Below, one piece after another: positions 1-64,000 of a stretch of 64,000 nucleotides of DNA. Made by a program: the position numbers and the translations under genes. The DNA is from Prochlorococcus sp. AG-679-M23 (GTDB lineage Bacteria; Cyanobacteriota; Cyanobacteriia; PCC-6307; Cyanobiaceae), in the NCBI GenBank assembly GCA_003208875.1, contig QCUR01000005.1, forward strand, positions 32,001 to 96,000, read 5' to 3'. The notes below the pieces were generated by a model, which was given only the letters and a program-made list of their open reading frames with translations, made no database searches and had not been told where the DNA came from. Each line of letters starts with the position of its first letter. Within the stretch, counting starts at the first letter, position 1.

Positions 1-375
1 ATCAACAACTCCTTCAGGTGATCTTCTTCTTACACCCTCTTTGATTATTCTTACTAAAACTTTATCTCCATTCCATGCATTGTTAAGTAAATTTTCTTTT
101 ATGTAAATATCTTCATTATTATTTTCTCTAACTGCAAAGCAATAGCCTTTGCTACTACATCTAATTTTAGCAACTAAGTGATTACTCTCTTTGACGTTGA
201 AATATTCATTATCTTTATTTTTATTTATTATTTCAAGTTCTTCTAATGCTCGCAATGCTATATCTAATTTGGCCTTGTCTGTTTTTTTTGATAATTTTAA
301 TAATCTGCATAATTTCTTATATTCCAAACCTTCTTCTCGGTTTAAATTTTCAATTATTGAAGAGGTTGAAAACAT
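1..375 (-). CDS. RNB-family ribonuclease (RNase R-like), N-terminal part; runs off window start
   Basis: Manual translation from ATG at 375: MFSTSSIIENLNREEGLEYKKLCRLL...KIRCSSKGYCFAVRE...DIYIKENLLNNAWNGDKVLVRIIKEGVRRRSPEGVVD, a cold-shock/OB segment typical of cyanobacterial RNase R; absent from ORF track because truncated. Confidence 0.85.
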   Translation of the reverse strand, partial: MFSTSSIIENLNREEGLEYKKLCRLLKLSKKTDKAKLDIALRALEELEIINKNKDNEYFNVKESNHLVAKIRCSSKGYCFAVRENNNEDIYIKENLLNNAWNGDKVLVRIIKEGVRRRSPEGVVD

Positions 376-455
376 AATATTTTTTAATTTTTAATTAACA
401 CATAACATTTATTCATATTATATCTTTCTTTCTAATCAAAAAACGATTAAATATT

Positions 456-755
456 TCATTTATCATTATCATATTCGTTTGAAGTAAATGAATTTATGAA
501 AAGTCTAATACCAATAATAAAAAAGGTTATTGATGCTATTGATTTTAAGATGATTTCAGGTAAAAAATTCGATATTGATCCACCTGCTAGGGCTCCTACT
601 AAACTGGCTAATACTAGAGCTGATGAGGAACCTAAAAATACCGCTAGAGGTTTATTGGATGTCCCACTCATTGTTAAAGTAGCTAATTGCGTTTTGTCAC
701 CTAGTTCGGCAATAAATATTGTTAAGAATGTTGATAATAGTAAACTTAAAATCAT
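456..755 (-). CDS. UPF0016/TMEM165/GDT1 half-transporter (Mn/Ca)
   Basis: FIAELGDKTQLAT signature, about 3 TM helices. Confidence 0.9.
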   Translation of the reverse strand: MILSLLLSTFLTIFIAELGDKTQLATLTMSGTSNKPLAVFLGSSSALVLASLVGALAGGSISNFLPEIILKSIASITFFIIGIRLFINSFTSNEYDNDK

Positions 756-1082
756 TTATAAAATGGGCATTAAAATGTCATAAGCTAAAAATATACTTAT
801 GATCATCATCAATAAACCTGTAAAAAACGCAAATTTGTTTGGAGATATTTTATTTGACAACCATTTTCCAATTAATACACCTACTAGGCTTGAACTTATT
901 AAAGCTATTGAACTTCCGATAAAAACAATAATTGGTTTTCCAGATTCTGCAGATAACATTAAAGTCGCTATTTGAGTTTTATCTCCCAATTCAGCGATAA
1001 AAATAGTAGTAAAAGTTGTTATAAAAATAGATGAAAAATTCTTTTCAATATTTTTGTCTTCTTTTTTTATATTAATATTCAT
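756..1082 (-). CDS. UPF0016/TMEM165/GDT1 half-transporter (Mn/Ca)
   Basis: FIAELGDKTQIAT signature, about 3 TM helices, tandem with paralog. Confidence 0.9.
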   Translation of the reverse strand: MNINIKKEDKNIEKNFSSIFITTFTTIFIAELGDKTQIATLMLSAESGKPIIVFIGSSIALISSSLVGVLIGKWLSNKISPNKFAFFTGLLMMIISIFLAYDILMPIL

Positions 1083-1426
1083 TTTTTTGAAACAGCTGAT
1101 TTAAAGTCTTTCATTTGTTCACTTTTTCTTCCATAAATAGAAGATATATGTTGCGTACAACAATCAATTAAGAATTTATCACCATTTTTTAAATAATTTT
1201 TGAATGATGAAGAAAATTCATTTACACGGCAGAAATGTGGTCTTGATTCATAAATCATGCATTTTCTACTTGATCTATCTAAATATTTACACCATCCATC
1301 TTTGCTTTTCATGGAATTTATTAATGCTATATCATTATTACTAAGTACTCCTGATAAGTTATCTCTATCAGTTAAATCTAAATGGCAACAAGCCCCGCAA
1401 TTATCTATACAACTCCATGACTTCAT
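1079..1426 (-). CDS. YkgJ-family cysteine cluster protein
   Basis: CxxxCGACC ... C..L ... C.IYE.RP..CR pattern. Confidence 0.85.
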   Translation of the reverse strand: MKSWSCIDNCGACCHLDLTDRDNLSGVLSNNDIALINSMKSKDGWCKYLDRSSRKCMIYESRPHFCRVNEFSSSFKNYLKNGDKFLIDCCTQHISSIYGRKSEQMKDFKSAVSKK

Positions 1427-1507
1427 AATTTAATTCAATCTTGTAACGTATTGGTACAGTTGAAAGGTTTATTTGTAAAAATAGTATCACATCATTTAAT
1501 TATTCAC

Positions 1508-1585
1508 ATGGCAACCCTTATTCCTTTAGCCGTCGTTGCGTTAGCTGGACCTGCAATAATTGCGCTTGTTTTTTTTCGCAAATAA
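1508..1585 (+). CDS. psb30: Photosystem II subunit Psb30 (Ycf12)
   Basis: Manual translation MATLIPLAVVALAGPAIIALVFFRK (25 aa): single TM helix with the AGP.II motif of Ycf12; below ORF track cutoff. Confidence 0.85.
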   Translation: MATLIPLAVVALAGPAIIALVFFRK

Positions 1586-1606
1586 AAATATATTCTTTAA
1601 CTCTTA

Positions 1607-2356
1607 GTGACTTACCTTGAGGGTGTTTATTGGGATTTAGATGGAACAATTGCTAATACTGAATTAGAAGCTCATTTGCCAGCTTTCAATTTTGCTTTTA
1701 ATGATTTCAATCTTAATTGGAATTGGGATATAACTACATATTTAGACCTTTTAAAAATAAATGGAGGTAAAAATAGAATTTCTTATTATTCAAAATTAAT
1801 AAATAAATCTTTGAATAATACAGAAGTAAAAGAAATTCATGAAAGAAAACAATATCACTATATTAATTATGTAAAAAAAAATAATGTGGTATCACTTAAA
1901 ACGGGTGTTTATAGATTAATTAAGGAATTAAAGAAAAAAAAAGTAAGACAATTTATTGTAACTTCAAGCTCTAAGAAGCAAGCCAAACTAATAATTAATC
2001 AATTATTTATAGAATTTAATCCATTTGAATTTATTATTTCAAGTGATGATGTTCACTTTCATAAACCAAACCCCTTACCTTACTTAAAAGCAATGAAATT
2101 AAGCGGTATAAAATTTAATAAATCTATAGTTTTTGAAGATTCTATTCCTGGTCTTAAATCATCTTTAGCAGCTAAATTACCAACTATTTATGTTCCTTCA
2201 AATATACCTGCGGTTATTGAGAAGGATATGAATTTAGACTGTTTTGTAGATAGTCTGGGAAATGAAAGTTGTAAGGCTAATGTTATTAAAGGACCTAAAC
2301 TTGATAGTAATTATGTTGATTGCGCTTATTTGGAAAAATATTTGATGATATTTTAA
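1607..2356 (+). CDS. HAD-IA hydrolase, CbbY-like
   Basis: DLDGT motif I, KPNP, FEDS motif, AHLPAFN..GGKNRI CbbY cap. Confidence 0.9.
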   Translation: MTYLEGVYWDLDGTIANTELEAHLPAFNFAFNDFNLNWNWDITTYLDLLKINGGKNRISYYSKLINKSLNNTEVKEIHERKQYHYINYVKKNNVVSLKTGVYRLIKELKKKKVRQFIVTSSSKKQAKLIINQLFIEFNPFEFIISSDDVHFHKPNPLPYLKAMKLSGIKFNKSIVFEDSIPGLKSSLAAKLPTIYVPSNIPAVIEKDMNLDCFVDSLGNESCKANVIKGPKLDSNYVDCAYLEKYLMIF

Positions 2357-2358
2357 AA

Positions 2359-2685
2359 ATGCAAAAAACAAAATTTTCAAAAATTAATGATCAATTTAAT
2401 AATTTATTGTTTGGTTTTTTAAGGTCTTCTTGGAAATCAAAATCTATTAATGTTATTTCTGTATTGACAGGTTATTTTTTATTTGCAAATTTTGCTACAA
2501 AATTTATATCTGAAGGTAAAAATGAATTAATAATGGTTCCCATAATAATATTAATTATTGAAGTAATAATTAGAATTAAGCCACCTACTGGTTCTAGTTT
2601 TTTTAATTTGTGGTCAATAATTGATAAGGCTAGAATTGGAGCAACTTATGCCGTGATACTTGAGGCCTTTAAACTAGGTTCTTAA
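2359..2685 (+). CDS. DUF565/Ycf20-family membrane protein
   Basis: MQKTKF start and EAFKLGS C-terminus; ATG at 2359 preferred over track start 2320. Confidence 0.85.
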   Translation: MQKTKFSKINDQFNNLLFGFLRSSWKSKSINVISVLTGYFLFANFATKFISEGKNELIMVPIIILIIEVIIRIKPPTGSSFFNLWSIIDKARIGATYAVILEAFKLGS

Positions 2686-2690
2686 CTAAA

Positions 2691-2867
2691 TTATTCTTCA
2701 CTTGACTCTTCTTCGTCAATAGGATAAACAAATCCTTGTGCCTTGCCTGTTAGAACAGATTTACCTAGTGACATTGCTTTTTGAGCAGCTAATGCTGCTT
2801 TACCTTTCCAAACAGCATGTCGATGATTTCTTTTGCTCTTTGATTTTTTCTTCTTTGGAACAGCCAT
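2691..2867 (-). CDS. rpmF: 50S ribosomal protein L32
   Basis: Manual translation [58 protein letters not shown] (58 aa). Confidence 0.95.
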
Positions 2868-3002
2868 ACTAATTTCTTATATCCATTTATTAATATAACC
2901 TTTCAGTGGTTATCTCTCAAATATTTGAGTATATTTGTTTTAAATAATGCAATTATTAATCTGAGCTTATAAGCTTTAATTATTATATTTTATTGAAGAT
3001 TA

Positions 3003-4757
3003 GTGTTCTTTAAATCAAATTTCTCATATTCAGATTCTAATAAAAGTTATTCTGATCTCTTATTAGAATTAGATTTGGGGAATGTACAATCTATATATTT
3101 CTATCCTAGAAAGAGGGAAATAGATGTTTTGTATAAGAATGGGAATAAAGAAAAAGTACCTATACTTTATAACGACCAATTAATTCTTGAAAAAGCATCA
3201 GAAAATAATGTTGACCTAACCATTAATAACAGTCGTAAAGAATCTTCAGCAGCAAATTCGCTTGCATCAGTTGGCCTTTTTTTGATTTTTATAATAGCCA
3301 TTGTTTTAATATTGAAAAGTACCTCAAAACTTGCTTCAAAAGCTTTAGGTTTTGGTAAAAATAAATCTAAATTTGTCACCATTGATGATGTAGATACACG
3401 ATTTGATGATGTTGCTGGTGTTACTGAAGCTGCGGAGGAATTAAAAGAGGTTATTAAATTCCTTAATGAGCCAAAAAAATTTACTGATCTTGGAGCAAAA
3501 GTTCCTAAAGGCGTTCTTTTAATTGGTCCTCCTGGAACTGGTAAAACATTATTAGCTAAAGCTGTTGCTGGTGAGTCTGGTGTTCCTTTTCTCTCAATTG
3601 CCGCATCAGAATTTGTTGAACTATTTGTGGGTGTTGGTGCAAGTAGAGTTAGAGACTTATTTGAAAAAGCAAAAGAAAAGTCTCCTTGCATAATATTTAT
3701 TGATGAAATTGACTCTATCGGAAGACAAAGAGGTTCTGGGATCGGAGGAGGTAACGATGAAAGAGAACAAACTCTTAATCAGCTTTTAACAGAATTAGAT
3801 GGTTTTGCAGATAATTCCGGAATAATTGTTATTGCCGCCACAAATAGACCAGATATCCTAGATTCGGCTCTTTTAAGACCGGGGCGATTCGACAGAAAGA
3901 TTGAAGTCATGTTACCTGATCAAGATGGAAGAAAAAAAATACTCTCAGTTCATTCTTTATCCAAACCTCTTGCAAAAGATGTAGATTTGTCATATTGGGC
4001 TACAAGAACAGTAGGTTTTTCTGGCGCTGACTTAGCAAATTTAATGAATGAAAGTGCTATTCATTGTGCTAGAGAAGATTCTAAATTAATTAATTATTCT
4101 CATATAGAAAATGCTTTAGATAAAGTTACTCTTGGTCTTCGCACTTCTAATATTTCTTCTCAAAATATGAAAAAGATTATTGCATATAACGAAGTTGGAC
4201 GTGCAATTGTTTCAGCGGTTAAAAATGGAATTAATTCAGTAGATAAAATAACAATTCTTCCAAGATCTGGATATGTGGGAGGATATACGAAAATTAATCC
4301 AGACGAAGATATCGTTTCAAGCGGATTAATTTCTAAGAAACTATTGTTATCTAAAATTGAAATAGCATTGGCGGGAAGAGCTGCAGAAACAGTTGTATAC
4401 GGTAAAAATGAAATTACTCAATGTTCATTTAATGATATATCTTATTCAACAAGCATTGTTAGAGAGATGGTAACTAAATATGGATTTTCTATAATAGGTC
4501 CTCTATCTCTTGAAGATGGTGGAGAAATATCAATTGGAGAAGGCTTTGTTAGGAATAAATCAATAATAGCTGATAATACTTACTCCAGAATTGATAATGA
4601 AATTATCAATATTTCTAAAATTTCTCTAAATAATGCCATAAATATTATCAGTAATAATCGCGTTTTATTAGAAAAACTAGTTGAACTTTTATTGATCAAA
4701 GAAACTATTGAGAATAATACTTTTAAAAAAATAACTTTTGATTTATTAAAAGTGTGA
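3003..4757 (+). CDS. ftsH: FtsH-family AAA+ protein with degenerate protease site
   Basis: Walker A GPPGTGKT, pore FVG, Walker B IIFIDE, SRH TNRPD..ALLRPGRFD; HExxH replaced by NEVGR. Confidence 0.93.
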   Translation: MFFKSNFSYSDSNKSYSDLLLELDLGNVQSIYFYPRKREIDVLYKNGNKEKVPILYNDQLILEKASENNVDLTINNSRKESSAANSLASVGLFLIFIIAIVLILKSTSKLASKALGFGKNKSKFVTIDDVDTRFDDVAGVTEAAEELKEVIKFLNEPKKFTDLGAKVPKGVLLIGPPGTGKTLLAKAVAGESGVPFLSIAASEFVELFVGVGASRVRDLFEKAKEKSPCIIFIDEIDSIGRQRGSGIGGGNDEREQTLNQLLTELDGFADNSGIIVIAATNRPDILDSALLRPGRFDRKIEVMLPDQDGRKKILSVHSLSKPLAKDVDLSYWATRTVGFSGADLANLMNESAIHCAREDSKLINYSHIENALDKVTLGLRTSNISSQNMKKIIAYNEVGRAIVSAVKNGINSVDKITILPRSGYVGGYTKINPDEDIVSSGLISKKLLLSKIEIALAGRAAETVVYGKNEITQCSFNDISYSTSIVREMVTKYGFSIIGPLSLEDGGEISIGEGFVRNKSIIADNTYSRIDNEIINISKISLNNAINIISNNRVLLEKLVELLLIKETIENNTFKKITFDLLKV

Positions 4758-4790
4758 TTAAATACATTTAATTTATATAATAACTTTTCC

Positions 4791-5555
4791 TTGATAATAA
4801 AATTTAGTCTATTAAGACTATCCATAATAATTTTATTAGTAATACTTTTTCCATTGGTTCAAAAACAATGGTTAAATTTATACTTGTTTGATATTAATAA
4901 TTTATCTATTTATAAACTTTTATATTATTTAAGCGGTTTAATTGTCCCTTTTCTAGTAATAATAAATTCTTTAAATAAGTTTACTTATTATAAATTTAAT
5001 TTTCATAAAAAGAATAATAATAATAATGATCTTGATATTAGTGGTAAATCTTTATTCTTAATAACTCTAGTTATATCATGTATACTATCAATTCTCATAT
5101 CTCATTATATTTTTATAAATCTAAAAATTATTTTAAATTTCTTAATGAGTAATAATGAATATTTAGTTAAATTTGATTTTGATAAACAAATCTTATTTGT
5201 TGTGATTATTTCTATTTTCTTAATATTTAAAAAAACTAAATTTCTTCTAAAAAAAATAATTTTAACAAATTTTTTTATATTTTCTATTTTTAGTTGGTAT
5301 TCACAAATTAATAATTCTTCTTTAAATAATGTGATTCCATTTTATATTTTTAAATTTGGAAATATAAACTTTGTAAATTTAGTCTTCCTTTTAGCTATTG
5401 AAACAATGTTTTACTTATGGTCATATATCTCATATAACTCTTATTTAAGCGATTGGAACCTCCCAAAACCATATAAGAAAGAGGTTATACCAATTCTTAA
5501 TATTATTATGTTTTATTTATTAATAATATTATATTATTCAATACTTTTTAAATAG
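4791..5555 (+). CDS. Hypothetical multi-pass membrane protein
   Basis: 254 aa ORF with several hydrophobic helices; PxVQKQW and LSDW.LP motifs. Confidence 0.7.
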   Translation: MIIKFSLLRLSIIILLVILFPLVQKQWLNLYLFDINNLSIYKLLYYLSGLIVPFLVIINSLNKFTYYKFNFHKKNNNNNDLDISGKSLFLITLVISCILSILISHYIFINLKIILNFLMSNNEYLVKFDFDKQILFVVIISIFLIFKKTKFLLKKIILTNFFIFSIFSWYSQINNSSLNNVIPFYIFKFGNINFVNLVFLLAIETMFYLWSYISYNSYLSDWNLPKPYKKEVIPILNIIMFYLLIILYYSILFK

Positions 5556-5585
5556 AAAAAGTATTGAATTAAATATCTTTTAGAC

Positions 5586-6170
5586 TTAAAGGGCAGAGAA
5601 ATACTCTTTACTTCCTTTTGGATCTTCTAGCATCGTTTTCTCTCCTGGGGTCCAATTCGCAGGGCAGACTTCATCTGGATTGGCTGCTACATATTGATAA
5701 CCTTGAAGTATTCTCAGTGTTTCATCTACATTTCTTCCTACAGGAGCTTTATTCACTGTTGTGTGCATTACAATTCCTTCTGGATTAATAAGAAATAAAC
5801 CTCTATCTGCTTCACCATCATCATTAAGTACGTTGTAAGCTTGGCAAATTTCTCTTTTCAAATCAGATACCAAAGGATAGTTAATATCACCGATCCCTCC
5901 TTCATTTCTAGGTGTTTGTATCCAAGCTAAGTGACAGTGTTTGCTATCAACAGATACCCCAAGAACTTCAGTGTTTAAGTCTGAGAATTTATTAAATTCA
6001 TCACTGAATGCGGTAATTTCTGTTGGACAAACAAAAGTAAAGTCTAATGGATAGAAAAACAAAACAACCCATTTTCCTTTGTAACTTGAAAGGGTAATGT
6101 CTTTAAATTCTTGATCATAAACTGCCGTTGCAGTGAAATCTGGTGCTTCTTGACCAACTCTTAAACTCAT
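5586..6170 (-). CDS. 2-Cys peroxiredoxin (AhpC/TSA)
   Basis: [13 protein letters not shown] peroxidatic Cys, EVCPANW resolving Cys, GGIG and C-terminal YF motifs. Confidence 0.97.
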
Positions 6171-6492
6171 GAAATTCTATTCCTTTTTTTGAAAAAAATT
6201 AAGGCCTTAGTACACCTTAAATTAATTATAATTTTAACGTTTATAATATAGCAAGTAAATCTCTAATATGAATTCATGAAATGGCATCATTCCTTAACAA
6301 GGAAGTTTACAATAATGAACTATTCTAAATTAATTAAAAATCTAAAAAGAGAATTGATCAAATATCCCATTAATAGAAATGTTGATAAGAAGAGTAATCA
6401 ATAATTAAATTTTTTCTCTATAAAAACATTAACAGATACAAATAACATAATTAAAGCTATTTTAATTAAACTTCTTAGATATTTTTAAAAGT

Positions 6493-6651
6493 ATGACAAA
6501 TTACATAGATAGGCTTAAAGCAAAACTCAAAATTAAAAAATTTGATTCTGACCAACCATTAAATGCCTGGTTATTTGTCTTGATATTAAATATTGTAGGT
6601 TTTGCCGGTTACTTTTATTTAAAAATAAATGATATTCACTTAGGAGACTGA
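6493..6651 (+). CDS. Small single-TM hypothetical protein (52 aa)
   Basis: Manual translation MTNYIDRLKAKLKIKKFDSDQPLNAWLFVLILNIVGFAGYFYLKINDIHLGD. Confidence 0.6.
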   Translation: MTNYIDRLKAKLKIKKFDSDQPLNAWLFVLILNIVGFAGYFYLKINDIHLGD

Positions 6652-6656
6652 CTTCT

Positions 6657-6875
6657 TTATCTAATCTCTTTTTTTATTGATCTACAAAAATTTTTATATC
6701 TATCGATTCTTGTTAAGTCAGGTAAAGTCCAAATTAATTCTTTATCGAATAATGGATCATTCCATTCCTTAAATTCCTCTCTAATTGAATCACTATTTAA
6801 TTTGGAAAGTTTTTTTGTCCTTTTCTTTAAATCTTTCTTAATTACGCTAATGTTTGCATTTATATATTCTCTCAT
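6657..6875 (-). CDS. Hypothetical protein (72 aa)
   Basis: ORF track; ATG start, basic, EFKEWNDP..W motif. Confidence 0.6.
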   Translation of the reverse strand: MREYINANISVIKKDLKKRTKKLSKLNSDSIREEFKEWNDPLFDKELIWTLPDLTRIDRYKNFCRSIKKEIR

Positions 6876-6937
6876 AATAAATATATGGCTTTTTTAAATT
6901 TAACATTAAATAGGTCACTTAATGTTATCAGTAACTA

Positions 6938-7108
6938 TTAAACGTTCTGAACTGCTTGAAATAATCCGAATGAATATCCCCCTATTAGAATCCAACCTAA
7001 AACGCTTGATATTATAGTTGACCTTCTATTATGTCTTCGTAATGCATTTTCAATCATTTCGTTAACTTCATCTCTGCTTATGGAATCAGAATTTAAATTT
7101 TTATTCAT
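6938..7108 (-). CDS. Small C-terminal-TM hypothetical protein (56 aa)
   Basis: Manual translation MNKNLNSDSISRDEVNEMIENALRRHNRRSTIISSVLGWILIGGYSFGLFQAVQNV; the EV.EMI..A.RRHNR pattern resembles picocyanobacterial/cyanophage small proteins (from memory). Confidence 0.7.
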   Translation of the reverse strand: MNKNLNSDSISRDEVNEMIENALRRHNRRSTIISSVLGWILIGGYSFGLFQAVQNV

Positions 7109-7343
7109 TAAATTTTTTTATTTTTATTATAAGAGAAATAAATATGCAGTGAGTTTAACCCTTTGATTTATGTTTTAAATATTAGCTAATGAACTTTGTT
7201 TTCGATATCTCTAAAACTAGTAATGGATGTATTTGTATTCATTTAATTCATTATTTCATTGACGATTTAATTGCAAATTTTCATACCCGTAAAAAATAAC
7301 TAAAATAAAGTTTTAATGGTTTTATTAAATTAGGTACCAAAAT

Positions 7344-7511
7344 ATGAATGTTAATGATGCATCTGTTCTTGAAATGATAAACAGACTTATTGCTACCGAT
7401 AGATTAAATAAAAACCAAATTCTCCAATTAGTGAACCTTGCATCAATTTCTAATAATATTAATGAATTAGAAGAAAATATTAAATGGGAAACTTTAAAAT
7501 CTAAATATTAA
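7344..7511 (+). CDS. Small hypothetical protein (55 aa)
   Basis: Manual translation MNVNDASVLEMINRLIATDRLNKNQILQLVNLASISNNINELEENIKWETLKSKY. Confidence 0.6.
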   Translation: MNVNDASVLEMINRLIATDRLNKNQILQLVNLASISNNINELEENIKWETLKSKY

Positions 7512-7579
7512 AAAATTATAAATAATTATATAGTTAGTTCTCATAATAAATACCATTTAACTATTAGCAAAATTTGAAG

Positions 7580-7735
7580 ATGAATTCTAAAAATATACAA
7601 AATAAAATATCTCTGAATGAATCTCTGGACGTATTGAAGGATTTAAATTCTTGTGAAGTAAGCAAAGCTAGCACTGAAATAATGCTTGAACGATTTTGTA
7701 ATGGTAAAGAAATTGATTTTCCTTTTTCTAATTAA
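7580..7735 (+). CDS. Small hypothetical protein (51 aa)
   Basis: Manual translation MNSKNIQNKISLNESLDVLKDLNSCEVSKASTEIMLERFCNGKEIDFPFSN; stop abuts convergent ORF. Confidence 0.5.
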   Translation: MNSKNIQNKISLNESLDVLKDLNSCEVSKASTEIMLERFCNGKEIDFPFSN

Positions 7736-7894
7736 TTAGGATTTTTTAGTAGTCAAGATTTCATTCGGAGCTATTTGAAAATAAGTTTGCTTGTCACTGT
7801 CTTTAACTTTATTAATAATAAAAACTGTTGAAATCACAAAAATTAGAATTATCATTAGGTCTCCTACAGTTAATCCTCTCTCCTTTAAATTCAT
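7736..7894 (-). CDS. Small membrane protein with prepilin-like N-terminus (52 aa)
   Basis: Manual translation MNLKERGLTVGDLMIILIFVISTVFIINKVKDSDKQTYFQIAPNEILTTKKS. Confidence 0.6.
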   Translation of the reverse strand: MNLKERGLTVGDLMIILIFVISTVFIINKVKDSDKQTYFQIAPNEILTTKKS

Positions 7895-8129
7895 AACATT
7901 TGTTTTAATTATTTTTATTATAACTGAGTTGTTTATCTAATTTACTTGAATTATCGATAGTTTACTTAATATAAATAATCTATATAAGATGTACAAAAAA
8001 TATAACTTTTTACTGATTAATATTTAACCTAGCACGAACTTTAAATAACATAGCGATGATAGTTAATTTCTAAATAAGACTCCAGGAACAATTCGTGATT
8101 TAAAAATTTGAATTTTGTTTAAATACCTT

Positions 8130-8282
8130 TTAAAAGCTTTCTTTAAGAATATTTAATAACTTTGTCCTTTTAACATAGTTGTCTTTTTCCCATAAATTTG
8201 TTACCTCATCATTATTAATTGGTTTTGATTCATAAGCAAAATACCATAGTATTAATCCAATTGGAATTATTAATATTTGCAT
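8130..8282 (-). CDS. Small N-terminal-TM hypothetical protein (50 aa)
   Basis: Manual translation MQILIIPIGLILWYFAYESKPINNDEVTNLWEKDNYVKRTKLLNILKESF; divergent from RHH gene. Confidence 0.6.
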   Translation of the reverse strand: MQILIIPIGLILWYFAYESKPINNDEVTNLWEKDNYVKRTKLLNILKESF

Positions 8283-8310
8283 TTAATTTATGTTGACTTA
8301 GGTTTAATAT

Positions 8311-8343
8311 AGTGCAACACTTATAATATGCAAGTGTTACAAT
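8311..8343. promoter_or_regulatory. Candidate operator pair AGTG-N3-CAMT bracketing a TATAAT -10 box
   Basis: AGTGCAACACT (8311-8321), TATAAT (8322-8327), AGTGTTACAAT (8333-8343); third copy AGTGTCACACT at 8722-8732. Confidence 0.55.
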
Positions 8344-8354
8344 AAAACTTTTAT

Positions 8355-8720
8355 ATGCCCACGCAAAGAAGAAGAATTGGGTTTTTACCAAGATCGGAAG
8401 TTCAGAATATAATAGACAAAATTTGTAATATTAATAAATTAAGTCAATCAAAAGTAACTGGGATATTGGTTGAAGAAGCACTTAGGTCTAGAGGAGTATT
8501 AAATACCTCTATTAAAGAGTTATCATACGAATTTTGTAGTAATAAAGGTGAAGCATTATTAATTCCTAATAAAACACTTAATAGTGAAATACGAAATGTT
8601 GAAAATAAAATTAATTTAGATGATGATTCTATAAATGATGAAGTTCAAATGATTAACGACTATATTGAATTTAAGGTTTTTAAAAATATAATGAACAGAA
8701 ATAAAAGAAAGCTTAATTAA
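8355..8720 (+). CDS. Ribbon-helix-helix (CopG-like) DNA-binding protein
   Basis: N-terminus RRRIGFLP (strand) - EVQNIIDKIC (helix) - LSQSKVTGILVEEAL (helix) fits the RHH pattern. Confidence 0.7.
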   Translation: MPTQRRRIGFLPRSEVQNIIDKICNINKLSQSKVTGILVEEALRSRGVLNTSIKELSYEFCSNKGEALLIPNKTLNSEIRNVENKINLDDDSINDEVQMINDYIEFKVFKNIMNRNKRKLN

Positions 8721-8753
8721 TAGTGTCACACTTTATCAGGAATACGTGAGCAT

Positions 8754-8818
8754 TGGTTGAACATGGGACTTGAGGCCTGTGATCCCTCAACCACTGGGAA
8801 ATATATAGCTATAGCCCA
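8754..8818. other. GC-richer structured element (two hairpins), possible sRNA/UTR
   Basis: TGGTTGA(8754-60)/TCAACCA(8787-93) closing inner GGGA/TCCC; second hairpin TGGG(8795)/CCCA(8818). Confidence 0.4.
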
Positions 8819-8978
8819 TAAAGAAGCAACGTTAAAAATAAATCCGTTGATTTCGAGGTATTTTATTCATTGGATGATTGACAGTCGATCTAAAATAATA
8901 AGTAATTATTATCTTTTTAATGGATAAAAGATTTATAGCGGAAAAATTAATGACTCTTCTCATTTCATTAATTTGCTA

Positions 8979-9095
8979 ATGAATATTTCTCCCCACTTAT
9001 TAATAGATGTTGGAATACTAAGTACTGCATTGACTATAACTCTGGTATTGAGAGCTAAAGGTAATGCAGCAAGAAAAGAGCGAGAAACCAAATGA
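8979..9095 (+). CDS. Micro-protein (38 aa), hydrophobic core
   Basis: MNISPHLLIDVGILSTALTITLVLRAKGNAARKERETK; ATGA overlap with next ORF. Confidence 0.55.
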   Translation: MNISPHLLIDVGILSTALTITLVLRAKGNAARKERETK

Positions 9096-9232
9096 TTACT
9101 AAAAAAGAGGAAGCAGAATACGAAAAACCTAAATTATTTAGTTTTTGGAATTTTCTAATCTATGGAAGTTTTTGTGCTATTGGTGTTTACTTAGTTTATT
9201 TATATTTGGCTTATATCTTTATAAATAAATAA
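9092..9232 (+). CDS. Micro membrane protein (46 aa)
   Basis: MITKKEEAEYEKPKLFSFWNFLIYGSFCAIGVYLVYLYLAYIFINK; ATGA and TAATG overlaps with neighbours. Confidence 0.6.
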   Translation: MITKKEEAEYEKPKLFSFWNFLIYGSFCAIGVYLVYLYLAYIFINK

Positions 9233-9468
9233 TGGAACATTGGTTGATAAATTCCAATAGATCAGAAGTTAAGAGATTTATAAAGAACGATAAGAGTATT
9301 GATGAAGTATTCGAGTATATGTTCATTGATTCTGGAAAAATAGTTGGAGTATTAGGGAATGAACCTCCAGTAATTACTACAACAGTTTCTGTAGATATAG
9401 ATTTAGCTAGAGAAATTTATGAAAGATTACTTTCTCAAGGTTGGCGTAAAACAAAAGTAGTTTGGTAA
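9232..9468 (+). CDS. DUF1651-family protein
   Basis: WLIN...KRF N-terminus and AREIYERLLSQGWRKTKVVW C-terminus. Confidence 0.75.
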   Translation: MEHWLINSNRSEVKRFIKNDKSIDEVFEYMFIDSGKIVGVLGNEPPVITTTVSVDIDLAREIYERLLSQGWRKTKVVW

Positions 9469-9538
9469 TAAATAATAATTTACCTCATTTAATAATTGTT
9501 TCTTAAAGTAGGAGTTTTTAGACTTGTGAATTGAATTT

Positions 9539-9582
9539 TGTACGGGTTTAGGAACGACAATGTTCGGGAGTTGGTACGTATA
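9539..9582 (+). repeat. 22-bp tandem motif TGTDCGG-N4-WGGWAC (copy A)
   Basis: TGTACGG-gttt-AGGAAC-gacaa / TGTTCGG-gagt-TGGTAC-gtata. Confidence 0.5.
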
Positions 9583-9615
9583 AATACTTAGTGAATAATT
9601 AAGACTTTCTAGAAT
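9574..9615 (+). promoter_or_regulatory. Putative NtcA-activated class II promoter
   Basis: GTA-CGTATAAA-TAC (9574-9587), exactly 22 nt spacer, TAGAAT (9610-9615): matches GTA-N8-TAC-N22-TAN3T. Confidence 0.55.
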
Positions 9616-9621
9616 AATTGC

Positions 9622-9672
9622 ATGGTTGTCATGAGAATGCCGCGGAAGCTGCAGAAATCAACCATACTTTTT
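9622..9672 (+). other. Structured leader/sRNA hairpin followed by T-tract
   Basis: ATGGTTG(9622-28)/CAACCAT(9659-65) outer stem, inner TGC.GC-GGAA-GC.GCA, then ACTTTTT. Confidence 0.45.
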
Positions 9673-9686
9673 ACATAAATAATAAT

Positions 9687-9836
9687 ATGACAGACCCAAT
9701 TCTCTATCTTTCAATGATTTTAGGACTTACTGGAGTGTACGTTCTAATATCATCTTTTGGCGATGATGACGATGATAGTAATGATGATGGTGAAAGATAT
9801 ATCTACAACCTTGAATACGTAAAAGTAGGTAGGTAG
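9687..9836 (+). CDS. Small membrane protein with acidic tail (49 aa)
   Basis: MTDPILYLSMILGLTGVYVLISSFGDDDDDSNDDGERYIYNLEYVKVGR; ATG 9687 preferred over track TTG 9618, which runs through the hairpin. Confidence 0.7.
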   Translation: MTDPILYLSMILGLTGVYVLISSFGDDDDDSNDDGERYIYNLEYVKVGR

Positions 9837-9974
9837 ATTGTATTGATTTATGATTGATACATTAATGAAGGTAAAACTTCTCGATCATTAAGCTTACATA
9901 AAAAGCAATAAAAAGTTAGTGGTATCTAGAATTTCTGCTCTCACGGCTAGAAAGACCTAGTGTTAGTATTAAGA

Positions 9975-10040
9975 AACGTTCATCCTAGCTATATCTGGAC
10001 GCATGACATGGAAATAGGGAACGGGATTTCCATTAACTGC
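9975..10040 (+). ncRNA. Glutamine-II (Downstream-peptide) riboswitch
   Basis: 5' CGTTCA, TCC/GGA stem, CGCATGA, perfect stem ATGGAAAT/ATTTCCAT with loop AGGGAACGGG able to pseudoknot (GAACG:CGTTC), closing TGC; -10 TAGTAT at 9964; short ORF directly downstream. Confidence 0.8.
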
Positions 10041-10047
10041 AAAGGTC

Positions 10048-10212
10048 ATGAATAACCTCATACATATTAGAGAAAAAATCAAAAGAGCTGATAGGCTTAA
10101 TAAAGCCCAGCTTCTTGCTACAAAAAACGGAGAGATTAATCATTATAATCCTTCTATTTTTGAGCAAAGACAAAAGCAAGTTCTTAAAGATATGGAAGCA
10201 TTAAATTCTTAA
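10048..10212 (+). CDS. Riboswitch-linked downstream peptide (54 aa)
   Basis: MNNLIHIREKIKRADRLNKAQLLATKNGEINHYNPSIFEQRQKQVLKDMEALNS; AAAGG before ATG, terminator after. Confidence 0.75.
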   Translation: MNNLIHIREKIKRADRLNKAQLLATKNGEINHYNPSIFEQRQKQVLKDMEALNS

Positions 10213-10238
10213 CTTGAATTTATTACTTATATTCGAAT

Positions 10239-10264
10239 GAAAGGGGTTTTATAACCCCTTTTTT
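10239..10264 (+). terminator. Rho-independent terminator
   Basis: AAAGGGGTT-ttat-AACCCCTTT followed by T-run. Confidence 0.85.
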
Positions 10265-10399
10265 ATTAGGAAAGTTACTTGATATGAAAGCAAATACTTG
10301 CAAGGCTTTTCTTATTAAATTAATTTTAGAAAATTTAAAATACACTAGAGAATAACCTCAAGATTGCTATCCTTATTTGAAGATGGCAATTAAGTACTA

Positions 10400-10549
10400 A
10401 TGAAGGAATTACAAGAAAACACTATTGATCAAATAAGAACTCTTCTGAGGTATTTGATTGAAACAGATCTATTAAAAAATAAAGATATTCTTATGTGTTT
10501 AGATGTAATAGCGAGAGAGTATGGCGGAGAAGTCGTAGATAAAAATTAA
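10400..10549 (+). CDS. Small hypothetical protein (49 aa)
   Basis: MKELQENTIDQIRTLLRYLIETDLLKNKDILMCLDVIAREYGGEVVDKN; preceded by hairpin ATTGCTATC/GATGGCAAT (10363-10390). Confidence 0.55.
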   Translation: MKELQENTIDQIRTLLRYLIETDLLKNKDILMCLDVIAREYGGEVVDKN

Positions 10550-10800
10550 ATATTAATATCCAATTTTATTTTTTGGATCAGTTATGAAAATTATAAGATT
10601 AAGAACTAGATTGGCAGGAAAATTAAGTGGCTTTAGAAGAAGTAAAACCATTCCCTGAGTTACATTAAAATCCATACCTTTTTTGGTCAAATTTGTATAA
10701 TCCCCAAGACCTTAGATTATATCTAGCTGTTCTTTTCAAAACTATAGATTTAGATTATGTTTGTATTACATAGTGCAATAAAGTATTAATTATGTTCGAT

Positions 10801-10872
10801 GCCGATATAGCTCACCGGTAGAGCAACTGTCTCGTAAACAGTAGGTCATCGGTTCAATTCCGATTATCGGCA
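10801..10872 (+). tRNA. tRNA-Thr(CGT)
   Basis: Cloverleaf: GCCGATA/TATCGGC acceptor, ACTGT-CTCGTAA-ACAGT anticodon arm, ATCGG-TTCAATT-CCGAT T arm; no encoded CCA. Confidence 0.95.
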
Positions 10873-11114
10873 TTTAAATTTCAGGTATTAGTAGTAGTTG
10901 AATTTCAATATAAAATAATATTCAATTAGCTCTTTTTTTATGTATGGTTAATTTTTAAAAGCTGAATCTTTTACCAGCATTACGAAAAATAAAATGATCC
11001 CTAAACGTGAGCGCTCTAATTACACTTGGTGATAATTAAACTCATTTCATTATAGGAACTTATGTTGTTAAAATTGACATCTTTTGGAGTAATGTAAGTG
11101 GGATTAAAAATGTT

Positions 11115-11363
11115 TTAAAAATAGCTTTTAAATATACTGGTCTTCATCCATCCGTCCTCCAATAACTGCTTATATTCCTTTCTTGCATCTTCAATGGATT
11201 CTACTCTTGAACCTTTGATAACTGGTTTACTTGATCTTTTATATACACAAGCATATTTAATCTCCATTGCATTAATAGTTGGAGAAGGTTTACTAACATC
11301 CTCAAATGGCTTAAATATTTTTATTCGATCTCTTCTCTTGTTTATTAAAGTAAATTCTTCCAT
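11115..11363 (-). CDS. DUF1651-family protein
   Basis: TLIN..RIKIF N-terminus and ARKEYKQLLEDGWMKT C-terminus, similar to 9232-9468. Confidence 0.7.
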   Translation of the reverse strand: MEEFTLINKRRDRIKIFKPFEDVSKPSPTINAMEIKYACVYKRSSKPVIKGSRVESIEDARKEYKQLLEDGWMKTSIFKSYF

Positions 11364-11497
11364 ATATAGTTTACGGCAACTAGCCCTCTTTATTTTTATA
11401 GCGATAGATTTTTAATGTGGCAACTCAGGTCTAGGATAACAATCCTAAGATCATCTTAAAAATGTTTCTATCTCGTTCTATTGCAATCAGTGAGTTC

Positions 11498-11541
11498 TTT
11501 TTAATCCTCAATCCGTACAATTTAGTTCCTCTTACCGCACA
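11498..11541 (-). repeat. 22-bp tandem motif TGTDCGG-N4-WGGWAC (copy B)
   Basis: Minus strand TGTGCGG-taag-AGGAAC-taaat / TGTACGG-attg-AGGATT-aaaaa. Confidence 0.5.
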
Positions 11542-11605
11542 CATAAAACTCAAGTTAAACTAACCAAATTGTTTAGAACTTAAATATTAATACAAAGTAA
11601 GTACA

Positions 11606-11791
11606 ATGAAATTAAAATCAACATTAAGTATTCAAGACAAGAATTTTAGAGATCTTGATAATTCGGTTGAATATTTAACTCTCGCTGACCTAATGAAAGA
11701 GCAAGGAGTATCAACAGATTTAGCTGATTATTGGGATAAGGAATGTGAATTGAATCCATCCGATCCTCATTGCTTAGAATATGACGATTAG
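11606..11791 (+). CDS. Small protein with CP12-like C-terminal C-X8-C-xx-YDD motif
   Basis: Ends YWDKECELNPSDPHCLEYDD. Confidence 0.7.
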   Translation: MKLKSTLSIQDKNFRDLDNSVEYLTLADLMKEQGVSTDLADYWDKECELNPSDPHCLEYDD

Positions 11792-11908
11792 CTCAACAAG
11801 GATCTATCACTAAACTCATTTCATATCAATCTATTTAGTATTTTCTACTTATTGAAACTAATAAATTTTCTAACTAGACTTTTAAAAACTATAAATTTGG
11901 GGAAATTT

Positions 11909-12052
11909 ATGAGTGGAGATTATGAGACATTAGAAATCAATCAACCTAAGATTTCTTATTTAAAAAAAAGATCAGAAGACAATACTTTATGGCTAGATGA
12001 AATGATTGATAAGATTGAAGATATGAAGAACAACATATTTGATGCTGCTTAG
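11909..12052 (+). CDS. Small hypothetical protein (47 aa)
   Basis: MSGDYETLEINQPKISYLKKRSEDNTLWLDEMIDKIEDMKNNIFDAA; GGGGA upstream of ATG 11909 (track start 11852). Confidence 0.6.
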   Translation: MSGDYETLEINQPKISYLKKRSEDNTLWLDEMIDKIEDMKNNIFDAA

Positions 12053-12166
12053 TATATGAAAATAAAGGTTAATCCCTTTTCATATTTTTTATTTTTCTTC
12101 AAATGAATGTAAGAAAAAATCTAAGATAAAAACTTTTAATATCAAAAAATTCAAAAAAAAAAAAAA

Positions 12167-12240
12167 TGTCAATGGGCGGATTTGAACCGCCGACCGCGAC
12201 GATATGAATGTCGTGCTCTAACCAACTGAGCTACATTGAC
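12167..12240 (-). tRNA. tRNA-Met(CAT), probably elongator
   Basis: Minus strand GTCAATG...CGACA-TTCATAT-CGTCG...GGCGG-TTCAAAT-CCGCC-CATTGAC-A; paired 1:72 and no GGG/CCC anticodon stem argue against initiator. Confidence 0.92.
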
Positions 12241-12499
12241 GTGTTTTATATCTTACTATTTTATTGCATTATTGAGCAATTATTTAATTAATTTCGAATG
12301 AATCAAAATGTATATTTTTCAATTATTTTTTTATCCATCTTTATTATTTCTTTAAATATACATCCATATTATTTCTAATATTATTCGTTGCTTTTACATT
12401 TTTAGATGTTTAGATTCTTTGTCTGAGGCTTATCCTATAGCCCATTTATAACATAAATAAAATACTGTTATCTGGGTAGCATCTTCGTATTCCCTCAGT

Positions 12500-12742
12500 T
12501 TATCTCAGGTTCAGAAGCAATCTAATCTTGAATATGTCTCTATTCCTTTGATTTAATAATCCACCAATTGTTGTCTTATTTCCGCAAATTCCTAAATAAG
12601 TATTTCTGTCATAAATATTCCATTGAATTGTATTATTTAATTTGCACATTATTGTTGGCTTAGATTTCTCAGGTAATAATTTATGATAATGTTGAAATTT
12701 TATTAATAAATGATATTTGTCTATCCAACCTGAAAAGTTCAA
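12500..12742 (-). CDS. Dubious hypothetical ORF / possible remnant
   Basis: 80 aa TTG-start ORF just downstream of trmL, no recognisable motif. Confidence 0.25.
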   Translation of the reverse strand: MNFSGWIDKYHLLIKFQHYHKLLPEKSKPTIMCKLNNTIQWNIYDRNTYLGICGNKTTIGGLLNQRNRDIFKIRLLLNLR

Positions 12743-12755
12743 TCATGAGTTTACC

Positions 12756-13238
12756 TTAATTAGCAATTTTAGAATTTATCTGTTTATAAGCTTCATATAT
12801 AGCTATTCCACATGCTACTGATAAATTTAAACTCCTTACACCTTTGGGATCATTGTTCGATAACTCTACCTTGGGCATAAATATTGATATTAATGAATTA
12901 CTAGCACTAATAATATTATTAGGTAATCCAGTATCTTCCCTACCAAATAATAATATATCGTCTTCTTGAAATCTAAAGTCTTTCAAGTAAACCCCATTTT
13001 TTTTGCTAAAGGCAATAATTCTGTTATTTTTTTTTGAATTTTTAAAGTTGTTAAAGTTAGGATAATTTTTTAATTTCACTAACGGCCAATAATCTAGACC
13101 AGCTCTTTTTAAATATTTATCTTCTAATTTAAAACCTAAAGGCTCGATTAAATTTAATGTAATATCAAAAGCAGCACAAGTTCTGGCTATACTCCCTGTA
13201 TTTTGAGGAATCCTTGGTTCAAAAAGTGAAATTTCCAC
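12756..13238 (-). CDS. trmL: tRNA (cytidine/uridine-34-2'-O)-methyltransferase
   Basis: EPRIPQNTG, KRAGLDYW, FGRED.GLP, RSLNLS SPOUT motifs. Confidence 0.95.
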   Translation of the reverse strand: MEISLFEPRIPQNTGSIARTCAAFDITLNLIEPLGFKLEDKYLKRAGLDYWPLVKLKNYPNFNNFKNSKKNNRIIAFSKKNGVYLKDFRFQEDDILLFGREDTGLPNNIISASNSLISIFMPKVELSNNDPKGVRSLNLSVACGIAIYEAYKQINSKIAN

Positions 13239-13240
13239 TT

Positions 13241-13789
13241 CTAAATAGGTATTTCAATACTTATGTTATCAAGTTTTATAGCTCTACCATTCAAAGTAAG
13301 CCAATTCTCTAGAGAAATCTTAGTAATTCTTTTTTGAAGATCTCCAAGTCTCTCTATATATTTATTACCAATTTCATATTCTGAGACTAGACTCCAACCT
13401 ACCTGCTCTCCAACAATTAATGTTGTTTTAACCCTCATTACTAAAAGATCTAAAAGTGAATTAATCATTTTTTCCCAATCCTCATCATTTTTATTGATGC
13501 TCTCCATAATAAAACCGCCAATAGAATCAATCAGTATTGGACCGTTCTCATTTTTTAATGTATGAATTAGGTTATTGGTCTCAACTAATCCCCACTCCTT
13601 TGGCCTTCGTTTACGATGCTGAATAATTTTTTTTTGCCAATTAATATCATCCGGATTTGAATCAGATAATGCTATGTATGTTATTTTTCTAATTTTTTTA
13701 CCTAAATATTCTGCAAATTCACTCTTCCCACTCTTTGTACCACCTGTTATAAATATGATATTAGATGAACTATTATCCTTGACTTCCAT
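13241..13789 (-). CDS. cobU: Adenosylcobinamide kinase / cobinamide-phosphate guanylyltransferase
   Basis: ITGGTKSGKSEFAE P-loop, HRKRRP..W, EQVGW motifs. Confidence 0.9.
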   Translation of the reverse strand: MEVKDNSSSNIIFITGGTKSGKSEFAEYLGKKIRKITYIALSDSNPDDINWQKKIIQHRKRRPKEWGLVETNNLIHTLKNENGPILIDSIGGFIMESINKNDEDWEKMINSLLDLLVMRVKTTLIVGEQVGWSLVSEYEIGNKYIERLGDLQKRITKISLENWLTLNGRAIKLDNISIEIPI

Positions 13790-13798
13790 ATATTAATG

Positions 13799-14113
13799 TT
13801 ATTTAGAGAAATACCACCATGTTGCAAGTGGTATTAATGTAGCCGCTACTAATAAGCCAACAACGATATAGATTGATGTTGATGAACTCTCGGCGTCCAC
13901 ATCCCTCATAGCATTAAAATTTGGATCTACCACTGGGTTATCAATAGAAGATGGTTGACTTTTTTCGTAATTAATAATTGTTTTTTGCTGATTAACCATA
14001 AACAGATCACCAATGTTATTAAAACTTTCTGCATAAGCACTTATTGGTAGTGCAATGAAAAGAAAACCTAACATCACAATTGAAAAAAAAGGTTTATAAA
14101 TAATGTTTTTCAT
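13799..14113 (-). CDS. Hypothetical exported, C-terminally anchored protein
   Basis: Signal peptide ending AYA, C-terminal TM ending WWYFSK. Confidence 0.7.
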   Translation of the reverse strand: MKNIIYKPFFSIVMLGFLFIALPISAYAESFNNIGDLFMVNQQKTIINYEKSQPSSIDNPVVDPNFNAMRDVDAESSSTSIYIVVGLLVAATLIPLATWWYFSK

Positions 14114-14224
14114 TTTAGTTTTAAATCAACTATATAATAATAAACTATAAGCCTAAATTTCTTTGATGTAAAAATCAAATATAATTATTGGAAGTAATTT
14201 TTAAATTTACTATATTATATTTTT

Positions 14225-14851
14225 ATGTATTTTAATGGTAAAACGTTAATTATTATTGGTTCTATTCTTTTTTTCTTTCAATTAGGGAATTTTTTTTCAA
14301 TAGAGTCAATTTCCCCGGCATTAGAAAGAGCACAAGTATTATCAGCTATATCATCTGTAATTATTGTATTAATAGGTTTTTTATTTAAGCAATTTAATCC
14401 AAACTTAGGAGATAAAGTTGAATTAAAAGGTGAAAATAAATTTATATTCGAGCCTGATATACCTGGAGATATTTTAGATGAATTAGCATGGGGCACAGAA
14501 GCAATATTAACTTCAACCGCTGCGGCTACTGTATTAATTCATAATGATGGTAAAAACATCTTAAAAAGAGGTATCACAACAAATAGTGTTTTTAAACCTG
14601 GGGAAACTTGTAAAAGATCTTTAAAAGATATGAAATTAATTTCATTAGCAAACACTAAATTTTATCCAGGAAGAGATGAATTTTTCAGTTTTTGCCCAAA
14701 CGTACCTTCCATATTAATTATTCCAATAGATAGTAAATCTTTCATTTTAATAGGGGGATGGAGTTATAGATGTTTTACAAAGTCAGATGAAAAATGGATT
14801 AATAATTGGTCTAAAAAAGTAAATAATATATTTATAAAAAATAGTTTTTAA
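14225..14851 (+). CDS. Cofactor assembly of complex C subunit B (CCB2/CCB4 family)
   Basis: ELAW.TEAILT.T, L.SLANTKFYPGR.EF, R.FT..DE.W motifs after two TMs. Confidence 0.8.
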   Translation: MYFNGKTLIIIGSILFFFQLGNFFSIESISPALERAQVLSAISSVIIVLIGFLFKQFNPNLGDKVELKGENKFIFEPDIPGDILDELAWGTEAILTSTAAATVLIHNDGKNILKRGITTNSVFKPGETCKRSLKDMKLISLANTKFYPGRDEFFSFCPNVPSILIIPIDSKSFILIGGWSYRCFTKSDEKWINNWSKKVNNIFIKNSF

Positions 14852-15474
14852 AAATATATTTTAGAACGAACTCTTGCTTCTTTTGATTTGAAATTTACAG
14901 ATTTATTATCAATATTATAGTAAGCATTTTCAGAGTTGATTTCATATCCACTATCTTTCATATTGTCCTTAAATTTATATTTTACAGGATTAAAAAATTC
15001 AATAATATTTGTACTTTTTTTTAAAATTGCTTTATTTGAGCTTAATGTTACAAGACTATTTTCAAATTTAACATTTCCTAATATTAAATACTCAGAATTT
15101 TGAATATTCCAGATGAAACTATTAGCTGTTAATTTATCACCTTGTTGAATAATAGTTTTGACTGATACATTACCATCTAATTCTAATAATTTATTATTAT
15201 TAGATAATTTTGAATTGTCTGAATTTATTATATATTCAAGATTATTATCTTTGAATAAATTTATTGTTGTTTCTTTAAGATCAAATGTATTTTTCTCTTT
15301 ATCGTAGTTTGAATAGGGACTTTTAATTGAAATCAATTTTTCTCCCTCTTTAGAAAATATATTCATATTCAAACTATTAATACTTTGACTTATATATTTC
15401 TCATCTATTTCCTTGTTCTTACATCCAATAATTATTAGTGGTAATAGCAGTAAAAGTTTATACAATCTATTCAT
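14848..15474 (-). CDS. lptC: LPS export protein LptC-like (lipoprotein)
   Basis: IIIGC lipobox, repeated beta-jellyroll L.GNV motifs. Confidence 0.75.
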   Translation of the reverse strand: MNRLYKLLLLLPLIIIGCKNKEIDEKYISQSINSLNMNIFSKEGEKLISIKSPYSNYDKEKNTFDLKETTINLFKDNNLEYIINSDNSKLSNNNKLLELDGNVSVKTIIQQGDKLTANSFIWNIQNSEYLILGNVKFENSLVTLSSNKAILKKSTNIIEFFNPVKYKFKDNMKDSGYEINSENAYYNIDNKSVNFKSKEARVRSKIYF

Positions 15475-17002
15475 ATTCGAGCTTTTCTATTACTGGATTT
15501 GGTGCTGGTAAAATTGATTCGTGTATTAATTTACCCCAATCTAATTGCTTTTTCCAAGATTCTTTTTCGTTATATAATAAACCTAGTTGTTGATCAATTT
15601 TTGAAGATAAATTAGGTAATATAGGTAATAATAACAACCCAACTATTCTAGTACTTTCTAAAACATTATAAATAATATTACTTACAAAAGGTATATTTTT
15701 TTCATCTTTAATTAATGTCCAAGGTTGTTTTTCATTAAGATATAAATTTGTATTAATTGCAAGACTAAGAATTACATTAGCTGCTAAATCTAATTCATAG
15801 GAATTAAAATGTCTAAAATAATTCTCAACTGTCTTTTTTGCATATAATTCCAGAGTATTATCTTTACTTAACATCTCATTACTTGGAACTCTATTATCAA
15901 ACCATTTTCTAGACATAGAAGAGGTTCTATTTAATAAATTTCCAATTGTATTTGCCAAATCGTTGTTAATGATATCTACAAATCTTTTATTTTGAAAATC
16001 ACCATCTTGCCCCAATGTAATATCTTTTAGTAGATACCACCTAACAGCTTCTTTACCGTATTTTGATAATAAAATATCTGGATCTAATACATTTCCTAAG
16101 CTTTTACCCATTTTTTGTCCTTCTCTAGTAAGAAAACCATGTCCATAAACTTTTTTAGGCACTTTCATTCCGGCGGAAATTAGCATTGCAGGCCAATAGA
16201 CTGCATGAAACCTGAGAATATCTTTACCTATTAAATGAATATCAGCAGGCCAACCATTATCAATTGATTCATCTAATGAGGGTTTATTCATATCAAGGCT
16301 TATCGCACTAACATAACCAAGCAAAGCATCAAACCACACGTAAAAAGTATGGTTATCAATATCTGGGACTGATATACCCCAAGATACATTTGTTCTTGAT
16401 ATTGAGAAATCTTTTAAACCTTTAGATACAAAATTGATAATTTCATTTCTTCTTTCTTTTGGATGGATAAATGTAGGCTCATTAATAAGATCCTCTATTT
16501 GTGATTGGTATTTTGACAACTTAAAAAAAAGATTTTCCTCATTTTTCCATTCCAAAGTTTTTTGATGAATAGGACATTTATGTGTTGGTGAATTATCTGG
16601 ATTATCTTTAAATTCTTCACAACCAACGCAATACCAACCCTTTTGGACTCCCATGTAAATATCATCTGATTTTTTTACTCTGTTATAAAATTCTTTAACT
16701 ATATATTCATGTTTTTGGGAACTTGTTCTTACAAATTTATTATGTGTTATTTCCCAATCCTTCCAGTTTTGCTTAAAGATATCTGAAATTTCATCGCAAT
16801 GAAATTGAGGTTCAACTCCCTTATTTTTTGCTGTTCTTTGAATCTTTAGACCGTGTTCATCTACTCCAGTAATAAATATCACATCTTCTCCTGTGAGCCT
16901 CTTATACCTTGCTATTGAATCACAAATCAACGTAGTATAAATACTACCCAAATGAGGTTTATCGTTTACATAATATAACGGTGTAGTAATTACAAAACTC
17001 AT
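15467..17002 (-). CDS. metG: Methionine--tRNA ligase
   Basis: TTPLYYVN..HLGS, YVWFDAL, GKDILRFH, KMGKS. Confidence 0.97.
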   Translation of the reverse strand: MSFVITTPLYYVNDKPHLGSIYTTLICDSIARYKRLTGEDVIFITGVDEHGLKIQRTAKNKGVEPQFHCDEISDIFKQNWKDWEITHNKFVRTSSQKHEYIVKEFYNRVKKSDDIYMGVQKGWYCVGCEEFKDNPDNSPTHKCPIHQKTLEWKNEENLFFKLSKYQSQIEDLINEPTFIHPKERRNEIINFVSKGLKDFSISRTNVSWGISVPDIDNHTFYVWFDALLGYVSAISLDMNKPSLDESIDNGWPADIHLIGKDILRFHAVYWPAMLISAGMKVPKKVYGHGFLTREGQKMGKSLGNVLDPDILLSKYGKEAVRWYLLKDITLGQDGDFQNKRFVDIINNDLANTIGNLLNRTSSMSRKWFDNRVPSNEMLSKDNTLELYAKKTVENYFRHFNSYELDLAANVILSLAINTNLYLNEKQPWTLIKDEKNIPFVSNIIYNVLESTRIVGLLLLPILPNLSSKIDQQLGLLYNEKESWKKQLDWGKLIHESILPAPNPVIEKLEYE

Positions 17003-17063
17003 AATATTTTTTTACTTATAATAACAATTATAAATTGTACAATAGGTCAGCAAGATTTTTTAA

Positions 17064-18248
17064 TTAGTGAATAAACTCTAATAAATTATTATTACTTATA
17101 TTATATTTAACTTTATAAATTTTATTAGTATATGTTTCTACAGAAATAAAGAGTACAATTAATAGTTCCAATGAATATTCTGGAAAGTATACTAAAGCAA
17201 TACCTTTTTTATTATTTATCCATTTTATAAATATTATTTTATGAGATGTTTTTATTTCATTCTTAAAGAATATATTTAAATATTTTAATTTATCATTTTT
17301 ATAAATATTATTATTTTCTAATTGTTTAATCTTTGTGATATCTATTAATTCATTAATCTTATTCTGACTTAATCTCTCAATATTATTTATACTATTAAAA
17401 ACTTGTCTTTGAACAATTAAATCCAAATATCTTCTTAGTGGTGAAGTACATTGAGTATACTTAAGGAGACCTAACGATTCATGTTTATTTGCCTTAGTAG
17501 TAATATAACTTTTACCCATATATTGCTTTAATATTGAATATTTTATATCACTATCTTTGTATCTTTCTAATATCTCGTTTGCATCACAATTAATTTTATG
17601 TGTTCTGTAGGGAGTAGCTATATTATTTTCAAATAAATATAAACTAGTGACATAACCCATTAGTATCATTGATTCAGAAACTATTGAATGCGAAATATAT
17701 TTTTGTATATTATTAATTTCAACATTACCATTTTTAATATTAATTTTATAACCTGGAGTATCAAAAATAATTGCTCCTTGTTTTTTTCGATAATTAATAC
17801 TTTTAAGTAATAAATTCTTAATTTCAACTATCTCAAATTCTTCTTTAGGTTCTAATTCAATAATTTCTTCTGCATCTTCATATAATAATTGATATTTTGG
17901 TTTTATTTTTGCCTCTACTATTTCATATTTATTTATTGAACCATCATCATTAAAGATAATTGAGGCACTTATTGTATCTGAAACTTTATTTTGATTTAAA
18001 TTTGCTTTTTCTATAATCTCAGCTGGCAGCATAGGAATATATTGATTAATTAAGTAGAGGCTGCTACTTTTACTTCTTGCATCAATATCAATTTTTGAAT
18101 CTTGTAAAAATAATTTGCATGGATTGCTTATATGTATCCATAATTTTTTTTTGTTTCCTTCAATTAATTCCAAGGAAAAAGCATCATCAACTTCTTTTGG
18201 ATCTTTAGAATCGATTATAAAAGTTTTTAAATTAGTTAAATCTCTCAA
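17064..18248 (-). CDS. RNB catalytic-domain ribonuclease (RNase II-like, short)
   Basis: IDSKDPKEVDDAFS, SLYL..PMLP, H.SLGL..YTQCTSPLRRYLDLIVQRQ. Confidence 0.88.
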   Translation of the reverse strand: MRDLTNLKTFIIDSKDPKEVDDAFSLELIEGNKKKLWIHISNPCKLFLQDSKIDIDARSKSSSLYLINQYIPMLPAEIIEKANLNQNKVSDTISASIIFNDDGSINKYEIVEAKIKPKYQLLYEDAEEIIELEPKEEFEIVEIKNLLLKSINYRKKQGAIIFDTPGYKINIKNGNVEINNIQKYISHSIVSESMILMGYVTSLYLFENNIATPYRTHKINCDANEILERYKDSDIKYSILKQYMGKSYITTKANKHESLGLLKYTQCTSPLRRYLDLIVQRQVFNSINNIERLSQNKINELIDITKIKQLENNNIYKNDKLKYLNIFFKNEIKTSHKIIFIKWINNKKGIALVYFPEYSLELLIVLFISVETYTNKIYKVKYNISNNNLLEFIH

Positions 18249-18287
18249 ATATTTAAAATATTATTCAAATAACTATTATTTATAAAA

Positions 18288-18509
18288 TTATCCTTCAGGG
18301 TTAACAAATGGCAATAAAGCAACGATTCTTGCTCTTTTTACTGCCAATGTTAAATCTCTTTGTTGTTTGGAGGTCAATCCAGTCATTCTTCTTGGTAATA
18401 TTTTTCCTCTTTCAGTTATGAATTTTTTAAGAAGCTCAACGTCTTTATAATCGATTGGGTCACCAGGTTTAATTGGGGATAGTTGTTTTTTAAAAATAGA
18501 ATTTGGCAT
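18288..18509 (-). CDS. rpsR: 30S ribosomal protein S18
   Basis: [23 protein letters not shown]. Confidence 0.98.
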
Positions 18510-18517
18510 TTTTTTTC

Positions 18518-18712
18518 TTATTTAATTTCTTTGTGAATTGTCATTTTGTTTAGATGTGGATTGAATTTTTTAAGTTCTAATCTTTCAGTAGTATTCCTTT
18601 TGTTTTTTTCAGTTGTATATCTGGAAACACCATTAGATCTTCTTGGTTCTGAACTTGTTCTAGCTTCAGTACATTCTAAGGTTACGACAACTCTTGTACC
18701 TTTTTTGGCCAT
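18518..18712 (-). CDS. rpmG: 50S ribosomal protein L33
   Basis: [16 protein letters not shown]...[18 protein letters not shown]; real start ATG at 18712. Confidence 0.97.
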
Positions 18713-18813
18713 TTTGATTAATACGTTGTTGTATAATTTTCTATTGTACAACTTCAAGAAACTATTTTGCATATATTTGCTTTTCTTTTAGTATCATTAG
18801 ACAAAAATAATTA

Positions 18814-21279
18814 ATGAAGGTCTCTCAGAATTGGTTGAAATCCCTTGTAGAAATAAATACTACAGCAGACGATTTATCTGAAAAACTATCAATAGGTGGT
18901 TTCGAAGTTGAGTCACTTGTTGATTGTTCAGAAAATGTAAAAGGTATAGTTCTTGGAAAGGTTTTGTCGGTAGTCAAGCATGAGAATTCAGATAAGTTAT
19001 CTATATGCATTGTTGACATTGGAAGGTCTAATACTTTACAGATAGTTTGTGGAGCAAAAAATGTAAAGCAAAATATATATGTTTATGTAGCTACTGTTGG
19101 TACGCATTTAAGTGCTATAAATTTAACTATTAAAAAAAGTGAAATAAGAGGTGTTTCTAGTGAAGGAATGATTTGTTCGCTTGAAGAATTAGGAATAGAA
19201 GATACAAGTGAAGGAATCGCCATTATTGATGAGGATTTAGCCTTAAATCATAAATTAGGGACATCAGGAGCTGAAATACTTAATCTAAACGACTATATCT
19301 ACGATTTAGCAATTACTGCAAATAGACCTGATGGTATGTCTGTTGTTGGCATCGCAAGAGAAATATCTGCTCTTTTGGAAACTAAGTTAAACTTTCCAGA
19401 TTTAAAAACTAAGTATAAAACAAATGTTTATAGAGATTTTAATCTTTGCCCTGAGGCAATCACAAAAAATTGTCTTTATTCCATTAGCAATATTGAGTCC
19501 GTCAATGGGAAGCAATTATCTCCGGGATGGCTCAAAGATCGTTTATATAAATCAGGAATTAAATCTATCAATCTTTTGGTAGACATAACTAACTACATTC
19601 TTTTAGAACAAGGACAACCATTACATGCTTTTGATAAAGACAAATTATCTAAATTAATCGGCCGAAAGGTTTCATATAACGATTTCTCGGTTAGAAAGGC
19701 ATATAATAATGAAAATCTTTTGTGTCTGAATGGTGAGAATTATAAATTAAATGAAAATATAACTATCATCGCTTGTGACAACAAACCAGTCGCTATAGCG
19801 GGTGTAATTGGTGGTTTGGAAACAGCTGTAAATGAGGACACTTCTTCAATATATCTTGAAGGAGCAGTTTTTAATCCTGTCACGATAAGAAAGTCATCAA
19901 AAGAAATTGGAATTAGAACGGAATCTAGTAGTAGATATGAAAAAGGAATTTCTTATAAAAATACATTAGATTCAGTATCCCGTGCTATTAACATTTTAGA
20001 AGAATACTTTAATATTTTAAATCCAATAATCAATACTTCTAAAGAATTGGATTCCACAAAAATACTAATACCGTTGAGAAGAGAGAGAATTAATAAAATA
20101 CTTGGTCCAATTGTAATTAGAAATGAGAATTTCGATACTAATAGTAAATTAGAAAAAAGGTATTTATCAGATAATGAAATTTCGGAAAAATTAAAGCTAA
20201 TAGGTTGTACCTTAAACATAAAAGAATATGGATGGGATGTAGAAATTATTCCCAACAGGTCTCAAGATTTATTACGAGAAATTGATTTAATAGAGGAAAT
20301 TGCAAGATTAATTGGTTATGACATGTTTGATTTGAATTTACCAAATCCGATAAAACCAGGAAAGCTTTCTTCATCTCAAATAGCATTAAGGAAGTTAAAA
20401 ACGGGATTAATAGTAAGTGGATTTAACGAAGTATTGTCTTATTCTCTTGTTCCAGAAAGTAAGAATAATTTAATCAAGATTTCAAATCCTTTACTCTTGG
20501 AAACAAGTTGTTTAAGAGATAATATTTGGCAAGAACATATTAAAATATGTAATCAAAATATTAAGTCAGGACATGATTATTGTTGGATATTTGAAGTTGG
20601 AAATATTTTCAGTAAAAAACCTGATTTTTCACAAGAAGAAATCCTAAATGGAGCTCTCTATGGAAAAAATAAATTTGAACAATGGTTAGATTCAAATAAA
20701 GATAGTAATTTGACCTATTACGAGGCAAGAGGAAAGTTAAAGGAAGCATTATCAATATTAAATTTAAAAATAGAAGATAGATCAACAGATACGATAGATT
20801 TTCTTCATCCAGGCAGATCCTCTAAATTATTTACCGAAGGTAACGAAGTCGGATATTTTGGTGAGATTCATCCAAATTTAATATCTAACAAAATAGCATT
20901 AAAAAAACTGTATTTATTTAGTTTAAACATAAATAATATCTTAAAAGCCAGCACTAGACAAAATAAATGGATAACAGTTTATAAACAATTCCCAACAGTT
21001 CCCAAAATGGAACGTGATATTAATTTTATATTCAATAAAAAATACTTAGTAAGTGAGATAATTTCACAAATAAAAAAATCTGGTAAAAAATTATTAGAAG
21101 ATGTTAATTTAATAGATGTTTATGATGATGATAGTTTTGGTAAAGAATTAATAAGCTACACATTTAGATTATCTTATAGAGATTCTGAAAAAACATTATT
21201 AGATTCTGACATTGCATTTCTTCACGATAGTATTGTTGAAAATATTGAAAAAAAATTCTCCACTAAATTAAGAGATTAA
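18814..21279 (+). CDS. pheT: Phenylalanine--tRNA ligase beta subunit
   Basis: IVCGA, SEGMICS, TANRPD, GQPLHAFD, DLIEEIARLIGY, FDX-ACB C-terminus. Confidence 0.98.
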   Translation: MKVSQNWLKSLVEINTTADDLSEKLSIGGFEVESLVDCSENVKGIVLGKVLSVVKHENSDKLSICIVDIGRSNTLQIVCGAKNVKQNIYVYVATVGTHLSAINLTIKKSEIRGVSSEGMICSLEELGIEDTSEGIAIIDEDLALNHKLGTSGAEILNLNDYIYDLAITANRPDGMSVVGIAREISALLETKLNFPDLKTKYKTNVYRDFNLCPEAITKNCLYSISNIESVNGKQLSPGWLKDRLYKSGIKSINLLVDITNYILLEQGQPLHAFDKDKLSKLIGRKVSYNDFSVRKAYNNENLLCLNGENYKLNENITIIACDNKPVAIAGVIGGLETAVNEDTSSIYLEGAVFNPVTIRKSSKEIGIRTESSSRYEKGISYKNTLDSVSRAINILEEYFNILNPIINTSKELDSTKILIPLRRERINKILGPIVIRNENFDTNSKLEKRYLSDNEISEKLKLIGCTLNIKEYGWDVEIIPNRSQDLLREIDLIEEIARLIGYDMFDLNLPNPIKPGKLSSSQIALRKLKTGLIVSGFNEVLSYSLVPESKNNLIKISNPLLLETSCLRDNIWQEHIKICNQNIKSGHDYCWIFEVGNIFSKKPDFSQEEILNGALYGKNKFEQWLDSNKDSNLTYYEARGKLKEALSILNLKIEDRSTDTIDFLHPGRSSKLFTEGNEVGYFGEIHPNLISNKIALKKLYLFSLNINNILKASTRQNKWITVYKQFPTVPKMERDINFIFNKKYLVSEIISQIKKSGKKLLEDVNLIDVYDDDSFGKELISYTFRLSYRDSEKTLLDSDIAFLHDSIVENIEKKFSTKLRD

Positions 21280-21291
21280 TTGTATCACTAT

Positions 21292-21338
21292 TCTCATCCT
21301 AGACTTATTAATTGTCTGTAATTAAGTCTTATATGAGA
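21292..21338 (-). repeat. 47-bp bipartite element, copy 1 (inverted relative to copies 2 and 3)
   Basis: Reverse complement TCTCATATAAGA-CTTAATTAC-AGAC-AATTAATAAG-TCTAGGATGAGA. Confidence 0.8.
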
Positions 21339-21384
21339 CGGTTAGTATTCGTGTAAATCTAAATCATCATATATAATATTAACT

Positions 21385-21633
21385 ATGATTAATATCCTCT
21401 CATTATTAATATCTTCCGTCCTTTGGGTGCAAGTTCCTCAATGGTCTGATGATTGGTCTAAATGCGCTGTAGATGTACCAGATTCATCATGCCATTGGTA
21501 CATTACAGCACCTGATAATACTTTTGGAGATGGATTTGATTGGGCAAGCGCACCGTGGTTTGATGCAAATGGCTTGAGTGATGTTCCAAGCATTGAGAGA
21601 GAAACAGCCCTCCAAAAGCTTCAGACTCAGTAG
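21385..21633 (+). CDS. Trp/Asp-rich exported hypothetical protein (82 aa)
   Basis: Hydrophobic N-terminus, WVQVPQWSDDWSKC..C HWY..APDNTFG.GFDW..APWF. Confidence 0.8.
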   Translation: MINILSLLISSVLWVQVPQWSDDWSKCAVDVPDSSCHWYITAPDNTFGDGFDWASAPWFDANGLSDVPSIERETALQKLQTQ

Positions 21634-21757
21634 TACTGTCTTAAAGGCAGCTCTACATCATTAAAACTCTTGTTATATTAGTGTTTTTAGCTCAATAATT
21701 GAAGATTGGACAAACAAAGGACAATAATTTATAAAATTAAACTTTATATATTGATTT

Positions 21758-21804
21758 TCTTATTTAAGATTCATTAATAGACTATTTATAAGTCTTGTAT
21801 GAGA
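21758..21804 (+). repeat. 47-bp bipartite element, copy 2
   Basis: TCTTATTTAAGA-TTCATTAAT-AGAC-TATTTATAAG-TCTTGTATGAGA. Confidence 0.8.
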
Positions 21805-21877
21805 CTAGTAATACTTTCTTTAAATTTTTTTCTACTCTCATACGTAGGGAGGGGGTGCAAAACTGTATTTTATTAAT

Positions 21878-21889
21878 TCTTATACAAGA
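21878..21889. repeat. Solo palindromic box of the same family
   Basis: TCTTATACAAGA; half box TCTCATAC at 21836. Confidence 0.6.
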
Positions 21890-22006
21890 AAGTTAAAACT
21901 TCAATATTTTTATTTAATATTTGATATGCATTATTCACTTTTAAATACTCTGAAAAGCAAGAATCAATTTTTAAAGAATTATAAAATTAAGTTTTTATCT
22001 TTTAAA

Positions 22007-22053
22007 TCTTATATAAGACTTTTTATTAGACCTAGTTTAAGTCTCATATAAGA
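22007..22053 (+). repeat. 47-bp bipartite element, copy 3
   Basis: TCTTATATAAGA-CTTTTTATT-AGAC-CTAGTTTAAG-TCTCATATAAGA. Confidence 0.85.
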
Positions 22054-22062
22054 ATAATAATA

Positions 22063-23076
22063 CTATCTTCTATACATGTTTTTAAGCAGTTGATATGCAT
22101 CATTTAATTTCCTCATCTCATCAGTAGATCCACCAGAATCTGGATGGGTTTCTAAAGCTTTAATTTTATATGCTTCTCGTATTTTATTTAATGTATGTGC
22201 TGACCCTGCGGCGGTAGATAACTTTAATAATTTTAGAGCTCCATGAACAGTCATTGTTGAATCAAGTGCTTCAAATGAATTTCCTTTATTTTTTCTTTTA
22301 AACCTACTTATAAATCTTCTTACTAATGTTGGGACCCTATTTATTAAATCAGATGTTGCAAATGGATCTTCTAATACACCTATCATTAAAATAACTAACT
22401 CTAAGGAGGGAGTTTGTTTTATCCAAAAAGGGCATAAATCCGACATTAATTTATTTGCGGCACTCCAAGTGAATGGCAACTGCTCAGTTCCATCAATATT
22501 TGGCCAAATATCTATACAAAACCAATCAATAGATGCTTCTATTACTTGTTCATTTGGAATTGATCCATATAGGTTTTTCCAATGGCTTATAATTTCAATT
22601 CGACATTTAATTAAATCATTTTCCTTAATAGTATTAATTTGAATATCATTAATTTTTTGTTTTGTCTTTTCAATGTTTATACTTCTTCTCAGATTTTTAA
22701 CTTTATTTCCAACAAAATTAGGTAGGTTGATGTTTAAGTTTGGTTTTTCAATAACCTCTTTATTATTTAAAAGAAGTTTTTCTTCGGATTCTGTACTAGT
22801 ACTCTCATCCTTATCAGATTTAATAAGGACTAAAGCACTCTTCTCATCAAAGTTAGAGTATTCATTAATATTACTCTTTTCGCTGTAATCAATTGTCTGT
22901 TGTTGACTTTTAGGTAATAATTCTTCTTCTTGAAGAATTTCGGTAAGCAACTTTTCTATTACAGGTCCTCTTGCTCTAAAACCCCATTCTTTTCGTAATT
23001 GATCAAACCTAGAAACTAACTCTTCTGGCAAATCAATTGAAATTCTTTTTGTATTTGAATTCTCAGAATTACTCAA
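22063..23076 (-). CDS. RHH-like DNA-binding domain + C-terminal J-domain protein
   Basis: N-term KRISIDLPEELVSRFDQLRKEWGFRARGPVIEKLL; C-term IREAYKIKALETHPDSGGSTDEMRKLNDAYQLLK. Confidence 0.85.
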   Translation of the reverse strand: MSNSENSNTKRISIDLPEELVSRFDQLRKEWGFRARGPVIEKLLTEILQEEELLPKSQQQTIDYSEKSNINEYSNFDEKSALVLIKSDKDESTSTESEEKLLLNNKEVIEKPNLNINLPNFVGNKVKNLRRSINIEKTKQKINDIQINTIKENDLIKCRIEIISHWKNLYGSIPNEQVIEASIDWFCIDIWPNIDGTEQLPFTWSAANKLMSDLCPFWIKQTPSLELVILMIGVLEDPFATSDLINRVPTLVRRFISRFKRKNKGNSFEALDSTMTVHGALKLLKLSTAAGSAHTLNKIREAYKIKALETHPDSGGSTDEMRKLNDAYQLLKNMYRR

Positions 23077-23221
23077 TTAATCATTTTTTTTTATAATAGA
23101 ACAAAAATATTAATTGTATTCATATTATGAAAGTCTAAATAAATATATTGTCTTTAAATCAAAATCTTGCTTTTTATAAGTCACGTCTCAACAAAATAAA
23201 TTTTTATAATAATGATAAAAA

Positions 23222-23398
23222 ATGTTTTACTGTAACTTTAAATCCTCAGAAGAAAAAAAGTCTTTTTATCAAAAAAAGAAATTAGAAATGCTTAATTACA
23301 TAAAGGATTCTCTTGAAAGAAAAATTGCATCAGTAAATGCTTCAATAGAGGTTCTAGAAAATCAAATATCCAGAGACAAAGTTGAAGTTAGTAGTTAA
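23222..23398 (+). CDS. Small coiled-coil hypothetical protein (58 aa)
   Basis: Manual translation MFYCNFKSSEEKKSFYQKKKLEMLNYIKDSLERKIASVNASIEVLENQISRDKVEVSS; TATAAT at 23205. Confidence 0.7.
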   Translation: MFYCNFKSSEEKKSFYQKKKLEMLNYIKDSLERKIASVNASIEVLENQISRDKVEVSS

Positions 23399-23400
23399 TT

Positions 23401-24231
23401 TTAAACAAAATTTTCAAGAAGTTTCTCTGGTCCATATTTCTTTAAATAATTAATATTAGATTTTTCTGTGACTAATAAATATCCTGCAAAACCCAGCCCA
23501 TTAACACTAAAGCCATGCACGTGATCATACTTTCTTTTAATTATGGCTATCCAATTATTTGTAATTAAAATGTTGTAAGGAAATCTTGGTTTTTCATCAT
23601 CAATTGGATTTCCTAAACCAATCTTTTTTGAAAGTTCTAAGTATAAATTATAAATATTTATTGAATTATCTAAAAAGTTAAATTTTGAGACAACAGTATT
23701 TTTCTTAAGCTTGCTATCTTGATCATTATTATTTTCTAAATCTAAAAACCACTTCTCTCTTGGACAAATTATTTCACCATGATCTCTTCTTAAAAGTTGA
23801 AAATGCCTATGCGGTTGACTTGCTCCTGCTATAGGAGAACTATTAAAAAACCATAGGCCATTTGTATCTTTATTTACCATTTGTATAGCTAACCAATCAT
23901 CAATATCTAACCATCCATCTTGAGGTCTCCAAGTATTTGTTATTAATAAAATATGACCTTTTTGTACAGGATATTTATTTAGTATTAATTGATGATTAGT
24001 TCCAATTTTATCAACTTCAAGTATCTTATCCCACGGGTTAAATGGATTCTGATTTGGACCATAACTATTTTTTTTCTTAAATCTTGAAGTATCAAGTTCT
24101 CTAATTATAAAATCATTTTTATTGTAATATTCCCTAGTTACAACAGTCGTTTTTAAAGGAAATAAGCCATTATTGGTAATAGATAAATGAGTTTGATCTA
24201 ATGCTTTAACCCAATATTTTTCGCTTCTCAT
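23401..24231 (-). CDS. ATP adenylyltransferase / Ap4A phosphorylase
   Basis: NPF.P, LNKYPV..GH.LL.T, FFNS.P.AGASQPHRHFQ, NGLGFAG.LL. Confidence 0.9.
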   Translation of the reverse strand: MRSEKYWVKALDQTHLSITNNGLFPLKTTVVTREYYNKNDFIIRELDTSRFKKKNSYGPNQNPFNPWDKILEVDKIGTNHQLILNKYPVQKGHILLITNTWRPQDGWLDIDDWLAIQMVNKDTNGLWFFNSSPIAGASQPHRHFQLLRRDHGEIICPREKWFLDLENNNDQDSKLKKNTVVSKFNFLDNSINIYNLYLELSKKIGLGNPIDDEKPRFPYNILITNNWIAIIKRKYDHVHGFSVNGLGFAGYLLVTEKSNINYLKKYGPEKLLENFV

Positions 24232-24288
24232 TTATAAAAGTAGAAATAAATTCTCATAATCATTTTAAAAAAGATAATTAATTTGGAA

Positions 24289-24681
24289 TTACTTTTTATT
24301 AAATTGATATTCTTTTAATTTTTCTAACGATACAGATTCTAAAACTTTAATGTTTGTTGCTTCTAAAATCACCATAGGTGCTAAGCCATCAAGCAATGCC
24401 TGTCTCCACCTATCTAAACAAATACACCAATGATCTCCATCCTTCAAGCCTGGGAATGAATACATTGGCATAGGTGTTATTAAATCATTACCTTGAGACT
24501 TACTATATTTAAGGAAATTATCATCCATTATGCAGCAAATTGAATGATTTCCTCCATCATTTGAATCGTATTTGCAATATCCATCTCGAAACCATCCTGT
24601 AAGAGGTTTGCAGCTGCATACCTCGAGCTTTTTTCCTAAAACATTTAAATGTTCATTATTTTTTTGACTTTCTTTATTCAT
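24289..24681 (-). CDS. DUF2237-family protein
   Basis: NVLG..L..C..P.TGWFRDGYC, GNDL.TP.P..FPGLK.GD.WC.C..RW. Confidence 0.9.
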   Translation of the reverse strand: MNKESQKNNEHLNVLGKKLEVCSCKPLTGWFRDGYCKYDSNDGGNHSICCIMDDNFLKYSKSQGNDLITPMPMYSFPGLKDGDHWCICLDRWRQALLDGLAPMVILEATNIKVLESVSLEKLKEYQFNKK

Positions 24682-24789
24682 TTTTAGATAATTTATTTTA
24701 ATAATAATAAATACTCATACATTTCTTAAAAAAGGGTTGACGAATATGGGGGGTAAAGAGGTAATAATTTTAATAAGGTTTTTTTCAAT

Positions 24790-25011
24790 ATGGATTGGGA
24801 CTTCACTGAAAACATAGCATTTAAATCTCTAATTGAAGCTTTTAAAGAATGTGATGAAACATCAGCTACTGAATTCTTGGCGAGTGATGGAGCATCATAT
24901 TATTTAGAGTTAATTCAAGACGCTGCAGGTGATGGCATCGATATAAGTGATTCTGAAATTATGGAAGAACTTCAAGAAGATATTATAGATTATCTTGAAA
25001 ATAATCTATAA
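24790..25011 (+). CDS. Acidic hypothetical protein (73 aa)
   Basis: ORF track; D/E-rich, ATG start. Confidence 0.7.
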   Translation: MDWDFTENIAFKSLIEAFKECDETSATEFLASDGASYYLELIQDAAGDGIDISDSEIMEELQEDIIDYLENNL

Positions 25012-25023
25012 TCTAAAATTTAT

Positions 25024-28000
25024 TTAGGCACTAAAATATTTTGCTTTTGAATGAAGTGAAATTATAGCAGTAGTACTTTGTTCAGGATGTAATTGCTCTG
25101 ATTCATCCATTGTTAAATTAATCCTTTTTGTATCCAATAATGATAACTGTATATTTGAATCAGAAACTTTAGGACAAGCTGGATAACCAAATGAGTATCT
25201 AGCTCCTCTATATTTTTGAGCTAATATTTCACGGTTATTGTTTGGCTCATATGATTTAAATCCGCATTCAATTCTTACTATTGAATGAACATATTCTGCA
25301 AGAGCCTCTGCTAATTGAACGGTTAAACCATGAAATATTAAATAATCACTATATTTATCAGCTTTAAATAATTCTTGGGAATATTCGCTAGCTATTTCCC
25401 CCATTGTTACTGCTTGCATTGGAAATATATCTACTGGTTCATTATTTTTAAGATCACAGTAAAAATCAGCAATACAAAGATTATTTCCTGATTTTTGTCT
25501 AGGAAAATTAAATTCAGAAATTCTTTTATTTGATACATTATCAAAGAGATAAATACTATTATCATTCCTCCCGCAACGGAAGTAGCCATAGACTGCTTTT
25601 GGTGAAATTAGGCCTTTATCTAAAATAATATTGATCCATTTTTCAAGCAATGGATTTGCATATGAATCTAAATGATTATTGTATTCTTCTACTGATTGAC
25701 CTTTGTTTTTTTTAATTTGCCATTGACCACTAAATAATGCTTTTTTATCCAGATGAAAAATTAGTTTATCAAAGTCTATTTCAATATCTTGAAGAACTCT
25801 AGTTCCCAAAAATGGAGCCTTTATAGGTTCCTCTTCCTCTACAAAATTAGATCTATTAAAATTCTCAATTAATTGAATATTTTTGGTTTTTTCAAAATTA
25901 TTATTTAAATTTTTATCTTTAGCGGATGACCTTGGGGAAGCTAATTTAATTTGAATATCATCAGTATTAGTAAAACCATTTTCATTAGACCATTTACCCT
26001 TCTTTTTACTATCCATATATTCATTCATAAATTGTAAATCTGTAAAAGCATCTTTCCCATACAAAATTTTACCTTTATATATCTGACTACAATCTTCGTT
26101 CACAAATTTTGGAGTTAATGCTGCACCTCCAAGAATAACTGGAACATTAATTTCAGCATTGTTAAATGCTTCTAAATTATCCTTCATAAATGCTGTAGAT
26201 TTAACAAGTAAACCACTCATAGCAATACAGTCTGCTTTATGTTTTTTTTGTGCATCAATAATCGCTGAAACGTCTTGCTTAATTCCAAGGTTGATTACAT
26301 CAAAACCATTATTTGAGAGAATTATATCAACTAAATTTTTACCTATATCATGAACATCTCCTTTAACAGTTGCTATCAGTAATTTTCCGTTAGATATTTT
26401 TTCATCTACTGTTTCCATATGTGGTTCAAGCACTGAAACAGCAAATTTCATTGTTTCCGCTGATTGCAATACAAAAGGTAATTGCATTTGGCCGGATCCA
26501 AATAGTTCCCCAACTACTTTCATTCCATCTAATAAATAAGTATTAATTATTTCAAGTGGTTTATATTTTTTAAGCGCTTTATTTAATTGTTCTTCTAAAC
26601 CTATTTTTTCCCCATCTACAATATGGTTTTTAAGTTTTTCTTCTAAGGTGAGGTTTTTGTTTGAAGTAGATGCTTTTTTAAAGTCACTGATTGTTATATC
26701 TTGAAATGCTTTTGTTAGTTCAACTAATGGATCATATATACATATTTCATTTTCGAAATTCCTTCTGTCATAAATTAAATCTAAACATAATTTTTTTGTT
26801 TCCGCAGATATTTTTGAAAGAGGCAATATTTTATTTGGTGCAATAATCGCTGAATCTAATCCTGCCTTTATACATTCATCGAGAAATATTGAATTTAGAT
26901 TGATTCTTGATAATGGTGAAAGCCCGAAACTAATATTAGATATCCCTAAAATAATATGAATATCTGGAAAGCTTTTTCTTATTTTTGATATAGCTTCAAT
27001 AGTTGCTTTAGCATTTAATCTATCTTCTTCAATTCCAGTAGATATTGGCAATGCCAGAGGATCAAAAAATATCTCATAATCAGCGAGGTTACTTGATCTA
27101 GTTTTAATTAATGCTCTTTTTGCAATATCATATTTTTTCTGTGATGTTCTTGCCATTCCATCTTCATCAATAGTTCCAATTACTATTCCAGCACCATAAT
27201 CTAATGCAAGTTTTAAGACCTGATTAAATCTGTTATCTCCATCTTCGTAGTTGGTTGAATTTATAATGCATTTTCCTCCTACAGTCTTTAATCCACTTTC
27301 CATTTTATCTGCTTCTGTTGAATCTATCATTAATGGAAGGTTTATATTTGTAACTAATCTTGAGGTAATTTCTTTCATATCTTTAACTCCATCCCTGCCT
27401 ACATAATCAACATTGACATCTAGTATGTGAGCATTTTCTTTTTGCTGTTGCTTAGCAATTGATACCAAGCCGTCCCAATCATCTTCATTTAGTAATTCCC
27501 TTACTTTTTTTGATCCACTAGCATTTAAACGCTCTCCAACTATTAATATTGAGTTATCTTGTTTATATGGAACTGCGTTATATATAGAAGCTGCTGAAGG
27601 AACAAAATTTGTTTTTACAGTAGGAAGTTTTTTATTTATTTTTTTATCAACTATTTCCTCAATGATTGAGGATAAATGCTTGATATGTTCAGGAGTGGTA
27701 CCACAACATCCTCCAATAAGTTGTACGTTAAAATCATAAATAAAGTTCATTAACTGCATTTTCAACTCCAATGGAGTTAATTTATAGTGAGCAACACCTC
27801 CTATATTTTCAGGTAATCCTGCATTAGGTATACAACTAATTGCAAACGGTGAATTTTCAGCTAAATACTTAATATGTTCTTTCATTTGAACTGGGCCAGT
27901 TGCACAATTCAGTCCCAGAATATCAATATTGTATGGCTCTAATATTGTTAATGCAGAGGCTATATCTGACCCGACAAGCATCGTTCCTGTGGTTTCCATA

Positions 28001-28584
28001 GTTATGGATATCATTATTGGTAATTCAATATTCCTGTTTTTAATAACTTCTTGAGAAGCAGATAATGCTGATTTTATTTGTAAAACATCTTGGCATGTTT
28101 CAATCAATAGAAGGTCAATACCTCCGTCAATTAGACCATTTATTTGTTCTTCATATGAATCTTTAAGCTTATCAAAATCAATATGACCTAATGTTGGTAA
28201 TTTTGTAGTTGGCCCAATTGATCCAGCGACAAATCTAGGAATATTAATAGATGAAAATAAATTTGCACATTTTTTAGCTATCTGAGCTGCTTTTTTATTG
28301 ATTTCATAAGCTTTATTAGAAATGCTATATTCGTCTAAAACAATAGATGAAGCACCAAATGTATTGGTTTCAATTACATGACAACCTGCTTCAAGAAATG
28401 AATTATGTACTTGTTCAACAGTATTAGGAGAGGATAAGACTAAGTTTTCATTACAACCCTCTAATTCATCTCCACCAAAATCATGTGATGATAAATTTAA
28501 ATTTTGAAAAGAAGTACCTGTCCCACCATCGAAAATAATAATTGGTTTATCATCTCTATTTAAATAATTTCTAAATGAAACCAT
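25024..28584 (-). CDS. metH: Cobalamin-dependent methionine synthase
   Basis: [31 protein letters not shown]12 motif, [10 protein letters not shown]. Confidence 0.98.
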
Positions 28585-28606
28585 AATTTAAAAGGAAAAA
28601 TTAAAA

Positions 28607-29521
28607 TTAACTAATATTGATGCGGGTTATCCAATCATCATAGTCTTGTGAACGGCCTTCCGTTATTTCGATAAGCTTATTTTTCAATTTATTCATTATG
28701 GGACGATCATTATTAATATTTGTTGATTCGATTTGCTTTACAGGTGTAATTTTAGCTGCTGTACCAGTTAGAAATACTTCATCAGCAATAAGTAATTCAG
28801 TTTTATCAACAGGTCTCTCAATAACATTTATACCAAACGATTTCGCTAATTCAATAACACTAGCTCTAGTAATTCCTTCTAGGATGTCTTGATCAACTCC
28901 TGGGGTAATCAGTTCACCATTTCTTACTATAAATAAGTTCATTCCACTAGCTTCACTTACCTTACCACTAGAATTTAACAGTAATGCTTCGTCAAATCCT
29001 GATAAACTAGCCTCTGTTTTGGCTAAAGAACTTGTAATGTAAGCCCCGCTTACCTTACCTCTTAAAGGTAGAGATCTATCCTCTTGTCTTGTCCAACTAC
29101 TCATCCTACAAGACACACCATCGGGAGATAAATAGTCTCCAAGTTCAATACAATAAATGAAGAAATCAGTTTCTATATTATGTAATCTTGGAGCAATCCC
29201 TAAATCACTTGTATAAACAAAAGGCCTTATATAGATCGGTTTTGTAGGTTTATTTTTTTTTAATATTGTTTTTAGTGCATTAAATATATAATCTTCAGAT
29301 ATTTCTGTTAAAAGCAACCTTGCACTTTGAGATAACCTTTTTATGTGTTTGTCTGTTCTAAATAACAGAAATTCATCCTTATTAGATGGATTTGGAATAG
29401 CTCTCATTCCTCCAAAGGCTGCTGTTCCATAATGAAGTGCATGAGTTGCTATTGACACTTTTGCATCTTTAAAGGGTATACACTTACCTTCAAACCAGGC
29501 ATATGGAAGAAATTCTTGCAT
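28607..29521 (-). CDS. ilvE: Branched-chain amino acid aminotransferase
   Basis: HALHYG, K.SGAY, SEASGMNLF, ILEGITR, EVFLTGTAA. Confidence 0.95.
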   Translation of the reverse strand: MQEFLPYAWFEGKCIPFKDAKVSIATHALHYGTAAFGGMRAIPNPSNKDEFLLFRTDKHIKRLSQSARLLLTEISEDYIFNALKTILKKNKPTKPIYIRPFVYTSDLGIAPRLHNIETDFFIYCIELGDYLSPDGVSCRMSSWTRQEDRSLPLRGKVSGAYITSSLAKTEASLSGFDEALLLNSSGKVSEASGMNLFIVRNGELITPGVDQDILEGITRASVIELAKSFGINVIERPVDKTELLIADEVFLTGTAAKITPVKQIESTNINNDRPIMNKLKNKLIEITEGRSQDYDDWITRINIS

Positions 29522-29592
29522 ATTTTATTTAAGAAATGAGTTAAAATTGTTCTAACTTACTTAAGTATTCTAAACCTAATTGTTATATTTAA

Positions 29593-32500
29593 ATGCATAG
29601 GATATTAAATATTGCTGGAAATGAAAATAATAACGTTGATTTAATAGAACATCCTAAAGCTGATTTTATATTTATCACAAGTGTAAAATCTGATATTAAT
29701 ATAATTTCTGATTTAATTGAAGATAAAGAATTTCTTTTATTACAAGATAATTTTAGAGCATTAGAAATTTCAAACCTAAATACATTTGCACAAATAGATA
29801 ATTATTTTTTAAAAACAATAAATTATGCCAAAATAGTTGTTTTAAGATTGTTTGGAGATAAAGGAACATGGAGTTATGGGCTTGAACAATTAATAAAATG
29901 GCAAGAAGCAAATATTAATAAAACTCTTTTAATTCTCTCTGGTACGGATGAAGAAGATTTATCACTAAATGAATTAAGTAGTGTTGATTTAGATACTTCA
30001 TTAAAAATTAGTAAACTTCTTAAATCAGGTGGTAAGGAAAATTATCGGAGATTTCTTCATTGTTTAACTTATCTATCATCTAATGAAACTAATATTCCAC
30101 AAAAGTATATCTCTAACGTCAGCTATCCAGATCCTTATCAATATGATTGGAAAAATGAAAAAGGATTAAAGGTTGGAATAATTTCTTATAAATCATTGTT
30201 TTTAGCAAACGAAATTGAATTATCAAATGAATTAATATCTCAATTAAGGTGTAATGGTTTGTCACCTAAAACAGTATTTATTTCAACTTTAAAAAATTAC
30301 GATGTTCAGAGGGAATTGATTAATCTTTTTAAAAAAGAAGATATAAAATTAATAATCACCACTACCTCTTTTTCTTCCTCAATTAATAGTTGTAATGAAA
30401 ATATAGATAATAATTTAAATATCTTTAAGTCTTTAAATCTTCCAATTCTTCAAATACTCTCTTCTAATAAATCCAGAAAGAATTGGTTGCTGTCATCAAC
30501 TGGAATGAATTCAACAGATTTATTAATGCAAATAATTATTCCAGAATTTGATGGTCGAATTACAACAAAACCTTGTGCTTTTAAAGAGGTTATTTCTGAA
30601 AATAAAACCTTAGGTAGCAAAATTACAAGTTACAAAGTTGATTTTGGAAATATTAAATGGATAACAAAACTTATAAGTAATTATGTAAGACTAAATAATT
30701 TAAATAATTTTGATAAAAAGATATCATTAGTAATTGCAAATTATCCTGTAAAAAATGGAAGAATTGGAAATGGAGTCGGTTTAAATACTCCGCAGTCTGT
30801 CCTTAATATTCTTTATTGGTTAAAAGATGAAGGTTATGATCTTGGTTCTGGAGAATTACCTAAAAATTCATCAGAACTAATTTCGTTACTTATAAAAACT
30901 AGAACAAATGATATTGAATCTCAAAATAATAAACCTCTTGATTTTTTATCATTAAATGAATACTTAGAATTTTGGAACCAACTATCCCTTAAACCTAAAA
31001 ATCTTATCGTTGATAGATGGGGTATTCCATCTAAGTCTCAAGATTTAGAAAACCAAGGTTTTTCGATTAATGGACTTTTATTTGGAAAAATATGTTTACT
31101 AATTCAACCTCAAAGAGGCTACGACATTGAATCTAATAAAGATATACATTCTCCAGATCTACCACCACCCCATAGATATCTAGCCCAATATTATTGGATT
31201 GAAAGTAAATTTGATTCGAATGCTATTTGTCATATAGGAAAACATGGCACTATTGAATGGTTACCAGGAAAATCTATAGGACTTAGTGATGAATGTTTCC
31301 CGAGTATTATTTGTCCAGCAATTCCAAATATATATCCATTTATTGTTAATGACCCAGGAGAAGGATCTCAAGCAAAAAGGCGAACTCATGCAACAATAAT
31401 TGATCATTTAACACCTCCTTTAGATAGATCTGATTTGTATGGAAAACTCTCGATTTTAGAACAATGTTTAGACGAATACTATGAGGCTAAGTTATTAAAT
31501 TCTAAGCGAATAAACATTATTGAAAAATCTATATTAGAAATTATTAAAAACGATTTTAAAGACATTATATTATTTGACGAATCAAAAAAAATTGAAAAAA
31601 TTGACTCATATCTTTGTGAACTAAAAGAATCACAAATAAGAACTGGTCTTCACATTTTTGGAAGTAGACAAAAATTTATAAATGAAATTAATTTAATCAT
31701 AAGTATTGCAAGAGTTCCAACATCAAAACGTAGTGGGATAATCCAATACATTGCTTCAAATCTTAATCTAGATTTAGATCCATGGACTAATAACTATGAT
31801 CAAGTTCTTAGTGATAACGATAAAGAAATTATTAGTAATTATTCAACAGATAATATCAATAACTTTAGAAGAGCATTAGAATTTATAGAAAATCAAGCAA
31901 AATATTTAATTTATCATTATTTTTACAAAGACCAAATAACTCTAAATGAATTAAAAATATTAGAAAATAAAAATATATTATCATTATTTAATGTAGATAA
32001 AAAACATAAAGATTATTTTAATCTAATTCATAAAGAAATATTAGAACCTATAATTAAATCGACCATAAATGAAAAGGCCTCATTTATAAATGCCTTAAAT
32101 GGAATATATGTAAGTAGCGGACCATCAGGAGCTCCAACACGAGGCAAAACTGAAGTCCTTCCTACAGGTAAAAATTTTTTTTCGGTAGACTCCAGAGGCT
32201 TACCAACAGAATCTGCATGGATTGTTGGATGTGAATCAGCTTCTCAAATAATTGATTTATATAAACAGGATCATGGACAAGACCTTAAAAAATTAGCAAT
32301 TTCAGTATGGGCGACATCTACTATGAGAAACGGAGGGGAAGATGTTTGTCAAATATTGTATTTACTAGGCGTTAAACCAATTTGGGATGGTCCTTCTAGA
32401 AGAGTCATTGATATAGAGATAATTCCTTTAAGTATTCTTAATAGACCAAGAGTTGATGTTACTTTAAGAATTTCTGGTTTGTTTAGGGATGCATTTCCAC

Positions 32501-33330
32501 AATTAATATCATTAGTTTACAAAGCTATAAATTTAGTTTCTCAACTTGATGAAGATAAAAAATTAAATCCAATTTCAGCATCTTATAAGGACGGAGATTC
32601 TTTAAATCGAATTTTTGGTTCTGCACCTGGATCATACGGAGCTGGATTACAAGAACTTATATCTAATTCTAGTTGGGAAAATATAAATGATTTTGCTGAT
32701 TCTTATTTAAACTGGAGTAAGTGGATATATTCTGATGGAAATGAACCTATCGAAAATAAAAAAGAATTAGAAAATGCGCTTAAAAATATTCAAGTAGTTA
32801 TTCATAATCAAGATAACAGAGAACATGATATTTTAGATTCTGATGATTATTATCAATTTCAAGGAGGAATATCATCAGCAATAAATAAACTAAAAGGCAA
32901 ATTCCCCGAAATATATCATGGTGATTTATCAAAATATCGTTTATCTAAAATAAATAAATTAAGCTATGAAATAAATAAGGTTGTTAGGACAAGAGTTCTT
33001 AATCCAAAATGGATTGATGGAATGAAGGAAAACGGATATAAAGGTGCCTTTGAGTTTTCTGCAACGCTCGATTATTTATATGCTTATGATGCTACAACGG
33101 AAATCGTATCTGATTGGTGTTATACCCAAATATATAATTCTTGGATATGTGATGAGAACCTTAAAAAGTTTTTTATCGAGAATAATCCATGGGCCTTACG
33201 AGATTTATCCCAAAGATTTCTTGAGATTATTAATAGAAAAATGTGGAATGACCATACTCCAGAAATATTAGAAAATTTAAAAAAGATTGTTAATATGGCT
33301 GATGCCAAAATTGAGAAAAACGAATACTAG
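29593..33330 (+). CDS. cobN: Cobaltochelatase CobN
   Basis: PEFDGRI, H.GKHG..EWLPGK, VNDPGEG.QAKRR, LPTGKNF, RPRVDVTLRISGLFRDAF, GYKGAFE. Confidence 0.96.
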   Translation: MHRILNIAGNENNNVDLIEHPKADFIFITSVKSDINIISDLIEDKEFLLLQDNFRALEISNLNTFAQIDNYFLKTINYAKIVVLRLFGDKGTWSYGLEQLIKWQEANINKTLLILSGTDEEDLSLNELSSVDLDTSLKISKLLKSGGKENYRRFLHCLTYLSSNETNIPQKYISNVSYPDPYQYDWKNEKGLKVGIISYKSLFLANEIELSNELISQLRCNGLSPKTVFISTLKNYDVQRELINLFKKEDIKLIITTTSFSSSINSCNENIDNNLNIFKSLNLPILQILSSNKSRKNWLLSSTGMNSTDLLMQIIIPEFDGRITTKPCAFKEVISENKTLGSKITSYKVDFGNIKWITKLISNYVRLNNLNNFDKKISLVIANYPVKNGRIGNGVGLNTPQSVLNILYWLKDEGYDLGSGELPKNSSELISLLIKTRTNDIESQNNKPLDFLSLNEYLEFWNQLSLKPKNLIVDRWGIPSKSQDLENQGFSINGLLFGKICLLIQPQRGYDIESNKDIHSPDLPPPHRYLAQYYWIESKFDSNAICHIGKHGTIEWLPGKSIGLSDECFPSIICPAIPNIYPFIVNDPGEGSQAKRRTHATIIDHLTPPLDRSDLYGKLSILEQCLDEYYEAKLLNSKRINIIEKSILEIIKNDFKDIILFDESKKIEKIDSYLCELKESQIRTGLHIFGSRQKFINEINLIISIARVPTSKRSGIIQYIASNLNLDLDPWTNNYDQVLSDNDKEIISNYSTDNINNFRRALEFIENQAKYLIYHYFYKDQITLNELKILENKNILSLFNVDKKHKDYFNLIHKEILEPIIKSTINEKASFINALNGIYVSSGPSGAPTRGKTEVLPTGKNFFSVDSRGLPTESAWIVGCESASQIIDLYKQDHGQDLKKLAISVWATSTMRNGGEDVCQILYLLGVKPIWDGPSRRVIDIEIIPLSILNRPRVDVTLRISGLFRDAFPQLISLVYKAINLVSQLDEDKKLNPISASYKDGDSLNRIFGSAPGSYGAGLQELISNSSWENINDFADSYLNWSKWIYSDGNEPIENKKELENALKNIQVVIHNQDNREHDILDSDDYYQFQGGISSAINKLKGKFPEIYHGDLSKYRLSKINKLSYEINKVVRTRVLNPKWIDGMKENGYKGAFEFSATLDYLYAYDATTEIVSDWCYTQIYNSWICDENLKKFFIENNPWALRDLSQRFLEIINRKMWNDHTPEILENLKKIVNMADAKIEKNEY

Positions 33331-33331
33331 T

Positions 33332-33979
33332 TTATCTGCCCAATAATGAATATCCATGACTATCTGTTCCGCAGGTTTTAAGCATATTAAGGCTTTCGGT
33401 TATTTTATTTATCTCTGAACATACAAAATTACTTGCTTGCCATCTTTCTTTTAAATCATAATCGTACCAAACTTCAATCCCATCAACTCCTTGCTTATTA
33501 GCCTCAGGGATAAGTTTATAAAAGGGAATTCTGTACCTCGCAGGATGTGCAAGAAAAGATAAACCTCCAGCTAATCTGATTGCCTTGGTTACTGATTTGA
33601 TGTGTAAATCATTACCAATTGGTGACTCGCCTTGAACATAAGGTGTTAGATGAGTACTTTTTATATTAATTCCTAATCCAATAACATGAACTAAGCATCC
33701 TAGAAGTAAACAATTTATTTCAATTCCAGAAATTAGTTTAAAAGAATCAGTTGGATATTTTTCGAGTATATTATTGCGTTCAATGAAATCATGTGCTTTA
33801 ACAGTGTGATGATCTGTTATAGATATAAATTTTATTTTATTTATAAAAGCTTGATCTAATAATTGTTCTGGATCAAAGCTCCCATCGCTAAATTTCGTAT
33901 GACAATGAAAATTTACAAAGCCTGGACAGCTATCCTCATTTATATTTGTTGTTATTTTTATTAAATCTTGCCTATCCAT
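33332..33979 (-). CDS. PHP-domain metal-dependent phosphoesterase
   Basis: HCHT..SDG, TDHH, GIE, AHP.RY, GTDSHG. Confidence 0.9.
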   Translation of the reverse strand: MDRQDLIKITTNINEDSCPGFVNFHCHTKFSDGSFDPEQLLDQAFINKIKFISITDHHTVKAHDFIERNNILEKYPTDSFKLISGIEINCLLLGCLVHVIGLGINIKSTHLTPYVQGESPIGNDLHIKSVTKAIRLAGGLSFLAHPARYRIPFYKLIPEANKQGVDGIEVWYDYDLKERWQASNFVCSEINKITESLNMLKTCGTDSHGYSLLGR

Positions 33980-34571
33980 TCTTTAGTGATTCTTCATTTT
34001 TTCTCCTGATTTTTGCATATAACTGAATAGATACAAGCATAAATATTATTAGCCCAAATACACTCCATGTCGCAATACTTGTAGGAAAATTATTTTTAAA
34101 AATAACTAATAGTACAATAATAAATAATAATAACGTAGGAAGTTCATTTAATAATCTAAGGTTTTTTGCTGATATTTTTGAAGTACCATTCTGTAAAGAG
34201 TTCATTATTTTATAACAATAAAAATGATATATGACTAAGCCCAAAACAAAAGAAATTTTTACCTGAAGCCATTTTTCACTTAGCCATCCAGGTTGCATAA
34301 TTACTAAACAGATAGCCATACTTAAAGCCAGTATCATTCCTGGAGTAGTAATAATATTGGCAAGCCTTTTTTCCATTAAGGAATATTGATCATTAAACGC
34401 AATCTTCAAATCATCTTGCATGGTTCTTGACTCTTCATGATATATAAAAAGCCTAACTAAATAAAAAAGGCCAGAAAACCATACAATTACACCAATGATG
34501 TGAAGAGACTTAAACCATAAATATGCTTCTGATGACAAATTAATAAAATATAATTTATAAACTATTACCAA
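33972..34571 (-). CDS. hemJ: Protoporphyrinogen oxidase HemJ
   Basis: KSLHII..VWFSGLFYL.RLFIYH, MEKRL..I.TP, RLLNELPT. Confidence 0.93.
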   Translation of the reverse strand: MVIVYKLYFINLSSEAYLWFKSLHIIGVIVWFSGLFYLVRLFIYHEESRTMQDDLKIAFNDQYSLMEKRLANIITTPGMILALSMAICLVIMQPGWLSEKWLQVKISFVLGLVIYHFYCYKIMNSLQNGTSKISAKNLRLLNELPTLLLFIIVLLVIFKNNFPTSIATWSVFGLIIFMLVSIQLYAKIRRKNEESLKNG

Positions 34572-34626
34572 TATAAATACTTATTTAATAGTGAATAATT
34601 TTAAATTTATAAAAATTAATCAATAT

Positions 34627-36597
34627 TTATAACTCATTAAAGTAATTATAAATATCATTTGCTGAATGTATACCCAGACCTTTAACTTTTGAAAGTTCCT
34701 CTCTGCTTGCAATTCTAATTGCATCAATTGAATTAAAATGCTCAAGTAAATCTTTAATACGTGAAGGTCCTAAACCTGGTATTTGGGATAATTGAGATCT
34801 ATTCATTCGAGTAGATCTTTTATTTCTATGAAATGACAATGCAAATCTATGTGCTTCATCTCTTACTCTTCGAAGTAATAGAAGTCCTTTTTGATTTTGA
34901 TCAGTATCAAGAGATTTTGAGAACCCTGGTATGAATATCTCTTCATTTTTTTTTGCTAAAGAACATATACTAACTTCTTCATGTAGATCTAATTGTGTTA
35001 AGGCCTTCAATGCTGCATTTAATTGTCCTTTCCCTCCATCAATCATAATCAAATCTGGCCAATCTGTTAGAAGATCATTTTCTAATGTACTTTTTTTCTT
35101 AACTTGTAACGAACTAATGTCTCCGCCATCAATTTTAAATTTTGACCATTTTTTAAATCTTCTGTATATAACCTCATAAATTGAGGCAAAATCATCGCTA
35201 TGACCAATAAATATATTGGGATCTTTAATCTTATATTTTCTATAATTTTGTTTGGATGGAATACCATCTATAAAGACTACTTGTGAAGCTACAGGATCTG
35301 TTCCTTGTATATGACTTATATCATATCCTTCAATTCTTCTCGGCTGTTTAGTTAATTCAAGTATTTGAGTCAAGTCTTCTATTGCAGATTCATTATCTTG
35401 AATTCCATTTAATATCCTCTCTAATTCTAATTTTGCATTTTTTAAAACCATTTCAACGGTTTCAAACTTTTTATTTCTTTTTGGGATTATTAACTTAACC
35501 TTTTTCTGTCTTAATTCACTTAACCATTCTTCAATTGTTTTATGTTTTGGAAGATTATATTGCAATAAAATTTCTGATGGTATTTCAACTCCTTCAACAT
35601 TAATGTAGTGCTCTTCTAATACTCTTTGTAGTATCTCTTTCTCCTCTCTATTATCAATTTTTTGTGTATATCCAATCCTTCCTATTAATTTACCAGACCT
35701 CATTTGAAAAATTTGAATACTAGAGATGTTATTTTCAGAAACAATGCCAAAAATATCTCTATTAATTGATGAATCTGGTATCGAAATTTTTTGAGATTCG
35801 GTTAATAATTTTAAACCTGAAATTTGATCTCTTATTTTAGCAGCATTTTCAAATTCTAAATCTTTGGAATATTGATTCATTTTTCGTTCTAGAAAAACCT
35901 CTAAATCATCATTCCTTCCTTGAAAAATCATAGATACTTGCTTCATAGTTTTTTTATAATCTTCTGAGGATATTATTTCTTGACAAACACCTGGACATCT
36001 TCCAATTGAATAATTTAAGCAAGTTCTATCTTTATAAACTGGACGAGGTCTTTGTCTTAACGGAAATATTTTTTTTATGATAAATAGTGTTTTTCTTAAT
36101 AATCCAACATCAACATAAGGTCCATAATATCTATCAAAATTATTTCTATTTCTCCTTTTTCTTGTTATAAAAATTCTTGGATATTGTTCGCTCCATGTAA
36201 TACAAAGATATGGATATTTTTTATCATCTTTTAATAAAATATTAAAATAAGGTTTATTAGTTTTAATTAAATTTGATTCTAAATTTAATGCTTCATACTC
36301 ACTATCTGTAACTATAATTTCAATTTCAGTTATTTGTCTAACCATTAGACTTAATCTGGGTGAAAGTTCAGCAAAATTATTAAAGTAACTACTGACCCTA
36401 TTTCTAAGTTTTTTAGATTTACCTATATAAAGTAAGTTATTATCAATATCCTTAAAAAGATAACAACCAGAAGATTTTGGTATTTCAGATAGCCTTGATT
36501 TTAATAACTCCTTATTTTTAATAAGTTTATATTCAATTTTAAGATTATATTTTTTATCTAATACTTTAGTAGAAACATTTGTTGATGGATTAATCAT
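34627..36597 (-). CDS. uvrC: Excinuclease ABC subunit C
   Basis: GIY-YIG (GCY..YIGKSK.LR.RV.SY), EGYDISH, IDGGKGQ, RDEAHRFA, HhH. Confidence 0.98.
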   Translation of the reverse strand: MINPSTNVSTKVLDKKYNLKIEYKLIKNKELLKSRLSEIPKSSGCYLFKDIDNNLLYIGKSKKLRNRVSSYFNNFAELSPRLSLMVRQITEIEIIVTDSEYEALNLESNLIKTNKPYFNILLKDDKKYPYLCITWSEQYPRIFITRKRRNRNNFDRYYGPYVDVGLLRKTLFIIKKIFPLRQRPRPVYKDRTCLNYSIGRCPGVCQEIISSEDYKKTMKQVSMIFQGRNDDLEVFLERKMNQYSKDLEFENAAKIRDQISGLKLLTESQKISIPDSSINRDIFGIVSENNISSIQIFQMRSGKLIGRIGYTQKIDNREEKEILQRVLEEHYINVEGVEIPSEILLQYNLPKHKTIEEWLSELRQKKVKLIIPKRNKKFETVEMVLKNAKLELERILNGIQDNESAIEDLTQILELTKQPRRIEGYDISHIQGTDPVASQVVFIDGIPSKQNYRKYKIKDPNIFIGHSDDFASIYEVIYRRFKKWSKFKIDGGDISSLQVKKKSTLENDLLTDWPDLIMIDGGKGQLNAALKALTQLDLHEEVSICSLAKKNEEIFIPGFSKSLDTDQNQKGLLLLRRVRDEAHRFALSFHRNKRSTRMNRSQLSQIPGLGPSRIKDLLEHFNSIDAIRIASREELSKVKGLGIHSANDIYNYFNEL

Positions 36598-36606
36598 CTA
36601 TTATTT

Positions 36607-37095
36607 CTAACCTCCGTAGTTCCATCCCGTAGTATTTAAATTTAACGAATCAACATCATTATTTAAATAAGCAGATAAAACCTCACCAACAAAAACTGTA
36701 TGATCACCATACATAACATTTCCTACAACCTTACATTCGACACCACCAACACTATCAACTAATATTGGTAAACCAAATTCTCCCAAATTAAATTCTACAG
36801 ACTCAAATCTTCCTCCAAGTGCTTTTTGTGGTTTAAAAAAGACTGCAGCTAAATCCTTTTGATCACTTTTCAGGATATTTAAAGAAAACTTTCCAGAACT
36901 TTTTATTATTTCATGACTGGATCCTTCAGCTCTTACAGCCATAACAACAAGGGGAGGGTTAAAGGAACCTTGTGTAACCCAACTAGCAGTAAAGCCATTT
37001 ACTTCATTTGACTCATCATCTTTCACTCCGCAAATAAACAATCCATGTGGAATTTTTCTTAATAAGATTTTTTTTGCTTCAAGATTTAATGTCAT
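36607..37095 (-). CDS. Flavin reductase family protein
   Basis: TASWVTQ.SF.PPL, GDH.VFVGEV; ATG 37095 preferred. Confidence 0.9.
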   Translation of the reverse strand: MTLNLEAKKILLRKIPHGLFICGVKDDESNEVNGFTASWVTQGSFNPPLVVMAVRAEGSSHEIIKSSGKFSLNILKSDQKDLAAVFFKPQKALGGRFESVEFNLGEFGLPILVDSVGGVECKVVGNVMYGDHTVFVGEVLSAYLNNDVDSLNLNTTGWNYGG

Positions 37096-37154
37096 AATTG
37101 ATTTAACTAATAATCGTATTTTAACCAAATATACTTTCTAATCATAATTAAATT

Positions 37155-37634
37155 ATGAAAATACTTTACCCTGGTACATTTGATCCTTTAACAAATGGAC
37201 ATCTAGATTTAATCCAAAGAGCTGAAAAATTATTTGGAAATGTAGTTGTTGCTATTTTGGAAAATACTAGTAAAAAGCCAACCTTTGATATTAGTAAACG
37301 AATAATACAAATAAACAATGCTGTATCTCATCTACCAAATATTAGTGTTATTTCCTACGAGGGTCTCACGGTAGATTGTGCAAAAGACGTTAAAGCGAAT
37401 CTAATATTAAGAGGATTAAGAGCTATGAGTGATTTTGAATATGAACTTCAAATCGCACATACAAATAAATCTCTTAATACTGAAATAGAAACAATTTTTC
37501 TTTCTACTAATACAAACTTTAGTTTTTTAAGTAGTTCCTTGGTTAAAGAGGTTGCTAAATTTGGAGGTGAAATAAACCATATGGTACCTGATTACGTTGA
37601 AAGAGATCTAAAGAAATATTATAAAAAGGATTAA
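37155..37634 (+). CDS. coaD: Phosphopantetheine adenylyltransferase
   Basis: [30 protein letters not shown]. Confidence 0.97.
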
Positions 37635-38857
37635 ATACAACCTTCTAATTTATATATGTTTTTTAACAGGTTAAATGTCTTATACCTGTCTATATTTTCT
37701 GAGTTTTGAATAATACTAATAACTAGAGGTTTCTTATCTTTGTATAGATATCCTGATAACGCAAATACATTTGATAAAGTACCTGTTTTTCCAAAAAACT
37801 TACCTTGTAATTCTGAGTTAGTGAATCTTTTAGCCAATGTTCCTCTTACCCCAAGAATTGATAGTGAAGACTGAAAAGTACTAAAGTTTTTTGAATATTT
37901 CATCTTATTTAAAAATTCTGATATTAATTTGGTTGTTACTCTATTGTTTCTAGAAAGACCACTTGCGTCCGAAATAGTTGAATTATCAACTTTTAATCCT
38001 CTATTTTTCAACCAATATTTTAATTTAATATAATCATTATCATTCCAAGAATTTGAAGCATTTTTAAAAAGTGATTCTGCAGTAAAGTTATGGCTTTCAG
38101 AATTAGCTAATGTTATTAATGATAATAATGGATTAGAAGGAATTTCTTCCAATTTAATTGATGAATTCAAATAATATTTTTCAGAATTATCTGCAATATT
38201 TATATTTATTGAGGCATTTGGAAATTTTTTAAAAATATATTTTTCTATAGTATTTTTTAAGTATTCAATATTTTCATATTTACTCTCATTACTATTTAAT
38301 GCCAAGGTTGTAATAGGAGCTCCGTAATCGTATTGCTTATCTAAATATGTCCAACCTTTTGGCCAATAATATTTAGAATTTATTTCTAAGATATTAAGAT
38401 TAATTTTATTACTATAAGTGATATTAGATAGTAATTTATAAATATCAGAATAGTTAAGATCTGGATCCCCTTGACCTATTAAATAATATTTATCATTACC
38501 CTTTCTATATATTGTAGTTTTAAAACTTCTTGAGGATTTGAATTTATTTAATACATATGCAGTACTAAATAACTTTAAATTTGAAGCTGGAATTCTTAAA
38601 ATATCATCATTATATGAACTTATAAGAACACCATTCTCATTAATAATGGATACGCTAAAAGTCTTATCAAGCGAATTAAATAATTCATCATACTTTATAC
38701 ACTTTTTGTTATTCCTAATTATTCCTGAAGAATTAAAATATATGTTATTAAATAATTTACTTTTTTGAGTAGTTAATAAATTCCATATTAAAAGAGGAAA
38801 ACTTAATAAGCCAAAAATTAAAATTATATAAAAATAAAATTTTTTAAAAACTTTCAA
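37631..38857 (-). CDS. dacB: D-Ala-D-Ala carboxypeptidase/endopeptidase (PBP4, S13)
   Basis: PASNLK, GDP.L, SHN, DASGLSR, GKTGTL. Confidence 0.9.
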
Positions 38858-38859
38858 AA

Positions 38860-39507
38860 CTATAAATTTACAAAAATAGTTTCATTATCAGGCCTCTCAT
38901 CAAATTCTTTTTTAAATAAATATCTTTTATTAATTTCTTTAAAAAGTAACCAATTGTTTGGATAAGAATGCATTAATGCACCATTATCAATTGGTTGAAG
39001 AAAGTAAACGTTATTCCAAGTTTTTACAAAGTTTTTTCTTCTTTCTCTTATTACACTTCCTATACCAATATTTGCATCTTCAAATTTTGGATTTAAAGAA
39101 TAATGCAAACCTTTAAAGTTATCACACATTGGTTCGAATGTATCAAAATCGTAAGGTTGAGGAAGTATCGATATCAAGATTGATTCATCTTGATCGACAT
39201 GAATGGATTCATTAAAGCCTTTAAATGTAAAAATATTTTCTTTAATATCTGGATAATCCCTCTGAGCCAAAGCTACAGCTCCTGGATCAGAATAAGTAAG
39301 AAAAACATTTTTTTTTATTTTTTTATTATTATAATAATTGGCAAGAATCTTATAAATAGTTATACCTATTTTATTAAATTTTAATCCCTCGAAATTAAAT
39401 TCAACAGTAAATCGAAAACTTGATAGTTTTAAACTAGAGATTATTGAATTTTCAAGATTTTTTAAGGCATCATTAAGATCCTTAGGTAACACATAAATAG
39501 TATTCAT
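38860..39507 (-). CDS. DUF1995-family protein
   Basis: LP.DL..A, D.GA.ALA.RD, GIG...RERR..F, YF..P...GAL...YP..W; ATG 39507 overlaps upstream stop. Confidence 0.8.
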   Translation of the reverse strand: MNTIYVLPKDLNDALKNLENSIISSLKLSSFRFTVEFNFEGLKFNKIGITIYKILANYYNNKKIKKNVFLTYSDPGAVALAQRDYPDIKENIFTFKGFNESIHVDQDESILISILPQPYDFDTFEPMCDNFKGLHYSLNPKFEDANIGIGSVIRERRKNFVKTWNNVYFLQPIDNGALMHSYPNNWLLFKEINKRYLFKKEFDERPDNETIFVNL

Positions 39508-40679
39508 TAGAATTTTTTTATACAAATTTGAATTAGTTTAAATAATCTATCTATATCAGATTTCTTATTCATAGATCCTAAACTAACACGAATGTTTGAA
39601 TAAAGTTGATTACTATCATATCCCATATTTTCAAGAGTAAGACTATGTTTTCCTGAGGAGCTAGAACAAGCACTACCACTACTTATAGCTACATTATTAT
39701 CAGACATATAATTAATAACTTTATAAGCTTTTATTGGTTCTAATTTCTTATTAAATAAAAGAAATGATATGTGATTTGGAAGTCTTTCAGTACTACTACC
39801 TGTAATTTTAATATTTGGATTATTAGTTATTTTATTTATAAGATATTTTCTAAGCAGTACTTTTTTATTATTTTCGAACTCGGCATTATACGAATTGAAT
39901 TTAATTCTTCCCTTAATATTTTTTATTGACTGATACATTCCGGCTATTAATGGCAAAGGAGTTGTTCCTTGTCTTATTGAATATTCTTGAGATAGTGAAA
40001 TATCATTATTTTTTAATAACAATCTAGATTTTGAATTCGTCAATAGCAATCCTATGCCTTTAGGACCTCCAAATTTATGTGCAGATAAACTTAATAGATC
40101 ACAGTTAAGTTCTTTCCAATTAAAAATACCGTTACTTAATATCTGTGTCCCATCGATATGAAATAAAATATCTAATTCCTTGCATTTAGTTCCAACTAAT
40201 TGGACAGGTTGTAAAGTGCCTACTTCACTCTGACCCCAAATTAGCGAAACAAGATTTGTGTTATTTTTAATTACTTCATTAATGTTTGATATATTTATAA
40301 TCCCATCTCTATTAACTGGCCATTTATAGATTTCCCACCCTTTTCTTTTTAGCTTATTTGCTGAAATCATTGTGGCTTGATGTTCAACATTAGAGATAAC
40401 AACTCTTCCACACTTATATTTATCACTAAGATTACTAAATACTAATGATGTCGATTCTGAAGAGCCTGATGTAAAAACAATATCTTCTGTATTTGCATTT
40501 AAAATCTTTGCTATTTTAAGTCTTATTTTCTCTAAGTATGTCGCACATCTAATTCCATATTTATAAGTTGAGGATGAATTACTCCAATAGTTTTTGTATG
40601 TAGAATTTATTTTATTTAATACATTCTTAGATAATGGAGTAGTAGATGCATTATCAAGATAAATATACTTATTGTCCAT
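39507..40679 (-). CDS. Cysteine desulfurase (class V aminotransferase)
   Basis: YLDNASTTP, FTSG..ES, SAHKFGGPKG, SSGSACSS. Confidence 0.93.
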   Translation of the reverse strand: MDNKYIYLDNASTTPLSKNVLNKINSTYKNYWSNSSSTYKYGIRCATYLEKIRLKIAKILNANTEDIVFTSGSSESTSLVFSNLSDKYKCGRVVISNVEHQATMISANKLKRKGWEIYKWPVNRDGIINISNINEVIKNNTNLVSLIWGQSEVGTLQPVQLVGTKCKELDILFHIDGTQILSNGIFNWKELNCDLLSLSAHKFGGPKGIGLLLTNSKSRLLLKNNDISLSQEYSIRQGTTPLPLIAGMYQSIKNIKGRIKFNSYNAEFENNKKVLLRKYLINKITNNPNIKITGSSTERLPNHISFLLFNKKLEPIKAYKVINYMSDNNVAISSGSACSSSSGKHSLTLENMGYDSNQLYSNIRVSLGSMNKKSDIDRLFKLIQICIKKF

Positions 40680-41540
40680 CTACTTTAGAATATATGTTCC
40701 AGAAAAAACTTTTTTTGCATTACCAGTCATCAAAATATCATCTTCTGATCTAGACCAATTAATTATAAGATTACCTCCTGGTAGATTTATTTCTGTTTTT
40801 GAATTACATAAACCTAGTTTGTATGCTGCCACATGTACAGCACAAGCTCCTGTTCCACAAGCTAATGTTGCGCCTGCTCCTCTTTCCCATACAAGTACGT
40901 TAATATTATCTCTATTTATTATTTGGGAAAAATGAACATTTGTTTTTTCAGGAAATAATTCATGTTTTTCAAACACTGGACCTAATAGTGAAAGTGATAT
41001 TTTAGTGATATCTTGAAGAAAAAATATCAAATGTGGATTTCCCATCCCCACGGCATATCCCTGTTGTTCAAAATTCATTTCTTTAAAGAGGTATGAAGGA
41101 ATTGAATTGATTTTTGTATCTATTTTTGTTGGAATAGATTTAGTTTCTAATATTGGTTTTCCCATTTTTACAGTAATTTCGCCTTTATTATATTGAGCAA
41201 TTTTTATACCAGCTTTTGTTTCTATCCTATATTCAGAAACGCTATAAGAACCTTTATTGGAATCGTTTAGATATTGGACTAAACACCTGATACCATTTCC
41301 ACACATTTGAGCCTCCGAACCATCTGAATTATAGATAATCATTTTTGCGTAATTATTTCTATCAGGTTCCAATATGAAAATTACGCCATCACCACCTATA
41401 CCGAATTGTCGATCACATAAATTTTTTATATCGATTGTTTTATCAGATAGAAATTTTTTGTAAATATTACTATTTCTGGAATCAACTATTATAAAATCGT
41501 TGCCATTACCATGATATTTTTCAAATATTATATTGTTCAT
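40680..41540 (-). CDS. dapF: Diaminopimelate epimerase
   Basis: KYHGNGNDF, MCGNGIRC, MGNPH, ERGAG.TLACGTGA. Confidence 0.97.
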   Translation of the reverse strand: MNNIIFEKYHGNGNDFIIVDSRNSNIYKKFLSDKTIDIKNLCDRQFGIGGDGVIFILEPDRNNYAKMIIYNSDGSEAQMCGNGIRCLVQYLNDSNKGSYSVSEYRIETKAGIKIAQYNKGEITVKMGKPILETKSIPTKIDTKINSIPSYLFKEMNFEQQGYAVGMGNPHLIFFLQDITKISLSLLGPVFEKHELFPEKTNVHFSQIINRDNINVLVWERGAGATLACGTGACAVHVAAYKLGLCNSKTEINLPGGNLIINWSRSEDDILMTGNAKKVFSGTYILK

Positions 41541-41647
41541 TTAAAAATATATATCTAATAAATTTTAATTATAAAATAAAGCTTTTAACAATCTATTTCT
41601 TTTTATAGAATCAATATTAAAATAATATTTTACTAAATCTAAAATAA

Positions 41648-44224
41648 GTGATTACTTCTGAAAATACAGATAACAGAGCAACTAATTTATATAAACCATC
41701 TGATATAGAGGGTAAATGGCAGAAAATCTGGGAAGACGACAACTTATATAATACAGATGAGCAAGCAAGTAATAAAGAAAAATTTTATGCCTTATCCATG
41801 TTTCCCTACCCTTCAGGAAACCTTCATATGGGTCATGTGCGCAATTATGTAATAACAGACTTAATTGCACGATTTCAAAGATTTCAGGGCAAAGTAGTGT
41901 TACATCCGATGGGTTGGGACGCATTTGGTTTACCTGCTGAGAACGCGGCGATAGAAAGAGGAATAAATCCTGATAAGTGGACTAAACAAAATATCGCTCA
42001 TATGAAATCACAATTAAAATTATTAGGTCTTTCTGTTGATTGGGATAGAGAATTTGCCACTTGTGATGAAAATTATTACGTATGGACTCAATTTTTATTT
42101 TTGGAATTACATAAAGCTGGTCTTGTTTATCAAAAGGAGTCTGAGGTAAATTGGGATCCGATTGATAATACTGTTTTAGCCAATGAGCAGGTTGATTCAG
42201 AAGGTAAATCATGGAGATCTGGAGCGATAGTTGAAAAGAAACTTTTAACTCAATGGTTTTTAAAAATTACTGATTATGCAGAAGAGTTATTGCAAGATTT
42301 AGAAAAATTAAATGAGTGGCCTGAAAGAGTAAAGATAATGCAGGAAAATTGGATTGGTAAATCAATAGGTACAAATATAAATTTTAAAATAAAAGAATTT
42401 AAAAAGGAAAAAATACAAGTATTCACAACAAGACCTGATACTTTATTTGGGGTAACTTATTTAGCAATATCAGTTAATCATCCATTAATTAAAAAAATAT
42501 CTGATAATAAAATTTTAAGTAAACTAGAAAATTTAAAAATCTATTTACAAGAAAGTAAAGATAAAGATCAAAAAAAAATTGGTATTCCAACAAATTATAT
42601 AGCTATAAATCCAATAAATTCAAAGGAAATTCCTATCTGGATAGCAAGTTATGTTCTTGATGAATATGGAACTGGAGCTGTTATGGGAGTCCCAGCACAT
42701 GATGAAAGGGATTTTGAATATGCCAAAATCAATTCTATTGATATTAAACAAGTAATTATTAAGGATAAAGATAAAATTGCCAGCGAATTAACTAATGCTT
42801 TTACGGATAATGGTTTTTTAATTAACTCAAATAATTTTGATGGCTTAAATAATAGTGATGCCAAAAAACATATTTCAGAACATGGTGAACGAAATGGATG
42901 GGCTGAAAATAAAATTCAATTTCGTTTGAGAGATTGGTTAATTTCTAGGCAAAGATATTGGGGATGTCCAATTCCAATTATTAAGTGTACTAATTGTGGT
43001 TCTGTTCCAGTAAATAAAAAGGATATTCCAGTTAGATTACCAAATGAGATTAAAATATCCTCTAATAAAATTAATTCTCTAGGTAGTAATCAAAGTTGGA
43101 TTAATACTACATGTCCAAAATGCGGTAATTTGGCGAGTAGAGAAACGGATACTATGGACACCTTCATGTGTTCATCATGGTATTTTTTAAGATATCCTTC
43201 ATCAAAATCTTTAACAAAGCCATTCGAAAAAGAAAAAATTAATAAATGGTTACCTGTTGATCAATATGTTGGAGGTGTAGAGCATGCAATTTTACATTTG
43301 CTTTATGCAAGATTTCTTACCAAAGCCCTAAGGGACAATAATCTTTTTGATATTGATGAACCATTTAAAAGGCTCTTGACACAAGGTATGGTTCAATCTG
43401 CAGCTTATAAAAATTCCATAACTGGAAAATATATCTCTCCAACTGATATTAAAGATATAACTAATCCAAAAGATCCAAAAGACAATTCAAAACTTGAAGT
43501 TCTTTTTGAAAAAATGTCAAAGTCAAAATATAACGGTATAGATCCTGAATCTGTAATAAAAAAATATGGAGCAGATACAGCAAGAATGTTTATTTTATTT
43601 AAAGCCCCTCCTGAAAAAGACCTCGAATGGGGAGATTCTGATGTAGAAGGTCAATATAGATTTCTATGTAGAATATGGAAACTTTTCTTAGATTACAGTA
43701 ATAATGATATTACCCATGAAGCAGATAAACTTAAAAAAGAAAATGAAAGCTCATTATTAAAGTCTATAAATATTGCTATAAAAGAAATTTCTAATGATAT
43801 AAAAAACAATCAATTTAATACAGCAATATCAGAATTAATGAAGTTTTATAATTCAATATCCTCGAACTTAAATCATGTAAATAAAGACTTAAGAAGAGAA
43901 GCTCTTATGAAATTTTGTATATTATTAGCACCATTTGCTCCTCATATTTCCGATGAAATCTGGCATTTAATTGGTAATTCAAAATCTGTACACCTAGAAA
44001 AATGGCCAGTATTCGATGAAGATGCTCTTAAGGAAAATAGCTATGAATTAGTAATTCAAATAAATGGAAAAGTAAGAGATAAAATTAATGTAGAAATTAA
44101 TATTTCTGATGATGAAATTAAGGAAAAAACATTAATTAGACCTAATGTAAAAAAATGGATTGATAATAAAACAATCAGAAAAATAATAATTGTAAAAGGC
44201 AGAATTATAAATATTGTCGTTTAG
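41648..44224 (+). CDS. leuS: Leucine--tRNA ligase
   Basis: MFPYPSG.LHMGH, DWLISRQRYWG, KMSKS. Confidence 0.98.
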   Translation: MITSENTDNRATNLYKPSDIEGKWQKIWEDDNLYNTDEQASNKEKFYALSMFPYPSGNLHMGHVRNYVITDLIARFQRFQGKVVLHPMGWDAFGLPAENAAIERGINPDKWTKQNIAHMKSQLKLLGLSVDWDREFATCDENYYVWTQFLFLELHKAGLVYQKESEVNWDPIDNTVLANEQVDSEGKSWRSGAIVEKKLLTQWFLKITDYAEELLQDLEKLNEWPERVKIMQENWIGKSIGTNINFKIKEFKKEKIQVFTTRPDTLFGVTYLAISVNHPLIKKISDNKILSKLENLKIYLQESKDKDQKKIGIPTNYIAINPINSKEIPIWIASYVLDEYGTGAVMGVPAHDERDFEYAKINSIDIKQVIIKDKDKIASELTNAFTDNGFLINSNNFDGLNNSDAKKHISEHGERNGWAENKIQFRLRDWLISRQRYWGCPIPIIKCTNCGSVPVNKKDIPVRLPNEIKISSNKINSLGSNQSWINTTCPKCGNLASRETDTMDTFMCSSWYFLRYPSSKSLTKPFEKEKINKWLPVDQYVGGVEHAILHLLYARFLTKALRDNNLFDIDEPFKRLLTQGMVQSAAYKNSITGKYISPTDIKDITNPKDPKDNSKLEVLFEKMSKSKYNGIDPESVIKKYGADTARMFILFKAPPEKDLEWGDSDVEGQYRFLCRIWKLFLDYSNNDITHEADKLKKENESSLLKSINIAIKEISNDIKNNQFNTAISELMKFYNSISSNLNHVNKDLRREALMKFCILLAPFAPHISDEIWHLIGNSKSVHLEKWPVFDEDALKENSYELVIQINGKVRDKINVEINISDDEIKEKTLIRPNVKKWIDNKTIRKIIIVKGRIINIVV

Positions 44225-44226
44225 TA

Positions 44227-45807
44227 TTAACTAATTTTTTTAATTCTTATTGTACTTGGGTTAGACCAGTCTCCAGTTATAAGATAGTCATCATTACCAA
44301 AACACATCTGACGAATTATAAAAAATATTGGCTCAGCTGATGAATTTCCAACAAGAGAAGCAATTTCTTTGATTGACAATTCTTCGCCATTATTAAATAT
44401 TTCTGTTACTTGTTTTTGATAATCAATTATTTCTGCGGCTGCTTTTTTACCAGCTTCTACACCAGGTTGATCATAAGCATTTATATCAACTAATTCTGCG
44501 TAAAAAGAAACAGCACGCTCAAATAGAGCAATTAAGGCACCTAGCGTTAAACAATTTAACTTATCCAAGGTGATTGTTATGCTTTGCCTATTTTCGTTTG
44601 ATAGTGCAGATCTTGTACCTTGTAAAAATCCTGATAAAAATTCTTTAGGATTTTCAGAGTCAAAATAGTAATTACTATTAGGGGTATCAAGTAACTCTAT
44701 AAAAACACAAAAGAAATTATCAATACCATCTCTTAACTGTTGAACATATGCATGTTGATCAGTAGAGCCTTTATTACCAAAAACAGATATTCCTTGATGT
44801 ACGATTTCACCCTTCCTATTAAACTTTTTACCTAGAGACTCCATAACTAATTGTTGAAGATATTTACTAAATACTTGTAACCTGTCTCTATAAGGTAATA
44901 CAACCATATCTCTCTTACCTATTCCATCACCCGAAAAAAACCATGCTGATGATAGTAAAGCAGCAGGATTGTCTTTAATATTAGGTATCCGTGTTAAGTC
45001 ATCCATTATTGCTGCACCTTTAATAAATTCAGAAACATCTCGATTAATAAGAGCTAAAGGAAGCAGGCCAACTGAGCTAGTAATACTGGTTCTGCCGCCA
45101 ACCCAATCAGGAAGATTAAATATTTTCAACCAATTCTCAAGTTGTGCTTTTTTATATAATTGACTATCTTTCATTGTTATTGCTATTGCGTTTGAGTTCC
45201 AGTCTAAATTTTTATTTTCTACATGCTTTTTAATTATATTCATTGCTATTTTTGGTTCAGGTGTTCCACCTGACTTACTTACAACAACAAATAATGTAGT
45301 AGCCAATTTATCATCTAATTCATCTAATTTCTCACTTATTAAAAATGGATCAATATTATCAATGTATGAAAAATTCAATCCACAAGAATTCTTTTGTAAG
45401 GCTTCAGTTATTAATAATGGACCTAAACCGCTTCCTCCAATACCTATCCATAAAACGTTAGTAAATTTTTGATTTTTATTATTGGTGATTTTACCCTCTA
45501 ATATATTTTCTCCAAATTCTGAAATATCTCTAATCTCATTATTGATTGCATCCTTTATAAGATTACTTGGAGCAACAGATGGATTTCTTAACCAATAATG
45601 TCCAACTTGTCTTTTCTCATCAATATTTGAAATCGCGCCAGCTTCTAATTCTTTAAGGGCTGAAAAAACGTTTTTAAATTTATTTTCTAAAGATGATATT
45701 TGGTCGAGAGTAAAATTTATTTTGCTGATATCTAACCATATATTTACTTGTTTATCAAACCAAAGGTAGTTGCAATATTTATCCCATGAATTAAAGTCAT
45801 TATTCAT
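44227..45807 (-). CDS. pgi: Glucose-6-phosphate isomerase
   Basis: GIGGS.LGP, SKSGGT.E, VGGR.S, QQL.MESLGK, DQPGVE.GK. Confidence 0.97.
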
Positions 45808-45989
45808 TTTATATTTTGACTATTTTCTTACTTTGTTTATTATATCTAGTTTATTCTTCGTAAATACTAATCATTTCAATTTATTTAGTTATATTATTTT
45901 TAGATCATAATGTTTGTGAATTTTAATAAATACTATTAGGGGTTTTTTTTATTTATATCTGATTTATTATTCAATAAAAATATCAGCTT

Positions 45990-46646
45990 TTGGATAAATC
46001 ATTCAATTATTTAATTTCACCTGAAATTTCACAACTTAGAGAATTTTCACCAAAATTAAAAATAGCAATTTTAGCTTCAGGTGAAGGATCAAATTTTCAA
46101 GAATTAATTGATCTCTCCAATTCAAATAAATTTGATATAGATATTAAGATTTTAATTACAAACAAATCAGAGGCTGGCTGTATATCAAGAGCTAAAAACT
46201 CTAATATCTCTTATAAGGTAATTAAAAGTTCTGATTATGAAAATAAGGATTATTTTGAGGATGAAATTATTAATACAATAAAAAAACAGGATATAGAACT
46301 TGTTGTTATGGCGGGTTGGATGAAAATTATGTCATCAAAATTTGTTAATGAATTTAAGAATAAAATAATAAATATTCATCCATCATTACTTCCTTCTTTT
46401 AAAGGAAGTAATGCAATTAAAGAAGCTATAACAAATGATGCCAAGATCACAGGTTGTTCAGTACATTTTGTAGAACCAGAGGTTGATAGTGGTCCCTTAA
46501 TTATGCAAGCAGCATTAGCTATTTCGGATAAGGATAATTTAGAGACAATAACTCAGAAATTACATATATTGGAACATAAAATATTACCACTCTCAATTTC
46601 TCAGGCTGGATATATTATCCGGAATAAATTTATGGGTAATGATTAA
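45990..46646 (+). CDS. purN: Phosphoribosylglycinamide formyltransferase
   Basis: SG.GSN, NIHPSLLP.FKG, GCSVHFV..VDSGP. Confidence 0.96.
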   Translation: MDKSFNYLISPEISQLREFSPKLKIAILASGEGSNFQELIDLSNSNKFDIDIKILITNKSEAGCISRAKNSNISYKVIKSSDYENKDYFEDEIINTIKKQDIELVVMAGWMKIMSSKFVNEFKNKIINIHPSLLPSFKGSNAIKEAITNDAKITGCSVHFVEPEVDSGPLIMQAALAISDKDNLETITQKLHILEHKILPLSISQAGYIIRNKFMGND

Positions 46647-47685
46647 TCATTTCTAACCCATTATTTATTGGCAATCCAGATATTAGATTAAGATTTTGTA
46701 TGGCTTGCCCTGTTTGTCCTTTAATTAAATTATCTATTACTGATAAAATAATTACTCTTCCATTTCTAGTATCAACTTTGACAGAGAGATGGATTTCATT
46801 TGTATTCTTAACCCACTTGGTGGAAGGATAAATATCAACTGGTAATACTCGAATATGCGAGTGGTTTCTATAATAATTTTCTAATATAATCCTACAATCA
46901 GAAGAAGTTAAACCTGGATCCCGTAATCTTCCATATATTGTCGAATGCATACCTCTTGTCATTGGTATTAAATGAGGAGTAAATAGTAGTTCAATATCAT
47001 TACCAGAAATAAAACTTGCAATTTGTTCTATTTCTGAAGTATGTCTATGATTTATTAGTCCATAGGCAGACAGACCATCTCCACATTCAGAGAATAATAA
47101 TTTTTGATGTGGTTCTCTGCCTCCACCTGATGTACCACTTTTTGAATCTATTACTATACCTTCATTATCAATAATCCCTTGGGATAAGAATGGACTAAGA
47201 GGAATAAGAGCAGATGTTGGGTAACATCCAGGGCAGGCGATTAATCTTGCTTTAGATATGTCATTGAAATTAATTTCAGGAAGACCATAAACTGCTTCCT
47301 TACATAGGTCATCGTCATCTCTCTTATATTTTTTCGCTTCATTAGAGTATATATTTTTCCATTGATCAAGAGACTTATACCTATAATCGGCTGATAAATC
47401 AATTACTTTTACTCCTTTGTCTAATAAACCTCTTGTTAATGTAGATGAAATTCCACTAGGCAAGCAAAGTAAAGCCACATTAGCTTTATCGGCGATTCTA
47501 TCTATTGATATTTTTTCAATTAAATTGTCAGACTCTAAATTTATGAATGGAAAATTATCGCTCCATTTTGTTCCGGAAGATTTATTACCTCCTAAATAAG
47601 AAATTTTATAATTTTTATTATTCTTTAATAGATTTACTGCTTGTATTCCCCCGTAACCAGTGGCACCAACTATTGCAACATTCAT
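46630..47685 (-). CDS. argC: N-acetyl-gamma-glutamyl-phosphate reductase
   Basis: GATGYGG, DLSADYR, PGCYPT, SG.SGGG, HRH..EI, DNL.KG..GQA.QN. Confidence 0.97.
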   Translation of the reverse strand: MNVAIVGATGYGGIQAVNLLKNNKNYKISYLGGNKSSGTKWSDNFPFINLESDNLIEKISIDRIADKANVALLCLPSGISSTLTRGLLDKGVKVIDLSADYRYKSLDQWKNIYSNEAKKYKRDDDDLCKEAVYGLPEINFNDISKARLIACPGCYPTSALIPLSPFLSQGIIDNEGIVIDSKSGTSGGGREPHQKLLFSECGDGLSAYGLINHRHTSEIEQIASFISGNDIELLFTPHLIPMTRGMHSTIYGRLRDPGLTSSDCRIILENYYRNHSHIRVLPVDIYPSTKWVKNTNEIHLSVKVDTRNGRVIILSVIDNLIKGQTGQAIQNLNLISGLPINNGLEMINHYP

Positions 47686-47773
47686 TTCTCTTTATTGGCA
47701 GACTTTAAGATAGGATTATAAGTGTTGACAAAAATAATAATTTAAACACTTTTTTCTATATTGAATAGTAATA

Positions 47774-49507
47774 ATGAAAGAAACAAGTCCCAAATCAAAT
47801 AATGGAACAATTGTGGATAATAACGAAAATTTTAATATAGAATTTGATCCCATAAGCGATGCATTAGCTGCCATAAGAAATGGAGAATGCATAATTGTTG
47901 TTGATGATGAGAGAAGAGAAAATGAAGGAGATTTAATTTGTGCGGCTCAGTTTGCAACTCCTCAACAAATTAATTTTATGGCAACAGAGGGTAGAGGTTT
48001 AATATGTTTAGCGATGCAAGGAGAGAAGTTAGATGCCCTAGATCTCCCTTTAATGGTTGATAGGAATACAGATGAAAATCAAACTGCATTTACTATTTCA
48101 ATTGATGCAGGTCCTGAGAATAACGTAACTACTGGAATATCAGCAGAGGATAGAGCTAAAACTATCCAAGTTGCAATAAATCCTTCAACTAAGCCTGAAG
48201 ATTTAAGAAGACCAGGACATATATTTCCACTAAGAGCAAAAAAGGGAGGAGTATTAAAAAGAGCTGGACATACCGAAGCCGCTGTAGACATTGCTGCTAT
48301 GTCTGGTCTTTATCCTGCCGGTGTGATTTGTGAAATTCAAAATCCAGATGGCTCAATGTCAAGACTTCCCCAACTTAAGCAATATGCAAAAGAATGGGGA
48401 ATGAAGCTAATATCCATTGCAGACCTAATCAGTTATAGATTTCAAAACGAAAGATTTGTTTATAGAAAATCTGATGCAATACTTCCAAGTATTTTCGGTA
48501 ATTTTAAGGCATATGGATACAAAAATGAACTTGACGGTTCTGAACATATTGCACTAGTAAAGCAAAAGTCAAATAAATTAAGTGAACCAGTATTAGTAAG
48601 AATGCATTCTGAATGTTTAACCGGTGATGCTTTTGGATCACTACGTTGTGATTGTAGACCCCAGTTAGAGGCTGCGTTAGCAAGGATTGAGAAAGAAGAA
48701 GAGGGTGTGGTTGTTTATTTAAGACAAGAAGGAAGAGGTATTGGTTTGATTAATAAATTAAAAGCATATAGTTTACAAGATGGTGGTTTGGATACTGTAG
48801 AAGCAAATGAAAAATTGGGTTTCCCTGCAGACCTAAGAAATTATGGAGTTGGTGCACAAATATTAACTGACCTTGGGATCAAAAAGTTAAAACTACTTAC
48901 AAATAATCCTAGAAAAATTGCTGGATTAGGTGGATATGGAATAGAAGTTACTGAGAGAGTCCCATTAGTGATATGTCCTGGAGAGCATAATTCTGAATAT
49001 CTAAATGTAAAGAGACAAAAACTTGGACATATGTTAGAAGAAGAAAAATTAAATTCTATAGATATAGATCCTTATATTGCAATTTTCCTTGATGGTGACT
49101 ATAAATCAATAGATTTAGTTCCTATTAAAAATAAAATAATTGAATTCTGCGAAATAAATAAAATAAATATTATGTTAGAAAGCTCTCCTAGACTATTAGC
49201 TTTTTGGAATAGACCTAAATTAGTATGGAAAATAGTACATGACAAAACCAGAGAAGATTTCACTATTAATGATAATGAAATTAATAAGATTGAAATCTTT
49301 ATTCAATTTTTATCGGAATATAATAAAAGTTCAAAAGTTGGAATTATCGTATCAAAAAATATTCAACAGGCTTTACATCCAAAAAACAATATTAAATTAA
49401 AAAATACCAATTTTTCACTAAAAAATGAAGAATTGTACTCATCCACTAGGAAATTTAATCTCGATAAAGAAACGTTTAGTATTATTTTTGATAAAAAATT
49501 ATCTTAA
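47774..49507 (+). CDS. ribBA: DHBP synthase / GTP cyclohydrolase II
   Basis: [46 protein letters not shown]. Confidence 0.97.
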
Positions 49508-49941
49508 ACTAAACTGGCTTTAATAATTTTTGAGCCGTTTGTTAGTTTTAAAACAATATCCATATCATCTGTTTTTCCAAAGACAGTATGTACTCCATCC
49601 AAATGAGGTTGTGCCTCATAAACTATAAAAAATTGACTTCCACCTGTATTTTTTCCTGCATGAGCCATTGATAGCGAGCCTTTTAGATGTTTATTAGAAT
49701 TGATTTCACAATTAATTTTATATCCTGGTCCACCTGTTCCAGGCATGCCTGAAGATCCAGCACGTGTATTAGGGCAACCACCTTGAGCCATAAAACCTGG
49801 TATGACACGATGAAAGGCCAATCCATCATAAAAACCTTCACTAATTAGTTTTGTGAAATTATTAACTGTATTAGGTGCATCATTAGAAAATAATTCAATA
49901 TTTATATTTCCTGCATCAGTTTCAAATAAAGCTTTTGTCAT
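49504..49941 (-). CDS. Cyclophilin-type peptidyl-prolyl isomerase
   Basis: [36 protein letters not shown]. Confidence 0.96.
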
Positions 49942-49977
49942 TGTGAGTTTAATTAACTTTAATTTTTATTTTAAACC

Positions 49978-50370
49978 TTAGAGAAGCTTTTCAAGATTCT
50001 CCTTAATGGAATTTAAATCTATATTTTCATCTATATTTTCTTCTTTACTCTCTTCTTCGTTCCAAGTCTCCACTTCTAAATTTTTTTGAGGAGGAGAAAT
50101 TAGTAATCTATCCTCTGCTGTCTTTGGCACAAAATTTTTCTCAACTAATTTACATTCATAATCTAGTTTTGTACAAAAATCTCTAATTTCATCTATCGAA
50201 ACTATTTCTACTGTAGGCAATGGGAAATCCTGAGCCTCTAAAAGTCCACAGTAACGTTCCGCATCATCTTTTTCTTCAAACATTAGAACTATAGTCCTAC
50301 CTTTTAACTCTATTGAATGTATTCCTTCTTTCTCTGTACCAAAATTATAAAGTAAAACATAAATATTCAT
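49978..50370 (-). CDS. DUF3110-family protein
   Basis: EGIHS, VLMFE..DDAERY.GLLEAQDFP, LEKLL end. Confidence 0.85.
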   Translation of the reverse strand: MNIYVLLYNFGTEKEGIHSIELKGRTIVLMFEEKDDAERYCGLLEAQDFPLPTVEIVSIDEIRDFCTKLDYECKLVEKNFVPKTAEDRLLISPPQKNLEVETWNEEESKEENIDENIDLNSIKENLEKLL

Positions 50371-50404
50371 AAAAACTTTTTTAAAATTATTATATATTAT
50401 TTAA

Positions 50405-51349
50405 CTATTCATCTGATAGTGATAATTCTTGAAGTCTGGTATATAAAGCTATTTCCTCATCATTTATGTCAGCAGGAATAACAACCAGGATTTCAACAAA
50501 CTGATCTCCAATATTATCTCCAAAACTCAAGCCTCGACCCTTAAGTCTTAACAATCTTCCAGTTGAAGACTTTGGAGGTACTTGAAGAGTTACATTTCCA
50601 TCAAGAGTAGGAACTTCTACTGCACATCCAAGAAGGGCGTCGGGGGGAAATAACTCTAATTTATAAAGAACACGTAGACCATCTATTCGAAGTCCATTTT
50701 CAGTTTGGACTTTTAATTGTAAATAATGATCTTTTCCACCTTTAGCAATATTTTCTAATCTCAATCTCCAACCATCTCCTGCGAATGGGGGAGTATCAAC
50801 TTCTACAACAGTTTGATCTTCTAATTCTATTAATACAGAAGCCCCACTAAGTGCTTCATCCGGGGTTAATTCGATAATAGTTTCGATATCTTGATAAAGT
50901 TTTACGGGTGGTGGTTCTTCTGGAGATCTTGCTGGATAGTCGTAACTATTAAACTCTTCTTCATTAAATATTTCATCAGGCTTTTCATCTTCATAAAAAT
51001 CAGAAGATTTGTCATCATAGCTTTCGTTATCTAATTCAGATTCGTATTCAAATCCAAATAGAGAATTGAGATAATCTTTAAATTCAGGAAAACCTGTCCT
51101 GTAGTTTTTAAAATTTTCTTCATTAGAGGCATTAGAATCTTTAGATTTAACTCGTCTGGCAGGATCACGTAAGAATTCGTAAGCTTCATTAATTAATTTA
51201 AATCTATCCTCAGCATTGATATCATTTTTATTTAAATCGGGATGCCATTTTCTTGCTTCTCTACGAAAAGCTTTTTTAAGTTCAATTTCGTCGAATTCAG
51301 AGGATAAACCTAAAATCGACAAATAGTCTTTTTTAGAGGAAGTAGTCAT
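50405..51349 (-). CDS. dnaJ: DnaJ-class co-chaperone (J-domain + DnaJ_C)
   Basis: DYLSILG..KKAFRR.ARKWHPDLN..FKLINEAY; C-terminal VPTLDG, LRLKGRG; start 51349 preferred. Confidence 0.92.
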   Translation of the reverse strand: MTTSSKKDYLSILGLSSEFDEIELKKAFRREARKWHPDLNKNDINAEDRFKLINEAYEFLRDPARRVKSKDSNASNEENFKNYRTGFPEFKDYLNSLFGFEYESELDNESYDDKSSDFYEDEKPDEIFNEEEFNSYDYPARSPEEPPPVKLYQDIETIIELTPDEALSGASVLIELEDQTVVEVDTPPFAGDGWRLRLENIAKGGKDHYLQLKVQTENGLRIDGLRVLYKLELFPPDALLGCAVEVPTLDGNVTLQVPPKSSTGRLLRLKGRGLSFGDNIGDQFVEILVVIPADINDEEIALYTRLQELSLSDE

Positions 51350-53330
51350 TGTCCCATGGATCGTCATCCCTAGAGTTACCATACCTTGAATTCCTAGAAT
51401 TACTATTCATTTGATTGTCCCAAGGATCATCATCCCAGTAATCATCTGAAAATAATTCATCTTTTAAAGAGCCAAAGGTATTTTTAATTCCTTGTAGAGG
51501 ATTACTATCAACTTTCTTCTCAGCAGCAAATTTTCTATTTAAGCCAAAAAGGGCTTCTTGCAATGAACTTACAGAAATTTCTAATTCTTGAGGATCATCA
51601 TCATCTATAAATTCTTCAACATCCTGAATTGCAAGCTCTACCGCCCTCTGTTGTCGCTCTGCTCCATATGGTCCAAATTCTAATGAAGCGTCTCTTAATC
51701 TTCTTTCGGCTTGAGCAATTAGTGTAAGTGCATTATTTTTCCTATCAATTACTGATCTTTTCATCCTATCTTCTGTTGCTTTTGACTTGGCTTCAGCGAT
51801 CATCATATTAATTTCTTGTTCATTTAAATTCGAACCTCCAGAAATACTTACTGTTTGTTTTCTACCTGTAGTTCTATCAGTCGCACTGACTTCTAACAAT
51901 CCATTTGCGTCAATATCGAAAGCAACTTGTACTTGGGGAATCCCTCTAGGTGCGGGAGGTATACCTGACAATCTAAATTTTCCTAATGATTTGTTTTCTG
52001 AAGCCAGTGGTCTCTCGCCTTGTCTAACTTGCACAACTACTGACGATTGATTAGATTCCGAAGTACTAAAAACATCTGATTGCCTTACTGGTATTGGGGT
52101 ATTACGTGGAATAAGAACCTTCATAAGTCCTCCAATAGTTTCTAATCCTAAGGATAAAGGAGTTACATCATTTAAAAGTAAATCACGTAAATCTCCACTA
52201 ATTATTCCAGATTGTATTGCAGCACCAATTGCAACAACTTCATCAGGGTTTACAGATTGACATGGCTCATTAGGAACAAGAGTTTTAACTAATTGTTGAA
52301 CCATTGGTATACGAGTACTTCCACCAACAAGGACGACTTCATCAATTTCTTCAGCATCCCAACCAGAATCTTCTAAAGCAATTTGAACAGGTTCAAGCAA
52401 TCTATCGAGAAGATCATCAGATAACGATTCAAATAATTTCCTATCGAATTCCTCTTCAATATGTAATGGTCCAGCTTCACTTGTAGTTATAAAAGGTAAG
52501 GAAATTTTAGTTTTTTGTAGTCCTGACAATTCACATTTAGCCTTCTCAGCAGCTTCTGTAAGTCTTTGAAGAGCTTGCCTATCTCGTCTTAAATCAATCT
52601 TATGTTTCTCAAGAAATCGTTCAGCAATCCAATCTACTATTTTGGAATCAAAATTATTACCTCCAAGTTGAGTATCTCCACAGGTCGCTTTTACATCAAA
52701 AACACCATTAGATATCCTTAACAAAGAAACATCAAAAGTCCCTCCACCTAAATCAAAAACTAGTACGTTATTGGAAGAGCTTTTTTCAAAACCATAGGCT
52801 AATGCCGCTGCTGTTGGTTCATTTAAAATTCTATCAACTTTTATCCCAGCTAACACGGCAGAATCCTTTGTAGCTTGCCTCTGAGACTCGTTAAAATAGG
52901 CAGGTACAGTAATTACGGCAGAATCAATCGTATCTCCTAAATAAGTTTCTGCATCATTAATTAATTTTCTTATTATCGAACTTATTAACTCTTCAGGGGC
53001 ATACTCTCGCTCTGTAAATGGACTTAGAATTCTAACACTACCTCTATCATTAGATTTAACATTATACGGAACAGAAATACTTGTTTCATCAAGTTCATCC
53101 CAATCTCGTCCGATGAATCTTTTTAAGTTATAAAATGTATTTTTAGGATTTAAAACAAGTTGCCTTCGAGCCTGATCACCAATAACAATTTCGGAGTTTT
53201 TAGTGAATCCAACTATCGAAGGGGTTGTTCTTGTACCCTCTGAATTTGCAATTACAACGGGGCGGCCAGCCTCTATAACTCCTACAACGGAGTTAGTAGT
53301 ACCTAAATCAATCCCAACTATTTGCCCCAT
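51333..53330 (-). CDS. dnaK: Chaperone DnaK (DnaK3-type, acidic/Trp tail)
   Basis: GIDLGTTNS, DLGGGTFD, LVGGSTRIP; tail DDYWDDDPWD...DDDPWDNDYFL. Confidence 0.98.
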   Translation of the reverse strand: MGQIVGIDLGTTNSVVGVIEAGRPVVIANSEGTRTTPSIVGFTKNSEIVIGDQARRQLVLNPKNTFYNLKRFIGRDWDELDETSISVPYNVKSNDRGSVRILSPFTEREYAPEELISSIIRKLINDAETYLGDTIDSAVITVPAYFNESQRQATKDSAVLAGIKVDRILNEPTAAALAYGFEKSSSNNVLVFDLGGGTFDVSLLRISNGVFDVKATCGDTQLGGNNFDSKIVDWIAERFLEKHKIDLRRDRQALQRLTEAAEKAKCELSGLQKTKISLPFITTSEAGPLHIEEEFDRKLFESLSDDLLDRLLEPVQIALEDSGWDAEEIDEVVLVGGSTRIPMVQQLVKTLVPNEPCQSVNPDEVVAIGAAIQSGIISGDLRDLLLNDVTPLSLGLETIGGLMKVLIPRNTPIPVRQSDVFSTSESNQSSVVVQVRQGERPLASENKSLGKFRLSGIPPAPRGIPQVQVAFDIDANGLLEVSATDRTTGRKQTVSISGGSNLNEQEINMMIAEAKSKATEDRMKRSVIDRKNNALTLIAQAERRLRDASLEFGPYGAERQQRAVELAIQDVEEFIDDDDPQELEISVSSLQEALFGLNRKFAAEKKVDSNPLQGIKNTFGSLKDELFSDDYWDDDPWDNQMNSNSRNSRYGNSRDDDPWDNDYFL

Positions 53331-53554
53331 AGTATTACTTGATTAATTAAAAGTTATCCTTAACTAATAATTTAATCAATTTAAATTCTCTGTTATCTAC
53401 ATATAATAATAAAAATCTATTAATTTCAACTTTATTTAAATAAATAAAATCATTTACTTATTTTTTTTACTTTTACAAATTACATAAAATTTATAAAGTA
53501 TTGATTAGTTAAAATTCTGATTGTTATTTTATATCTCTATCAATTAAAATAAAA

Positions 53555-53641
53555 CGGAGAGAGAGGGATTCGAACCCTCGATAAAGTTGCCCCTATACAG
53601 CATTTCCAGTGCTGCGCCTTCAACCACTCGGCCACCTCTCC
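53555..53641 (-). tRNA. tRNA-Ser(GGA)
   Basis: Minus strand GGAGAGG...CAGCA-CTGGAAA-TGCTG, long variable arm, GAGGG-TTCGAAT-CCCTC, G73. Confidence 0.96.
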
Positions 53642-53690
53642 TAATATTTATATTTTACCCTTTTTATATACCATTATTGAGGAAAGTTAC

Positions 53691-54065
53691 TTGAAAAAGA
53701 CTTTTAAAGTCACTATTAGGAATAAAGAAACTGGTAAAGTATATCAGGAAAATATTAGTGATAAAGAATATATTTTAAAAGAATTTGAAAAAAAAGGTTT
53801 AAGACTTCCATTTTCCTGCAGGAATGGATGCTGTACAAGTTGTGCGGTAAAAATCATTTCGGGTAAGCTTGAACAACCAGAAGCAATGGGAGTATCCCAA
53901 GATTTAAAAGATAAGGGTTATGCTCTTCTTTGTGTTGCGAAAGTAATAGAAGATATTGAAGTCGAGACTACCTATTATGATGAGGTTTATGATTTACAAT
54001 TTGGCCAATATTTCGGTAAGGGGAAAACGAGGAAAGCTCCTCCCTGGGAATTTGAGGAAGATTAA
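53691..54065 (+). CDS. 2Fe-2S ferredoxin with C-terminal extension (Fed2/FdC2-like)
   Basis: LPFSCRNGCCTSC...LLCVA, DEVY.LQFG.YF. Confidence 0.92.
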   Translation: MKKTFKVTIRNKETGKVYQENISDKEYILKEFEKKGLRLPFSCRNGCCTSCAVKIISGKLEQPEAMGVSQDLKDKGYALLCVAKVIEDIEVETTYYDEVYDLQFGQYFGKGKTRKAPPWEFEED

Positions 54066-54070
54066 TTATT

Positions 54071-54919
54071 ATGTTTGAAATTCAAGAATTTAAAAAAATC
54101 AATTCAGAAATTGATTTAATTTTACTTACTAACATAGCTAAAGAGAGTGCTCTTATAGGTAATGAAATTCTAATTAAAAATTATAAAAAAATTCAAACAA
54201 TCACTTCAAAAGGGAGAAAAGGTGATTTAGTTACCAACGTAGATTTAGAAGTAGAAGAGAAAATCAAGGAGTACTTAACAAGTAAAACTCCCGAAATTTC
54301 TATTCATGCAGAAGAATCAGGAAAATTAATAAAGACTTCGGAATTAACTTGGTGCATTGATCCATTAGATGGAACAACTAACTATTCTCACGGTTATCCA
54401 TTCTTTGGAACTTCAATAGGTCTCTTATATAAAAATAATCCTATCTTAGGTGCTATATCAGTACCATATTTAAACGAACTTTATTCTGCATGCATAGGGA
54501 AAGGTTCATATTGCAATGATAAAAAACTGATGGTATCAGATGCTAATTCTCTTATCGATAGTCTCCTCGTAACAGGTTTTTCATATGATAGGTTTGATAC
54601 TGAAGATAATAATTATGCAGAATTTTGTTACTTAACACATAAAACTAGAGGAGTAAGGAGAGGAGGTGCAGCGGCTGTTGATTTAGCATTTGTTGCCTCA
54701 GGGAAAATAGATGGATATTGGGAAAGAGGTCTAGAAATATGGGATTTAGCTGCTGGTGCTATTATTGTTAAAGAAGCTGGTGGTTCCGTTTCTGATTACC
54801 CTAACGGTGAATTTAATCTTAGCTCTGGAAGAATATTGGCTTGCAGTCCTAGACTTGAAGAAGAGCTAAAAACGGAATTAAGCAAAGTAACTCCTCTAAA
54901 TAAACAACTTTACACTTAA
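54071..54919 (+). CDS. suhB: Inositol monophosphatase family protein
   Basis: WCIDPLDGTTNY, RR.GAAA.DL, WDLAAG. Confidence 0.9.
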   Translation: MFEIQEFKKINSEIDLILLTNIAKESALIGNEILIKNYKKIQTITSKGRKGDLVTNVDLEVEEKIKEYLTSKTPEISIHAEESGKLIKTSELTWCIDPLDGTTNYSHGYPFFGTSIGLLYKNNPILGAISVPYLNELYSACIGKGSYCNDKKLMVSDANSLIDSLLVTGFSYDRFDTEDNNYAEFCYLTHKTRGVRRGGAAAVDLAFVASGKIDGYWERGLEIWDLAAGAIIVKEAGGSVSDYPNGEFNLSSGRILACSPRLEEELKTELSKVTPLNKQLYT

Positions 54920-54940
54920 AAATGAAATTATCGTTTTAAA

Positions 54941-56092
54941 ATGAGTGATATTAAAGAATTTAATTTAATAGATGTAAGGAATAACTCCTCAATTGTTAAT
55001 GATTTAAATGATGTATATAAGTTGTGGGGTTATGAAGAAATTTCACCTTCATTTATTAATGATCTTGAGACAATCAAAGGTAGAGAAGTAATTGATGGGG
55101 ACGAACTTATTGGAATAGTAAGTAATAGTTCATTATGTTTAAGACCAGAAATGACTACATCAATTGTTAAATTAACATCCACAAGATTATTAAATAAGAA
55201 GAGACCAATAAGACTTTTTAATAGTGGTATTGTATTTAATAAAAAGCAAAGTTATAAAAATACTTTTAAATTTCAAGAAAATTTACAAAGCGGTATAGAA
55301 CTAATCAGTTATGACACTCAATACCCTGAGATAGAGGTGATTAATATATTATTTGATGCAATTGATAATATTAATTTAATTGAAAGTTGTAATCTAATTC
55401 TTCTTGTTAGTACAACAAAAATAATGGATTTAATATTATTCAATTATAAAAATAATAATTATGAGGAGATTAAAAAATGCATGGTAAATTTAGATCAAGA
55501 ATCATTAGATAAATTAAATATTGACAACAATGATAAAGCAATACTGAAGGAATTATTATTTACAAGAGGGGAACCTGCAATCATACTCAAAAAGCTTAAA
55601 AATGTTTATGGTAATAATAATGTTATTGAGGAACTTGACTGTTTATTTAATACTTTATCAAAAATTTCAAAAAAATATAATATAAAAATACAACTTGATC
55701 CTACTTATCAACCTCATCTTAATTTATATGCAGGTATAGTTTTTCAACTTATTTGCGATAATAAAAATGTTAAAACCATAATTGCAAAAGGTGGTAGATA
55801 TGACGAATTAGTAAGATATTTTAATCCTAATGAAAAAATAATTAATGGAATTGGATTCACAATCTCTATAGATAATTTAAGAGAATTGATAGTTGAAAAA
55901 TCTCAAACTAAAAAGAAAGTGTTGCTGTTATTTAAAGATTCTTATTTATTAGATAAAGGTATAAATGAGCAAAAAGCATTGCAAAAAAAAGGGATAATTA
56001 CAATATTATATTTGAATCCATGTAATGAAAATTCAAAAGCCAACATTCTTATGAAAGAACATAATTGTACTGAAATTCAATGGATTAAATAA
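54941..56092 (+). CDS. hisZ: ATP phosphoribosyltransferase regulatory subunit
   Basis: LRPEMT, Q.GIEL, Y.G.VF, GGRYD, GF.I HisRS-like fold. Confidence 0.88.
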   Translation: MSDIKEFNLIDVRNNSSIVNDLNDVYKLWGYEEISPSFINDLETIKGREVIDGDELIGIVSNSSLCLRPEMTTSIVKLTSTRLLNKKRPIRLFNSGIVFNKKQSYKNTFKFQENLQSGIELISYDTQYPEIEVINILFDAIDNINLIESCNLILLVSTTKIMDLILFNYKNNNYEEIKKCMVNLDQESLDKLNIDNNDKAILKELLFTRGEPAIILKKLKNVYGNNNVIEELDCLFNTLSKISKKYNIKIQLDPTYQPHLNLYAGIVFQLICDNKNVKTIIAKGGRYDELVRYFNPNEKIINGIGFTISIDNLRELIVEKSQTKKKVLLLFKDSYLLDKGINEQKALQKKGIITILYLNPCNENSKANILMKEHNCTEIQWIK

Positions 56093-56238
56093 TTTTTCCC
56101 TTTGAGATTAATAAAAAAAAATGCAATTTGAATAAGCTACGACAATATAAATATATAGTACGGACAATACTCCTAATTAAACTTGATTACCCTTAAAATA
56201 GGAAATAAAATCTAATAGTTCAAAAAAAAGAAATTAAA

Positions 56239-58143
56239 ATGGAAAAAGGCGAAATTAGAATAAATACCGAAAATATTTTTCCAATAATAAAAAAAGCTGT
56301 ATATTCTGATCACGAAATTTTTTTAAGAGAACTCGTTAGTAATGCTGTAGATGCAATTAGTAAAAGAAGAATGGCCTCAATGGCTGGAGATTGTGAAAAT
56401 TGTGATGAACCTCAAGTAAAAATTACTATTGATAGGGAAAAAAATATCTTAAAAATTTCTGATAATGGTATTGGAATGAATGATGAAGAAATAAAAAAAT
56501 ATATAAACCAAGTTGCTTTTTCTAGTGCTGAAGAGTTTCTAACTAAATATAAAAAAGATAATGACGAATTTATAGGACATTTTGGATTGGGTTTTTATTC
56601 TAGTTTTATGGTCGCAGATAAAGTCAATATTTTAACTAAATCAGCCATAGGTAATAGTAAAACTTTTAATTGGTCATGTGATGGCTCACCTAACTTCACA
56701 TTAGAAGAATCTGAAAGAGATTCAGTCGGAACAGATGTAATCCTTCATTTAATGGATGAAGAAAAAGAATTTATAGAACCAGAGAGAATTAAATCGCTTA
56801 TTAAAAAATATTGTGACTTTATGCCTATAGATGTTCTATTAGAGGGTGAAACAATTAATAAGAAAAATCCTCCATGGAGAAAACAACCTAGTGAACTAAA
56901 GGATGAAGATTATATTGAACTATATAAATATTTATATCCTTTTCAAGGAGATCCTCTTTTATGGATTCATTTAAACACAGATTATCCATACGACATTCAA
57001 GGTATTTTGTATTTTCCTAAATTATCTGGAAGAGCCGATTGGGAAAAAGGCGAAATAAAACTATTTTGCAACCAAGTATTTGTAAGTGACTCAATAAAGG
57101 AAATTGTACCTAAATATCTATTACCCTTGAGAGGTGTAATTGACTCTACAGATATACCATTAAATGTAAGTAGAAGTGCATTGCAAACTGATAGAAAAGT
57201 CAGATCAATTTCATCATTCATTTCCAAAAAAATTGCTAATAAGTTAAAAGATTTATTAAAAAATACTCCTGAATTTTATACAGAGATTTGGGATTCAATA
57301 TCTGCCTTTATTAAGATTGGTGCTATCGAAGACGAAAAGTTTGCTGAACTTGTAGAAAATAGTATTATTTTTGAAACAATTATAAATTCTGATAAGGACG
57401 TAAAAAAATATCTCGACGATAAATCTCTTATAAAATCTAAAGAAAAGTTTTACACAACATTATCAAATTATAAGGAGAGAAATAACATAGTCGATTCCAA
57501 AAAAATTATTTATTGTTCTGATGTAATTGGTCAATCTAGTGCTTTAAATATTTGTTTATCTGACAACAAAGAAGTAATCAAATCTGATCCTTTAATAGAT
57601 GCACAATTTCTTCCATGGATAGAAAGTAAAAATGAAAATTATCAATTTCAAAGAGTTGATTCTGAAATAAATGAGCTTGAAGATAAAGAATCAAAAGAAA
57701 TAGTTGATAAAGATGGCAAATCAAACACAGATAATCTAAAGGATATTATTTCTAAAGCTTTAAATAACGATAAAGTAACAGTAAAAGTTCAATCTCTTAA
57801 AAGTAAAGATGCTCCTCCAGCAATGATATTGTTACCTGAACAAATGAGAAGAATAAACGATATGGGGGCATATATGGAACAAAAAATGCCTGGTTTACCT
57901 GAATATCATGTCCTATTAATAAATAAAGAACATCCACTCATTGCAGGATTAAATAAAATAACTGGTAATAAAATTATTCTTGATAAAAACGACCCAGTTG
58001 AAAATCCATTAGCATCAAAAATTGCTAATCATGTTTATGACATGGCGAAATTAAGTGTAGGAGGATTAGATCAAGAACAAATTATAAATTTGCAAAATAA
58101 TAATGCCGATTTAATTTCAGATTTACTTAAAACATCAACATAA
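56239..58143 (+). CDS. htpG: Chaperone HtpG (Hsp90)
   Basis: EIFLRELVSNA.DA, DNGIGM, IGHFGLGFYS, PLNVSR. Confidence 0.98.
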   Translation: MEKGEIRINTENIFPIIKKAVYSDHEIFLRELVSNAVDAISKRRMASMAGDCENCDEPQVKITIDREKNILKISDNGIGMNDEEIKKYINQVAFSSAEEFLTKYKKDNDEFIGHFGLGFYSSFMVADKVNILTKSAIGNSKTFNWSCDGSPNFTLEESERDSVGTDVILHLMDEEKEFIEPERIKSLIKKYCDFMPIDVLLEGETINKKNPPWRKQPSELKDEDYIELYKYLYPFQGDPLLWIHLNTDYPYDIQGILYFPKLSGRADWEKGEIKLFCNQVFVSDSIKEIVPKYLLPLRGVIDSTDIPLNVSRSALQTDRKVRSISSFISKKIANKLKDLLKNTPEFYTEIWDSISAFIKIGAIEDEKFAELVENSIIFETIINSDKDVKKYLDDKSLIKSKEKFYTTLSNYKERNNIVDSKKIIYCSDVIGQSSALNICLSDNKEVIKSDPLIDAQFLPWIESKNENYQFQRVDSEINELEDKESKEIVDKDGKSNTDNLKDIISKALNNDKVTVKVQSLKSKDAPPAMILLPEQMRRINDMGAYMEQKMPGLPEYHVLLINKEHPLIAGLNKITGNKIILDKNDPVENPLASKIANHVYDMAKLSVGGLDQEQIINLQNNNADLISDLLKTST

Positions 58144-58182
58144 GTAGTGTGTTAGAGTTGATGCATATATTCACTAAATGAT

Positions 58183-58419
58183 ATGTCTAGGGTTTGTGAG
58201 CTGACAGGCGCAAAAGCTAATAATGGAATGGCTGTTAGTCATTCGCATATACGTACTAAGAAATTACAACAAGTAAATCTTCAAAAAAGGAGGCTTTGGT
58301 GGCAAGAAGGTAAAAAGTGGGTAAACATAAAAATTAGTACTAAGGCATTAAAATCAATACAAAAGGTTGGTTTAGATAAGGTTGCCAAAACAAATGGAGT
58401 GGATCTAAATAAGTTCTGA
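58183..58419 (+). CDS. rpmB: 50S ribosomal protein L28
   Basis: MSRVCELTG...VSHSH.RTK. Confidence 0.97.
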
Positions 58420-58421
58420 TT

Positions 58422-58958
58422 TTGATGAAGAGTTTATTTGGCCTTTTTGTAATATTAATATCATTATTATTTAATCTTAAATCTGCAATTGCTTTTGATT
58501 ATGCTCCCGAGATAGGAGATTTAGCTCCTAGTTTCAATTTAGAGGGAATAAACAAAAGTATTAAATCGAAAAAAATATGGGATTCGAATGAATTAAAAGG
58601 TAAATGGATAGTTTTGTATTTTTATCCTAAGGACTTTACTGCTGGTTGTACTCTAGAAGCAAAAGGATTTTCTCAATTAAAAAAAGACTTTTCTAAATAT
58701 AATGCTGAAATAATTGGAATAAGTGCGGACAATCAAGATTCTCACGACAGTTTTTGCAGTGAAAAATCAATAAATTACACATTATTATCTGACCCCAATG
58801 GAACTATTAGTGCAAAATATGGTTCCTGGATCCCTCCTTATTCCGATAGAAATACTTTTTTGATATCACCAGAAGGAGCAATAGCATACCGATGGATAAG
58901 TGTATTACCCATAAATCATGCTAAAGAAGTTCTTAATGTTTTAAAGAAAAATATATAG
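58422..58958 (+). CDS. Peroxiredoxin Q/BCP with signal peptide
   Basis: YFYPKDFTAGCTLEA; N-terminal hydrophobic leader. Confidence 0.92.
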   Translation: MMKSLFGLFVILISLLFNLKSAIAFDYAPEIGDLAPSFNLEGINKSIKSKKIWDSNELKGKWIVLYFYPKDFTAGCTLEAKGFSQLKKDFSKYNAEIIGISADNQDSHDSFCSEKSINYTLLSDPNGTISAKYGSWIPPYSDRNTFLISPEGAIAYRWISVLPINHAKEVLNVLKKNI

Positions 58959-58963
58959 ATACT

Positions 58964-59266
58964 TTGCACGAACTTTCATTTAGTACATGGTTAATTCATA
59001 TCAGCTCAGTAATAGAGTGGATTTATGCAATTTTTATAATAAACAAAATAAGTAACTTTAAAAAACTAGAGCTTTATTACTGGTTAAGTCTCGCAATGAT
59101 ACCTAATTTAATTGGAGCCATGTGTGCAATTACTTGGCATATTTTTGATAATCAACCAGAATTATATGGGTTAGTTACACTTCAAGGGATTTTCACTTTT
59201 CTAGGGAACTCAACATTAGCAATAGCAACTATTGCAATTTATAAGAGAAAAGTGTCCTATGAATGA
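58964..59266 (+). CDS. DUF2499 (Ycf49-like) membrane protein
   Basis: LS..TW.IH.SSV.EW, AMCA.TWH.F.N. Confidence 0.85.
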   Translation: MHELSFSTWLIHISSVIEWIYAIFIINKISNFKKLELYYWLSLAMIPNLIGAMCAITWHIFDNQPELYGLVTLQGIFTFLGNSTLAIATIAIYKRKVSYE

Positions 59267-59594
59267 TTTTTTTTTAAGATTTCTAAATTTCTTATCAAGA
59301 TTTGATAATACAGCCTTATTTGCAGCATCTATAATTCCATATTCGATTTTCTTATATTATTTGTACAAGATGAAGTCATTAAATAAATTAATCAAAATTG
59401 GGTTTTCTTTGACTGTATTATTTGTATTTATAACAATAGTAATTTCAATATTTTCTCTTAGTTACTATCACAGAAATCTTGTAGAAGTTGACTTTCTTCA
59501 TGGATCAGCAGAATTTTTCTTAACCTTAAGCGATTTTGTTATTTTACTTGGCTTTATAAAAATGTTAAATCGTCTAGAAGTAAATAACTCTTAA
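59259..59594 (+). CDS. DUF3593 membrane protein
   Basis: LFA.S..PY..FL, GF..T..FV..TI, VD.LHG.AE..L; ATG 59259 preferred. Confidence 0.85.
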   Translation: MNDFFLRFLNFLSRFDNTALFAASIIPYSIFLYYLYKMKSLNKLIKIGFSLTVLFVFITIVISIFSLSYYHRNLVEVDFLHGSAEFFLTLSDFVILLGFIKMLNRLEVNNS

Positions 59595-59659
59595 GACCTT
59601 TTACAATTATGTGATTTATTGCTCGAAATAAAGGAGAATATAAAAAATAACGTTTTTTT

Positions 59660-59923
59660 ATGCTTACTACATTATTTGCAGCAGCGGCTGCTCCCGCAAC
59701 ATTTGAATGGTCACCAAAATGCGCCATTGTAATGATTGTATGTAATGTTTTTGCTTATGCAATTGCAAGAGCCACAATAAGAAAACCTAATGAAGGTTTT
59801 GAAATTCCTAATTCACAATTCTTTGGTGGTTTAAGTCATGCTTCTGTCGTAGGAGCTAATTGCTTAGGACATATCTTCGGAATAGGTGCAATTCTAGGAT
59901 TAGCATCTAGAGGTGTTTTGTAA
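59660..59923 (+). CDS. psaK: Photosystem I subunit PsaK
   Basis: WSPK.AIVM..CN, GH..G.G.ILGL...G.L. Confidence 0.93.
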   Translation: MLTTLFAAAAAPATFEWSPKCAIVMIVCNVFAYAIARATIRKPNEGFEIPNSQFFGGLSHASVVGANCLGHIFGIGAILGLASRGVL

Positions 59924-59948
59924 AATTATTTCACAGTAATTTTAGAAT

Positions 59949-61838
59949 TTAATTTGATAAATTAAATTTGTTAATAATTTTTTCTGCCATCTGATCAGGT
60001 TTAAGTCCTAATTTTTCTTTACTCTGGTCAGGTGATGCATGATCTACAAGTACATCAGGAATACCAATTCTTAAAACTGGTACATTTATTTCATTGTCGT
60101 TTAACATTTCAACAATAGCCGAGCCAAAACCCCCAACTAATGTACCTTCTTCCATTGTTACTACCTTTTTAATTTTATTTACTAGCGGTATTATTAAATC
60201 TTGATCAAGAGGTCTAACAAATCTTGCATTAACAATACAAGCACTAATACCTCTGTTCTTTAGTAAGTTTGCAGTTTCAGTAGCGGCTTGAACCATTGAA
60301 CCATAAGCAATAATTAAAACATCATCACCATCTTCTAATATTTCACCTTCACCAATCTTCAATGGCTCCCATCCCTCATCCATTACTGCCACACCTAATC
60401 CTGAACCTCTTGGAATGCGAAGTGCTGTTGGTCCCTTGTGATTAATAGATGTAATTAACATTCTTTGTAGTTCAGCTTCATCTTTAGGAGCCATTAAAAC
60501 AAAATTAGGAATCGCTCTCATATAGCTAATATCATATTGCCCCTGATGAGTTGGACCATCGGCACCAACAATTCCTGCTCTATCTAAAACAAAAGATACA
60601 GGTAGATTCTGAATACCTACATCATGTATTAGCTGATCAAAAGCGCGCTGCAAAAATGTACTGTAAATAGCAACAACAGGTTTAAGACCATCACAAGACA
60701 TTCCAGCTGCTAATGTAACTGCATGTTGTTCAGCTATTCCTACATCAATATATTGTTCTGGAATATTTTTTTGTAATAAATCTAGTCCAGTTCCAGTAGC
60801 CATTGCTGCTGTAATGCCTATAACTTTACTATCTTGCTCGCAAATTTTTAAAAGCGTTTGACCAAATATTTTACTATAACTAACTGGTTTGGGCTTACTT
60901 GAAGGAATTGATTTACCAGTCGTAAGATCAAAAGATGATTGGGCGTGATAACCCACTTGATCTGCTTCTGCATATGGATATCCCTTGCCTTTAGTTGTAA
61001 CAACATGAACCATAACAGGTTTTTTAAGTCTATGCGCAGCATTGAATGTATTTATAAGATTAGAAATATCATGTCCATCAATTGGTCCCATATAGGTAAA
61101 ACCAAGCTCTTCAAAAACTGCTCCTACCTTTGGTACAGCTAAACGTCTAACACTTCCTTTTATATTTTTTAAATCTTCAGGTATATCTCTACCTATGAGA
61201 GGAATATTTTTTACACTTTCTTGAACACTATCTGATAAAAATTGTAATGGTGGACTTAATCGCACTCTATTTAAATATGTTGAAAGAGCTCCAACAGGTG
61301 GCGATATTGACATGTCATTATCATTCAGAACAACAACTAAGGGAGTATGTGGTAAATGTCCCGCATGATTTATCGCTTCTAAAGCCATTCCACCCGTTAA
61401 TGCTCCATCACCTATAACTGCAACGCATTTATAATCCTCCCCTTTTCTATCTCTGGCAATTGCCATTCCCAGCGCAGCTGATATTGATGTACTTGCGTGA
61501 CCTGCTCCAAAATGATCAAATATACTTTCAGTACGTTTTAGATAACCAGCTATGCCCTTTTGTTGACGTAAAGAATCAAACTCATTGAAACGTCCAGTAA
61601 TTAACTTATGAGGATAAGCCTGATGACCAACGTCCCATACAACCTTATCAAAATCAAGATCTAATGTTTGATATAAAGCAAGTGTTAATTCAACTACCCC
61701 TAGTCCAGGACCTAGATGACCTCCACTTGTTGAAACTACCTCCAAATGTCTCTCTCTAATCTGACAAGCAATTTCCTCTAATTGTGATACCGTTAAACCA
61801 TGTAATTGATTTGGATGGCTTAACTCACTTAAAAGCAT
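59949..61838 (-). CDS. dxs: 1-deoxy-D-xylulose-5-phosphate synthase
   Basis: [39 protein letters not shown]. Confidence 0.98.
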
Positions 61839-61954
61839 TATTTAAAAATATTTACTTATCTAATCTAAAACGTTAAGGTGCAAATTGAGTAATTTTTTTG
61901 AAATAGATTATGTAATGTTTTATTAGATTAATATTTAATGCTAAAAATATAAAT

Positions 61955-63496
61955 ATGGAAGATTATTTAAAAAAAATACTTCAGGCTAAAGTCTATGAAG
62001 TAGCTAAAAAAACACCTTTAGATAAAGCAAATAATTTAAGTAAAGCACTTAAAAATAATATTTATTTGAAAAGAGAAGATCTTCAAGATGTATTTTCTTT
62101 TAAGATAAGAGGTGCCTTTAATAAAATGAGGCAAATTCCACAATCACAACTAACTAATGGAGTTATAACGTCAAGTGCTGGTAATCACGCTCAGGGGGTC
62201 GCACTAAGTGCATTGAAATTAAATTGTAACGCAACTATATTAATGCCAATAACTACACCATTAGTAAAAGTAAATGCTGTAAGAAATCTAAAAGCAACTG
62301 TTATATTATTTGGTGATAATTATGATGAAACCTATAAAGAGGCAATACGCCTTAGTGAAGAAAATAATTTATGTTTTATTCATCCATTCGATGATCCTGA
62401 CGTAATAGCTGGCCAAGGGACAATCGCCATTGAACTAGAAAAACAAGTAAATGAACCACCTGAAGCAATATATGTTGCGGTTGGAGGAGGAGGTTTAATA
62501 GCTGGTATTTCTATATACATAAAAAAAATTTGGCCGCAAGTAAAAATAATTGGTGTAGAGCCTGAAGATGCTGATGCGATGACTAAATCCCTAAAAAATT
62601 CAAAATTAATAGAACTAGCATCAGTTGGTCAGTTTGCTGATGGCGTAGCAGTAAAAAAAGTTGGAGAAAAAACCTTTGAAATCGGAAGAAAATATATCGA
62701 CAAAATGATAACTGTAAATACTGATGAAATATGTGCCGCTATTAAGGATGTTTTTGAAGATACCAGATCAATCCTAGAACCAGCTGGAGCTCTATCTATT
62801 GCAGGAATGAAAAAGGATATTTACGAATCAAAATATGCAAATAAAAATATGATTGCCATCGCATGTGGGGCAAATATGAATTTCGAAAGACTACGATTTG
62901 TAGCAGAAAGATCTGCACTTGGAGAGTACAAAGAAGCAATGTTTGCTGTTGAAATACCAGAAAAAGCAGGTAGCTTAATTAATTTCTGTAGTTTGCTAAA
63001 TAATAGAAATTTAACGGAATTTAGCTATAGGATGTCTAATTCAGTTAATGCTCAAATATTTGTAGGGATCGAGGTTAATGGAGTAATTGATAAAGAAGAA
63101 CTTTTACAAGAATTCAGGAAATCAAATTATCCTTTTATAGATATAAGTAATGATGAATTATCTAAAAATCATCTAAGACATATGGTAGGTGGTCGTTTGC
63201 CTCAAAAATTTACTGAATTAGAAAAATTAAAATATGTCGAATTGCTGTATAGATTTGAGTTTCCAGAAAGACCAGGAGCTTTAATAAATTTTCTAAAAAA
63301 TATGAAATCAAATTGGACAATAAGCATCTTTCACTATAGAAATCATGGTTCTGATGTAGGAAAAATTGTTATAGGAGTATTAATAGATAATGCTGAAATT
63401 AATGACTGGAATAAATTTGTTGCATTCTTAGGATATAAATACTGGGATGAAACTAATAATCAAACATATAAATTATTCCTTGGTGCATCTGATTAA
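61955..63496 (+). CDS. ilvA: Threonine ammonia-lyase, biosynthetic
   Basis: SFKIRGA, SAGNHAQG, GGGGL, two ACT-like domains (FPERPGAL, FHYRNHG). Confidence 0.98.
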   Translation: MEDYLKKILQAKVYEVAKKTPLDKANNLSKALKNNIYLKREDLQDVFSFKIRGAFNKMRQIPQSQLTNGVITSSAGNHAQGVALSALKLNCNATILMPITTPLVKVNAVRNLKATVILFGDNYDETYKEAIRLSEENNLCFIHPFDDPDVIAGQGTIAIELEKQVNEPPEAIYVAVGGGGLIAGISIYIKKIWPQVKIIGVEPEDADAMTKSLKNSKLIELASVGQFADGVAVKKVGEKTFEIGRKYIDKMITVNTDEICAAIKDVFEDTRSILEPAGALSIAGMKKDIYESKYANKNMIAIACGANMNFERLRFVAERSALGEYKEAMFAVEIPEKAGSLINFCSLLNNRNLTEFSYRMSNSVNAQIFVGIEVNGVIDKEELLQEFRKSNYPFIDISNDELSKNHLRHMVGGRLPQKFTELEKLKYVELLYRFEFPERPGALINFLKNMKSNWTISIFHYRNHGSDVGKIVIGVLIDNAEINDWNKFVAFLGYKYWDETNNQTYKLFLGASD

Positions 63497-63579
63497 AAAT
63501 AAGGTAACTTGGAAAAGAGTTAGGTAATAAAAAAATTAATCAAGCTGATCTAATTACTAAAAAATTAACCGATATAAGT

Positions 63580-64000
63580 TTGGTTACAAGAGTTGAGGCT
63601 GTTCTGTATCTTAAAGGTAGACCAATATCAAAAAAGAATCTTTCAGAAATTACTAATGCGGATATTAAATCTATTGACAAGGCATTAAGAGAATTAAAGG
63701 AAAAATACTCAAACACAAAATCTGCTATAGAATTAAATGAAATTAATAGTTGTTATTGCCTAGAGTTAAAATCAATTCTAAATGAATTTGTAGAGGATTT
63801 ATTACCATCTGAATTAAGAACATCAGAATTAAGGACACTTGCAACAATTGCAATTAAGAAAAAAATATTGCAATCAGATCTTATAGTTTTAAGAGGGTCA
63901 GGAGCCTACGACCATATAAAAGAATTAACAAATAAAAATTTTATTATTAAACGTAAGCAAAAAGATGGGAGATCTTATTGGCTATCATTATCTGAAAAAT
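63580..64000 (+). CDS. scpB: SMC-Scp complex subunit ScpB, partial (runs off window end)
   Basis: Manual translation ..VTRVEAVLYLKGRPI...LRTLATIAIKKKILQSDL...RGSGAYDHIKEL; start uncertain (TTG 63580, frame open from 63508). Confidence 0.88.
   Translation, partial: MVTRVEAVLYLKGRPISKKNLSEITNADIKSIDKALRELKEKYSNTKSAIELNEINSCYCLELKSILNEFVEDLLPSELRTSELRTLATIAIKKKILQSDLIVLRGSGAYDHIKELTNKNFIIKRKQKDGRSYWLSLSEK

Follow-up and report, generated by a model that had tools for sequence, protein, structure and literature searches.

A previously undescribed array of self-complementary 47-bp units in the terminus region of cyanobacterial chromosomes

Anatomy of the array

The window, by which we mean the whole 64,000-nucleotide stretch of DNA that was analysed, contains three 47-bp units between the convergent genes pheT and RHH-J (Table 1). 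Unit 1 starts 12 bp past the pheT stop codon (21279) and unit 3 lies 9 bp from the RHH-J stop codon (22063); in Synechococcus and Cyanobium, extra genes lie between pheT and the array. All seven 12-bp boxes recorded here by the initial annotation are present at their reported positions, as are its three 35-bp pairs with their spacers; for the lone box, 11 of 80 related loci have a perfect box in the corresponding interval. That annotation had placed copies 2 and 3 outside any promoter; unit 1 ends 46 bp before the ATG of the 82-aa gene, a small and highly transcribed gene, and is promoter-proximal.

Table 1 Features of the locus and candidate genes elsewhere in the source genome (positions are those of the window unless a contig or locus is named)
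Feature	Coordinates	Strand	Remarks
Window	G000:C5:32001-96000		source genome G000, 1.65 Mb, 99.99% complete
pheT	18814..21279	+	left boundary of the array in many Prochlorococcus loci
Unit 1 (47 bp, self-complementary)	21292..21338	.	67-bp model score 50.2
Unit 1 extended by weaker outer half-sites	about 21282-21348
82-aa gene, between units 1 and 2	21385..21633	+	MED4 PMM0872 by gene order
Unit 2 (47 bp)	21758..21804	.	extended about 21748-21814; 67-bp model score 58.2
Lone 12-bp box	21878..21889	.	partnerless half-unit
Unit 3 (47 bp)	22007..22053	.	67-bp model score 59.8
RHH-J gene, 337 aa	22063..23076	-	MED4 PMM0873 by gene order
Core tyrosine recombinase, 386 aa	G000:C4:163917-165077		MED4 PMM0524 by position beside ferrochelatase
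Resolvase-like protein with HTH	L316:1348-2034 (G000:C2)

The consensus of 134 units from diverse genomes is TCT-N6-RGWCY-N7-RGWCY-N7-RGWCY-N6-AGA, which is self-complementary. Its full RGWCY sub-sites are centred at positions 12, 24 and 36, and a half-site marks either end (1 and 47). Further, weaker half-sites near -8 and 56, roughly 9 bp beyond each unit end, bring the total to about 67 bp. The sub-site itself reads TrAGWCTyA and repeats every 11-12 bp. What had been described as 12-bp boxes are the joints where sub-sites meet, and the "AGAC core" that had suggested a bipartite unit with a direction is the AG-W-CT of the centre sub-site read on one strand. Because the unit is a self-complementary array of RGWCY sub-sites, what looked like a directional core is the middle base of a palindrome of odd length. 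In high-light strains this centre base is nearly invariant for each orthologous unit, and fixation of the W bases reaches 97-100% within each set of orthologous units, against variable spacer bases, which argues that orientation is constrained in these strains. Over 50 other family loci, the polarity of the centre base is not fixed (first unit: 26 T, 24 A), and the unit has no family-wide direction.

In the 1.65-Mb source genome, a matrix of the box placed the six best boxes all at the array locus, with box-pair scores of 35.1, 31.2 and 29.4 compared to 13.7 for the next best pair, although this matrix was derived from the array's own boxes and the comparison is to that extent circular. With the 67-bp model, trained on the 134 units of many genomes (the window's three included), the three units scored between 50.2 and 59.8 whereas the next best site in the whole genome scored 17.1, and the scan returned one cluster. 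Moreover, in 12 locally shuffled genomes the mean number of matches was 0 at no more than one mismatch and 0.17 at no more than two, compared to 3 and 3 in the real genome. These findings confirm the three 47-bp units as genuine and without a counterpart elsewhere in the genome. Similar clusters in shuffled sequence or at other genomic sites, which the initial annotation had named as grounds for refuting it, are not common.

Symmetric column pairs showed no covariation in sets of 167, 43 and 34 non-redundant units (z at most 2.0 in all tests) and an Rfam search of the locus returned no match. Together these results argue that the array is a double-stranded protein site and not an RNA or an attC-type hairpin. 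(The Yfr22-24 small RNAs, which we had taken as a candidate identity for the locus, were set aside on the same two grounds and because no relevant paper was found.)

Conservation and rearrangement of the array

All 80 high-light Prochlorococcus loci carry between two and four units, with three in 75 loci, four in 3 and two in 2; the two-unit loci carry a 34-bp-spaced variant. Among 52 other family loci (low-light, Synechococcus- and Cyanobium-type), 50 have 2-6 units within 1.6 kb past the RHH-J stop and 2 have none within that distance. The first unit lies no more than 14 bp from the RHH-J stop in 37 of these 50 loci, whereas the upstream side of the gene gave 3 matches in 98.9 kb. Conservation in relatives, on which the initial annotation had staked its interpretation, was thus borne out. 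Genome-wide, pattern matches were found in 31 of 33 genomes (32 closed genomes and the source genome), nearly always at the array locus among the matches listed (150 of 160), and 400 kb of G080 held four units plus one weak unit 5 kb off. In the family the array forms one cluster of about 0.5-1.4 kb that is mostly non-coding, with most inter-unit DNA of low-light Prochlorococcus and Synechococcus devoid of a conserved ORF, and it is kept at one position even in the most reduced genomes. That 0.5-1.4 kb of mostly non-coding DNA is retained in a lineage that sheds spare DNA argues for an important function, whichever protein binds it.

Outside the family, directly scored clusters were found in G200, G158, nine further f15 genomes and G326, and clustered full-pattern matches in G410, G446 and G513; G346 has one weaker unit. 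In the f6, f12, f18, f21 and f39 genomes examined no array was detected with a pattern that finds only 71 of 144 known units. Note that array counts rest on directly scored loci or clustered full-pattern matches. A half-pattern scan of the class has a high chance rate, and its 31/32 for f15 is therefore not a count of arrays; the 30 loci that it returned score no more than 11 with the full model. Among metagenome matches, 55 of 62 carry pheT, RHH-J or the small gene (an earlier, stricter pattern gave 0 metagenome matches), and two patterns gave 0 matches in viral contigs. Conservation of the array thus extends from the streamlined genomes of Prochlorococcus to filament-sized ones in other families.

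Several individual loci have features of their own. Tandem partial or full units occur at L218:6930-7170 (G200) and L308:6997-7425 (G390), with periods of about 64 bp and about 85 bp. Four dispersed, near-identical sequences of G326 (C4:347566, C3:50986, C5:586620 and C5:597089; L297-L299) share a half unit (TCTTRTTTGAGACT...); two of them are direct repeats 10.5 kb apart and look like mobile-element ends, and the ORF listings show no linked recombinase. In G158 a 355-aa protein with a weak MmcB-like match and no homologue in the source genome is encoded between two unit clusters (L219:7033-8100).

At array loci outside the family, no gene was found to recur as a neighbour. From one lineage to another the genes beside the array are wholly different (mnmE in g9; others, unrelated, in f15 and f10). 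This bears on the idea that the array is a transcriptional element, either an operator for the small gene or a roadblock that ends convergent transcription of pheT and RHH-J. Each of the two stop codons is followed by a unit after 9-12 bp, a search of the locus for intrinsic terminators found none, and unit 1 is just upstream of a strong transcription start site (TSS), which passages of PMC5607370 report for the 82-aa gene in MED4. An element of this kind would have to be reconciled with a single locus per genome, with the exchange of neighbours between lineages and with a small gene limited to high-light strains, and we give the idea very little credence.

Comparison of loci showed that whole unit-to-unit modules duplicate, get lost or swap. 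Locus L070 contains a diverged 177/178-bp duplication in which the middle unit is a hybrid, its left half from unit 2 and its right half from unit 3; the crossover, at positions 34-40, is compatible with a 7-bp microhomology as well. Loci L040 and L041 have four units each, and L386 contains a duplicated unit-to-unit module. Between loci L302 and L402 identity runs at about 76-83% as far as one unit and returns at the next, and the 748-bp gene module separating these two units has been replaced. A number of small genes in G460, G578 and G400 have their ends 1-26 bp ahead of a unit. (These signs of recombination represent few events, with microhomology as an alternative source.)

The 82-aa gene is probably cargo captured between two units. 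Its product is 69% identical to a cyanomyophage protein encoded beside psbD; the interval has matches in 183 phage records, the best 10 of which are to the 82-aa gene. Moreover, the gene is present at the locus in 80/80 high-light loci and in 0/64 of the low-light, Synechococcus and Cyanobium loci searched. The protein is rich in Trp, contains two Cys and begins with a signal-like segment; a paralogue that is 77% identical lies at G000:C3:16886-17092, and no Pfam or NCBIfam family was found. The label "carboxylesterase" is unsupported. Contigs from RNA and DNA runs cover the gene (about 21397-21723), to which reads of phage or paralogue may contribute and which give no expression ranking.

A gene that was probably captured raises the question of whether the array might be a cassette or integration platform, comparable to an integron or to pdif modules, that serves gene capture and has no role in chromosome maintenance. 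The small genes bracketed by units in G460, G578 and G400, with stops 1-26 bp from a unit, would fit such a platform, as would the module swap between L302 and L402 and the phage-shared gene of the window. However, most inter-unit DNA in low-light Prochlorococcus and Synechococcus lacks a conserved ORF, there is no attC-type hairpin covariation, viral contigs gave no match, no integrase was found at the locus except one fragment, and the site keeps one position even in the most reduced genomes. On balance a pure capture platform seems quite improbable.

Chromosomal position and candidate proteins

In 32 closed family genomes, the distance from the gene adjacent to the array to dnaN (which is a proxy only for the origin) had a median of 0.479 of the chromosome, and was at least 0.45 in 26 genomes and at least 0.40 in 30. 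Note that these genomes are kin and not independent, and that position is partly shared ancestry. In closed chromosomes of other families that have an array, the distances were 0.454, 0.482, 0.40 and 0.22 (G578). The suggestion of the initial annotation that the locus lies opposite dnaN was thus correct, and the same position contradicts an iteron or origin. Its broader proposal, a structural protein-binding site, is otherwise supported by the single-locus, double-stranded array without hairpin covariation, and of the functions that it listed, terminus or dimer resolution is the best family.

Mapping against GC skew rests on the source genome, G080 and sampled G076. In the source genome, C5 alone among the seven largest contigs shows a clear skew reversal, with the switch at 75 kb and the array at 54 kb (21 kb apart). 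In G080, the switch is at 1,426 kb, the array at 1,340 kb and the antipode at 1,438 kb, so that switch and array are 87 kb apart. The skew signal of G058 and G022 is too weak to place a switch. In G076, where the array is at 0.33 from dnaN, sampled skew levels off into a plateau between about 520 and 790 kb of the 2.41-Mb chromosome and has turned negative by 810 kb, staying so onward; the array is at the plateau end, and the skew change is far from the antipode. (The replichores of G076 are strongly unbalanced and its plateau contains sign flips, which suggests inversions near the terminus.) A polar replication fork trap of the Ter/Tus or RTP type would be expected in the terminus region, and the negative skew from 810 kb in G076 would suit one. 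The site is symmetric and has no family-wide polarity, however, and a switch 21-87 kb from the array, at 75 versus 54 kb in C5 and 1,426 versus 1,340 kb in G080, argues that the array is not a fork trap, an explanation that we regard as scarcely credible. Thus, the array lies in the terminus region and is not a fork stop.

The corresponding MED4 genes, PMM0871-0873, are named pheT, "possible carboxylesterase" and "possible DnaJ domain" in passages of PMC2663038, and passages of PMC5607370 give flanking TSSs at 828,957 and 830,651. The spacing of these TSSs, 1,694 bp, matches the 1,708 bp of the window and places the MED4 array at about 828.9-829.6 kb by synteny. The interval 826-832 kb is, we assume, centred on half of the MED4 genome length. 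According to passages of PMC10913375, this interval received 92,377 of 1,368,548 and 186,179 of 2,729,515 vesicle reads, or about 6.8% of vesicle-DNA reads, and was called the highest peak, "at the dif site"; these passages give no sequence for the MED4 "dif", and describe very uneven coverage elsewhere (means 3,050 and 16,381, median 0). By synteny the array would sit in this peak window, which is suggestive only. The array may explain the Prochlorococcus vesicle-DNA peak at this spot.

The initial annotation had named the product of the adjacent gene as the obvious binder. RHH-J has an N-terminal ribbon-helix-helix (RHH), an acidic disordered linker, a helical middle domain and a C-terminal J domain with HPD. 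Its RHH sequence scores are weak and its fold matches consistent (NikR Z 6.0, Arc Z 5.2); for the middle domain, which was not folded alone, there was no convincing match in Foldseek, VIA or Atlas. RHH-J matches 101 of 120 family genomes at E no greater than 0.001, a few only weakly, and none of 195 genomes outside the family. (Separate short RHH frames of 60-80 aa related to the RHH-J N terminus are present in low-light G100, G071, G065, G003 and G034.)

Cooperative binding of the array by RHH-J, in the manner of ParR at parC or of Arc, would yield a centromere-like complex or autoregulation. The RHH-J stop and the first unit are no more than 14 bp apart in 37 of the 50 other family loci with units, the RHH fold is supported by the matches above, and the pitch of the unit compares with that of the Arc operator, which is 11 bp. 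In MED4, the RHH-J transcript peaks at 17.6 h with the ftsZ cluster, according to passages of PMC2663038. Against RHH-J as binder, the sites are downstream of its gene and not at its promoter, and undegraded arrays occur where the gene was not found. In genus g9, 0 of 10 genomes have a full-length RHH-J match, and strong units lie beside mnmE in 3 of 3 examined; in four low-GC Prochlorococcus-like metagenome contigs (L374, L386, L395 and L424) the array is intact and joined directly to the next genes, with RHH-J missing from its locus and no room for it; and arrays of other families likewise lack the gene. That arrays persist in several lineages without the gene indicates that RHH-J is not required for the array. 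We therefore consider RHH-J improbable as the binder, and see it as a family-specific neighbour, possibly an accessory factor that recruits DnaK.

The source genome encodes a single tyrosine recombinase above cut-off (Table 1), and neither FtsK (PF01580) nor ParB was found in this 99.99% complete genome. All 33 aligned recombinase loci agree at the R, K, R, H and Y catalytic positions, Tyr standing in for the first His of HxxR, and the gene occurs once per genome in 32 of 32 family genomes. Its scores against Xer models are far below their cut-offs (XerA 38 bits, cut-off 220; XerS 16.6, cut-off 267), and it had no XerC/D model match. (A single-sequence fold with pLDDT 35 was left out of the evidence.) Passages of PMC2663038 place its MED4 transcript peak at 19.4 h, with dnaA at 16.4, ftsZ at 16.6 and smc at 18.0 h.

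The recombinase was found in 167 of 321 genomes overall, among them 30/32 f15, 2/2 f10, 3/4 f37 and 3/3 f40 genomes outside the family; it is also in 3/3 g9 genomes without RHH-J. It is also common where no array was detected (f6 29/32, f39 27/32, f12 2/2), and its query gave no match in the array genomes G446 and G513 (99-100% complete) or in G050, which has one unit. The recombinase and RHH-J are both missing from G025, whose pheT locus is also free of units. Near the recombinase gene itself, the best unit score in 33 loci was -1.1. A serine-resolvase-like protein was rejected as binder on distribution: a gene of this kind turned up in 16 of the 32 family genomes and in none of the 3 from g9. 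None of the three candidates tested (RHH-J, the recombinase and the resolvase-like protein) fits every genome.

Some further observations concern these proteins. In G460:C1 and G578:C1, a recombinase orthologue lies about 4-5 kb from dnaN; both genomes have a related transposase-like ORF beside the array, and in G460 a fragment of a related recombinase is found at the array (L302:4970-5537). A second, weak phage-integrase-like match in the source genome (E 8.8e-4, 190-aa frame) is at G000:C6:2113-2505 (L152). The resolvase-like protein presumably lacks the usual catalytic serine motif, and the MED4 namesake of its gene, beside lipA, is strongly S-phase induced.

Taken as a class, a terminus segregation site is likely the right description of the array. 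Within this class, the best reading is that the array is a cis-acting terminus site, a counterpart of dif for the core tyrosine recombinase in a lineage without FtsK or a XerC/XerD pair; we hold it as the most likely of the specific explanations, tentatively, and on comparative grounds. The candidate recombinase would bind neighbouring RGWCY sub-sites that face each other across 7 bp and would exchange strands between sister copies late in the cell cycle, so that chromosomes would be unlinked or monomerised. Since spacers differ between units, each unit would be expected to recombine well only with its own sister copy, and this restriction could let several units stand side by side. Rare exchanges across units might then generate hybrids, duplications and captured genes, while RHH-J could act as a dispensable accessory that brings DnaK to the complex. 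A dif counterpart is favoured by the position opposite dnaN, the presence of the recombinase once in 32/32 family genomes, its invariant catalytic residues and the breaks of homology at units. The late transcript peak of the recombinase in MED4, the joint absence of recombinase, RHH-J and pheT-linked unit from G025, the vesicle-DNA peak and the failed dif prediction in Cyanobacteria (PMC3025954) point the same way. It is opposed by the architecture (not two arms around one spacer), the multiple copies and the absence of linkage to the recombinase gene; by imperfect co-occurrence, with arrays in which no recombinase was detected (G446, G513, G050) and recombinases without arrays; and by the G578 array at only 0.22 from dnaN and skew switches 21 and 87 kb off.

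The main rival to a recombination site is a non-catalytic terminus anchor, similar to matS/MatP or to a centromere, which we judge somewhat unlikely. Here a conserved dimeric protein would polymerise on the 5-7 sub-sites, one per helical turn, and tether or condense the last-segregating DNA at mid-cell; module shuffling would be a by-product of microhomology and septum breakage. The palindromic sub-sites, with their 11-12-bp pitch on about one face of the helix, and the 2-6 units per locus suit cooperative binding more than they do a crossover site with two arms, and an anchor accounts for arrays in genomes from which one or another of the three tested candidates is missing. The evidence from position and from vesicle DNA counts for it to the same degree. 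On the other hand, no candidate protein was found and no neighbour recurs among array loci outside the family, and the homology breaks at units are more directly explained by a recombinase.

If the array is a dif counterpart for the core recombinase, a fuller terminus system of picocyanobacteria and several further cyanobacterial families can be envisaged: a multi-copy array and a single non-Xer tyrosine recombinase working without FtsK, heterologous spacers that confine exchange to sisters, the dedicated co-chaperone RHH-J timing the complex, capture of genes from phage and elsewhere, and a mark on the DNA that Prochlorococcus exports in vesicles. That all of these parts belong together is doubtful.

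Comparison with known systems

Earlier surveys offer little to place the array. Passages of PMC3025954 state that dif prediction failed in Cyanobacteria, those of a 2019 genome paper (PMC6416890) that no dif sites were predicted in cyanobacteria, and those of PMC5101192 that xerC is rare in them. Passages of PMC5357621, PMC7901474 and PMC11753881 contain nothing on the array element, the supplement files of PMC3430701 gave no match, and a full-text literature search returned no description of it; literature behind subscriptions, for instance the vesicle study of 2014 with its supplements, could bear on the element. The array is a real, previously undescribed terminus-region element. For the final step of chromosome segregation in cyanobacteria, it is a possible site that helps cells to finish separating their chromosomes, and it comes with a definite sequence of 47 bp, a known place in the genome and a ranking of candidate proteins, which makes the segregation question directly testable.

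Several known systems share single features with the array. Palindromic protein sites limited to the terminus region are found in matS/MatP; matS, however, is a 13-bp site scattered over hundreds of kb, whereas the array is one cluster and is not dispersed over the ter domain. Unlike parS of ParABS, the array is opposite dnaN and not near the origin, in a genome in which no ParB was found. RHH centromeres and operators (ParR/parC, omega, Arc, MetJ) likewise have tandem short sub-sites at near-helical pitch beside an RHH gene, but the array is chromosomal and downstream of its gene, has no adjacent partition NTPase, and persists without the RHH gene. As in pdif modules, integron cassettes and the IMEX that passages of PMC5357621 describe at dif, gene modules between repeated sites are gained, lost and duplicated, although the array lacks XerC/D arms, a linked integrase and attC hairpin covariation, and its inter-unit stretches in the family are mostly non-coding. 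It differs from res sites of serine resolvases in that the resolvase-like gene is absent from many array genomes (it is in 16/32 family and 0/3 g9 genomes), and from Ter/Tus in that its units are non-polar and do not bound the fork-fusion point. The array is not parS, matS, Ter, attC or res.

The closest comparison is with dif and its single recombinases (XerS/difSL, XerH/difH and XerA/dif), with which the array has in common one terminus-region locus and one conserved tyrosine recombinase candidate. Known single-recombinase dif sites are single, two-arm sites of 28-31 bp, with difH arms of 11 and 10 bp around 6-10 bp, according to passages of PMC5357621, whereas the array repeats an element of 47-67 bp two to six times, each copy having five to seven sub-sites (three full ones and two to four halves). 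Its candidate recombinase is outside the Xer families, far below the XerA and XerS cut-offs. The source genome has no FtsK, unlike XerCD, XerS and XerH systems, and the array is not beside the recombinase gene, unlike XerS and XerH sites. Archaeal XerA, as described in passages of PMC5357621, is FtsK-independent, with a dif that is away from 180 degrees and not always gene-linked; the array, too, is without FtsK and unlinked to the recombinase gene. The vesicle-DNA peak (passages of PMC10913375), which synteny places at the site, would be a further likeness to dif. Thus, the array stands outside dif as a class and yet may work like dif.
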